Shown here piece by piece: positions 1-38,640 of a stretch of DNA of 38,640 bases. The stretch's first letter is position 1. The number at the start of each line of letters is the position of its first letter. Under the pieces are notes generated by a model. It was not told where the DNA came from, ran no database searches, and worked only from the letters and a program-made list of their open reading frames with translations. This DNA is from Candidatus Omnitrophota bacterium. Its GTDB lineage: Bacteria > Omnitrophota > Gorgyraeia > Gorgyraeales > Gorgyraeaceae. The stretch lies in assembly GCA_018896815.1 (NCBI GenBank), contig JAHILY010000020.1, positions 1 to 38,640 of the forward strand, given 5' to 3'. The translations under genes and the position numbers were made by a program.

Positions 1-201
1 GGCGAGTATGTGGACATGATAGCAGCTGGCATTATAGACCCTACAAAGGTATCAAGGAGCGCGCTTGAAAATGCAGCCAGCGTAGCAGGATTGCTCCTGA
101 TGACAGAGTGTTTGATCTCAGATATGCCTGAGCCAGAAAACTCAGGACCAGGCATGCCCCCAGGCGGCGGAATGCCAGGAGGAATGGGAGGGATGTATTG
201 A
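1..201 (+). CDS. groL: Chaperonin GroEL, C-terminal end only (5' part lies outside the window)
   Basis: Frame 1 is open from base 1. It translates to ...[37 protein letters not shown]... followed by the Gly/Met-rich tail [13 protein letters not shown] typical of GroEL C-termini. Stop at 199-201. Confidence 0.9.
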
Positions 202-252
202 GTGAGGACATAAGTTACGGAGCGAAGCGACGTAACTTATAAGTCCGAACTC

Positions 253-304
253 ATCCGCCGAAGCGCATCTTCTTTGAAGTTTCTTCTTTGGCGAAGGCGG
301 ATAA
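253..304 (+). repeat. Conserved 52-nt post-stop element, copy 1 (ATCCGCCGAAGC...GAAGTTTCTTCTTTGGCGAAGGCGGATAA)
   Basis: 48 of 52 nt are identical to 28920-28971. The ends ATCCGCC/GGCGGAT are complementary and there is an internal GAAG-TTT-CTTC mini-hairpin. It lies between the groEL stop and its terminator. Confidence 0.8.
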
Positions 305-324
305 TATAGTGTGACAAAAACGAT

Positions 325-362
325 AACCCGTGTGCGATGTGTTCGTACACGGGTTATTTTTT
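325..362 (+). terminator. Intrinsic terminator downstream of groEL
   Basis: Stem AACCCGTGT (325-333) / ACACGGGTT (347-355) followed by a T-run (357-362). Confidence 0.75.
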
Positions 363-389
363 GACAATAGGTGGCATGTATGCTATATT
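361..389 (+). promoter_or_regulatory. Sigma70-type promoter for the moxR operon
   Basis: TTGACA (361-366), 17-nt spacer, TATATT (384-389). Confidence 0.55.
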
Positions 390-408
390 TATCATAAAGT
401 AGAGAGGT

Positions 409-468
409 ATTTCAAACCCGCAATGCAATTAAATTGCATTGCGGGTTTGTACAATGTGGGTTTGAAAT
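409..468 (+). promoter_or_regulatory. Structured 5' leader of moxR with mutually exclusive pairings
   Basis: Perfect 18-bp palindrome CAAACCCGCAATGCAATT / AATTGCATTGCGGGTTTG (413-430 / 432-449). ATTTCAAACCC (409-419) can instead pair with GGGTTTGAAAT (458-468). Confidence 0.4.
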
Positions 469-486
469 AGCAAAGAAAGGGGTTGT

Positions 487-1425
487 ATGCCTGGTCTTCA
501 TGAAGTTTCTCAGAAATTAATCGATAATATCTCCAAGGTCATTGTGGGAAAAAAAGAAGTAATCGAGTTTGTTGCGGTCGGCCTTATGGCCAATGGCCAT
601 GTGCTCTTAGAAGACGTGCCTGGCCTTGGCAAGACAATGCTCGCCCGTTCACTGGCCAGATCCATCCATGCAGAATTCAAGAGATTGCAGTTTACGCCTG
701 ACCTGTTGCCATCAGACGTTACAGGTGTTTCAATCTATAACCAGAAGACAAGCGAGTTTGAATTTAAAAAAGGCCCTATATTTGCAAACATAGTGCTGGC
801 TGATGAGATCAACCGTACGACCCCAAGGACACAGTCTGCGCTTTTAGAGGCCATGCAGGAGTTTAAGGTGACTGTGGACGGCATCTTGCGGGATCTGCCA
901 ATCCCATTTTTTGTAATCGCCACTGAAAACCCAATAGAGTTCCACGGCACATACCCTCTGCCTGAATCCCAGGTCGATAGGTTCCTGATGCAGCTTGGGG
1001 TCGGGTATCCCTCGCACCAGGAAGAGGTGGGCATCCTTACAAGGAATTTCAAAGAATCGCCATTGGAGACATTGCAGAGTGTCGTGAGCATACAGGAGAT
1101 CATTGAGGTGCAGGAGTTCGTGACGTCAGTGAGTATCGAAGAAAAGATAGTGGACTACATTGTAAAGATAATCTCCACCACAAGAAATCTTCCAGGCGAC
1201 ATAAAACTGGGTGCAAGTCCCAGGGCCTCGCTGGCCCTCATGCGCACTGCAAGGGCCCTGGCATTTCTGGACAAAAGAGATTATGTGATACCTGATGATG
1301 TAAAGCGGCTGGCATACCCTGTGTTAAGGCACAGGATCATTCTTCAGCCGCGTTCGATTGTGCGCGGACTCAGCGCACAAGATATTGTCGGACATATTCT
1401 AAAAAAGGTCCCTGTACCTGCGTAA
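487..1425 (+). CDS. moxR: MoxR-family AAA+ ATPase
   Basis: 312 aa. Walker A in VLLEDVPGLGKTMLARSLA, Walker B and sensor in LADEINRTTPRTQSALLEAMQE, and the length expected for the AAA_3/MoxR family. GGGG-rich SD at 478-483. Confidence 0.9.
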   Translation: MPGLHEVSQKLIDNISKVIVGKKEVIEFVAVGLMANGHVLLEDVPGLGKTMLARSLARSIHAEFKRLQFTPDLLPSDVTGVSIYNQKTSEFEFKKGPIFANIVLADEINRTTPRTQSALLEAMQEFKVTVDGILRDLPIPFFVIATENPIEFHGTYPLPESQVDRFLMQLGVGYPSHQEEVGILTRNFKESPLETLQSVVSIQEIIEVQEFVTSVSIEEKIVDYIVKIISTTRNLPGDIKLGASPRASLALMRTARALAFLDKRDYVIPDDVKRLAYPVLRHRIILQPRSIVRGLSAQDIVGHILKKVPVPA

Positions 1426-1428
1426 AAA

Positions 1429-2661
1429 ATGTTCACACCAAAAAGCATCTTTCTCCTCATAGCTATAATCGTCCTGCTCGCCATTGCATGGAATACTGAT
1501 ATCACCACTGTCTATATTTTCTTTGTCATAGCATTTGTGATGTTTGTCTTGTCCTTTATGCACCTCTATTTCAATATCCCCGATATAGAGTTTAAAAGAG
1601 ATGTGATGGATGCTGCATTCGAAGACGATATATTGAATGTCAAGATAGCGCTCAAAAACAAACGCATAATCAGTTCGTATTTTTTTGAGGTGGTAGATAA
1701 TTTTGCAGGCGCGCCGCCAGAGGAACAGGGCAAGTCACTTTTTATCCTGGATATAAAGGCAAAGGAAACAAAGAAAATAAACTATTTCGTAAACTGTTAT
1801 AAGAGAGGCCTGTGGAAAATAGGCCCTGTATTATTTGTATCGCAGGATGCATTGGGGTTTTTTAAGTTCAAGAAAACCCTTCACGTTGTTTCTGAGATTC
1901 TGGTCTATCCGAGTCTTTTTAAGGTCTTTAGCTTTCCTCCTCTTGCGAGCGGCTCTGTCTCCTGGATGGGCGTAGAGACAGCAAAGATAAGCGGTGATAG
2001 CCATGAGTTCTTTGGCATAAGGGAATATCAGAGAGGCGATGTAATGAGCCGTATACACTGGCCCTCGACAGCAAGGCACGGCAGGTTAATAGTAAAACAG
2101 TTTGAACGTAATGCAGTGCAAGAGGCCACGATAATATTTGACCTGAAAAAGGGTCATGACATCGGCGTGGGCAGAGAGACAACGCTTGGGTATGCAGTAA
2201 AGATAGCAGGCTCTGTGGCAAGGTATCTTTTGAACGAAGGCGCCTTGGTACAGATGATCGCGTATGGGAAAAAGTATAGCATAATGCTCCCTTTTGGAAA
2301 AGGCCAGTCGCACATGTACAAGATCTTTGAGAAACTTGCAATGGTCCAGGCAGATGGAGATATGACGCTTGGTCAGGCGCTTGAAGAGGCAAGTTTTATT
2401 GCCCCGCACAGGTCTACTGTCATAACAATAATGCTGGATAATGACATGCAGGCGCTGTCCAGCCTGATCCAGTTTAAAGTCAAAGGTATCAAACTCATAG
2501 TCATTGTCCTGGCAACCGCTACATTTGGACATGCAGATGAAGGTGAGTACTTAGACGCTGAAGGCGCAAAGGAATTTGACGAAGGCCTTGCCAGTCTAGA
2601 GGCATATGTGTACCGGATTTCGAAGGGGGACGATTTAGAGAAGGCGTTTGAGACGGTGTAA
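1429..2661 (+). CDS. DUF58-domain protein, the usual MoxR partner, with N-terminal TM helices
   Basis: 410 aa. DUF58 signature REYQRGDVMSRIHWPSTARHGRLIVKQFE. Starts 3 nt after the moxR stop. Confidence 0.85.
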   Translation: MFTPKSIFLLIAIIVLLAIAWNTDITTVYIFFVIAFVMFVLSFMHLYFNIPDIEFKRDVMDAAFEDDILNVKIALKNKRIISSYFFEVVDNFAGAPPEEQGKSLFILDIKAKETKKINYFVNCYKRGLWKIGPVLFVSQDALGFFKFKKTLHVVSEILVYPSLFKVFSFPPLASGSVSWMGVETAKISGDSHEFFGIREYQRGDVMSRIHWPSTARHGRLIVKQFERNAVQEATIIFDLKKGHDIGVGRETTLGYAVKIAGSVARYLLNEGALVQMIAYGKKYSIMLPFGKGQSHMYKIFEKLAMVQADGDMTLGQALEEASFIAPHRSTVITIMLDNDMQALSSLIQFKVKGIKLIVIVLATATFGHADEGEYLDAEGAKEFDEGLASLEAYVYRISKGDDLEKAFETV

Positions 2662-2687
2662 TTTATTGTAAGGAAACTCTAAAAAAG

Positions 2688-2916
2688 AAACCACAGAGCG
2701 CACAGAGAAATGTTGGTTTATAGTTTATTGTTTATGGTTTATTGTAAAAAACTCTGTGAACTCCAAAGACTTAAGAAAAGCCTTAAGCTGTAAGCTTTAA
2801 GCTATAAGCAAAAAATAAAAATAGGATAAAAAACATTAATATTATAAGAGAACACAGAGAAAAAATACTCATCTTAGAGTATTTTTAATTCAAAAAATCT
2901 CTGTGTCCTCTGTGGT
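2688..2916. repeat. 229-bp non-coding element bounded by CACAGAG-type inverted repeats (MITE-like)
   Basis: Left end AAACCACAGAGCGCACAGAGA (2688-2708). Right end TCTCTGTGTCCTCTGTGGT (2898-2916) is its reverse complement. Interior holds a GTTTAT tandem block (2709-2747), TAAGC x4 (2781-2808), an extra ACACAGAGA (2853-2861) and a perfect 10-bp hairpin AAAAATACTC/GAGTATTTTT (2862-2887). Confidence 0.6.
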
Positions 2917-2928
2917 ATCTTTTAACTG

Positions 2929-4578
2929 ATGGACAAAGACACACTATATTACCATTTTTCAAATCTCGGGTTGGTCCTGGTCGGGCTTTTGAGCATACAG
3001 TCGATCCTTGGGCCTTTTACATTTCTGATCATTGTCTTTGGCTCGATAATAGGCTTTATTGTGAGCTGGTCTATCAAGGATTCGCGTCCGCAGTACATGG
3101 ATATATTTATCGGAATGCTGTCTCTTGCAGCAGTAGTGATAATTTTAGGAAGATTGTATAATACGGCAATTTCATTTGACAACCTCCTGAAGATACTTTC
3201 AATGGCGCTTGCCTGGCTTACGCTTTTTCAGAGCTTTGGACTGCGCAGCGGAAATAGTTATGCAATGCTGCAGTTCATCTCAGCGTGCCTATTGATTTGT
3301 TCAGTAGGGCTTGCCCTTGAACAGGAGACCTTCTATGTTATTTTACTCGGATTATTTTTATTGATATTTATATTTGCCATGCGCTTGAATCTGGTGTGCG
3401 AGAAAAAAAGAAAAGGCTCGCAGATAATAGGGGACCAGGAAGAGGTCATGAGCCTGTCGAGACAGATCAGGGTGGTTGCCCTGATGTTCTGTTTTGTTTT
3501 TATTGTATCAGCGCTTATATATCCCTTTGTGCCCAGGTTCGGAAATATGTCTGTGAGGTGGATACCGTCCACGCTCCTTGGGCTTCCTGAAAAGGTGCCG
3601 ATACTGAAATTACTTAGCGAGGCAAAGAAGACCATTCAGGATGATAAAAGGATCAAAAAGGAACAGATAGTAGATGATGGAAGCAAAAAAAGAGAGACAG
3701 CTCCAGCGCAATTTGATGAGGCCAAGCTTAAGAAAAAGAAGTCCCAGGAAAAGAAACAAGATGAGAAAGAGAAGCAGGAGAAACAAAATGAACAAACAGA
3801 AAGATTCCGGGCAAAAGAATTTAAGCAAGACCTGGATATATTTAAAATAGAGTCGCTGGAGATAACTTCAGATAAAAACGAGGTTCCGTTAGATAGCAGC
3901 TGCAAGCTAAAGGCAGAGTTGAAGATGAACGATGGTTCTACAATACCTGCAACTCGTCTTGTTGACTGGAAGGCCAGGGGAGACGCAAGAGTTACGATTG
4001 ACAGCTCTGGCAATCTTGCCCCAAAGGAGAAAGGCGAAGTAGAGATTTCTGCCAGTTATCTGGGCGCATTTAGCAATGATTTAAAGATAAGCATAACTGA
4101 ACCGGCTAAGCCAGTAAAGAAAAAGAACTGGCTGTATTATGTATTTCTGACATTATTATGGCTTTTGATGCTGCTATTGCTATACATAGTTATTAGGGTT
4201 TATGTAAAGAGCAGGAGATTGGCTGAATTAAAGGTCAAGAATGCAAGGGAATTTATAAGAGAGATATATGCCTCGCTTTGTAATGCATTTAGATCTTATG
4301 GTTCTCCCAGGCTTAAACATATTGCGCACAGGGAATTTTTTCAGCACATAAAGTCGATTATTTCAGTAAATCCAGATCCAATGTGTCTCATGACAGAGGG
4401 TGTATTAGAGGCCGGATTCTCCAGGCATAAGATTACAGCAGAACATTCTAGTGAGAGCCTGCGGCTGTTCCACGAGGTGAAGAAGGTCGTTTTTGAGAGA
4501 GAAGATGGAAAAAAGTTCTGGAAAAAGCCACTTTTTGGGTTACTGATTCTGGATGTGCTATTGGTGCCGACAAAATAA
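2929..4578 (+). CDS. Multi-pass membrane protein: DUF3488-like N-terminus, Lys/Glu-rich linker, Big_2-like Ig domain, TM helix, DUF4129-like C-terminus. No recognisable transglutaminase core.
   Basis: 549 aa. Hydrophobic helices over about the first 200 aa. KKKKSQEKKQDEKEKQEKQNEQ low-complexity tract. LDSSCKLKAELKMNDGSTIPATRLVDWKARGDARVTIDSSGNLAPKEKGEVEISASYLG looks like a bacterial Ig-like group 2 domain. TM segment WLYYVFLTLLWLLMLLLLYIVI is followed by REFIREIYASLCNAFRSYGSPRLKHIAHREFFQHI. Sits in the third position of a MoxR-DUF58 triad. Confidence 0.6.
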   Translation: MDKDTLYYHFSNLGLVLVGLLSIQSILGPFTFLIIVFGSIIGFIVSWSIKDSRPQYMDIFIGMLSLAAVVIILGRLYNTAISFDNLLKILSMALAWLTLFQSFGLRSGNSYAMLQFISACLLICSVGLALEQETFYVILLGLFLLIFIFAMRLNLVCEKKRKGSQIIGDQEEVMSLSRQIRVVALMFCFVFIVSALIYPFVPRFGNMSVRWIPSTLLGLPEKVPILKLLSEAKKTIQDDKRIKKEQIVDDGSKKRETAPAQFDEAKLKKKKSQEKKQDEKEKQEKQNEQTERFRAKEFKQDLDIFKIESLEITSDKNEVPLDSSCKLKAELKMNDGSTIPATRLVDWKARGDARVTIDSSGNLAPKEKGEVEISASYLGAFSNDLKISITEPAKPVKKKNWLYYVFLTLLWLLMLLLLYIVIRVYVKSRRLAELKVKNAREFIREIYASLCNAFRSYGSPRLKHIAHREFFQHIKSIISVNPDPMCLMTEGVLEAGFSRHKITAEHSSESLRLFHEVKKVVFEREDGKKFWKKPLFGLLILDVLLVPTK

Positions 4579-4588
4579 CTATTCTCCC

Positions 4589-4617
4589 TTGACTTTATAT
4601 CTCAATTACTGTATTAT
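4589..4617 (+). promoter_or_regulatory. Sigma70-type promoter for the IMPDH-family gene
   Basis: TTGACT (4589-4594), 17-nt spacer, TATTAT (4612-4617). Confidence 0.5.
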
Positions 4618-4628
4618 ACATGGAAATT

Positions 4629-4753
4629 ATCCCCCTTGTTTTCTTCCCCGCAGATTTGCTGGTGCAAATCTAATCGCGGGGACAGGTCGAAAACAAAACA
4701 GGGGGGACTGCGGAAAATCGCTTAAAGTTTCGCCGAAGGCGATTTTCCTTGAA
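4629..4753 (+). repeat. C5TTGTTTT...AAAACAG6 palindromic element plus conserved 3' tail, copy A (lies in the 5' leader)
   Basis: Outer stem ATCCCCCTTGTTTT / AAAACAAAACAGGGGGG (4629-4707) encloses CCCCGC/GCGGGG and AGATTTGC/GCAAATCT stems. The tail GGGGGGACTGCGGAAAATCGCTTAAAGTTTCGCCGAAGGCGATTTTCCTTGAA closely matches 13417-13467. Confidence 0.6.
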
Positions 4754-4768
4754 CACGGAGGTATTACG

Positions 4769-5929
4769 ATGGGTATGTGGGTAGGAAGAGGAAGAAAAGC
4801 CCGTAGGTGCTATGGCTTTGATGAGGTAGCCCTTGTCCCAGGTCCTGTCACTATAAATCCAAACGAGGTCGATGTCAGCTGGGATCTTGGCAAAAAGAGA
4901 TACAAGGTACCTATTTTAGCTGCCGCAATGGACGGCGTAGTCGATGTTAAATTTGCTGTGGAGATGAGCAGGCTCGGCGGAATAGCAGTCCTTAATCTCG
5001 ACGGCGTACAGACCCGCTATGATAATCCAGAAGAGATCCTTAAGAAGATTGCCAAGGCATCCCCTGAAGAGGCAACCAAGCTTGTCCAGCCGCTGTATGT
5101 CAAACCAATAAAGGAAAGCCTGATCACGAAGAGGATAAAAGAGATAAAAAAGAACAAGGCAACTGTTGCTGTAAGCACTATACCGCAGAATGCAGAGAGA
5201 TTTGGCAAGATCGCACAGGAGGCTGGCGCTGACATATTTGTGGTGCAGTCCACTGTCATAAGCGTAAGGCACATATCAAAAGAATATAAAGTAGTAGACC
5301 TTAAGAAATTTATAAAATCCATGAAGATACCGGTGATCCTTGGTAATTGCGTGACATATTCAATTGGGCTTGAATTAATGGATGCAGGCGCCAGCGGGAT
5401 ACTGGTAGGCATTGGCCCTGGCGCAGCATGTACCACAAGGGGAGTTTTAGGCATAGGTGTCCCCCAGGTCACTGCTACTTCAGACCTTGCAGCCGCGCGC
5501 GATTTTCATCACAAGAAGACAGGCAAATATATACCTATAATAACTGACGGCGGCATGGATTCAGGCGGCGATATCTGCAAGGCATTTGCAAGCGGCGCAG
5601 ACGCAGTCATGGTAGGCTCAGCATTTGCGCGGGCAAAAGAGGCGCCTGGCAAAGGCTATCACTGGGGCATGGCAACGCCTCATGCGAACCTGCCAAGAGG
5701 CACGCGCATAAAGGTCGGCACCACAGGCACGCTCGAAGAGATACTGCTTGGCCCGGCAAGACTGGACGACGGATCGCAGAATCTCGTCGGCGCTCTTATG
5801 ACGTCCATGGGTAATGTCGGCGCCAGAGACATAAAAGAGATGCAGTTGACAGAAATCATCATAGCCCCATCTATCAAGACCGAAGGAAAGATCATGCAGC
5901 GCGCGCAGGGAATAGGGATGGGAAAATGA
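4769..5929 (+). CDS. IMP dehydrogenase-family protein lacking the CBS pair (GuaB3-like)
   Basis: Start reassigned to the ATG at 4769, with GGAGG 8 nt upstream. The track ORF from 4553 runs through the repeat and promoter region. MGMWVGRGRKARRCYGFDEVALVPG N-terminus. Catalytic-loop-like GIGPGAACTTRGVLGIGVPQ retains the Cys. ITDGGMDSGGDICKAFASGADAVMVGS. No ~120-aa CBS insertion. Confidence 0.8.
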   Translation: MGMWVGRGRKARRCYGFDEVALVPGPVTINPNEVDVSWDLGKKRYKVPILAAAMDGVVDVKFAVEMSRLGGIAVLNLDGVQTRYDNPEEILKKIAKASPEEATKLVQPLYVKPIKESLITKRIKEIKKNKATVAVSTIPQNAERFGKIAQEAGADIFVVQSTVISVRHISKEYKVVDLKKFIKSMKIPVILGNCVTYSIGLELMDAGASGILVGIGPGAACTTRGVLGIGVPQVTATSDLAAARDFHHKKTGKYIPIITDGGMDSGGDICKAFASGADAVMVGSAFARAKEAPGKGYHWGMATPHANLPRGTRIKVGTTGTLEEILLGPARLDDGSQNLVGALMTSMGNVGARDIKEMQLTEIIIAPSIKTEGKIMQRAQGIGMGK

Positions 5930-5962
5930 ATACACGATAACCAAAGTGGTTAAACTAAAAAG

Positions 5963-6050
5963 TTAAAAGTAAAAAGGCAAAACTAAAACTTAAAATTTAA
6001 AAGTTTTTAGTTTTTAATTGTGGTTTTGACTTTTGCGTTTTTACTTTTGA
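5963..6050. repeat. AT-rich imperfect palindrome immediately upstream of dnaE
   Basis: TTAAAAGTAAAAAGGCAAAA (5963-5982) matches the reverse complement of TTTTGCGTTTTTACTTTTGA (6031-6050) at 18 of 20 positions. The interior is stuttered AAAAC/AAAAG words. Confidence 0.5.
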
Positions 6051-6059
6051 GTTATAAGA

Positions 6060-9000
6060 ATGTATCACTCCGATTTCGTACATCTCCACGTTCACACCCA
6101 ATACAGCCTCCTTGACGGCGCAAATCTCATAAAAGATCTCGTAGAGGCTGCCAGGCGCATGAAGATGCCTGCAGTCGCCATAACAGACCACGGCAACATG
6201 TTTGGCGCCATTGAATTTTACCAGGCCTGCATGCAGAACGGCATAAAGCCTATCATAGGAAGCGAAGTATACATGGCGCCTAATAGCCGGCTCGACAAGA
6301 CTATTTACAGGGGCGGCGAGACATCAAATCACCTCATACTGCTTGCGCGTGATGAAACCGGCTACGGGAATTTAATAAAACTTGTTTCCATCGGCTACTT
6401 AGAGGGATTTTATTATAAACCAAGGATAGACAAAGAGGCCCTGGCTAAATATTCAGAAGGCCTTATTGCGCTTTCAAGCTGCCTTAAAGGCGAATTAGCC
6501 AGGCTTGCAATGGATAATAATGAGCAAAAGATCAAAGAACTGGCCCGCCAATACCAGGATATCATGGGAAAAGACAATTTTTATTTTGAGATCCAGGATA
6601 ATCAAATACCAGAGCAGAAAAAGGTCAATCGCGTGCTTGTAAAGCTGGGCAAGGAATTAGGCATCGGCGTAGTGGCAACAAATGACGTGCACTACCTCAC
6701 CAGGGAAAGGGCGCGTTCGCACGAGGCGCTTCTCTGCATCCAGACCCAGGCTACCCTTGATGACCCAAACCGCATGAAGCTCCAGACAGACCAGTTTTAT
6801 TTTAAGTCCCCTGAAGAGATGAAAGAACTTTTTAAAGACGTGCCAGAGGCCATTTCAAATACAATAAAGATAACTGAAAGGTGTAATCTGGAATTAGATT
6901 TTTCAAAGACATTCCTGCCTCACTATGCGCCGCCAAAAGACATGACCCGGGAGGGCTACCTGAGAAAGCTCTGCGAGGAAGGAATAAAAAAGAGGTACAC
7001 TGATGTATCGCCTGAAAAGAAAGAGAGGCTGGAACACGAGCTGAGTGTTATTAATAAATCCGGCTACACGAGTTATTTTCTTATTGCGTGGGATTTCGTG
7101 AGCTATGCAAAAGAGCAGGGTATAGTAGTTGGCCCTGGCAGGGGATCAGCAGCAGGAAGTATAGTCAGCTATTGTCTGGGCATAACAGATATAGACCCGC
7201 TGAGATACAACCTGCTGTTCGAAAGATTTTTAAATCAGGAACGCGTTACCATGCCTGATATAGATATAGATTTCTGTTATGAGCGAAGGGGTGAAGTAAT
7301 AGATTATGTCATAAAAAAATATGGTCAGGACAATGTTGCGCAGATCATAACATTTGGCACCATGGCTGCCAGGGCAGTCATAAGGGATGTGGGAAGGGTA
7401 ATGAACATACCTTATGCTGATGTTGACAGGATCGCAAAGCTCGTCCCTGCTGACCCAAACATGAAACTTGAGCTCGCGCTTGAGCAGGAGCCAGAATTAA
7501 AGAGCCTTTACGATACCGACCCCAGAATAAAGGAGCTCATTGACACATCGAGGCATCTTGAGGGCCTGACGCGCCACGCATCTACTCATGCGGCAGGCGT
7601 TGTGATAAGCGAAGACCCGCTAGTAAATCACGTGCCGCTTTTTAAAACTGGTGACGGCCAGGTCTCCACAGGGTATGCAATGGCCTCGCTTGAAAAGATA
7701 GGCCTTCTTAAGATGGACTTTCTGGGCCTGAGGACATTGACTGTTATCCAGGAATCACTGAAGATAATCAATAAGGTCAATAACATCAGCCTCAAGATGG
7801 AAGACCTTTCTGCCGACGACAAAAAGACATTTAAGCTCTTTAGCAGGGCAGAAACAATGGGCATATTTCAGCTGGAATCATCAGGCATGAGAGACCTCCT
7901 GAAGAAATTAAAGCCTGAAAAATTTGAAGACATCGTAGCGCTCCTTGCTTTGTATAGACCTGGACCGATCGGCAGCGGCATGCTGGACGACTTTATGAAG
8001 AGGAAGCACAAGGAAATAGAGGTCAGGTATGACCACCGTCTGCTCGAGCCGATTCTTAAGGAGACTTATGGGATCATAGTCTACCAGGAACAGGTCATGA
8101 TGATCGTCTCAAGCCTTGCCGGGTTCTCACTGGCGCAGGCAGATATTTTACGCCGCGCAATCGGCAAAAAGACGCCGGAGATCATGGACCAGCAGAGAAA
8201 GGCTTTTATAGATGGAGCAATTAAGAATAACATCGATAAGCGCATTGCAGAAAAGATCTTTAGTCTAATCGAGCACTTTGCGGGGTATGGTTTTAACAAA
8301 AGCCACTCTGCCGCATACGCGATGATCTCCTACAGGACCGCATACCTAAAGGCAAATTATCCGGTTGAATTCATGACTGCGCTTCTAACAAGCGAAAAAG
8401 ATAACACAGACAAGATAGTCGAATATATCGACGAGGCAGAGCTCATGGGCCTTAAGATACTGCCCCCTGATGTAAATGAGAGCTTTGCAAACTTTACAAT
8501 GGTCGGCAGGGATTCTATCAGGTTCGGGCTTGGCGCAGTAAAGAACGTTGGTCAGACAGCAATAGATTCTATTATAGAAGCAAGAAAGTCAAAAGGGCCA
8601 TTTAAGACGCTTTATGAATTTTGCGAACGCACGGATTCGAGGCTCGTAAATAAAAAGGTGATAGAGAGTCTTATAAAATGCGGCGCATTTGACAGCCTGA
8701 ATCTAAAGAGGTCGCAGATGATCGCAATGCTTCAGAGGGCGATGGATACGGCAAATACAATACAAAAAGAACGCTCCATTGGCCAGATGCTTCTTTTTAG
8801 TGATCAGGCAGATGTCGTAAATAATGACGTGCCTGATATTAAAGAGTGGCCGGAAGGCCAGCTCCTGCATTTTGAAAAAGAGATGCTGGGTTTTTATATT
8901 ACCGGCCACCCGCTTGCCAGGTATGAAAAGATCCTGCAGGAATATTCAACTGCTGATTCATCAGGGCTTAAGGAGCTTGGCGATGGGGCAAAGATAAGGT

Positions 9001-9488
9001 TTGGAGGTATAATCAACAAGGTAAAAAATACAGTAACCAAACGCACTGGCGAGAAAATGGCAATAATGATGATGGAGGATCTTGAGGGGGCCGTAGAGGT
9101 ACTGGTCTTTCCTGCCTCATACAAGAATGTCTCAAAGCATGTGCGGCCAAATTTTGCAGTCTTTGTAGAGGGCCGGCTGAATCTGAGAGAAGATCGGCCA
9201 AAAATAATCGTGGAAGACATAGTGCCGATCGAAGAGGCGCGGCGGCGATTTACAAAAAAACTTACAGTAAATATTGTTTCAATAGGTATGGAAAATAATG
9301 TCCTGGAGGACGTGAAAAAGATCTTTGAACGCCACAAAGGAAACATCCCGGTATACCTCAGTGTTTCTACCAAGAATAACGGCTCATACAGCATAGTCGT
9401 TGACAAAGGCCTCTTCATAAGCCCCACCAATGACCTTGTCTCAGAGCTCGAAGAACTCGTCGGCCGCGATCATATCAAATTCGAGTAA
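6060..9488 (+). CDS. dnaE: DNA polymerase III alpha subunit
   Basis: 1142 aa. N-terminal PHP motif FVHLHVHTQYSLLDGA, GPGRGSAAGS, PDIDIDF, FNKSHSAAYA, and a C-terminal OB-fold region. Confidence 0.95.
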   Translation: MYHSDFVHLHVHTQYSLLDGANLIKDLVEAARRMKMPAVAITDHGNMFGAIEFYQACMQNGIKPIIGSEVYMAPNSRLDKTIYRGGETSNHLILLARDETGYGNLIKLVSIGYLEGFYYKPRIDKEALAKYSEGLIALSSCLKGELARLAMDNNEQKIKELARQYQDIMGKDNFYFEIQDNQIPEQKKVNRVLVKLGKELGIGVVATNDVHYLTRERARSHEALLCIQTQATLDDPNRMKLQTDQFYFKSPEEMKELFKDVPEAISNTIKITERCNLELDFSKTFLPHYAPPKDMTREGYLRKLCEEGIKKRYTDVSPEKKERLEHELSVINKSGYTSYFLIAWDFVSYAKEQGIVVGPGRGSAAGSIVSYCLGITDIDPLRYNLLFERFLNQERVTMPDIDIDFCYERRGEVIDYVIKKYGQDNVAQIITFGTMAARAVIRDVGRVMNIPYADVDRIAKLVPADPNMKLELALEQEPELKSLYDTDPRIKELIDTSRHLEGLTRHASTHAAGVVISEDPLVNHVPLFKTGDGQVSTGYAMASLEKIGLLKMDFLGLRTLTVIQESLKIINKVNNISLKMEDLSADDKKTFKLFSRAETMGIFQLESSGMRDLLKKLKPEKFEDIVALLALYRPGPIGSGMLDDFMKRKHKEIEVRYDHRLLEPILKETYGIIVYQEQVMMIVSSLAGFSLAQADILRRAIGKKTPEIMDQQRKAFIDGAIKNNIDKRIAEKIFSLIEHFAGYGFNKSHSAAYAMISYRTAYLKANYPVEFMTALLTSEKDNTDKIVEYIDEAELMGLKILPPDVNESFANFTMVGRDSIRFGLGAVKNVGQTAIDSIIEARKSKGPFKTLYEFCERTDSRLVNKKVIESLIKCGAFDSLNLKRSQMIAMLQRAMDTANTIQKERSIGQMLLFSDQADVVNNDVPDIKEWPEGQLLHFEKEMLGFYITGHPLARYEKILQEYSTADSSGLKELGDGAKIRFGGIINKVKNTVTKRTGEKMAIMMMEDLEGAVEVLVFPASYKNVSKHVRPNFAVFVEGRLNLREDRPKIIVEDIVPIEEARRRFTKKLTVNIVSIGMENNVLEDVKKIFERHKGNIPVYLSVSTKNNGSYSIVVDKGLFISPTNDLVSELEELVGRDHIKFE

Positions 9489-9503
9489 CCCCGCTTAATT
9501 CTA

Positions 9504-9533
9504 TTGACAAGTTCCCGCCTGTCATGTTACACT
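9504..9533 (+). promoter_or_regulatory. Candidate promoter for the HU/IHF gene
   Basis: TTGACA (9504-9509), then 17 nt to TTACAC or 18 nt to TACACT. Confidence 0.45.
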
Positions 9534-9576
9534 ACCCGTTGTAAATCAAGCAGATAGAACAAAAGGAGGTATTTGC

Positions 9577-9849
9577 ATGACCAAGAAAGATATTGTACTG
9601 AAGATCTCGGAGGAGACTGATATCAAACAGATCGACGTAAAGGCCGTTGTTCAAAAGACTTTTGATATTATTGTCGATGCCCTGGCACAAGGTAAAAGGA
9701 TAGAGCTCAGGAATTTTGGCGTATTCAAGACCAAGTCCAGGAAAGGCCGTATGGGCCGAAACCCAAGGACAGGTCAGCAGGTCCCTGTGGACCCAAAGCG
9801 CGTCGCTGTGTTTAAACCAGGGTTAGTGATGAAGGCCAAAGTGAAATAA
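9577..9849 (+). CDS. HU/IHF-family DNA-bending protein
   Basis: 90 aa. RIELRNFGVFKTKSRKGRMGRNPRTGQQVPVDPKRVAVFKPG is the beta-arm region of the family. AGGAGG SD at 9564-9569. Confidence 0.85.
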   Translation: MTKKDIVLKISEETDIKQIDVKAVVQKTFDIIVDALAQGKRIELRNFGVFKTKSRKGRMGRNPRTGQQVPVDPKRVAVFKPGLVMKAKVK

Positions 9850-9850
9850 T

Positions 9851-9957
9851 CGCGGAAATACGCGGAAGCCTCCGCCTACGGCGGAGGACGCGGAAAAACG
9901 CGGAAGCTCTGTTTGAGTTTCAGCGTAGTTCAGCGTTATGTTCCGCGTGGTTCAGCG
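9851..9957 (+). repeat. Array of eight CGCGGAA / TTC(A/C)GCG heptamers around a GC hairpin
   Basis: CGCGGAA at 9851, 9861, 9889, 9899. Hairpin CCTCCGCC-TAC-GGCGGAGG at 9869-9887. TTCAGCG at 9919, 9929, 9951 and TTCCGCG at 9941, so these four are spaced 10-12 nt apart. Confidence 0.7.
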
Positions 9958-9976
9958 ATTAACCGTTAACCATACT

Positions 9977-11227
9977 ATGTTAAAAGCACTCCGCGGTACA
10001 AAAGATATTCTTCCTGACGAAGCTCGATTATGGCAGTACATTGAAGCTTCTAGCAGGTATATATTTTCTATATATGGGTATAAAGAGATACGCACGCCCG
10101 TGATCGAAGAGGCGTCCTTGTTTATCAGGAGCATTGGTAATGCTACTGACATAGTGCAGAAAGAGATGTATGTATTCACAGACAGAGGAGGCCGCCAAAT
10201 TGCGCTAAGGCCAGAGGCAACTGCGTCTGTGGTCCGCTCATACATAGAAAATTCCATAGGGAACAAGGAAGGGCTTTCAAAGTTATTCTACATCGGCCCT
10301 ATGTTCAGGAGCGAGCGGCCGCAGAAGGGCAGACAGCGCCAATTTCATCAGTTAGGCGTAGAGGCAATTGGTTCAGATGCTCCATTGCTTGATGCTGAGA
10401 TCATTCTACTGGCCGGTGATTTGTTAAAGAAATTAAACATCCATAATTTTAAGATAAAGATAAACAGCCTTGGCTGCAAAAAAGACAAAGAAAAGATACT
10501 GGAAGATCACAGAAAAGCCATAAAGCCGCACTTAAAGTCACTGTGTGATGAGTGTAACGAGCGCTACGAAAAGAATGTGCTCAGGGTATTTGATTGCAAA
10601 AATCCTGAATGCCAGAAGATTGTCAGTAAGATTGATGCTGCCAATAGCTTGTGTAAGGATTGCGAAGGCCATTTTAAGAGCGTAAAGAGCGCATTGGACG
10701 AACTTAAGGTTGCCTATGAGGTTGATCCCAGGATAGTAAGAGGCCTTGATTATTACACAAAGACAGTGTTTGAAATAGTTCAGGAAGACCTGGGCGCAAA
10801 GGATGCTATATGCGCTGGCGGCAGATACAATAACCTGATTCAGGACATGGGCGGCAAGTCCACGCCTGCTACAGGTTTTGCATTTGGGATCGAGAGGTTG
10901 ATCCTGGCCATTAAGGATTCAGATGTTAAATCAGGGCCTTCGCTGGATGCATTTATAGCTATTGTGGACAAGGATAAATTTAAACAGGGCTTTGCGCTTC
11001 TTTCATCTTTGCGCAAAAAAGGCATTGCTTGTGACATTGACTATGAAGACAAATCTCTGAAGGCGCAGATGAGAAAGGCAGAAAAGCTTGGCGCGCGGTT
11101 CGTTATTATCTTTGGCGGAGACGAGTTTAAGAAGGGCAAGGTTGCGCTGAGGGATATGATGAAGAGAGAACAGAGGGAAGTAGAATTAGAGGATATTACT
11201 AAAGAGATTTGCGATTACACCGCGTAG
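9977..11227 (+). CDS. hisS: Histidyl-tRNA synthetase
   Basis: Start moved to the ATG at 9977 (MLKALRGTKDILPDE matches the usual HisRS N-terminus). FRSERPQKGRQRQFHQLGVE is motif 2. GGRYNNL. C-terminal anticodon-binding domain. Confidence 0.9.
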   Translation: MLKALRGTKDILPDEARLWQYIEASSRYIFSIYGYKEIRTPVIEEASLFIRSIGNATDIVQKEMYVFTDRGGRQIALRPEATASVVRSYIENSIGNKEGLSKLFYIGPMFRSERPQKGRQRQFHQLGVEAIGSDAPLLDAEIILLAGDLLKKLNIHNFKIKINSLGCKKDKEKILEDHRKAIKPHLKSLCDECNERYEKNVLRVFDCKNPECQKIVSKIDAANSLCKDCEGHFKSVKSALDELKVAYEVDPRIVRGLDYYTKTVFEIVQEDLGAKDAICAGGRYNNLIQDMGGKSTPATGFAFGIERLILAIKDSDVKSGPSLDAFIAIVDKDKFKQGFALLSSLRKKGIACDIDYEDKSLKAQMRKAEKLGARFVIIFGGDEFKKGKVALRDMMKREQREVELEDITKEICDYTA

Positions 11228-11255
11228 GTGCGCACCGCGCACCTACGCGGTGTAA
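11215..11255. repeat. CACCGCGTAGGTG-family palindrome, copy 1 (overlaps the hisS stop)
   Basis: Perfect 19-bp arms TTACACCGCGTAGGTGCGC / GCGCACCTACGCGGTGTAA with a 3-nt loop. The hisS TAG (11225-11227) lies in the 5' arm. Confidence 0.7.
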
Positions 11256-11279
11256 TGGGTCGCAGAAAGGATTGTACTG

Positions 11280-12662
11280 GTGAAACGCACGCACACCTGC
11301 GGTGAATTGACAGAGCGGAATATCGGAGAAAAGGCTGCACTTTTAGGATGGGTGCATAAGAGACGCGACCATGGCAAGATAATTTTTATTGATATACGCG
11401 ACAGATACGGTATCACCCAGGTCGTATTTTTCAAGAACAAAAAAGCAGAGGAGCTCCGCAGCGAATACGTGATAGGCGTGAGCGGCGCAGTGCAGCAAAG
11501 GCCAAAGGGAACAGAGAATACCAAGATTATCACTGGCCAGATAGAGCTTGCAGCTGAAGAGATCGAGATAATAAATACCTCGCTTACACCTCCTTTTGAA
11601 TTAGATGAGATGTCTGAGGTGTCAGAAGAGGTCAGGTTGAAATATAGATACGTTGATCTCCGAAGGCCAGCCATGCAGAAAAATCTCTTTTTGCGGCACA
11701 GGGTCTGTAAGTTAATCAGGGATTTTCTGGACAAAGAGGACTTTATAGAGGTCGAGACGCCTGTCCTGACAAAATCTACGCCTGAAGGCGCCAGGGATTT
11801 TCTGGTGCCATCGAGAGTGAACTGGGGAAAGTTTTTTGCCCTTCCACAGTCCCCCCAGCTATTTAAACAGCTGCTCATGGTATCGGGGTTTGAAAAATAT
11901 TTTCAGATAGCGAAGTGTTTCAGGGATGAAGACCTGCGCTCTGACAGGCAGCCTGAATTTACACAACTGGATATGGAGATGTCTTTTATTGATGAGGGTG
12001 CAATTTTCAGCATCACAGAAAAATTAATGTATCATGTCTTTGATAAAGCGCTTGGTCAAAAATTAAAGATACCATTCCCCAGGATGAGCCATAAGGAGGC
12101 AATGGAAAAATACAAGACAGACAAACCAGACCTGAGAAAGGATAAGAAGGGCTTTGAATTTTTGTGGGTTACGAGTTTTCCTCTGTTTAAATATGACGGG
12201 GAGAACAAGCGCTGGGACATGGAGCACCATCCGTTTACCTCGCCTGTGCAGGAAGACATGGATCTTATTGAAAGCGCGCCAGACAAGGTCCGCTCAAGGG
12301 CATATGACCTGGTGATCAATGGCGCTGAGATAGCGTCAGGCAGCATAAGGATCCATAAGAAGGAGCTGCAGGAAAGGATCTTTAAGCGCATAGGTATGGA
12401 TATTACGCATGCAAGGGAGAGGTTTGGATTCTTATTAGATGCATTTAATTATGGCGCGCCGCCTCATGGCGGGATTGCATTCGGACTGGACAGGCTTTTG
12501 TCTTTGATGTGCGGCGCAGAGAGCATAAGAGAGGTAATAGCATTTCCTAAGACTCAGAAAGCAGCTTGCCCGATGACAGAATCACCGTCTTCGGTTGATG
12601 ATAGACAGTTAAGGGAATTAGGGATCAGGGCATTAACTAAAAAAGTAAAGGAAAGGGGGTAA
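11280..12662 (+). CDS. aspS: Aspartyl-tRNA synthetase, bacterial type but without the GAD insertion domain
   Basis: 460 aa with a GTG start. Bacterial-type N-terminus HTCGELTERNIGEKAALLGWVHKRRDHGKIIFIDIRDRYG. Motif 2 FRDEDLRSDRQPEFTQLDMEMSF. DKPDLR is joined after 7 residues to FLWVTSFPLF. Motif 3 GIAFGLDRL. Confidence 0.9.
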   Translation: MKRTHTCGELTERNIGEKAALLGWVHKRRDHGKIIFIDIRDRYGITQVVFFKNKKAEELRSEYVIGVSGAVQQRPKGTENTKIITGQIELAAEEIEIINTSLTPPFELDEMSEVSEEVRLKYRYVDLRRPAMQKNLFLRHRVCKLIRDFLDKEDFIEVETPVLTKSTPEGARDFLVPSRVNWGKFFALPQSPQLFKQLLMVSGFEKYFQIAKCFRDEDLRSDRQPEFTQLDMEMSFIDEGAIFSITEKLMYHVFDKALGQKLKIPFPRMSHKEAMEKYKTDKPDLRKDKKGFEFLWVTSFPLFKYDGENKRWDMEHHPFTSPVQEDMDLIESAPDKVRSRAYDLVINGAEIASGSIRIHKKELQERIFKRIGMDITHARERFGFLLDAFNYGAPPHGGIAFGLDRLLSLMCGAESIREVIAFPKTQKAACPMTESPSSVDDRQLRELGIRALTKKVKERG

Positions 12663-12665
12663 GTA

Positions 12666-13244
12666 ATGAAAAGATTTATAGCTTACAGCTTACTGCTTAT
12701 AGCTTTTTTGCTATCTGGTTGTGTCTCAAGGGTAGTTCCTCATGATGTTGACAGGGTGGATCAGGAATTAGCAGGCAATAGAGGCATAATAATGGGCCAG
12801 GCAAGTAGTGAGCCAGTCGCTGAGAGAAAGAAGACAAGGAGGATATATAATCTGGAAATAGAGTTACCTTACAGGGAGCAACAAAAATCAAGCAGGAAGG
12901 CCATTAGAAGTAAAAAATACACAGAAAAGAAAAAGGCCTTGCAGGAAAAAGGCTCAGGGAAATTGAGTTTTTCAAAGGGGCCTCAGGTGGTCTATAAGAC
13001 GCCCGCTTCAGCGGGATTGAAGTATCAGGGAGAGTCAGGCGCTGGCATCCTTATAAAAGGCGTTCAGGGAAAAGAAAAAGAAGAGACGATCTATGTGGTA
13101 AAAAAGGGAGACACGCTCCAGAAGATATCCAATAAGATGTACGGCACTACGAAGAAGTGGCAGAAGATTTACGAGGCAAACAAGAACATCCTTAAGGGCC
13201 CGAACATGATCAACCCGGGCCAGAAGCTGGTTATACCGGAGTGA
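12666..13244 (+). CDS. LysM-domain lipoprotein
   Basis: 192 aa. Lipobox LIAFLLSGC. C-terminal LysM YVVKKGDTLQKISNKMYGTTKKWQKIYEANKNILKGPNMINPGQKLVIPE. Confidence 0.8.
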   Translation: MKRFIAYSLLLIAFLLSGCVSRVVPHDVDRVDQELAGNRGIIMGQASSEPVAERKKTRRIYNLEIELPYREQQKSSRKAIRSKKYTEKKKALQEKGSGKLSFSKGPQVVYKTPASAGLKYQGESGAGILIKGVQGKEKEETIYVVKKGDTLQKISNKMYGTTKKWQKIYEANKNILKGPNMINPGQKLVIPE

Positions 13245-13255
13245 TCGCTGAACTT

Positions 13256-13300
13256 ATCTCCCCCGCCGCGGGGGTGATCCACCCCCGCGGTGGGGGAGAT
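13256..13300 (+). terminator. Very stable GC hairpin after the LysM gene (no T-run)
   Basis: ATCTCCCCCGCCGCGGGGGT (13256-13275), loop GATCC, ACCCCCGCGGTGGGGGAGAT (13281-13300). 19 of 20 positions pair. Confidence 0.5.
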
Positions 13301-13333
13301 ACTGGCCATCCTAATACCTTTAAAGGATGGGCT

Positions 13334-13467
13334 TTATCGCCGAAGGCGATTTTCTTGCAGTATAGGAAAGTATATCCCCCCTTGTTTTGTTTTGCTTCGC
13401 TCAACAAAACAAAACAGGGGGGACTGCGAAAATCGCTTAAAAGTTATCGCGAAGCGATTTTCTTGAA
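13334..13467 (+). repeat. Hairpin ATCGCCGAAGGCGATTTTC plus C6TTGTTTT...AAAACAG6 palindromic element and conserved tail, copy B
   Basis: 13334-13357 is TTATCGCCGAAGGCGATTTTCTTG. 13374-13423 is a near-perfect 19-bp stem TCCCCCCTTGTTTTGTTTT / AAAACAAAACAGGGGGGA. The tail at 13417-13467 matches 4701-4753. Confidence 0.6.
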
Positions 13468-13484
13468 TTTCAAACGAGGTATCC

Positions 13485-15665
13485 ATGAGAAAACTGTTAA
13501 ATAAGAAACCAAACAAGAACCCCAACATCCTTTCTCACTTCATAATAGCCACGCTCACCTGTTTGAGCATAGTCACTATAATACAATGGGACAGGGGACT
13601 TTTTAAGGCAGAGTTTCATGAGGGCGACATAGCCCTTAGAGATATCTATGCGCCGTATGATTTTAATATCAGGGGAGAGCTGAACAGTGTTGCCATGGAC
13701 ATGGCAAAGAAAAAGGCGCAGGAAACGGTCTTGCCTATCTATACATATGATGAAGAGATCCAGGCCAGTGTCATAACCAAGGCCAATTCCGTCACTGGTT
13801 CCCTGAAGTCTTTGAAAGATACACCGGACATATCCGAGGATGACCTTTTATCAAAGACAAAAGAATTGGCGCCGCTGTATAACCTTTCAGAGGCGCTCTT
13901 AAGCAGCATTATAAAACTAAAAGACCTTGATAGATTTTTTAATTATTCCAAAGAAACCATAGAACATTTTATGCAGCAGGGCGTGATATCTACTGTTTAT
14001 TATTCAGCGCTAAAAGATCGGGGCGCAGGGACGATCAGGGTCATAGAGAAGGCAAGCGGCAATGAAAAGGTGAGGTTTTCAGAAGACCTTTTTACACTCG
14101 AGGATCTAAAGGAAAAGGTAAAGGCCCTGTCTTATTCCGTTGTTAAGGACAAAAAGGAGAGGGATGTAGTAACAGATTTTGTTAATTCAATCTTGAATGT
14201 AAACCTCATATACGATAAAGAGGCCACAGAGTCAGAGAAGAGGCTTAAGGCTGAAGATGTCCAGCCGATCTACAACATTATAGAGGTCCAGAAGAACGAA
14301 TCAATACTCTCAAAGGGCGAGCGCATAGGAAAAGACCACATTGAAAAACTCAAGGGCATTGAACAGAGCGAGCCATCTGTAATGAAGGCAGGCGGCGTAT
14401 TTGCTGTCCTGATACTCGTCGGTCTTTTCATGCTGCTCACAGTGCTTTACTTAAAATTCTACGAACCCAGCCTTGCTGCAGGGAATAAAGAGCTGGTCAT
14501 CTTGTCATTTATCACCATATTAATACTTATAGCAGCAAAGGTTATTGTTATCTCGCCGTGGCCCAGTAATCTCGTGCCAGTGGCAGTAGGGTCTATGCTT
14601 ATAGCCATCCTTATCAATAGCCGCCTTGCCATAATCACAACATGCTTTTTGAGCATCTTGATCGGCATGATATCAGGCAACCGCCTGGACATAGCAGGCA
14701 TGTCTCTCGTGGGCGGTATTATAGGTGTATTTGCAATGAAGGGCGTGAGGAGGCGTTCGCAGGTCATAACAGCAGGCCTGTGTGTTGGCTTTGCCAATAT
14801 GAGTTATTTGGTTGGCATGGGACTGATAAGGGCATTGGACTTCAATACAGCTATTACTGAATCATTTTTTGGATTTATAAATGGCCTTATCTCAGCAGTT
14901 ATTGTAACAGGGGTATTGCCGATCTTTGAAAACATGTTTAAGGTCACTACAGATATCAGCCTCCTTGAGCTCGCAGACCTGAACCACCCTATCTTAAAAG
15001 AGATGGTCATAAAGGCGCCTGGCACATATCATCACAGTCTTGTGGTGGGGAATCTTGCAGAGGCGGCATGCGAGGCAATCAAGGCAAACCCGCTTCTTGC
15101 CAGGGTGAGCTCATACTTTCATGACATAGGAAAGATTGAGAAGGCATCTTATTTTAGCGAGAACCAGTTAAGCCCTGCGGATTCAGCGCACGACAAACTG
15201 TCTCCTACGATGAGCAGTTTGATTATTACCAGCCATGTAAAGAACGGCGTTGAACTGGCAAAGAAATACAAGCTTAATAGAAATATAATGGATATCATAA
15301 ACCAGCACCACGGCACAGGACTGGTCTTTTACTTTTTTAAGAGGGCGCTTGAGAAGGTCAAGGATGAAGAGGTGGGCGAGCAGTCCTTCAGGTATCCTGG
15401 CCCAAAGCCGCAGACAAAAGAGGCAGCATGCGTGCTTTTGGCTGACTCTGTTGAAGCGGCATCACGTACCTTAGATGACCCTACGTCATCCAGGATAAAG
15501 GGCCTTGTGAGAAAAGTCATAAACAATAAGTTTATAGACGGCCAGTTAGACGAATGCGAGCTTACACTTAGAGACCTTGAGCGGATTTCAGAGGTGTTTA
15601 CGCATATCCTGACTGGAATATTCCATACAAGGGTGGAGTATCCGGAAGAGCCAGAAACAAAATAA
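13485..15665 (+). CDS. pgpH: 7TM-HD (HDIG) membrane phosphohydrolase, PgpH/YqfF type (c-di-AMP phosphodiesterase family)
   Basis: 726 aa. N-terminal TM helix and extracytoplasmic domain, seven clustered TM helices, then the HD domain (GTYHHSLVVGNLAEAA, FHDIGK, INQHHGT). Confidence 0.85.
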   Translation: MRKLLNKKPNKNPNILSHFIIATLTCLSIVTIIQWDRGLFKAEFHEGDIALRDIYAPYDFNIRGELNSVAMDMAKKKAQETVLPIYTYDEEIQASVITKANSVTGSLKSLKDTPDISEDDLLSKTKELAPLYNLSEALLSSIIKLKDLDRFFNYSKETIEHFMQQGVISTVYYSALKDRGAGTIRVIEKASGNEKVRFSEDLFTLEDLKEKVKALSYSVVKDKKERDVVTDFVNSILNVNLIYDKEATESEKRLKAEDVQPIYNIIEVQKNESILSKGERIGKDHIEKLKGIEQSEPSVMKAGGVFAVLILVGLFMLLTVLYLKFYEPSLAAGNKELVILSFITILILIAAKVIVISPWPSNLVPVAVGSMLIAILINSRLAIITTCFLSILIGMISGNRLDIAGMSLVGGIIGVFAMKGVRRRSQVITAGLCVGFANMSYLVGMGLIRALDFNTAITESFFGFINGLISAVIVTGVLPIFENMFKVTTDISLLELADLNHPILKEMVIKAPGTYHHSLVVGNLAEAACEAIKANPLLARVSSYFHDIGKIEKASYFSENQLSPADSAHDKLSPTMSSLIITSHVKNGVELAKKYKLNRNIMDIINQHHGTGLVFYFFKRALEKVKDEEVGEQSFRYPGPKPQTKEAACVLLADSVEAASRTLDDPTSSRIKGLVRKVINNKFIDGQLDECELTLRDLERISEVFTHILTGIFHTRVEYPEEPETK

Positions 15666-15714
15666 ACCACAGAGTAATGTTGGTTTATGGTTTATTGTTT
15701 ATAGTTTATGGTAA
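15664..15714 (+). repeat. Half CACAGAG motif plus GTTTAT tandem block, second copy
   Basis: AAACCACAGAG (15664-15674), then AATGTTGGTTTATGGTTTATTGTTTATAGTTTATGGTAA (15676-15714). The second part is 36 of 39 identical to 2709-2747. Confidence 0.65.
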
Positions 15715-16136
15715 TAGATATACGAGATTTACAAGGCAAGGTAAAGATCGACGAGGCAAAAGTCCGGAGCTGTGCTCAACGCGTGCTGAGAGACATGGGC
15801 GAGGAGAGCGCTGAGTTGAGTATATTATTCGTCAACGATGCCTATATCAAGAGGCTGAACTCCAAATACAGAGACACAGATTCAAAGACAGATGTCCTGG
15901 CATTTTCAATGAGGCAGGGCGAAGGCATTTCGCGGCATAGTGAAATACTGGGGGATGTTGTGATTTCCACGCAGACTGCCAAAAGAGAAGCTGCCAGGAG
16001 AAAAGAACCTATTCAGAAAGAATTAGATCTGTACCTGGTCCATGGAATACTGCATCTATTGGGATACGATGATGAGAAGCCTGGCAATAGGAAAAAGATG
16101 AGGGCAAAAGAGAGGGAGTTATTGGGAGCGATATGA
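15708..16136 (+). CDS. ybeY: rRNA maturation endoribonuclease YbeY
   Basis: 142 aa. Zn-binding motif HGILHLLGYDD. Sits between pgpH and dgkA as in many bacteria. No obvious SD, and the ATG lies inside the GTTTAT repeat. Confidence 0.85.
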   Translation: MVIDIRDLQGKVKIDEAKVRSCAQRVLRDMGEESAELSILFVNDAYIKRLNSKYRDTDSKTDVLAFSMRQGEGISRHSEILGDVVISTQTAKREAARRKEPIQKELDLYLVHGILHLLGYDDEKPGNRKKMRAKERELLGAI

Positions 16137-16834
16137 AGCGACAGAACATAGTCGAGAGCTTTAATTCCGCAATAGAGGGTTTCATCTATGTATTCAGGAC
16201 ACAGCGCAACATGAGGCTGCATTTTATAATCGGGCTCGGCGTAATCTTAATGGGGCTTTTCTTAAACTTTTCCTATCTGGAGCTCATTATTTTGTGCCTT
16301 ACCATAGCGTTTGTCCTGTTTGCTGAGATGTTCAATACAGCGCTTGAGCACACCATAGACATTGTCAAAGAGGGCTTTCATCCACTGGCAAGGATCGTCA
16401 AAGACATCTCGGCAGGAGCAGTGCTCTTAAGCTCGATAGCTGCCATAATCGTTGGCTATACATTGTTTTCTGCCAGGCTCGGCGTCAGGCTCGAGGACAA
16501 TGTAATCAAGATCCAGCAGTCAAGCTGGCACATCACCTTTATAATCCTGCTTGTGATTTTGGCGTTGGTGGTATTGAGCAAGCTCCTTCTTCACAGCGGG
16601 ACTCCTTTAAGAGGCGGCATGCCCAGCGGCCATAGCGCCATAGCATTTTCAATATGGACTATACTGTCGCTTCTCTATCCCAGGAGCCTTGTTGTCTTTC
16701 TTGTCTTTATCCTTGCCTTTTTGGTAGCAAGGAGCAGGATCAGGGATAATGTCCATTCATTCCTTGAGGTCCTTAGCGGCTCAGCCTTAGGCGTCCTGGT
16801 GACACTGTTGATATTTCAGATATTAAGGAGATAA
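16133..16834 (+). CDS. dgkA: Prokaryotic diacylglycerol/undecaprenol kinase (DgkA) fused to a short PAP2-type phosphatase module
   Basis: 233 aa. DAGK_prokar-like N-terminal half (NSAIEGFIYVFRTQRNMRLH, EMFNTALEHTIDIV, VKDISAGAVLLSS). C-terminal half carries PAP2 motifs PSGH and SRIRDNVHSFLE (SRxxxxxHxxx with E in place of D). ATGA start/stop overlap with ybeY. Confidence 0.75.
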   Translation: MKRQNIVESFNSAIEGFIYVFRTQRNMRLHFIIGLGVILMGLFLNFSYLELIILCLTIAFVLFAEMFNTALEHTIDIVKEGFHPLARIVKDISAGAVLLSSIAAIIVGYTLFSARLGVRLEDNVIKIQQSSWHITFIILLVILALVVLSKLLLHSGTPLRGGMPSGHSAIAFSIWTILSLLYPRSLVVFLVFILAFLVARSRIRDNVHSFLEVLSGSALGVLVTLLIFQILRR

Positions 16835-16835
16835 T

Positions 16836-17489
16836 ATGTTTTCAAAGATAAGGGCTAACTTCTTCACCGGGGCATTGATAGTAAGCCCATTGGTGCTTAC
16901 ATACTGGGTAATGTATTTTATTGTAGATAAATTAAATATGCTTCTGTTAGAGCCCTTTGCGGGTGTTTTTAAAAACCTGGTACCTGCTCAGAATATAGAG
17001 TTCTTAACAACATTCCTTACATTTATTTTGCTATTAGTCTTTCTGACTGGCATTGGTTTTGCCGCAAGGATAATAATCCTGAGGAACATATTTGGCTTTG
17101 GCGAAAAGATCCTCTACAGGGTGCCTATGATAAGCACGATTTACAGGACTATAAAGGAGATATCAGTTAGTTTCCTGGTCCAAAAGAATACTATCTTCCA
17201 GAGGGTTGTGCTTGTTGAGTACACGAGGAGAGGGATCTATCAGTTAGGGTTTGTCCTATCAGAGGCAGCAGGAGAGGTACAGAAAAAGACAGAAGGACTT
17301 GTCATCAATGTCTTTATCCCGACCACGCCAAATCCTACATCTGGCATACTGGCAATCGTACCGATAAAAGATACTATTCCTCTGGACATGTCTGTTGCAG
17401 ACGGGATGAAGATGGTCATATCAGGCGGCGCAGTGGTTCCTAAAAACACAGATGGGCACAGATTAAAAGATACAGATGATCGCAGATAA
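16836..17489 (+). CDS. DUF502-family membrane protein
   Basis: 217 aa. Two N-terminal TM helices (IVSPLVLTYWVMYFIV, FILLLVFLTGIGFAARII), then RVPMISTIYRTIKEIS. Starts 1 nt after the dgkA stop. Confidence 0.7.
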   Translation: MFSKIRANFFTGALIVSPLVLTYWVMYFIVDKLNMLLLEPFAGVFKNLVPAQNIEFLTTFLTFILLLVFLTGIGFAARIIILRNIFGFGEKILYRVPMISTIYRTIKEISVSFLVQKNTIFQRVVLVEYTRRGIYQLGFVLSEAAGEVQKKTEGLVINVFIPTTPNPTSGILAIVPIKDTIPLDMSVADGMKMVISGGAVVPKNTDGHRLKDTDDRR

Positions 17490-17512
17490 ATCTATCTGTG
17501 ATCATCTGTAAA

Positions 17513-17550
17513 GCACGAATTCTACACGAAATCTATGATTATCTGTGCAT
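17513..17550 (+). repeat. CACGAA-stutter repeat, copy 1
   Basis: GCACGAATTCTACACGAAATCTATGATTATCTGTGCAT is about 29 of 38 identical to 38081-38118. It follows the hairpin ACAGATGATCGCAGAT / ATCTGTGATCATCTGT (17474-17511), which spans the DUF502 stop. Confidence 0.5.
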
Positions 17551-17569
17551 TAATGAGCGAAGCGAATTA

Positions 17570-18208
17570 ATGACGATACAAAAATCAGACGCAATACTCT
17601 TAAGGAAAAGGGATTTCAGAGAGACGAGTTTAATAGTAATGTTTTTTACAAGGGATTTTGGCAAGGTCAGCGGTGTTTTAAAGGGCGCAAGGGGCAGCAG
17701 GGCAAGGAGCAGCATAAATCCGTTATTCTTCTGTCTTGAGCAGATAGTCTTTTACGAAAAGAAAAAGTCAGACCTCTGTATCATATCTCAGTGTGAAGCC
17801 CAGAAGATCTTTTTAAATATCCTGAAGGATTGGGACCGGGCGTCGGTTGCCTATTACATCCTGGAACTAGTGGATAGGTTTACAGAGCCAGGAGGCGGCG
17901 CTGAAGAGATCTTTGAAGCCCTTCTGAATAGCATGATTGCGCTTGATGGTAAAAAAGAGCCAGGCGCGATAGCAAGGCTCTTTGAGGTGAAGTTTTTAAT
18001 GGCGCTGGGGTTCTGGCCAGGCAGTGACAGCCTGAATCTTACAAAGGGAGCCTTATCCACCCTGGCTTACTTTGAAAAGGACGACTTGCAGCTTACCTCA
18101 AAGATAAAACTGACACGCGATGTGGGTAACGAGATTAAAAAGATTACCGGGAAGATAATAGAGGATAATCTGGACAGGCCATTAAAAACGGCGAGGGTGT
18201 TCAAATGA
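17570..18208 (+). CDS. recO: DNA repair protein RecO
   Basis: Start moved to the ATG at 17570 ([42 protein letters not shown] is a typical RecO N-terminal OB fold). The upstream 24 codons of the track ORF cover an intergenic repeat. Confidence 0.8.
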
Positions 18209-19053
18209 AAAAACTGACTTTCGTCCAAGTAATCGACAAGCTTAACGAATTCTGGTCAAGGCAGGGCTGTGTCATAGTCCAGCCCCTTGATACAGAAGTA
18301 GGCGCTGGGACATTTCATCCAGCCACATTTTTTAGATCATTAGACAAGGATCCCTGGAAGGCAGCCTATGTGCAGCCGTCAAGGCGTCCCACAGATGGCA
18401 GGTATGCTGACAATCCTCTGAGGATGCAGTATTACTATCAGTATCAGGTCTTGATCAAACCAAGCCCCAGGGATATAAAAAAGATATATCTGGATAGCTT
18501 AAAGGCCCTGGGCATTGATGTTAAGGGGCATGAGGTGAGGTTTGTAGAGGATGACTGGGAATCACCTACGTTAGGCGCCTCAGGCCTGGGCTGGGAGGTA
18601 TGGCTTGACAGTCTGGAGATAACACAGTTTACATATTTTCAGCAGGTCGGAGGCAAGGAACTGGATTTAATATCCTGCGAAATCACCTATGGCCTTGAGC
18701 GCATATGTATGTTTATCCAAAATAAATTTAATGTCTTTGACCTGGACTGGCAGCATGGCGTTAAGTATGGAGATATGCACATCCGGCACGAGACAGAGTA
18801 TTCTAAATATAACTTTGAAGAAGCAGGCATAGACATGCATCTGAAGATGTTCGAATCCTTTGAAAAAGAGGCGCTAGTGCTTTTGGATAAGGACCTGGCC
18901 TATCCTGCCTATAGTTTTGTATTAAAGGCATCACATGCCTTTAATATCCTTGATGCGCGCGGGGCTGTCAGCCAGAGCGAAAGACCGCGCTACATAGGCA
19001 GGGTCCGCACCCTAGCCAAGAAATGCGCAGAGCTGTATCTGGGCAATCGTTGA
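18205..19053 (+). CDS. glyQ: Glycyl-tRNA synthetase alpha subunit
   Basis: 282 aa. [76 protein letters not shown] overlap with recO. Confidence 0.95.
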
Positions 19054-19071
19054 ACTTACGCGGAAAATAAA

Positions 19072-21141
19072 ATGAAAGACACTCGGGATTTTTTATTAGA
19101 GATAGCGACCGAAGATATGCCGGCAGGGTATGTGAGGCCTGCGCTGAAAGATCTGGAGCAGTCTTTTTCAAAAGGGCTTGAGGCCTCAGGCATAGGTAAG
19201 TTCTCTCCTGTGTCATTCGGCACAAAGAATCTCTTGATCTGCTATATAAAGGGCCTGCCTGTTGCCCCGGAGGCATCATCAAAAGAAATAGTGGGCCCGC
19301 CTAAAAGAATTGCATTTGACAAAGACAATAACCCTACAAAACAGGCCATTGGCTTTGCGAAAAATCAGGGCGTGGAAACAGGGGATCTGAAGGTCAAAAA
19401 GACCTCAAAGGGCGAGTATATGGTTATACAGAAGAAAGAACAGGGCAGGACGGCCAAAGAGCTCTTGCAGGAAAAAATCCCTGATATTATAAAAGGGATC
19501 CGTTTTCCAAAGACCATGAGATGGGATGATTCTGGCCTTAAGTTTGCAAGGCCCATAGAATCAGTGCTTGCGCTGTTTGGAAAAGAAAGACTGAATATTA
19601 AGATAGGAAATGTCCCCCAGAAAAAAGTAGCCCCTCTATTCCCTTCGCAATACTTGAAAAAGCTGAAAAAAACATGCATGATAGATTGGAAAAAGAGAAA
19701 GAAAAAGATAAAGGATAAGATACTGAAGGCAGTAAAGGGGATCGGCGAAAAAGCCATTGATGAGAATCTCCTGGGAGAGGTAACATTTATGGTTGATTCC
19801 CCGGAAGTATTTGTCGGGGAGTTTGATAAAAAATTTCTCGACTTACCCGGCGGCGTGCTCAAGGCCAGCATGGCAAAGCATCAAAGGATATTTCCTGTTT
19901 CAAAGAACGGCAGGCTCATAAATAAGTTTATAGCTGTTGTGGACGGGAAAAAGAGAAAGAATAATAAGGTGAGAAAAAATTATGAAAAGATTTTAGAGGC
20001 AAAGCTTAAGGATAGCCTGTTTTTTCTCAACGAGGATACAAAAAACCCCCTCTCAGATAATATTTTACAATTAAAAGACTTGATTTTTCACAAGGGATTA
20101 GGTAGTATGTTTGAAAAAATCGAACGCCTGAAAAAACTTTGTTCTTTTATTTGCGATAAGTCAGGCGAGAGTTCTTTGAAAACTGATATAGAAAGGGCAG
20201 CTGAACTTTCAAAGATAGACCTTGTAACTCATATGGTGGGAGAGTTTCCGAGTCTTCAGGGAGTAATGGGCGGAGAGTATGCATTGCGAAGCGGTGAGAA
20301 TAAGAATGTAGCAACAGCAGTAAGAGAACATTACCTGCCCCAGGGCGCGGATGATGGCTTGCCGCAGAGTAAAGCCGGCGCTATCCTTGCTATTAGCGAT
20401 AAGATAGATAATGTGGTTGGTTTTTCAGGAATGGGCGTAGGCATGGAAAAGATTAAGATTAGCGGCAGCTTAGATCCTTTTGGGACAAGAAGGAATGCCT
20501 TCGGAATAATCAGAATTATAAAGGATAAATCATTTAGACTAAATCTCGACGAATTAATCGAAAAGGGAATTGAATTATACGGGGTAAAGATCAAAGTCGA
20601 CACCGTTAAATTTAGAAATCAGATAGTCGATTATGTAAAAGACAGGATTGATTTTTTGATGGGAGACGTAAGGCCGTTGGAACTCAAGAAGGCAGTCCTT
20701 AAAAGCGGATCTTTTGATGTAGCTGATATTTTTAAAAGGCAGGAGGCGCTTGTAGGTATAAAAGAAGAAAGATATTTTCTGGAGGCAGCCAAGGTAGTAG
20801 AGAGGACGGGCAATATACTAAAGGGCGCGAAGAAAGAAAAGATAGGCGAGGTAGAGGAGGGGCTTTTTAAGGAGGGCCCTGAACGCTTAGTCTGGGATGC
20901 ATATTTAAATTCAAAAAATAAAATACAGGATCTTATTAAGAAAGAAAAGTATGACGAGGCAACCAGGGAATATGCCGGCGCATTTTATGAGGTATTGCAT
21001 GATTTCTTTGGAAAGGTGCTTGTGAATACAGAGGATGGGCCGCTGCGTTTGAATCGTCTTGCTATGATGAAGGCGATAAACGCGCTATACACAGAGCGCG
21101 TCGCAGATCTGGCGTTATTGCCGCAAATAGTGGTGAAATAA
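19072..21141 (+). CDS. glyS: Glycyl-tRNA synthetase beta subunit
   Basis: 689 aa directly after glyQ. N-terminus LLEIATEDMPAGYV, and EFPSLQGVMGGEYA. Confidence 0.9.
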   Translation: MKDTRDFLLEIATEDMPAGYVRPALKDLEQSFSKGLEASGIGKFSPVSFGTKNLLICYIKGLPVAPEASSKEIVGPPKRIAFDKDNNPTKQAIGFAKNQGVETGDLKVKKTSKGEYMVIQKKEQGRTAKELLQEKIPDIIKGIRFPKTMRWDDSGLKFARPIESVLALFGKERLNIKIGNVPQKKVAPLFPSQYLKKLKKTCMIDWKKRKKKIKDKILKAVKGIGEKAIDENLLGEVTFMVDSPEVFVGEFDKKFLDLPGGVLKASMAKHQRIFPVSKNGRLINKFIAVVDGKKRKNNKVRKNYEKILEAKLKDSLFFLNEDTKNPLSDNILQLKDLIFHKGLGSMFEKIERLKKLCSFICDKSGESSLKTDIERAAELSKIDLVTHMVGEFPSLQGVMGGEYALRSGENKNVATAVREHYLPQGADDGLPQSKAGAILAISDKIDNVVGFSGMGVGMEKIKISGSLDPFGTRRNAFGIIRIIKDKSFRLNLDELIEKGIELYGVKIKVDTVKFRNQIVDYVKDRIDFLMGDVRPLELKKAVLKSGSFDVADIFKRQEALVGIKEERYFLEAAKVVERTGNILKGAKKEKIGEVEEGLFKEGPERLVWDAYLNSKNKIQDLIKKEKYDEATREYAGAFYEVLHDFFGKVLVNTEDGPLRLNRLAMMKAINALYTERVADLALLPQIVVK

Positions 21142-21161
21142 AATGAGAGGAGTTAAGTAAG

Positions 21162-23846
21162 ATGGCGGGGAAAATGGTTTACTTTTTTGGACAAGGAAAG
21201 GCAGATGGAAATGCAAAGATGAAGGCGCTTCTTGGAGGCAAAGGCGCTAACCTGGCAGAGATGACAAACATGGGCGTCCCTGTGCCGCCAGGTTTTACTA
21301 TTTCAACAGAGGTGTGCGATCATTATTACAAGCACGGCAAAAAATATCCAGGCGATCTCCAGAAACAAATAGACGCCAACATTGCCAAGCTGGAAAAGGC
21401 AATGGGCGCAAAGCTCGGAGATATTAATAACCCGCTTCTTGTCTCTGTAAGAAGCGGCTCAGCTGTTTCTATGCCAGGGATGATGAACACAGTCCTTAAT
21501 CTGGGGCTTAATGACGAGGCAGTTACAGGCCTGGCCAAAAAGACAAGAAATGAGCGCCTGGCATGGGATGCATACAGGCGCTTCATAGATATGTTTGGTG
21601 GTGTCGTGATGGGAGTTAACCATGAACACTTTGAAGAAAAAATGGCCGCCATAAAGAAAAAATACAAGGCTAATGTGGACAATGACCTTACTGCGTCACA
21701 ATTAAAAGAGCTTGCGGGAGAATATAAAAAGGTATATCAGGAGCATGTTAAAAAACCTTTTCCCAGTGATGCCAGGGAGCAGCTCATGGCCAGTGTCAAG
21801 GCAGTGTTCGGGTCATGGAATACAGAAAGGGCAGTGATCTATAGAAGGATAAACAAGATAACAGGCCTTTTAGGCACAGCTGTCAATGTCCAGGCAATGG
21901 TGTTTGGAAATACAGGAAATAATTCAGGCACAGGCGTTGCCTTTACACGCAACCCATCTACCGGCGAAAATAAATTCTTTGGAGAGTTCCTTATAAATGC
22001 GCAGGGAGAAGATGTAGTAGCAGGGATAAGGACGCCTGAACCCATCAGTGATTTAAAAAAGGAAATGCCAAAGGCCTATAAAGAGCTGGATGGCATAAGA
22101 CGCAGGCTGGAGAAGCATTACCGGGATATACAGGACATTGAGTTTACTATCCAGGAAGGCAAGCTCTACATGCTGCAGACCAGGACAGGTAAACGCACTG
22201 GGCTGGCAGCAGTAAAGATAGCCTGTGACATGGTGAATGAGAAAATGATCACGCCCAAAGAGGCATTGATGAGAATAGAAGGCGATCAGCTCAATCAGCT
22301 TCTCTTTCCTATATTTGACCCAAAGGCAAAATCAAGCTCTACTGTGATTGCAAAGGGCTTGCCTGCCGGCCCTGGCGCAGCGTCGGGACAGGTGGTCTTT
22401 ACTGCCAGGGATGCAGAGGAGTGGAAGAAGAGAGGTAAAAAGGTTATCCTGGTGAGGCATGAGACCTCTCCTGAGGATGTTGCAGGCATGGATGCCGCAG
22501 TGGGTATTTTGACTTCTACAGGAGGCATGACCTCGCATGCTGCTGTCGTAGCAAGGGGATGGGGCAAGTGCTGTATAGCTGGCTGCAGCGCCTTAAATAT
22601 CAATTATGCAAAGAAAGAGATAAGGGTGGGCAATAGAGTAATAAAGGAAAGAGATTTTATTTCCATGGACGGCTCTACAGGAGAGGTGATGCTGGGAGAT
22701 GTAAAAGCTACATCAAGCCCTGTTATTGCAGGCGTCGCAGAGGATAATGCGGCTGCCAGGAAAAACGAGATCTACAAGATGTTTGTCCAGGTGATGAAGT
22801 GGGCAGACCGGTATCGTAAAATAAATGTGCGGGCGAATTCAGACACGCCAAAGGATTCAATGACAGCGCGCAGGCTCGGCGCAGAAGGCATAGGCCTTAC
22901 AAGGACTGAGCATATGTTTTTTGAAGGCGAGAGGATCTGGGCAATCCGCGAATTTATACTTGCGCAGAATCTTGCAGCAAGGGAAAAGGCCCTGGAAAAA
23001 TTATTGCCATATCAGCGCAAGGATTTTGAGGGCATCTTTAAAGAGATGGATGGATTGCCAGTTACGATCAGGCTTTTGGATCCGCCACTGCACGAGTTTT
23101 TGCCTAATGACGAAGCAGGCGTGAGCGAGATGGCCAAGAGGATGAATGTTTCAGCTGAAGAGATAAATGACCTTGTCAAAAAACTGCATGAGATGAATCC
23201 CATGCTGGGCCACAGGGGCTGCAGGTTATCTATTACCTATCCTGAGCTTTGCGTTATGCAGACGCAGGCCATTATGGAGGCAGCATGCAATATGGCTAAA
23301 AAAGACATCAAGGTCTTGCCTGAGATAATGATACCTCTTATAGGCACAAAGGCAGAGTTTGATTATCTGGAAGCCATTGTGCGCGAGACCGCAGAAAAGG
23401 TTATTAAGAAGGCAGGGAAGAAGGTTAAATATCTGGTAGGCACAATGATAGAGATCCCAAGGGCAGCGCTTACAGCTGATAAGATCGCTGAAGGCGCTGA
23501 GTTCTTTTCTTTTGGCACAAATGATTTGACCCAGATGACATTTGGATACAGTCGTGATGATGCAGGGGTGTTCCTGCCGGATTATATTGAAAAGAAGATA
23601 CTGCCAGAGGATCCTTTCCAGAGCATAGATCAGGACGGCGTGGGTCAGCTGGTAAAACTGGGAATTAAGCTCGGCAGAAAGACGCGAAAAAAATTAAAGG
23701 TAGGTATTTGCGGAGAACACGGTGGCGAGCCAAAGTCTGTGATATTCTGTCATAATGCAGGCATGGATTATGTGAGCTGTTCGCCGTTTCGCGTGCCAAT
23801 AGCCAGGCTGGCTGCTGCGCAGGCCGCCATTAAAAACGGGAAGTAA
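21162..23846 (+). CDS. ppdK: Pyruvate, phosphate dikinase
   Basis: 894 aa. LLGGKGANLAEM, phospho-His loop GGMTSHAAVVARGWGK, GIGLTRTEHMF, and C-terminal GICGEHGG. Confidence 0.95.
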   Translation: MAGKMVYFFGQGKADGNAKMKALLGGKGANLAEMTNMGVPVPPGFTISTEVCDHYYKHGKKYPGDLQKQIDANIAKLEKAMGAKLGDINNPLLVSVRSGSAVSMPGMMNTVLNLGLNDEAVTGLAKKTRNERLAWDAYRRFIDMFGGVVMGVNHEHFEEKMAAIKKKYKANVDNDLTASQLKELAGEYKKVYQEHVKKPFPSDAREQLMASVKAVFGSWNTERAVIYRRINKITGLLGTAVNVQAMVFGNTGNNSGTGVAFTRNPSTGENKFFGEFLINAQGEDVVAGIRTPEPISDLKKEMPKAYKELDGIRRRLEKHYRDIQDIEFTIQEGKLYMLQTRTGKRTGLAAVKIACDMVNEKMITPKEALMRIEGDQLNQLLFPIFDPKAKSSSTVIAKGLPAGPGAASGQVVFTARDAEEWKKRGKKVILVRHETSPEDVAGMDAAVGILTSTGGMTSHAAVVARGWGKCCIAGCSALNINYAKKEIRVGNRVIKERDFISMDGSTGEVMLGDVKATSSPVIAGVAEDNAAARKNEIYKMFVQVMKWADRYRKINVRANSDTPKDSMTARRLGAEGIGLTRTEHMFFEGERIWAIREFILAQNLAAREKALEKLLPYQRKDFEGIFKEMDGLPVTIRLLDPPLHEFLPNDEAGVSEMAKRMNVSAEEINDLVKKLHEMNPMLGHRGCRLSITYPELCVMQTQAIMEAACNMAKKDIKVLPEIMIPLIGTKAEFDYLEAIVRETAEKVIKKAGKKVKYLVGTMIEIPRAALTADKIAEGAEFFSFGTNDLTQMTFGYSRDDAGVFLPDYIEKKILPEDPFQSIDQDGVGQLVKLGIKLGRKTRKKLKVGICGEHGGEPKSVIFCHNAGMDYVSCSPFRVPIARLAAAQAAIKNGK

Positions 23847-23857
23847 GGGAGAGCATA

Positions 23858-24679
23858 GTGGATGCTATCAAGCTTTATCTAAGGGCGATCAAGGACATAC
23901 CTCTATTAACCGCAGAAGAAGAAAGGTCTCTTGCGCGAAAAATAAAAAGAGGGGATGCTAAGGCGCGCAGGAAGATGATCCAGTCTAATCTCCGCCTTGT
24001 CATCAACATTGGCAAGCGATACTCAAGGCTCGGCGTGCCCATGATGGACGTTATAGAGGAAGGCAACCTGGGCCTTATCAAAGCAGTGAAGAAATACAAT
24101 CCTTACAAGGGATACAGATTCAGCACTTATGCTGCCTGGTGGATAAAGCAATATATAACGCGCGCCATTGCCAACCAGGGTAAGACAATAAGGATCCCGG
24201 TTTACATGACTGAGATCATTAACAGGTGGAAGAGGATAACAGAGCAGTTGACACAGAAATATGGCAGAAAGCCCAAGGCAAAGGAAATAGCAAAGAAGAT
24301 GAGGATGCCGATAAAAAAGGTGCGGGAGATAAGCGAGATAGCCACAAAGATCTCTTCATTAGACGCGCCTATTGGTGATGACGGCACAGGGCAGTTTATG
24401 GATCTTATAGAAGATGAGTCAAGTTCATCGCCCATGGAAAACGTGACAGATACCCTGCGCCGCGAAAGGGTGGATAAACTGCTTGACCGCATGAATGACA
24501 GGGAAAAGAAGATCCTGGATCTGAGGTTTGGGCTTACAGATGGCACAACGCATACACTTGGGGAGACAGCAAAGTTTTTTGACATAACCAGGGAAAGGGT
24601 GCGTCAGATAGAGAGCGCCGCGCTTGAGAAGTTAAGAATATTCATTATCCAGCAAAGCGGCGAGCTCGGCGAATACTAA
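23858..24679 (+). CDS. Compact sigma-70-family factor with regions 1.2-4 and no region 1.1; possibly the housekeeping sigma
   Basis: 273 aa with a GTG start. NLRLVINIGKRY, EEGNLGLIKAVKKYNPYKGYRFSTYAAWWIKQYITRAI (regions 2.2-2.4), IRIPVYM, and region 4.2 HTH LGETAKFFDITRERVRQIESAALEKL. Confidence 0.85.
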   Translation: MDAIKLYLRAIKDIPLLTAEEERSLARKIKRGDAKARRKMIQSNLRLVINIGKRYSRLGVPMMDVIEEGNLGLIKAVKKYNPYKGYRFSTYAAWWIKQYITRAIANQGKTIRIPVYMTEIINRWKRITEQLTQKYGRKPKAKEIAKKMRMPIKKVREISEIATKISSLDAPIGDDGTGQFMDLIEDESSSSPMENVTDTLRRERVDKLLDRMNDREKKILDLRFGLTDGTTHTLGETAKFFDITRERVRQIESAALEKLRIFIIQQSGELGEY

Positions 24680-24743
24680 CTTTACACTTGAGTAGTAGGC
24701 CAGGTTTAAACCTGGCCTACTACTTTACTAAGCGTAAAGTTAG
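24676..24743 (+). terminator. Nested double hairpin after the sigma gene
   Basis: Inner perfect 17-bp palindrome AGTAGTAGGCCAGGTTT / AAACCTGGCCTACTACT (24691-24724) followed by TTT. Outer stem CTAACTTTAC (24676-24685) / GTAAAGTTAG (24734-24743). Confidence 0.6.
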
Positions 24744-24764
24744 CGATTAGATAAGGAGGAAGGC

Positions 24765-25280
24765 GTGGAGGATTTAAAGAATTACATTCGAAATATACCG
24801 GATTTTCCAAAAAAGGGAATACTGTTCAGGGACATCACGACCCTTTTGAGCAACAAGGAAAAGTTCAAAGAGGTCATTGATGAATTAGCGAAACGCTATT
24901 CAGGCAAGAACATCGATGCAGTTGTTGCGATCGAATCGCGTGGATTTATCTTTGGGGGCGCGCTGGCTGAAAGGCTTGGCGCAGGATTTGTGCCAGTCAG
25001 GAAAAAAGGAAAGCTGCCGCACAAGACCCTGAGCGCTACTTATTCTTTAGAGTACGGAGAAGACACGCTCCAGATACATGAAGATGCGCTTCAGCCTGGC
25101 GCAAAGGTTTTATTGATAGATGACCTTCTTGCGACAGGCGGCACAATGGCTGCAGTTATAGAGCTTGTGAAAAAGCTAAAGGCTGATATTATCGAATTAG
25201 CCTTTGTAATCGAATTGACAGATCTTAAGGGCAGAGCCAATCTAAAGGGTGTTCCGGTTTATTCGATGGTGAAATATTAA
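24765..25280 (+). CDS. apt: Adenine phosphoribosyltransferase
   Basis: 171 aa with a GTG start after AAGGAGGA. IPDFPKKGILFRDITTLL, and the PRPP-binding loop VLLIDDLLATGGT. Confidence 0.9.
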   Translation: MEDLKNYIRNIPDFPKKGILFRDITTLLSNKEKFKEVIDELAKRYSGKNIDAVVAIESRGFIFGGALAERLGAGFVPVRKKGKLPHKTLSATYSLEYGEDTLQIHEDALQPGAKVLLIDDLLATGGTMAAVIELVKKLKADIIELAFVIELTDLKGRANLKGVPVYSMVKY

Positions 25281-25286
25281 ACATTC

Positions 25287-25363
25287 GTCCCAGTAGCTCA
25301 GTTGGATAGAGCGTAGGTTTCCTAAACCTAAGGTCGGAGGTTCGAGCCCTCCTTGGGACGCCA
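25287..25363 (+). tRNA. tRNA-Arg (anticodon CCU), CCA encoded
   Basis: Manual cloverleaf. Acceptor GTCCCAG/TTGGGAC, D arm GCTC-AGTTGGATA-GAGC, anticodon arm TAGGT-TTCCTAA-ACCTA, variable loop AGGTC, T arm GGAGG-TTCGAGC-CCTCC, discriminator G, then CCA. Confidence 0.9.
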
Positions 25364-25549
25364 AGCTTTGCGAAGCAAAGCTTGGTCCTGAGCAAGCCAA
25401 AAAATTTGACGAACAGGAAAATTTTTGGCGCGTCGAAGGGCCAATGACAAGCAGAAGCAAATTTTGGTCCCGAGCAAGGCCAGCGAAGTTGGCCGCGTCG
25501 AGGGGCCAAGCAATAGACAGGAAAATTTTTGGCGCGTCGAAGGGCCAAT
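25364..25549 (+). repeat. Cluster of TTGG...CCAA mini-hairpins and a duplicated 33-mer directly after the tRNA
   Basis: Hairpin AGCTTTGC-GAA-GCAAAGCT (25364-25382). ACAGGAAAATTTTTGGCGCGTCGAAGGGCCAAT is present identically at 25413-25445 and 25517-25549. Related units are TTGGTCCTGAGCAAGCCAA, TTGGTCCCGAGCAAGGCCA and TTGGCCGCGTCGAGGGGCCAA. Confidence 0.7.
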
Positions 25550-25567
25550 ATCAGATAGGAGAAAGTT

Positions 25568-26218
25568 ATGATTGATCTACACACACATAGTTTGTTAAGT
25601 GACGGGGTGCTTTTGCCTTGTGAACTTGCTAGGAGGGCAGAGGTAAAGGGATATAAAGTGATCGGGATTACAGACCATGCTGATGCATCGAATTTGGAAT
25701 TTGTCATAAGCTGTGTCTTAAAGGCATGCAAGGATATAAATAAAAATTGGAAGATCAAGGCGATTCCCGGAGTTGAGCTGACTCACATGCCGCTTGAGAG
25801 CATTAAAGATGCAGTAAAGCTTGCGCGCTCAAAAGGACTAAAATTAGTGCTTGTGCATGGAGAGACAATCTATGAGCCAGTGCTTAAAGGCACAAACAAG
25901 GCTGCAATACTTTCTGAGCCAGACATCTTGACCCACCCCGGCCTTATATCATTAGAGGATGCAATGCTTGCCGCGAAAAAGAGAGTGCACCTGGAGATAT
26001 CCGGCCGCGTTGGCCACTCCCTTACCAATGGCCATGTGGCAGGTGTGGCAAGGCAGGCAGGGGCTAAGCTGGTCATTAATTCAGACGCGCATGAGCCAGG
26101 AGACCTGCTTACAAAGGGGTTCGCAAGGGAGATCCTGGCTGGGGCAGGGCTTAGTCAGAAGGAGGCGCAAGGGGTCTTGAGGAATTCCCAGGAGCTGGCC
26201 TGTAGCTTAATTGCATAG
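25568..26218 (+). CDS. PHP-domain (histidinol-phosphatase-like) metal-dependent phosphoesterase
   Basis: 216 aa. MIDLHTHSLLSDG, GITDHAD, VHGE and NSDAH motifs in the order expected for PHP. GGAG SD. Confidence 0.75.
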   Translation: MIDLHTHSLLSDGVLLPCELARRAEVKGYKVIGITDHADASNLEFVISCVLKACKDINKNWKIKAIPGVELTHMPLESIKDAVKLARSKGLKLVLVHGETIYEPVLKGTNKAAILSEPDILTHPGLISLEDAMLAAKKRVHLEISGRVGHSLTNGHVAGVARQAGAKLVINSDAHEPGDLLTKGFAREILAGAGLSQKEAQGVLRNSQELACSLIA

Positions 26219-26431
26219 CGCCCCCCTTGTTTTGTTTCAGGTTCTGTCAAAAAGAAACCACAGAGAACACAGAGATTTTTTAAATTTTGAACAAAAAGGA
26301 AAGAAGTATTTGGAAAAATCTGGGGTTAGCTTTAGCCGCCACTCCAATAGTATCCTTTGTCGGCCTTAGTATCATTACTTTAATGATTACTGAAAGAACA
26401 ACATATTGCGAAAAGTTTTTTAAGAAAGAGT

Positions 26432-26460
26432 TTGACAATACACCAAAAATAGTGTATACT
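26432..26460 (+). promoter_or_regulatory. Near-consensus sigma70 promoter of the TA operon
   Basis: TTGACA (26432-26437), 17-nt spacer, TATACT (26455-26460). Confidence 0.6.
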
Positions 26461-26479
26461 TTATAGTGAGGGTTAATGC

Positions 26480-26827
26480 ATGTACAAAGTAGAATTTTAC
26501 GAAGATAGAAAAAAAGAATGTCCTGTAATTGAATTCTTGGAGGACATTCAACCGAAGATCGCGGCAAAGGTTGCAAAGTGGATTGAGAAACTTGAACAGG
26601 AAGGGCCAAATTTACCTCGGCCTTATGCGGATATAGTGCGAGGTAAAATTAGAGAGCTTAGAGTGGGTTTTGGTTCGAATGAATATCGATTTTTATATTT
26701 TTTCTTTGGGAAGACGATTGTTATTACTCATGGTTTTTTAAAAAAGACGCAGAAAGTTCCTGAAGGTGAGATTAAAAGAGCAGGCCGTTATATGAAAGAT
26801 TTTTTACAAAGAAACAAAGGGGGTTGA
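26480..26827 (+). CDS. Type II toxin, RelE/HigB superfamily (Gp49/DUF891-like)
   Basis: 115 aa. VEFYEDRKKECPVIEFLEDIQPKIAAKVAKWIEKLEQEGPNLPRPYADIVRGKIRELRV...RFLYFFFGKTIVITHGFLKKTQKVP is the typical Gp49-like pattern. The toxin-first order fits HigBA. Confidence 0.8.
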   Translation: MYKVEFYEDRKKECPVIEFLEDIQPKIAAKVAKWIEKLEQEGPNLPRPYADIVRGKIRELRVGFGSNEYRFLYFFFGKTIVITHGFLKKTQKVPEGEIKRAGRYMKDFLQRNKGG

Positions 26828-26834
26828 TGTAATT

Positions 26835-27119
26835 ATGAAAGGGACAGTAAAGTTTAGGGATTATTTAAAGAAGAAATTAGAAGATCCGGAGTTCAAAAAG
26901 GCATTTGATGAAGAAGAGATTTATGCTTCTTTGGCTATTCAGATAGCTAAGATTAGACAAGAGAAAAATTTGACTCAAGAAGACTTAGCTAAAGAATTGC
27001 ACACTACTCAACAGACAGTATCACGTCTGGAGGATATTCATAATACAAGTTATTCTTTACGAACATTGATTAAGCTAGCGAGGGCATTGGATAAGAAGTT
27101 AGAAGTACAGTTAGTTTAA
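26835..27119 (+). CDS. XRE-family HTH antitoxin (HigA-like)
   Basis: 94 aa. The HTH is NLTQEDLAKELHTTQQTVSRLED. Starts 8 nt after the toxin stop. Confidence 0.8.
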   Translation: MKGTVKFRDYLKKKLEDPEFKKAFDEEEIYASLAIQIAKIRQEKNLTQEDLAKELHTTQQTVSRLEDIHNTSYSLRTLIKLARALDKKLEVQLV

Positions 27120-27226
27120 AATTTTTTTCTCTGTGTCCTCTGTGGTTTATTTTATATCCTTTCATGCTTTATTTGATACTACCTTATTTCGCTTCGCCCC
27201 TAGAAATTTGCGAAACAAATTTTGGC

Positions 27227-27255
27227 TTGACAAGCTTGTATATATAAGGTATACT
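27227..27255 (+). promoter_or_regulatory. Near-consensus sigma70 promoter of the porin gene, implying a leader of about 180 nt
   Basis: TTGACA (27227-27232), 17-nt spacer, TATACT (27250-27255). AAGGAGG SD at 27427-27433. Confidence 0.6.
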
Positions 27256-27440
27256 TTCATTTCAAATAGGGAAAACAGGCTATACCGCCATAGACAGCCT
27301 TAATAAAGGCAGGAAAGGAGGGGGTAATTTAATTAGCCAGGGGCAGTCAAAAACATGGCGATATATAATAAAGTAAATAGAACATATCTTTAGGGAAACC
27401 TAAAAAGAATAAATCGAAATTAACCAAGGAGGAAAACCAA

Positions 27441-28898
27441 ATGAAGCGATTAATGATATTATGCGTTATCATGACAGCAGTCGCTCTAATCGCAGGACCT
27501 GCGTTCGCAGAAGTACAGAACGTAAAGGTATCAGGCGACGTGAACGCTGGTGGCGTGTATCGCAATAGCTACAACCTGTATCCTGCTTCAAGGAATGCCT
27601 TAACTACCAGCGGTGAAGAAGGCCAGGACAGTGATAACAACAACTTTCTTTACACACAGGCAAGGGTCAGGATAGATGCTGATCTTACTGACAATGTAAT
27701 GGCAACTATTCGGTTGTTATCAGAGTATGACTGGTGTACAGAGAGTAATACAGCTGGTGATGGTGACAATTTGGATATTGATCTTGCCAATGTTACGTTA
27801 AAGGAAGTATTTTACGCTCCTTTGACAGTGATCGTAGGTAGGCAGGAACTAAGGTATGGAACTGCTTTTATCATTGGCGATCCAGACACCAATGGAACTT
27901 CAGCAGATTCTAATTTTACAGCAGCTGATCTGAGCTTGCGCAAATCCTTTGACGCTGTAAGGGCAATATTAGACTATAACCCTTTAACAGTAGAAGGTAT
28001 CTTTGCCAAGATAGATGAGCAGACTGGAGCAGCTACTCTGCCAAACACAAACGAAAATGATGATGAAGATCTTTTTGGCGTAAACGTGGCTTATGATCTC
28101 AGTGACAACAATGCAGAGGCAGAGGCATACTGGTTCTTAAACAGAGATCAGAACCAAGACGCAGCTACTGCTTCTACATCTCACAATACACCTGGTCATG
28201 ACATCCACACCTTTGGCTTAAGAGGCAGTATCGAGCCAATGGAGAACTTGAATCTATTAGGTGAATTTGCATTGCAGCGCGGTGATTTTGAAACTGCTTC
28301 ACAGGATTCAGTAACCGTAAAGAGAAAACAGGAATCATTAGCATACCAGGTAGCTGGTGATTTCACATTCGCAGATATAGAATGGATGCCAGTTATTAGA
28401 GCTGGTTGGACACACTATTCAGGAGAAGGCTTTGCTGATGACGGCGACTATAATGCATGGATTCCTCTATACGAGGACCAGACTCATGGCGTAGTTGCAA
28501 ACTATATCCTGAGCGGTGTCAATGGCGGTCAGAATAGTAATGCTGACATATTAAACATTGGCGCAAGCGCTGATGTAATGGAAGACTTGTCTGTCAGTAT
28601 TGATTATTACAACTTCTTGCTAGATGAGAAGCTGGTACAGGCAGCCAATACAGCTCTGGTGACTACACGTGGTTATAATTATGTCAATCTTAGCGAGGCC
28701 TCTATCTACGCGAATGATAGCGACGAGCTCGGTTATGAAATAGACATTGCATTAAACTATGACTATACCGAGGATGTAAAGATGGGGCTTTCAGCTGGTT
28801 GGTTCAAGCCAGGTAAAGCATTAGAGGGCGAAGTTTCTACCGAAAGAAATGACCAAACAGCTCTTCAGGTGTTAGCAACATTGGACGTGGCCTTCTAA
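27441..28898 (+). CDS. Outer-membrane beta-barrel protein / porin (alginate-export-like), very acidic
   Basis: 485 aa. Signal peptide MKRLMILCVIMTAVALIAGPAFA-EVQ. VGRQELRYGTAFIIGD resembles the alginate-export family motif. Alternating amphipathic strands. C-terminal ...LATLDVAF ends in Phe, as OMP barrels do. Confidence 0.7.
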   Translation: MKRLMILCVIMTAVALIAGPAFAEVQNVKVSGDVNAGGVYRNSYNLYPASRNALTTSGEEGQDSDNNNFLYTQARVRIDADLTDNVMATIRLLSEYDWCTESNTAGDGDNLDIDLANVTLKEVFYAPLTVIVGRQELRYGTAFIIGDPDTNGTSADSNFTAADLSLRKSFDAVRAILDYNPLTVEGIFAKIDEQTGAATLPNTNENDDEDLFGVNVAYDLSDNNAEAEAYWFLNRDQNQDAATASTSHNTPGHDIHTFGLRGSIEPMENLNLLGEFALQRGDFETASQDSVTVKRKQESLAYQVAGDFTFADIEWMPVIRAGWTHYSGEGFADDGDYNAWIPLYEDQTHGVVANYILSGVNGGQNSNADILNIGASADVMEDLSVSIDYYNFLLDEKLVQAANTALVTTRGYNYVNLSEASIYANDSDELGYEIDIALNYDYTEDVKMGLSAGWFKPGKALEGEVSTERNDQTALQVLATLDVAF

Positions 28899-28919
28899 CC
28901 ATTGTTGGAAGCTTTAAAA

Positions 28920-28971
28920 ATCCGCCGAAGCATATCTGCTATGAAGTTTCTTCTTTGGCGAAGGCGGATAA
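28920..28971 (+). repeat. Conserved 52-nt post-stop element, copy 2
   Basis: 48 of 52 nt identical to 253-304. As at the groEL locus, it is followed by a TGACAA box and then a terminator. Confidence 0.8.
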
Positions 28972-28996
28972 CTTGATTTGACAACGTGATTAATAC

Positions 28997-29034
28997 GATC
29001 CCCTGGGGGAGTAATCCTCCAGGGGATTTTTTTT
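28997..29034 (+). terminator. Intrinsic terminator downstream of the porin gene
   Basis: GATCCCCTGG (28997-29006) pairs with CCAGGGGAT (29019-29027), followed by T8. Confidence 0.75.
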
Positions 29035-29150
29035 GGTGGGGCTGTCTCTGCTCAGCCCACTGGCTCTCGGGGACGCAAAAGTAGATATTAAGATGATAGC
29101 AGTAATTTTTCTTTCTTTGTTGGTAATGTGAATATATCGATAAACATGCT

Positions 29151-29176
29151 GTCATTCCCGCGGAAGCGGGAATCTA
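29151..29176 (-). repeat. TAGATTCCCGCTTYCGCGGGAATGAC hairpin repeat, left copy (reverse orientation)
   Basis: GTCATTCCCGCGGAAGCGGGAATCTA. Its reverse complement differs from 29516-29541 at one base. Ends 7 nt before the GIY-YIG ATG. Confidence 0.75.
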
Positions 29177-29183
29177 ACTTGTT

Positions 29184-29471
29184 ATGAAACAATATTATGT
29201 ATATATTTTAGCAAGTAAGAAAAACGGAGTTTTATACATAGGCGTAACGAGTGATTTAGTAAAAAGAGTATATGAGCACAAAAACAATCTTGTCGAAGGA
29301 TTTACAAAGAAGTATCATGTTCATAAACTTGTATATTACGAGGAAAACAACGATGTATATGCTGCAATAACAAGAGAAAAACAGATAAAGAAATGGAATA
29401 GAGCATGGAAGGTGCAATTGATAGAAAAAAATAACTCTGATTGGGGAGATTTATACTATAATTTACTATAG
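29184..29471 (+). CDS. Small stand-alone GIY-YIG nuclease-superfamily protein (UPF0213/COG2827-like)
   Basis: 95 aa. YYVYILASKKNGVLYIGVTSDLVKRVYEHKNN...GFTKKYHVHKLVYYEE...AITREKQIKKWNRAWK matches the GIY...YIG...R...E...N pattern. Confidence 0.85.
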   Translation: MKQYYVYILASKKNGVLYIGVTSDLVKRVYEHKNNLVEGFTKKYHVHKLVYYEENNDVYAAITREKQIKKWNRAWKVQLIEKNNSDWGDLYYNLL

Positions 29472-29541
29472 ATTCCCTTCGCGGGAATGACAAGAGGAAT
29501 GCGGGAATGACAATATAGATTCCCGCTTTCGCGGGAATGAC
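29469..29541 (+). repeat. 2.5 tandem copies of the same hairpin repeat, starting on the GIY-YIG stop codon
   Basis: TAGATTCCCTTCGCGGGAATGAC (29469-29491), partial GAGGAATGCGGGAATGAC (29494-29511), and TAGATTCCCGCTTTCGCGGGAATGAC (29516-29541). Confidence 0.75.
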
Positions 29542-29612
29542 CAGTGGGCTGAGCAGAAGACAGCGTGTGTTTTCTATTGATTTTATATACGAGATAGGGT
29601 AAGATATAACTC

Positions 29613-30905
29613 ATGAGAAAACTATTTGTTTTAGACACGAATGTCTTATTACACAATCCCGATGCGATGAAGGTGTTTGTAGACAATGAAGTTGTCCTGC
29701 CCATTGATGTGATCGAGGAGCTTGATATATTCAAAAAGGACAATGACGAAAAAGGCAGGAATGCCCGCGCAGCTATAAGGACGCTGGATGAATTAAGGGC
29801 GCGCGGTAGATTAGGCAAAGGCGTGCCGCTCGAAAGCGGCGGCACATTGCGCATTGTAATGCACGCAGATATAAAAGGGCTCCTGGATCTTTCGCCAGAG
29901 GTAAGGGATAATAAGATCCTGATGGTTGCCTATGACCTCCAGCAAAAGGGCAACAAGGTAATATTTGTATCAAAGGACATCAATGCAAGGGTCAAGGCAG
30001 ACGCCCTTGGCATAAAGGCAGTTGACTTTGAAAAGCAGAAGGTTGACATTGACCGGCTCTACAGTGGGTGGAAAGAATTACCGGTCAAGGGCAGTGATAT
30101 AGATATTTTTTATAAAAAGAAGTTTCTTGCCGTAAAGATAGATAAGATCTTCCCGAATCAGTATTTTTTTCTTAAGGACGATGCTGATGAAAAACACACG
30201 GCCCTTGCAAGGTTTTCTTCCAGGCAAAATGGCATGGTGCCATTGAGGTCTGATGTGAGTGATGTATGGGGCGTGAAGCCCAGGAACAAAGAGCAGGCAA
30301 TTGCCCTTGATCTTTTAATGGATGACAGTGTAAAGCTGGTGAGCCTGGTCGGAAAGGCAGGCACTGGAAAGACACTTCTGGCATTGGCAGCTGGATTAAA
30401 AAAGACCATTGATGAACATGCCTATAAGAGGATGCTTGTCTCAAGGCCAATAATCCCCATGGGCAGGGACATTGGCTATCTGCCAGGCACTAAAGAAGAA
30501 AAGCTCCTCAACTGGATGCAGCCTATCTATGACAATCTCGAATACATCCTTACCATAAGAAAGAGAAAAGAACACATAGAAGACCTGATTGATTCTGACC
30601 TGGTGCAGTTAGAAGCGCTTACCTATATGAGAGGCCGCAGCATACCAAATCAGTTTATAGTGATTGATGAAGCGCAGAACCTTACTCCGCACGAGATAAA
30701 GACTGTTGTGAGCCGCGCCGGCAATCATACGAAGATGGTATTGACAGGCGACCCTTACCAGATCGACAGTCCCTACCTTGATTCTTCTTCCAATGGCCTT
30801 AGTTATGCAGTAGAGAAGATGAAAGGCCAAGAGATGTTCGGTCATATCCTGCTTACGAGGAACGAGAGATCGAATCTCGCGAGCCTTGCCGCTGAACTCC
30901 TGTGA
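29613..30905 (+). CDS. PIN-domain / PhoH-like ATPase fusion (PhoH2/YlaK type)
   Basis: 430 aa. N-terminal PIN (FVLDTNVLLHNPDA, DNKIL, VSKDINARVKA). PhoH core with Walker A GKAGTGKTLLALAAG and Walker B FIVIDEAQNLTPHE. Confidence 0.85.
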   Translation: MRKLFVLDTNVLLHNPDAMKVFVDNEVVLPIDVIEELDIFKKDNDEKGRNARAAIRTLDELRARGRLGKGVPLESGGTLRIVMHADIKGLLDLSPEVRDNKILMVAYDLQQKGNKVIFVSKDINARVKADALGIKAVDFEKQKVDIDRLYSGWKELPVKGSDIDIFYKKKFLAVKIDKIFPNQYFFLKDDADEKHTALARFSSRQNGMVPLRSDVSDVWGVKPRNKEQAIALDLLMDDSVKLVSLVGKAGTGKTLLALAAGLKKTIDEHAYKRMLVSRPIIPMGRDIGYLPGTKEEKLLNWMQPIYDNLEYILTIRKRKEHIEDLIDSDLVQLEALTYMRGRSIPNQFIVIDEAQNLTPHEIKTVVSRAGNHTKMVLTGDPYQIDSPYLDSSSNGLSYAVEKMKGQEMFGHILLTRNERSNLASLAAELL

Positions 30906-30962
30906 TATTTGAGTATCCTGGTTGCAAGAGCGTAAAGTTAATCGAAAAAATTGCAATCGGTA

Positions 30963-30997
30963 CACCGCGTAGGTGCACGGTGCGCACCTACGCGGTG
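30963..30997. repeat. CACCGCGTAGGTG-family palindrome, copy 2
   Basis: CACCGCGTAGGTGC (30963-30976) / GCACCTACGCGGTG (30984-30997). Confidence 0.7.
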
Positions 30998-31030
30998 GGT
31001 AGTGTCTATAACATACAGTCGACGAGTTTT

Positions 31031-31056
31031 TAGATTCCCACTTTCGTGGGAATGAC
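31031..31056 (+). repeat. Solo copy of the GIY-YIG-associated hairpin repeat
   Basis: TAGATTCCCACTTTCGTGGGAATGAC. Relative to 29516-29541 it carries G>A in the 5' arm and C>T in the 3' arm, which keeps the stem paired. Confidence 0.75.
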
Positions 31057-31103
31057 AGCACCCCCTGATAGCTCACCGATTATAAAAAAATTGAAAAATT
31101 CTA

Positions 31104-31132
31104 TTGACACGATTCTTTAAATACTTTATAAT
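31104..31132 (+). promoter_or_regulatory. Consensus sigma70 promoter of the PKD-protein gene
   Basis: TTGACA (31104-31109), 17-nt spacer, TATAAT (31127-31132). GGGGAGG SD at 31172-31178. Confidence 0.6.
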
Positions 31133-31185
31133 ACTTATTAAATATCGATAAAAATCGTATAAAACCGAACAAGGGGAGGTGCTAT

Positions 31186-33729
31186 ATGCACAGGAAACTT
31201 TTTACACTTACGTTTGCTATCGCAATATTGGTTAGCTTAGCAGTAACAAAACAGGCGTTTTGTTACCGTGTGCCACCAGAAGAGAGTAATATCCGATATC
31301 TATATGTATTCGGAGAAGATGGCAAGAAGAGTTATGGCGCAAAAAAAGAACCACAGGTTGTGTTTGTAAAGATCCCTGCATCTTATACTGGCGAGGTAAA
31401 GGTTTCTGTATATGACCCTGACGCAGGCGGATACATAGACGAAAAGAGCGGGAAATGGAACACCGAGACCCGCTTTTCTATTTTTGGCGGCAAGAAAGCG
31501 TATACATCGATCGCTGGCCTGACAGAAGCAAAGATAGAAGATTTTTATCAGGGCACATTGATCCAGGCAGAAAAATTTTCAGAAGATAAAAAATATGATA
31601 AAAAGTTTTTCCATTTTTCACCATTGAGCGCTTCACAGGGTGAGAAGGTGGGGGATTTTGTATATTTCAAGATAGTTGCAGAAGGCCTTTCAGGAGACGA
31701 CAACAATGTGTTTTCTTTGGAGGTGTCTCCTGAGACAGTAGAGGCATTTGCTTATTCTTTAAACCTGAGATTGGCAGAGAGTCGCGGCACAAAGATGGCG
31801 CTTTATCCAGAAATACCAGAGAGCGCGGCCAAGATAGTGGAATACAATTTTGACCTCGATGCATCTGGCGGGGCCATTGAGCTGTTTAGCGCATCCAAGG
31901 CATACAGGATAAAAGGTTCCAGCACTGGCATGTGGGCAAATACAAAGATAGACGTCCCGAAGAAAGATGCTGGTAAAAGATGGGTATATGAAATAACGAA
32001 GGCGACCCAGCCGAATGCAAACATGGCAATGTACCTTGCCAGCAGTGACGGTAATGCCATACCTGTATATTTTACACCAGGTGAAAGCGGGCCAAAGAGG
32101 GTATTTGTTGAGAAGAGGGTAGAAAAGGCAAAAGAGCCATGGCTGGAGTCAAAGATATCATGCAATACATTTACATTTGACGGATCTAAATCACATGACC
32201 CTGACAACCAGGCATTGGTTTATTTCTGGGATTTCGGTGACGGGACCACAAGCACTGAAGTGAGAGATATGCATACCTATAAGGATGCAGGCAAGTATCT
32301 TGTCCAGCTGACTGTCACAGATAATTCAGAGGCAGAGTGTAATACTGCTACGACACAGCAGTTAGTAAAGGTCAACCAGCCACCGTGCGCAGTGGCAGAA
32401 GGCCCAGAGATATCATGCGTGAATGACAAGATCGCTTTTGATGGCGCTCAGTCAACAGATAGTCCTGAGGACAAATTGACGTATAAATGGGACTTTGGCG
32501 ACGGAGAAACAGCAGAAGGCGCAAAGGTAGAGCATAAATACGCAAAGGGCGGAAATTATTTAGTCACCCTTACTGTAACAGATGATTCAGGCACTATATG
32601 CGACACTGGCACAGACACATTGAATATAGCGGTCAATACAGCGCCTGTTGCAGATGCCGGGAAGGACCTGATTTTATGCAAGGTCAATCCAAGCGACCTG
32701 CTTGAGATTATGTTTGACGCAGGAAAGTCAAAGGATGCTGATGGAGACAAGCTGACTTATGTGTGGGACTTTGGCGACGGAGAAACAGCAGAAGGCAAAA
32801 GCGTGACACATAGATATGCAAAGGGCGGCGAGTACATAGCGAAACTCCTGGTCACTGACAACACAGACACAGATTGTAATAAATCCACTTCTACGAGAAA
32901 AGTTGTATTAAATAGATCACCGTTGGCGAGTGCAGGAGAGGATCAGGCAATATGCCTGGCAGATAAGGCTGAGTTCGATGCAGCGCTTTCACTGGACAAC
33001 GACGGAGATACGCTTTCCTATACATGGGACTTTGGAGATGGCAAGACTGGAAAAGGGGAAAAGGTCTCTCATAAATACGTAAAGGGCGGCGCCTATAAGG
33101 TAAACCTGATAGTAGATGACGATAGCGGCACAGAATGTTCCAGCGCCTCTAAGGCCATAACAGTAGATGTAAACTCTACGCCTACTGCAAGGGTCGAGGC
33201 TGAAGAAATCGCCTGCGTCAAAGACGATATAAAGTTTGATGGCGCCTCGTCAAGTGATCCAGACGGTGACAAGATGAGTTATACATGGGATTTTGGCGAT
33301 GGCTCTACAGCCAGCGGGTCCAATGTAAAGCACGATTATTCAGAAGGCGGATTATATAAGGTAAGGCTTTTTGTGGACGATAGCAAAGGAAGTGAGTGTT
33401 CAGGTTCGACAAATGTCCATTATGTAAGCGTAAATACACCTCCTGTGGCAGAGGCTGGTCCAGACCTTATGGTCTGCGTTACTGATGAGATAGAGTTTGA
33501 CGCGACAGATTCATATGATGCAGACAATGACGATCTAAAGTATGTCTGGGATTTTGGTGATGGACAGACTGCATCAGGACCAAAGGTGACGCACGCATAT
33601 AATCAGATAGGTACATACAAGGTCACATTGAGCGTGACTGACGATTCAGGGACAGAATGCAGCATTGCGACTGACACCCTTGTTGCTACGGTCAATGCCG
33701 AGCCGATACCGGTTATAGAAGTGATTTGA
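31186..33729 (+). CDS. Secreted protein: N-terminal ~325-aa region of unrecognised fold plus six tandem PKD modules
   Basis: 847 aa. Signal-like MHRKLFTLTFAIAILVSLAVTKQAF. Six W/Y-x-WDFGDG-x-T motifs, each followed by H-x-Y-x-x-G-x-Y-x-V-x-L-x-V-x-D. Confidence 0.8.
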   Translation: MHRKLFTLTFAIAILVSLAVTKQAFCYRVPPEESNIRYLYVFGEDGKKSYGAKKEPQVVFVKIPASYTGEVKVSVYDPDAGGYIDEKSGKWNTETRFSIFGGKKAYTSIAGLTEAKIEDFYQGTLIQAEKFSEDKKYDKKFFHFSPLSASQGEKVGDFVYFKIVAEGLSGDDNNVFSLEVSPETVEAFAYSLNLRLAESRGTKMALYPEIPESAAKIVEYNFDLDASGGAIELFSASKAYRIKGSSTGMWANTKIDVPKKDAGKRWVYEITKATQPNANMAMYLASSDGNAIPVYFTPGESGPKRVFVEKRVEKAKEPWLESKISCNTFTFDGSKSHDPDNQALVYFWDFGDGTTSTEVRDMHTYKDAGKYLVQLTVTDNSEAECNTATTQQLVKVNQPPCAVAEGPEISCVNDKIAFDGAQSTDSPEDKLTYKWDFGDGETAEGAKVEHKYAKGGNYLVTLTVTDDSGTICDTGTDTLNIAVNTAPVADAGKDLILCKVNPSDLLEIMFDAGKSKDADGDKLTYVWDFGDGETAEGKSVTHRYAKGGEYIAKLLVTDNTDTDCNKSTSTRKVVLNRSPLASAGEDQAICLADKAEFDAALSLDNDGDTLSYTWDFGDGKTGKGEKVSHKYVKGGAYKVNLIVDDDSGTECSSASKAITVDVNSTPTARVEAEEIACVKDDIKFDGASSSDPDGDKMSYTWDFGDGSTASGSNVKHDYSEGGLYKVRLFVDDSKGSECSGSTNVHYVSVNTPPVAEAGPDLMVCVTDEIEFDATDSYDADNDDLKYVWDFGDGQTASGPKVTHAYNQIGTYKVTLSVTDDSGTECSIATDTLVATVNAEPIPVIEVI
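32161..33714 (+). repeat. Six tandem PKD-coding repeats (about 85-92 codons each)
   Basis: WDFGDG recurs six times. The 33-mer TGGGACTTTGGCGACGGAGAAACAGCAGAAGGC is identical at 32488-32520 and 32764-32796, which are 276 nt apart. Confidence 0.75.
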
Positions 33730-33762
33730 GGACATAATCCGCCTAAGGCGGACGAATTTGAG

Positions 33763-33813
33763 AGGCCCTACGTTATAATTGTTTGAGATAACAGTTTGCG
33801 CAGGGCCTTTTTT
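33763..33813 (+). terminator. Terminator-like hairpin after the PKD gene
   Basis: AGGCCCT (33763-33769) / AGGGCCT (33802-33808) followed by T6. It is preceded by the small hairpin TCCGCC-TAA-GGCGGA. Confidence 0.55.
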
Positions 33814-33818
33814 ATGGT

Positions 33819-35897
33819 ATGCTGATACTTATGACAAAAAAGCAGATTCTATTGATACTTTTATTTACACTGGCAGCATTTTTCATCGCATACCCATGCC
33901 TTGCTGAGACAAAGGAGCTTACCATTGTTTTCTCTGGTGATATGCGGGGCGAGCTGGAGAATTGTCACTGTCCAAAGGATGATTTTGGCGGCCTGCCGAG
34001 GAGGGCCGAGTACATAGCCGAGGTCCGGGAAGACGAAGATGATGTGCTGCTCTTAGACGTAGGCGACGTCCTGCCTTTACGCACACCAGATATTGACGAA
34101 ATGACAATAAAGTATGACGCCTTTATTTCATTTAAGGCAATGGACATCATGGGGTATGATGTGATGAATATAGGCGAGAGCGACCTGATCCTCGGCGAAG
34201 AATTCTTAGAACAGAAGACAGAAAATCTTTCCTTTCCTTTAATATCCGCAAATATTGTAGATAAATTCACTGGTTCACCTCATTTCAGGCCATATGTAAT
34301 AAAGACAATGGAGAATGGCCTGCGGGTAGGCATTCTGGGACTCGTAAACCAGAGGTATGTGATAAATTCTGATAAGCTGGACATCCTTTCATACATTGAG
34401 AGCGCTGATAGATATGTCGAGGATTTAAGATCAGAGAGTGATATAGTCATAGTGCTTGGGCACCTGGGCCTGCCATATTCAGAACACCTGGCAGAGGCAG
34501 TAGAAGGCATTGATGTGATACTGAACGGGCACTGGGATGTGGATAGCCAGGAGCCGATATTGATTGGGAAGACGCTGGTCATGTCAACAACGTATCACTC
34601 AAGAAAGATCGGAAGGCTGGACCTGAAGATAAAAAATGGCGCCGTTGCTTCGTATACCTGGGAATCCACACCGCTCGATGAAACATATGACGGAAATATT
34701 GTAATCAATAATCTGGTTTCACGATTCCCCAGCAAGACAGGTGAGGCCAGCAAGGTAAACTTTGCAATGATAGAAAAACTGGCAGACCAGAGGCCATTAA
34801 GGGTATCTGTTTTTTATTCCCCCGGGTGCAGGGCCTGCATGGAGATAGACAGGGACATATTGCCAGGCATAGAAGAAAAATACGGACAAGACATAGTGAT
34901 AAAGCACTATGATGTGAGCCTGATGAATAATTATGAGCAGATGGTTAAATTAGAAAAGCTCTATGGCATAGAAGGCGGGTATGTCCCGGAGGTCATAGTA
35001 GCGAGAAATGTCTTAATGGGTAAAGAAGAGATAGTTTCGCGATTAGACAGTGTTATCCAGGAAGCCCTGGCCGATGCGCCTGATTTAAAAAAAAACGAAG
35101 AAATAGACTTAGAAGCAGTCCAGTACCAGCCCCCGGCATCATCAATAATCCTATCCAGATTTGAATCCTTAAGCGTATACGCAGTCCTGGCAGCGGGCCT
35201 CTTAGATGGCGTTAATCCATGCGCATTTACTACCATTGTATTTTTTATTTCGTTTCTGGCATTTGTCGGATACAAAAGGCGCGAGATGTTTTTTGCCGGC
35301 CTGTCTTTTGCGTTCGCAGTCTTTATTACGTATTTACTGATCGGGCTGGGTATATTCAGATTCTTAAGGGCAATGCATGGATTTCATCATGTTACACTGA
35401 TACTCAATATATTCATAGCTGGCCTTGCGCTTTTACTGGGCGTCCTGAGCCTTGTGGATTACTTTCGATATAGAAAGACCAGGGATAGTAAAGACGTGAT
35501 GCTGAAGCTGCCGCAGGCCATAAAGAACAGGATCCATTCTGTAATAGGCGCTGATTTTAGAGACAAAAAGTCCAGCTTCTTAAAGATCATATGGATTGCC
35601 TTTACAGCTGGTTTTATAGTGTCCATACTCGAATCTTTTTGCACAGGCCAGGTATATTTGCCTACAATCGCGTTTGTGCTCAGGATGCCGGAAAAAAAGA
35701 TCTCCGCATTTTTATATCTCATCATCTACAACCTGTCATTTATCCTGCCGCTCATAGCTGTGCTTCTCTTAGGCCTTTTCGGCACGACCTCCAAGACTTT
35801 CACCAAATTCATGCAAAACCGTCTCGGCCTCGTCAAACTCGCAACCGCCGCACTGTTTTTATTCCTCGGAGCAACTCTCCTAATCTTTAGCTGGTAA
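33819..35897 (+). CDS. Fusion protein: signal peptide, 5'-nucleotidase/metallophosphoesterase-like domain with degenerate catalytic motifs, thioredoxin-like CxxC domain, DsbD/CcdA-like transmembrane domain
   Basis: 692 aa. LTIVFSGDMRGELENCHCP, LLLDVGD, MNIGESDL and VLGHLG fall where the calcineurin-like motifs are expected. VSVFYSPGCRACMEID is a Trx-fold CxxC. TM helices carry LLDGVNPCAFTTIVFF and ILESFCTGQVYLP. The start could be the second ATG at 33831. Confidence 0.65.
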   Translation: MLILMTKKQILLILLFTLAAFFIAYPCLAETKELTIVFSGDMRGELENCHCPKDDFGGLPRRAEYIAEVREDEDDVLLLDVGDVLPLRTPDIDEMTIKYDAFISFKAMDIMGYDVMNIGESDLILGEEFLEQKTENLSFPLISANIVDKFTGSPHFRPYVIKTMENGLRVGILGLVNQRYVINSDKLDILSYIESADRYVEDLRSESDIVIVLGHLGLPYSEHLAEAVEGIDVILNGHWDVDSQEPILIGKTLVMSTTYHSRKIGRLDLKIKNGAVASYTWESTPLDETYDGNIVINNLVSRFPSKTGEASKVNFAMIEKLADQRPLRVSVFYSPGCRACMEIDRDILPGIEEKYGQDIVIKHYDVSLMNNYEQMVKLEKLYGIEGGYVPEVIVARNVLMGKEEIVSRLDSVIQEALADAPDLKKNEEIDLEAVQYQPPASSIILSRFESLSVYAVLAAGLLDGVNPCAFTTIVFFISFLAFVGYKRREMFFAGLSFAFAVFITYLLIGLGIFRFLRAMHGFHHVTLILNIFIAGLALLLGVLSLVDYFRYRKTRDSKDVMLKLPQAIKNRIHSVIGADFRDKKSSFLKIIWIAFTAGFIVSILESFCTGQVYLPTIAFVLRMPEKKISAFLYLIIYNLSFILPLIAVLLLGLFGTTSKTFTKFMQNRLGLVKLATAALFLFLGATLLIFSW

Positions 35898-35951
35898 AAT
35901 TTAATATTTGACGCGGGGCCAGTTATAGAATAGACTTATTGTAGTTACTTT

Positions 35952-35985
35952 CACCGCGTAGGCGTATTGATACACCTACGCGGTG
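35952..35985. repeat. CACCGCGTAGGTG-family palindrome, copy 3
   Basis: CACCGCGTAGG (35952-35962) / CCTACGCGGTG (35975-35985). Confidence 0.65.
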
Positions 35986-36002
35986 TATATGGTATCTAAT
36001 AT

Positions 36003-36791
36003 ATGAATAAATTATATATATATCCAATAATATTATTTCTTTTTCTCGCCATGTCCGGCTGTGTAAATCGGGAGTATAATACAGCCACGGGCAGGGATGA
36101 TATTATGTTTGTCAGCACTGAGTCTGAGATCAAGATGGGACGCAGTATAGCTGAGAGCATTGAGAAGAGTCCTGACATAGACCTGGACCCTGACCCATTG
36201 ATGACAAAGAGATTAGAGGAGATAGGCCGGTCAATAGCCTCTGTCAGCGACAGAAAAGAGGTCAGCTATACCTTTAGGGTGGTGGACAAGGATGATGTGA
36301 ATGCATTTGCCCTGCCAGGCGGGTATATCTTTGTTTTTAGAGGCCTCATAGAAAAGGTAGAGAGTGACGATGAACTCGCCTCTGTGATAGCGCATGAAGT
36401 GGCCCATGTTGTGGCCAGGCATTCTGTGAAGCGTTATCAAGGCGGGCTTGGATATACAGTGCTGCAGATACTCATGGTTGCGACTGGCGCAGGCGCGACT
36501 GAGGCAAGGAATACCAATGCTGCAATCGGACAGATGGTCATGTCATATTCAAGGGAGGACGAGGCGCTGGCAGACAGGATGGCCATCAAGTATTTGAAAA
36601 AGGCAGGTTATGACCCTATGGCAATGCTGAGCTTTCTTAAGAAAATGCAAGAGGTGCATCGGGATGCGCCAATAAGGCAGTATTCCAGCTATCGTTCGCA
36701 TCCCATGATAGCTGACAGGATACGTATGGTCAAAGAAGAGCTTACAGGAGAGGTGAATTTTACAGACTATATGAATAAGCCGGTGGAATGA
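36003..36791 (+). CDS. M48-family zinc metalloprotease lipoprotein
   Basis: 262 aa. Lipobox LFLAMSGC. NAFALPGGYIFVFRGL. HExxH is present in IAHEVAHVVARH. Confidence 0.85.
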   Translation: MNKLYIYPIILFLFLAMSGCVNREYNTATGRDDIMFVSTESEIKMGRSIAESIEKSPDIDLDPDPLMTKRLEEIGRSIASVSDRKEVSYTFRVVDKDDVNAFALPGGYIFVFRGLIEKVESDDELASVIAHEVAHVVARHSVKRYQGGLGYTVLQILMVATGAGATEARNTNAAIGQMVMSYSREDEALADRMAIKYLKKAGYDPMAMLSFLKKMQEVHRDAPIRQYSSYRSHPMIADRIRMVKEELTGEVNFTDYMNKPVE

Positions 36792-36795
36792 GGCC

Positions 36796-36865
36796 ATCCC
36801 CCCTGCTTTCTTGCCCCCTGAAATTGCATTCGCAATTTCTATGGGCGAAAGCAAACAGGGGGGAT
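36796..36865. repeat. C6TG...CAG6 palindromic element, copy C
   Basis: ATCCCCCCTGCTTTCTTGCCC ... GGGCGAAAGCAAACAGGGGGGAT encloses GAAATTGC-ATTC-GCAATTTC. Confidence 0.6.
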
Positions 36866-36900
36866 AATTCGCACTTTCATAGAAGCAAAACAGAGAAGAT

Positions 36901-36935
36901 CAAGTTATGAAAAATCAAAGATTTTTCATAACTTG
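36901..36935 (+). promoter_or_regulatory. Perfect 16-bp hairpin in the LOG upstream region
   Basis: CAAGTTATGAAAAATC - AAA - GATTTTTCATAACTTG. Confidence 0.4.
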
Positions 36936-36958
36936 AGTGCTCATTAAAGGAGATATAG

Positions 36959-37639
36959 ATGTCCAGGATCTACGACTTTACAAAAGAAGAGCCATGGCGT
37001 ATATTCAGGATCATGGCTGAATTTGTGGATGGGTTTGATGAGTTGTCTAAGATAGGTGATGCTGTTACTGTCTTTGGTTCAGCCAGGACAAAGCCCGCAG
37101 ATAAATACTATAAGCTGGCTGAGGAGACAGCCGCGCTTTTGGCCAGGAACAACCTTGCCGTGATTACCGGCGCTGGGCCTGGAATAATGGAGGCGGCAAA
37201 TAAGGGCGCCAAGGCCGCAGGAGGTGTTTCCATTGGCCTCAACATACAGGTCCCGATACTCCAGAAACCAAACGAGTTTATTACAAAGCTTATAGAATTC
37301 AGGTATTTCTTTTGCAGAAAGGTCATGTTTGTAAAATATGCAAAGGCATTTGTCATATTTCCAGGAGGATTTGGGACCATGGACGAGTTTTTCGAGTCAA
37401 TAACCCTTATCCAGACCTTGAGGATAGAGAAATTCCCGGTCATACTAATGGGCAGCGAATACTGGAAGGGCCTGATTGACTGGATGAAGCAAGGCATGCT
37501 CGAAGAAGACCGTGTAGAGAAAAAAGACCTTAGCCTGTTTTCTATTGTAGACAAGCCTGAAGATGTCTTGAAGACAATAAAGGATTTTTATAATTCGCAG
37601 CCGCATAATTCGCAGACGCACTTGACATCTTCGATGTAA
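36959..37639 (+). CDS. LOG-family (TIGR00730-type) nucleotide phosphoribohydrolase
   Basis: 226 aa. VFGSART, ITGAGPGIMEAANKGA, and the signature PGGFGTMDEFFE. AAAGGAG SD. Confidence 0.85.
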   Translation: MSRIYDFTKEEPWRIFRIMAEFVDGFDELSKIGDAVTVFGSARTKPADKYYKLAEETAALLARNNLAVITGAGPGIMEAANKGAKAAGGVSIGLNIQVPILQKPNEFITKLIEFRYFFCRKVMFVKYAKAFVIFPGGFGTMDEFFESITLIQTLRIEKFPVILMGSEYWKGLIDWMKQGMLEEDRVEKKDLSLFSIVDKPEDVLKTIKDFYNSQPHNSQTHLTSSM

Positions 37640-37662
37640 AGTGCTACAAGTTATTAAAGGAG

Positions 37663-38079
37663 GTGGATATGCCTAAGAAAAAGAAGAAGAAAAAGGTAGT
37701 GAAGAAGAAGGCCAAGAAAAAGAAGATAGCCAGAAAGACAAAGAAAAAAAAGGTTGTCAAGAAGAAGAAAAAGGCAGCAGGAAAGAAAAAGATGTCATTA
37801 CTTGAAAAGGCCATTGCCTCTGGCGCATCAGTAGAAGAGGCCGGAGTCATCACGCATTATTTTCCACATGTTGAGGCCGCAGTTGTCAAGATGACAAGAG
37901 GGGATCTTTCCCTGGGCGACACAATTATTGTAAATGGCCATACAACAGATTTTAAGGCCAGTGTTAAATCTATGCAGTTGGAGCATGCGCCTATCAATAT
38001 TGCAAAGGCTGGTCAGGAGATAGGACTGGGGGTTAATGCAAAGGTCAGGGAGCACGACGTTGTTTATAAGCTGCTTTAA
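37663..38079 (+). CDS. Poly-lysine (histone-H1-like) N-terminal tail fused to a small EF-Tu-domain-2-like beta-barrel
   Basis: 138 aa. The first ~45 residues are almost entirely K with V/A/R. The C-terminal part is GVITHYFPHVEAAVVKMTRGDLSLGDTIIVNGHTTDFKASVKSMQLEHAPINIAKAGQEIGLGVNAKVREHDVVYKL. AAGGAGG SD. Confidence 0.65.
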   Translation: MDMPKKKKKKKVVKKKAKKKKIARKTKKKKVVKKKKKAAGKKKMSLLEKAIASGASVEEAGVITHYFPHVEAAVVKMTRGDLSLGDTIIVNGHTTDFKASVKSMQLEHAPINIAKAGQEIGLGVNAKVREHDVVYKLL

Positions 38080-38080
38080 A

Positions 38081-38118
38081 ACACGAATTTAACACGAAAT
38101 CTGTAATAATCTGCGTAT
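38081..38118 (+). repeat. CACGAA-stutter repeat, copy 2
   Basis: ACACGAATTTAACACGAAATCTGTAATAATCTGCGTAT is similar to 17513-17550. Confidence 0.5.
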
Positions 38119-38142
38119 AAAAAATTCTTTGAAGGGGTCACC

Positions 38143-38171
38143 TTGACAAAAGATATTTTGCGTGATATACT
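38143..38171 (+). promoter_or_regulatory. Near-consensus sigma70 promoter of the pilin-like gene
   Basis: TTGACA (38143-38148), 17-nt spacer, TATACT (38166-38171). Confidence 0.6.
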
Positions 38172-38214
38172 TCTTCTCTGAAATTATAATACCCTTTTTG
38201 GGAAGAAAGGAGGA

Positions 38215-38640
38215 ATGAACATGCTTAAATTAAGAAGTAGGCATGGTTTTACGCTCGTAGAGATCATGATAGTAGTCGCAATCATATCTTTATTAGCAGC
38301 AATCGCAATACCGAACTTACTGCGGGCACGCCACAATGCTAACGAAGCAGCAGCTATCGCAGCTCTGAGGACCATCTCCACAGCTTGTGAGAGCTTTCGT
38401 TCAGCACAGACACCAACAGCATATCCTGCAAGCCTGGCAGCGCTAAGTACAGCAGTACCTCCATACATAGATGCTGCTCTAGCAGGCGCCACTGCAGCAG
38501 GGACCGCAAGACAGGGTTATTTTCATACCTATGTCATGGTAAACAATAACCAGTTTACCTGCACATCTAGCCCTGCAGCGCCAGGCACAACAGGCACTCG
38601 TATCTTTTTCGTGAACGAGACTGGTGTGATAAGGCTGAAC
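38215..38640 (+). CDS. Prepilin-type N-terminal cleavage/methylation-domain protein (type IV pilin / T2SS pseudopilin-like), 3' end outside the window
   Basis: Not in the supplied ORF track because there is no stop in the window. My translation is MNMLKLRSRHGFTLVEIMIVVAIISLLAAIAIPNLLRARHNANEAAAIAALRTISTACESFRS.... G-FTLVE-I is the class III signal motif. AAAGGAGG SD at 38206-38213. The frame is open to base 38640. The start could be 38221. Confidence 0.8.
   Translation, partial: MNMLKLRSRHGFTLVEIMIVVAIISLLAAIAIPNLLRARHNANEAAAIAALRTISTACESFRSAQTPTAYPASLAALSTAVPPYIDAALAGATAAGTARQGYFHTYVMVNNNQFTCTSSPAAPGTTGTRIFFVNETGVIRLN

Follow-up and report, generated by a model that had tools for sequence, protein, structure and literature searches.

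The 38,640-nucleotide stretch of Candidatus Omnitrophota DNA analyzed here (the window) carries a small gene, ssn, that very probably encodes a site-specific single-stranded DNA (ssDNA) GIY-YIG endonuclease of the SsnA family, with the flanking hairpins as its cognate NTS/SRM recognition elements. The locus is an ordinary, fresh example of the Ssn nuclease/hairpin-repeat system published in 2025 (Chenal et al. 2025, Nat Commun 16:2388; PMC11893778). The original prediction had proposed a nuclease paired with a cognate hairpin in a RAYT-like arrangement, and such a pairing has been established experimentally for homologues (PMC11893778). Its accompanying remark that no relationship of this kind was established is out of date, since Chenal et al. 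describe one and draw the REP/RAYT comparison themselves. The discovery value is thus small: the pairing of gene and hairpin, the cleavage restricted to ssDNA, and the analogy with REP/RAYT all formed part of the 2025 publication. The locus retains value as an annotation anchor and as a source of comparative data on cassette mobility, a question left by Chenal et al.

SsnA is a 94-residue, single-domain GIY-YIG protein that acts as a site-specific ssDNA endonuclease; its gene is NMV_0044/NMB0047, and the protein belongs to CDD cd10448 (GIY-YIG_unchar_3) (PMC11893778). Half of the Neisseria dRS3 repeats (ATTCCC-N8-GGGAAT) are oriented 28-nt NTS sites with the consensus CGTCATTCCCGCGMAVGCGGGAATCYRG, and NTS together with degenerate relatives (SRM) flank the ssnA gene family across bacteria, with at least one SRM at 71% of homologue loci and SRMs on both flanks at 42% (PMC11893778). 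The purified enzyme binds the hairpin as ssDNA only, cleaves a few nucleotides 5' of it, and requires Y6, Y17, and E64; it is inactive on double-stranded DNA (dsDNA), RNA, and the reverse strand, and the RNA hairpin is not bound (PMC11893778). Enzymes from N. meningitidis, N. elongata, N. wadsworthii, and Wolbachia have been characterized, and homologue specificities differ, the Wolbachia site being cleaved by its own enzyme only (PMC11893778). In N. meningitidis, SsnA restricts recombination when the transforming ssDNA contains NTS, and deletion of ssnA raises transformation with NTS-bearing DNA ≈5-fold (PMC11893778). The authors' discussion likens NTS-ssnA-NTS to an insertion sequence, compares it with IS200/IS605, REP, RAYT, and BIME elements, and presents mobility as a hypothesis (PMC11893778). 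Beyond that paper, a literature search for SsnA with GIY-YIG or cd10448 returned only unrelated work on the SLX4-nuclease complex that mentions SsnA in passing.

Features of the ssn locus, in positions of the window. Strands of hairpins marked "NTS sense" follow the published motif.
Feature	Position	Strand	Basis or remark
Left arm of local 22-bp palindrome	29042..29063		Context, outside the Ssn unit
86-nt leader between left palindrome arm and left SRM	29064..29149	+	Conserved in L001–L008; absent from L092 and L115
Left SRM/NTS hairpin, TGTCATTCCCGCGGAAGCGGGAATCTAA	29150..29177	+ (NTS sense)	25/28 to NTS consensus; 6–7 nt upstream of ATG
ssn gene, 95-residue single-domain GIY-YIG nuclease of the SsnA family	29184..29471	+	Pfam match and similarity to SsnA
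Degenerate right SRM copy, TAGATTCCCTTCGCGGGAATGAC, 3 nt deleted in one arm	29469..29491	-	Its TAG is the ssn stop codon
20-nt half-site unit, AAGAGGAATGCGGGAATGAC, in tandem array	29492..29511	-	Half-motif match
Right full SRM/NTS hairpin	29515..29542	- (NTS sense)	26/28 to NTS consensus
Right arm of local palindrome	29541..29563		Abuts outer end of right SRM
Insert of ≈128 nt: palindrome of a second kind (30963–30997) plus solo SRM	30945..31096		12-nt direct repeats
Solo SRM copy, compensated stem CCCAC/GTGGG	31030..31057	- (NTS sense)	24/28 to NTS consensus; hairpin z = -5.1

The ssn product matches the Pfam GIY-YIG family (PF01541, E = 9.6e-17) over residues 3 to 76 and has no second domain. 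Compared with the 94-residue SsnA ORF of N. gonorrhoeae, it is 60% identical over 93 residues with 84% positives (E = 1e-44), below the E < 1e-10 by which Chenal et al. define homology to SsnA. We took this gonococcal ORF (MQPAVYILASQRNGTLYIGV...; L174:2998-3282) as SsnA from its length, its Y6/Y17/E64 residues, and its location within a cluster of 16 NTS copies in 1.6 kb, and not from the record annotation; it derives from two N. gonorrhoeae chromosomes that PLSDB lists among its plasmids. Residues Y7, Y18, and E65 of the window protein align with the catalytic Y6, Y17, and E64 and are invariant in 30 homologues. Database relatives of the window protein number more than 8000 at 70 to 98% identity and span many phyla. 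Searches of NCBIfam, PADLOC, and PHROGs with the window protein gave no specific family model, and a sequence search of the PDB returned spurious WD40-repeat matches only and no Ssn structure. The fold is GIY-YIG, and a HUH or Y1 transposase domain is absent. The name Ssn can here be given to the gene product, annotated as a "GIY-YIG nuclease family protein," and the name SRM to the hairpins.

The "UPF0213-type" label originally attached to the protein had to be dropped. UPF0213/YhbQ proteins are likewise stand-alone GIY-YIG proteins of ≈100 residues, but the window protein is only 21% identical to E. coli YhbQ (29 bits, pairwise E = 1e-6), as against its 60% identity to SsnA.

We also considered that the gene might be a free-standing homing endonuclease of the I-TevI/Seg type, which would cut dsDNA at a gene-free target and spread by double-strand-break repair. 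Patchy occurrence among relatives would fit such an enzyme, as would weak matches to PHROG 5123 (E = 5e-5) and TIGR01453 (20 bits), but the latter lies under a cut-off of 56 and covers residues 6 to 41 only. With 95 residues, the protein comprises the catalytic core without a DNA-binding domain, and the characterized homologues to which it is related have no dsDNA activity (PMC11893778). Given also the degree of identity to SsnA, we consider a homing endonuclease extremely unlikely.

Both the ORF and the oppositely oriented 26-nt hairpins between which it had been placed were confirmed. Full copies of the 26-mer lie at 29151-29176 (-), 29516-29541 (+), and 31031-31056 (+, two mismatches), and none are expected in shuffled sequence. 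The published NTS motif (GTCATTCCC...GGGAATC) has the opposite sense to the 26-mer originally written as "forward," being its reverse complement. Read in the NTS sense, the left copy is on the plus strand and the right and solo copies are on the minus strand, so that their GTCAT ends point away from ssn. The left hairpin has an 8-bp stem (-9 kcal/mol, z = -4.2) and is conserved in same-species relatives (L001–L008) that share the porin/PhoH order and the same hairpin-ssn arrangement; its 26-mer ends 7 nt before the ATG, a spacing that we confirmed. The right full hairpin likewise has an 8-bp stem; relative to the left copy it is inverted, with 35-nt arms that are 89% complementary. The window hairpins retain the GTC and the 3' C, both of which are critical (PMC11893778).

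The solo copy, which the original prediction had placed 1.5 kb away with a paired CCCAC/GTGGG change, likewise stood: its two mismatches to the 26-mer constitute one compensated pair, and it folds into an 8-bp hairpin. This compensated variant is also a frequent one in the NTS copies of the gonococcus. All three full copies counted in the 38.6-kb window fall within 1.9 kb of ssn, so that a genome-wide repeat family in this organism would be a hypothesis.

None of the four hairpin copies in the window matches the published SRM string, HGTCWYN(0-2)YYVSBRHN(0-5)WNVSBRGN(0-2)RNCYNB, exactly. In the three copies compared position by position, the departures amount to one or two positions: the right copy misses the string by one substitution (first base G) and the left copy by two (loop G and final A), and the tails of the window hairpins read CTAA or CTAT as against the CYNB of the string. 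The one stretch of the window that fits the string exactly, at 38590-38622, is unrelated. As a search heuristic, the string yields dozens of matches in the window once mismatches are allowed, and hence we relied on the 28-nt NTS together with a scan for hairpin structures. The hairpin corresponds to no Rfam family.

Downstream of ssn, the 2.5 copies said to start on the stop codon resolve into a shortened copy at 29469, a half-unit running to 29511, and a full copy. In relatives, a full hairpin copy is found 10 nt past the stop codon, so that the overlap seen in the window stems from a small deletion. The half motif GCGGGAATGAC has two further occurrences, at 29481 within the shortened copy and at 29501 within the 20-nt half-unit. 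At the same place, L001–L008 carry two or four half-units, indicating that the copy number of the array is variable. Cleavage of half-sites paired in trans has been reported for split NTS oligonucleotides.

To ask how general this arrangement is, we sampled 83 homologous genes at 80 genome loci, with 61 to 74% protein identity, from Proteobacteria, Nitrospirae, Planctomycetes, Chloroflexi, Cyanobacteria, CPR, Omnitrophota, and one Halobacteria (archaeal) MAG. In 80 of the 83 genes (96%), one side or both have a correctly oriented GTC-stem-loop-stem-C hairpin no more than 150 nt away, and in 56 both sides do. Hairpin density is 7.8 to 8.0 per kb within 150 nt of ssn and 0.15 to 0.24 per kb beyond 500 nt, a ≈40-fold difference. 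Orientation is strongly biased, with 79 (+) and 17 (-) hairpins upstream and 26 (+) and 70 (-) downstream, and the median gaps are ≈20 nt from hairpin to ATG and ≈10 nt from stop codon to hairpin. The left and right hairpins differ from one another within the locus in 33 of 56 cases.

The stems themselves covary. Because circularity was to be avoided, we picked a set of 118 hairpins by their unpaired flanks alone; in this set, 98.5% of cells are paired, six of the eight pairs covary, and double-sided stem changes number 57 as against 5.1 in shuffles (0/500). In a different genome, L009, both flanking hairpins carry the compensated stem ATCCCCGC/GCGGGGAT, and longer hairpins with nested loop inserts are also found there.

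These data bear on the possibility that the hairpins are REP-like or terminator-like RNA elements whose adjacency to a GIY-YIG gene is incidental. The hairpins are stable, GC-rich, and intergenic, a terminator-like score was obtained for one copy on the minus strand, and the window holds another, unrelated family of intergenic palindromes. However, incidental adjacency is difficult to reconcile with hairpins that are ≈40-fold enriched and strictly oriented near ssn genes across phyla, and conservation of the unpaired GTC and 3' C would be needless for a terminator. The hairpin is not followed by a T-run. SsnA, moreover, does not bind the hairpin as RNA, whereas it binds and cleaves it as ssDNA (PMC11893778). 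We therefore judge an RNA role of this sort very unlikely and favor the reading of the hairpins as recognition elements of Ssn.

From the literature on characterized homologues, we infer how the window protein would act. In single-stranded DNA, whether of the locus itself or entering from outside, the GTCATTCCCGC-N4-GCGGGAATC element would fold into a hairpin. The ≈95-residue protein would bind this hairpin on one strand only, in a manner that depends on the stem sequence and on the C that directly follows the stem on its 3' side. With Mg2+ and the Tyr/Tyr/Glu site, the enzyme would then cut ≈3 nt 5' of the motif TGTCATTCCC, whereas dsDNA, RNA, and the complementary strand would be left uncut. 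The predicted cuts fall at ≈29146/29147 (+), ≈29545/29546 (-), and, for the solo copy, ≈31060/31061 (-). Since the left copy has its NTS sense on the plus strand and the right copies have theirs on the minus strand, two of the predicted cuts would lie just outside the gene-hairpin unit, one per strand.

The cassette sits between an Alginate_exp-type porin gene (27441-28898), followed by a strong terminator (28997-29028), and a gene for a PIN-PhoH protein (29613-30905). Around it lies the outer inverted pair of 22/23 nt that had been described as enclosing everything; we find it to be perfect over 17/17 positions and to extend to 22/23 with one indel. The original prediction had offered, as an alternative, that the pair is what is left of a pre-existing palindrome, and comparison with relatives speaks for this reading. 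In L115, whose PhoH is 92% identical, both arms (2772-2789 and 3069-3090) surround a different nested-palindrome insert of ≈280 nt without ssn. In L001–L008, the closest cassette-bearing relatives, the right arm is absent, and a diverged left arm is present in L002–L006. Because the arms occur without ssn in L115 and the cassette occurs without the right arm in L001–L008, we take the pair to be a local hot-spot palindrome that is not part of Ssn. On the same two observations, we rejected the outer pair as the termini of an element. The 86-nt leader accompanies the cassette in relatives; a scan of it for a sigma-70 promoter found none that was convincing.

For the comparison among strains, we used the PIN-PhoH gene as the anchor for 80 loci. 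The porin-PhoH-DPBB-PKD gene order is kept in ≈30 relatives. The DPBB_1 gene present in all relatives is missing from the window. Within these 80 loci, the ssn cassette was found only in the lineage of the window and in L093/L001–L008; L092 and L115 (PhoH 92 to 93% identical) lack it, as do ≈25 relatives at 73 to 85% identity with conserved gene order. The porin-PhoH intervals of relatives display the presence and absence of the cassette that the original prediction had suggested looking for (L001–L008 and L093 versus L092 and L115). The spacer between the two genes holds different palindromes or ≈0.9-kb inserts from strain to strain. A clean empty site was sought in the 80 loci and none was seen: the L092 spacer is minimal and entirely different, and the L115 palindrome is filled otherwise. 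The cassette, consisting of the leader, an SRM, ssn, and the SRM array, was most likely gained in the lineage of the window. Its site, with the porin terminator on one side and the PIN-PhoH promoter on the other, is a hot spot rich in palindromes.

The porin adjacent to this spacer is only 39 to 40% identical in L092 and L115, although their PhoH proteins are 92 to 93% identical. This divergence echoes the NTS clusters of Neisseria, which lie beside variable surface-protein genes.

The solo SRM belongs to an insert of its own, bounded by the 12-nt direct repeats AAAAAATTGCAA (30945-30956) and AAAAAATTGAAA (31085-31096). Loci L161 and L001 have a single copy of the A-rich target and lack the ≈128-nt insert. 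Further copies of the insert as a unit were not found; only its 14-bp palindrome recurs (11218 and 35952), in both cases without an SRM.

These observations lead to the question of whether SRM-ssn-SRM is itself an autonomous element resembling an insertion sequence. Under such a scheme, Ssn would nick the strands outside the terminal hairpins, host replication or repair would copy or move the unit, and solo hairpins and half-site arrays would be its non-autonomous relics. This would extend, and not exclude, our main reading of the locus as an Ssn nuclease with its cognate hairpins. Chenal et al. raised the hypothesis (PMC11893778), and several features are in line with it. Inverted terminal hairpins enclose a single nuclease gene, and the presence of the cassette varies among strains whose PhoH proteins are 92 to 95% identical. 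Four pairs of paralogous cassettes, each within a single genome, aligned beyond their hairpins; in three of them (L083a/b, L041/L064, and L017/L073) the similarity stops 1 to 11 nt past the hairpins, while in the fourth, L077/L080, it continues for 62 nt further, up to another inverted repeat. The occurrence of proteins that are 60 to 75% identical across Neisseria, Omnitrophota-like bacteria, CPR, and an archaeal MAG suggests horizontal transfer. Many homologues lie on short contigs, as repeats do, and the solo copy is inside an insert with direct repeats.

Other features point away from mobility. GIY-YIG enzymes act by hydrolysis without a covalent intermediate and so would not rejoin strands, unlike HUH and DDE transposases. 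Target-site duplications flank none of the cassettes examined, and a clean empty site is missing, with the L092 region wholly different and the L115 palindrome occupied by other DNA. The left junction in the window lies 86 nt beyond the left hairpin, and the left and right hairpins are unlike one another at more than half of the loci that have both (33/56). Plasmid matches are few (34 records), and phage matches are essentially nil. On balance, we regard an autonomous element as possible but rather unlikely. We are similarly tentative about the related proposal that solo hairpins and half-site arrays derive from a self-propagating cassette that has spread to other palindromic intergenic sites, across phyla. 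The earlier suggestion that the nuclease "spreads or maintains" its repeat family stands as a hypothesis. If true, a self-propagating cassette with a purely hydrolytic GIY-YIG ssDNA nuclease would be a kind of mobile element not yet demonstrated. To this question the present locus contributes modest new comparative data: the presence and absence of the cassette in near-identical strains, the sharp boundaries of paralogues, and the variation of the half-site array.

A conventional insertion sequence has terminal inverted repeats, a transposase, and target-site duplications; the window locus has inverted terminal hairpins, no direct repeats flank its cassette, and its enzyme has no known strand-transfer chemistry. 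In REP/BIME elements and their RAYT genes, too, a small nuclease gene lies between inverted hairpin repeats that also occur as solo copies, and the hairpin is recognized in ssDNA with cleavage beside it. The RAYT protein, however, has a Y1 HUH (IS200/IS605-like) fold and chemistry unrelated to those of GIY-YIG, which hydrolyzes DNA with no covalent 5'-phosphotyrosine intermediate and no strand transfer, and the repeat sequence differs. With the dRS3/NIME elements of Neisseria, the window hairpins share an identical palindromic core, ATTCCC-N8-GGGAAT, and a tendency to cluster between genes beside those for surface proteins, here a hypervariable porin. The dRS3 element differs in being defined as an unoriented 20-bp palindrome and is a known integration site of filamentous prophage; neither a prophage nor NIME arrays were seen in the window.

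The closest counterpart is the Ssn/NTS system of Neisseria. The window differs from it in its host, which is an uncultured lineage, in the 3' tail of its hairpins (CTAA/CTAT versus CYRG), and in having three full copies per 38.6-kb window versus hundreds in pathogenic Neisseria. It also has, downstream of the gene, a variable tandem array of half-sites. In both systems, nevertheless, a 94- to 95-residue single-domain GIY-YIG protein with the same catalytic Tyr/Tyr/Glu residues is encoded between inverted copies of a hairpin, with solo copies nearby. The hairpin has the form GTCATTCCCGCG-N3-GCGGGAATC, agrees at 24 to 26 of 28 positions, and has the compensated CCCAC/GTGGG variant in common.

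In the interval between PhoH and the PKD-repeat gene, a 127-aa DPBB_1 gene is present in all syntenic relatives but missing from the window, as seen by comparison of window positions 30906-31185 with the same-species locus L001 (1884-2565) and the PIN-PhoH-anchored locus L161 (581-1223). The window instead carries a short spacer with an insert of ~128 nt, edged by 12-nt direct repeats (AAAAAATTGCAA and AAAAAATTGAAA). This insert comprises the solo SRM and, adjoining it, one copy of a second palindromic repeat, ACACCGCGTAGGTGC-N7-GCACCTACGCGGTGT, which is unrelated to SRM. The palindrome occurs three times in the window, against 0.02 copies expected by chance, and no partner gene was identified at these three sites.

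Repeat content also varies 3' of ssn, where the 20-nt half-site unit AAGAGGnnnGCGGGAATGAC is found in one, two, or four copies among near-identical strains. Orphan half-site arrays were observed for 8 of the 83 homologous genes; Chenal et al. 2025 (PMC11893778), who described Ssn, do not use the word "tandem" in their main text. Running across the hairpin array of the window is a 132-aa minus-strand ORF, containing peptides such as HSRESGN and VIPAKGI; it is almost certainly not a genuine gene. ORFs derived from repeats in this way, together with C-terminal extensions that give relatives of 104-141 aa, probably pollute protein databases. As a separate matter of curation, PLSDB entries NZ_CP119140.1 and NZ_CP119142.1 are 2.17-Mb N. 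gonorrhoeae chromosomes wrongly entered as plasmids.

Features of the window and of the loci compared
Feature	Location	Remark
ACACCGCGTAGGTGC-N7-GCACCTACGCGGTGT palindrome	window 11218-11252	intergenic
ACACCGCGTAGGTGC-N7-GCACCTACGCGGTGT palindrome	window 30963-30997	intergenic
ACACCGCGTAGGTGC-N7-GCACCTACGCGGTGT palindrome	window 35952-35985	intergenic
tRNA gene	window 25287-25360	
Gp49/HigB-like toxin ORF (115 aa), then HTH_3 antitoxin-like ORF (94 aa)	window 26480-27119	shortly 5' of porin
Porin	window 27441-28898	adjoins cassette
Porins compared	L092:106-1407; L115:1368-2705	
Half-site arrays compared	window 29469-29541; L001:407-498; L004:469-520	
132-aa ORF	window 29456-29854 (-)	
SRMs with long loop insertions	L009:5333-5380, 6791-6838; L018, L022, L023, L025, L038	
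Archaeal carrier	L029	Halobacteria archaeon MAG
CPR/Patescibacteria carriers	L018, L022, L028, L030, L035, L037, L038, L042, L048, L054	

Elsewhere, Ssn homologues with flanking SRMs and 65-72% identity occur in CPR/Patescibacteria genomes and in one archaeal MAG, with MAG contamination a possibility; Chenal et al. (PMC11893778) make no mention of archaea in their main text. Some SRMs in other genomes have long insertions in the loop; these inserts are hairpins in their own right, forming nested palindromes. At L009 the neighboring trmE gene is likewise bracketed by inverted SRM copies. The flanking hairpins of L017 and L073 (Dadabacteria MAG) are reversed, with their GTCAT ends toward the gene, a minority arrangement.

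The spacer between porin and PhoH is a hot spot for insertions on the 3' side of the terminator that follows the porin gene: among the PhoH-anchored loci L094-L168, it is either empty or occupied by one unrelated palindrome, by arrays of GGAGTAGCGGAGCGAAGCTCCG-type repeats, or by inserts of ~0.9 kb. The porin itself is hypervariable, with 39-40% identity to its counterparts in L092 and L115, despite PhoH being 92-93% identical in these same strains. This setting resembles that in Neisseria, where NTS clusters adjoin variable surface-protein genes, as the cassette here lies beside a hypervariable porin.
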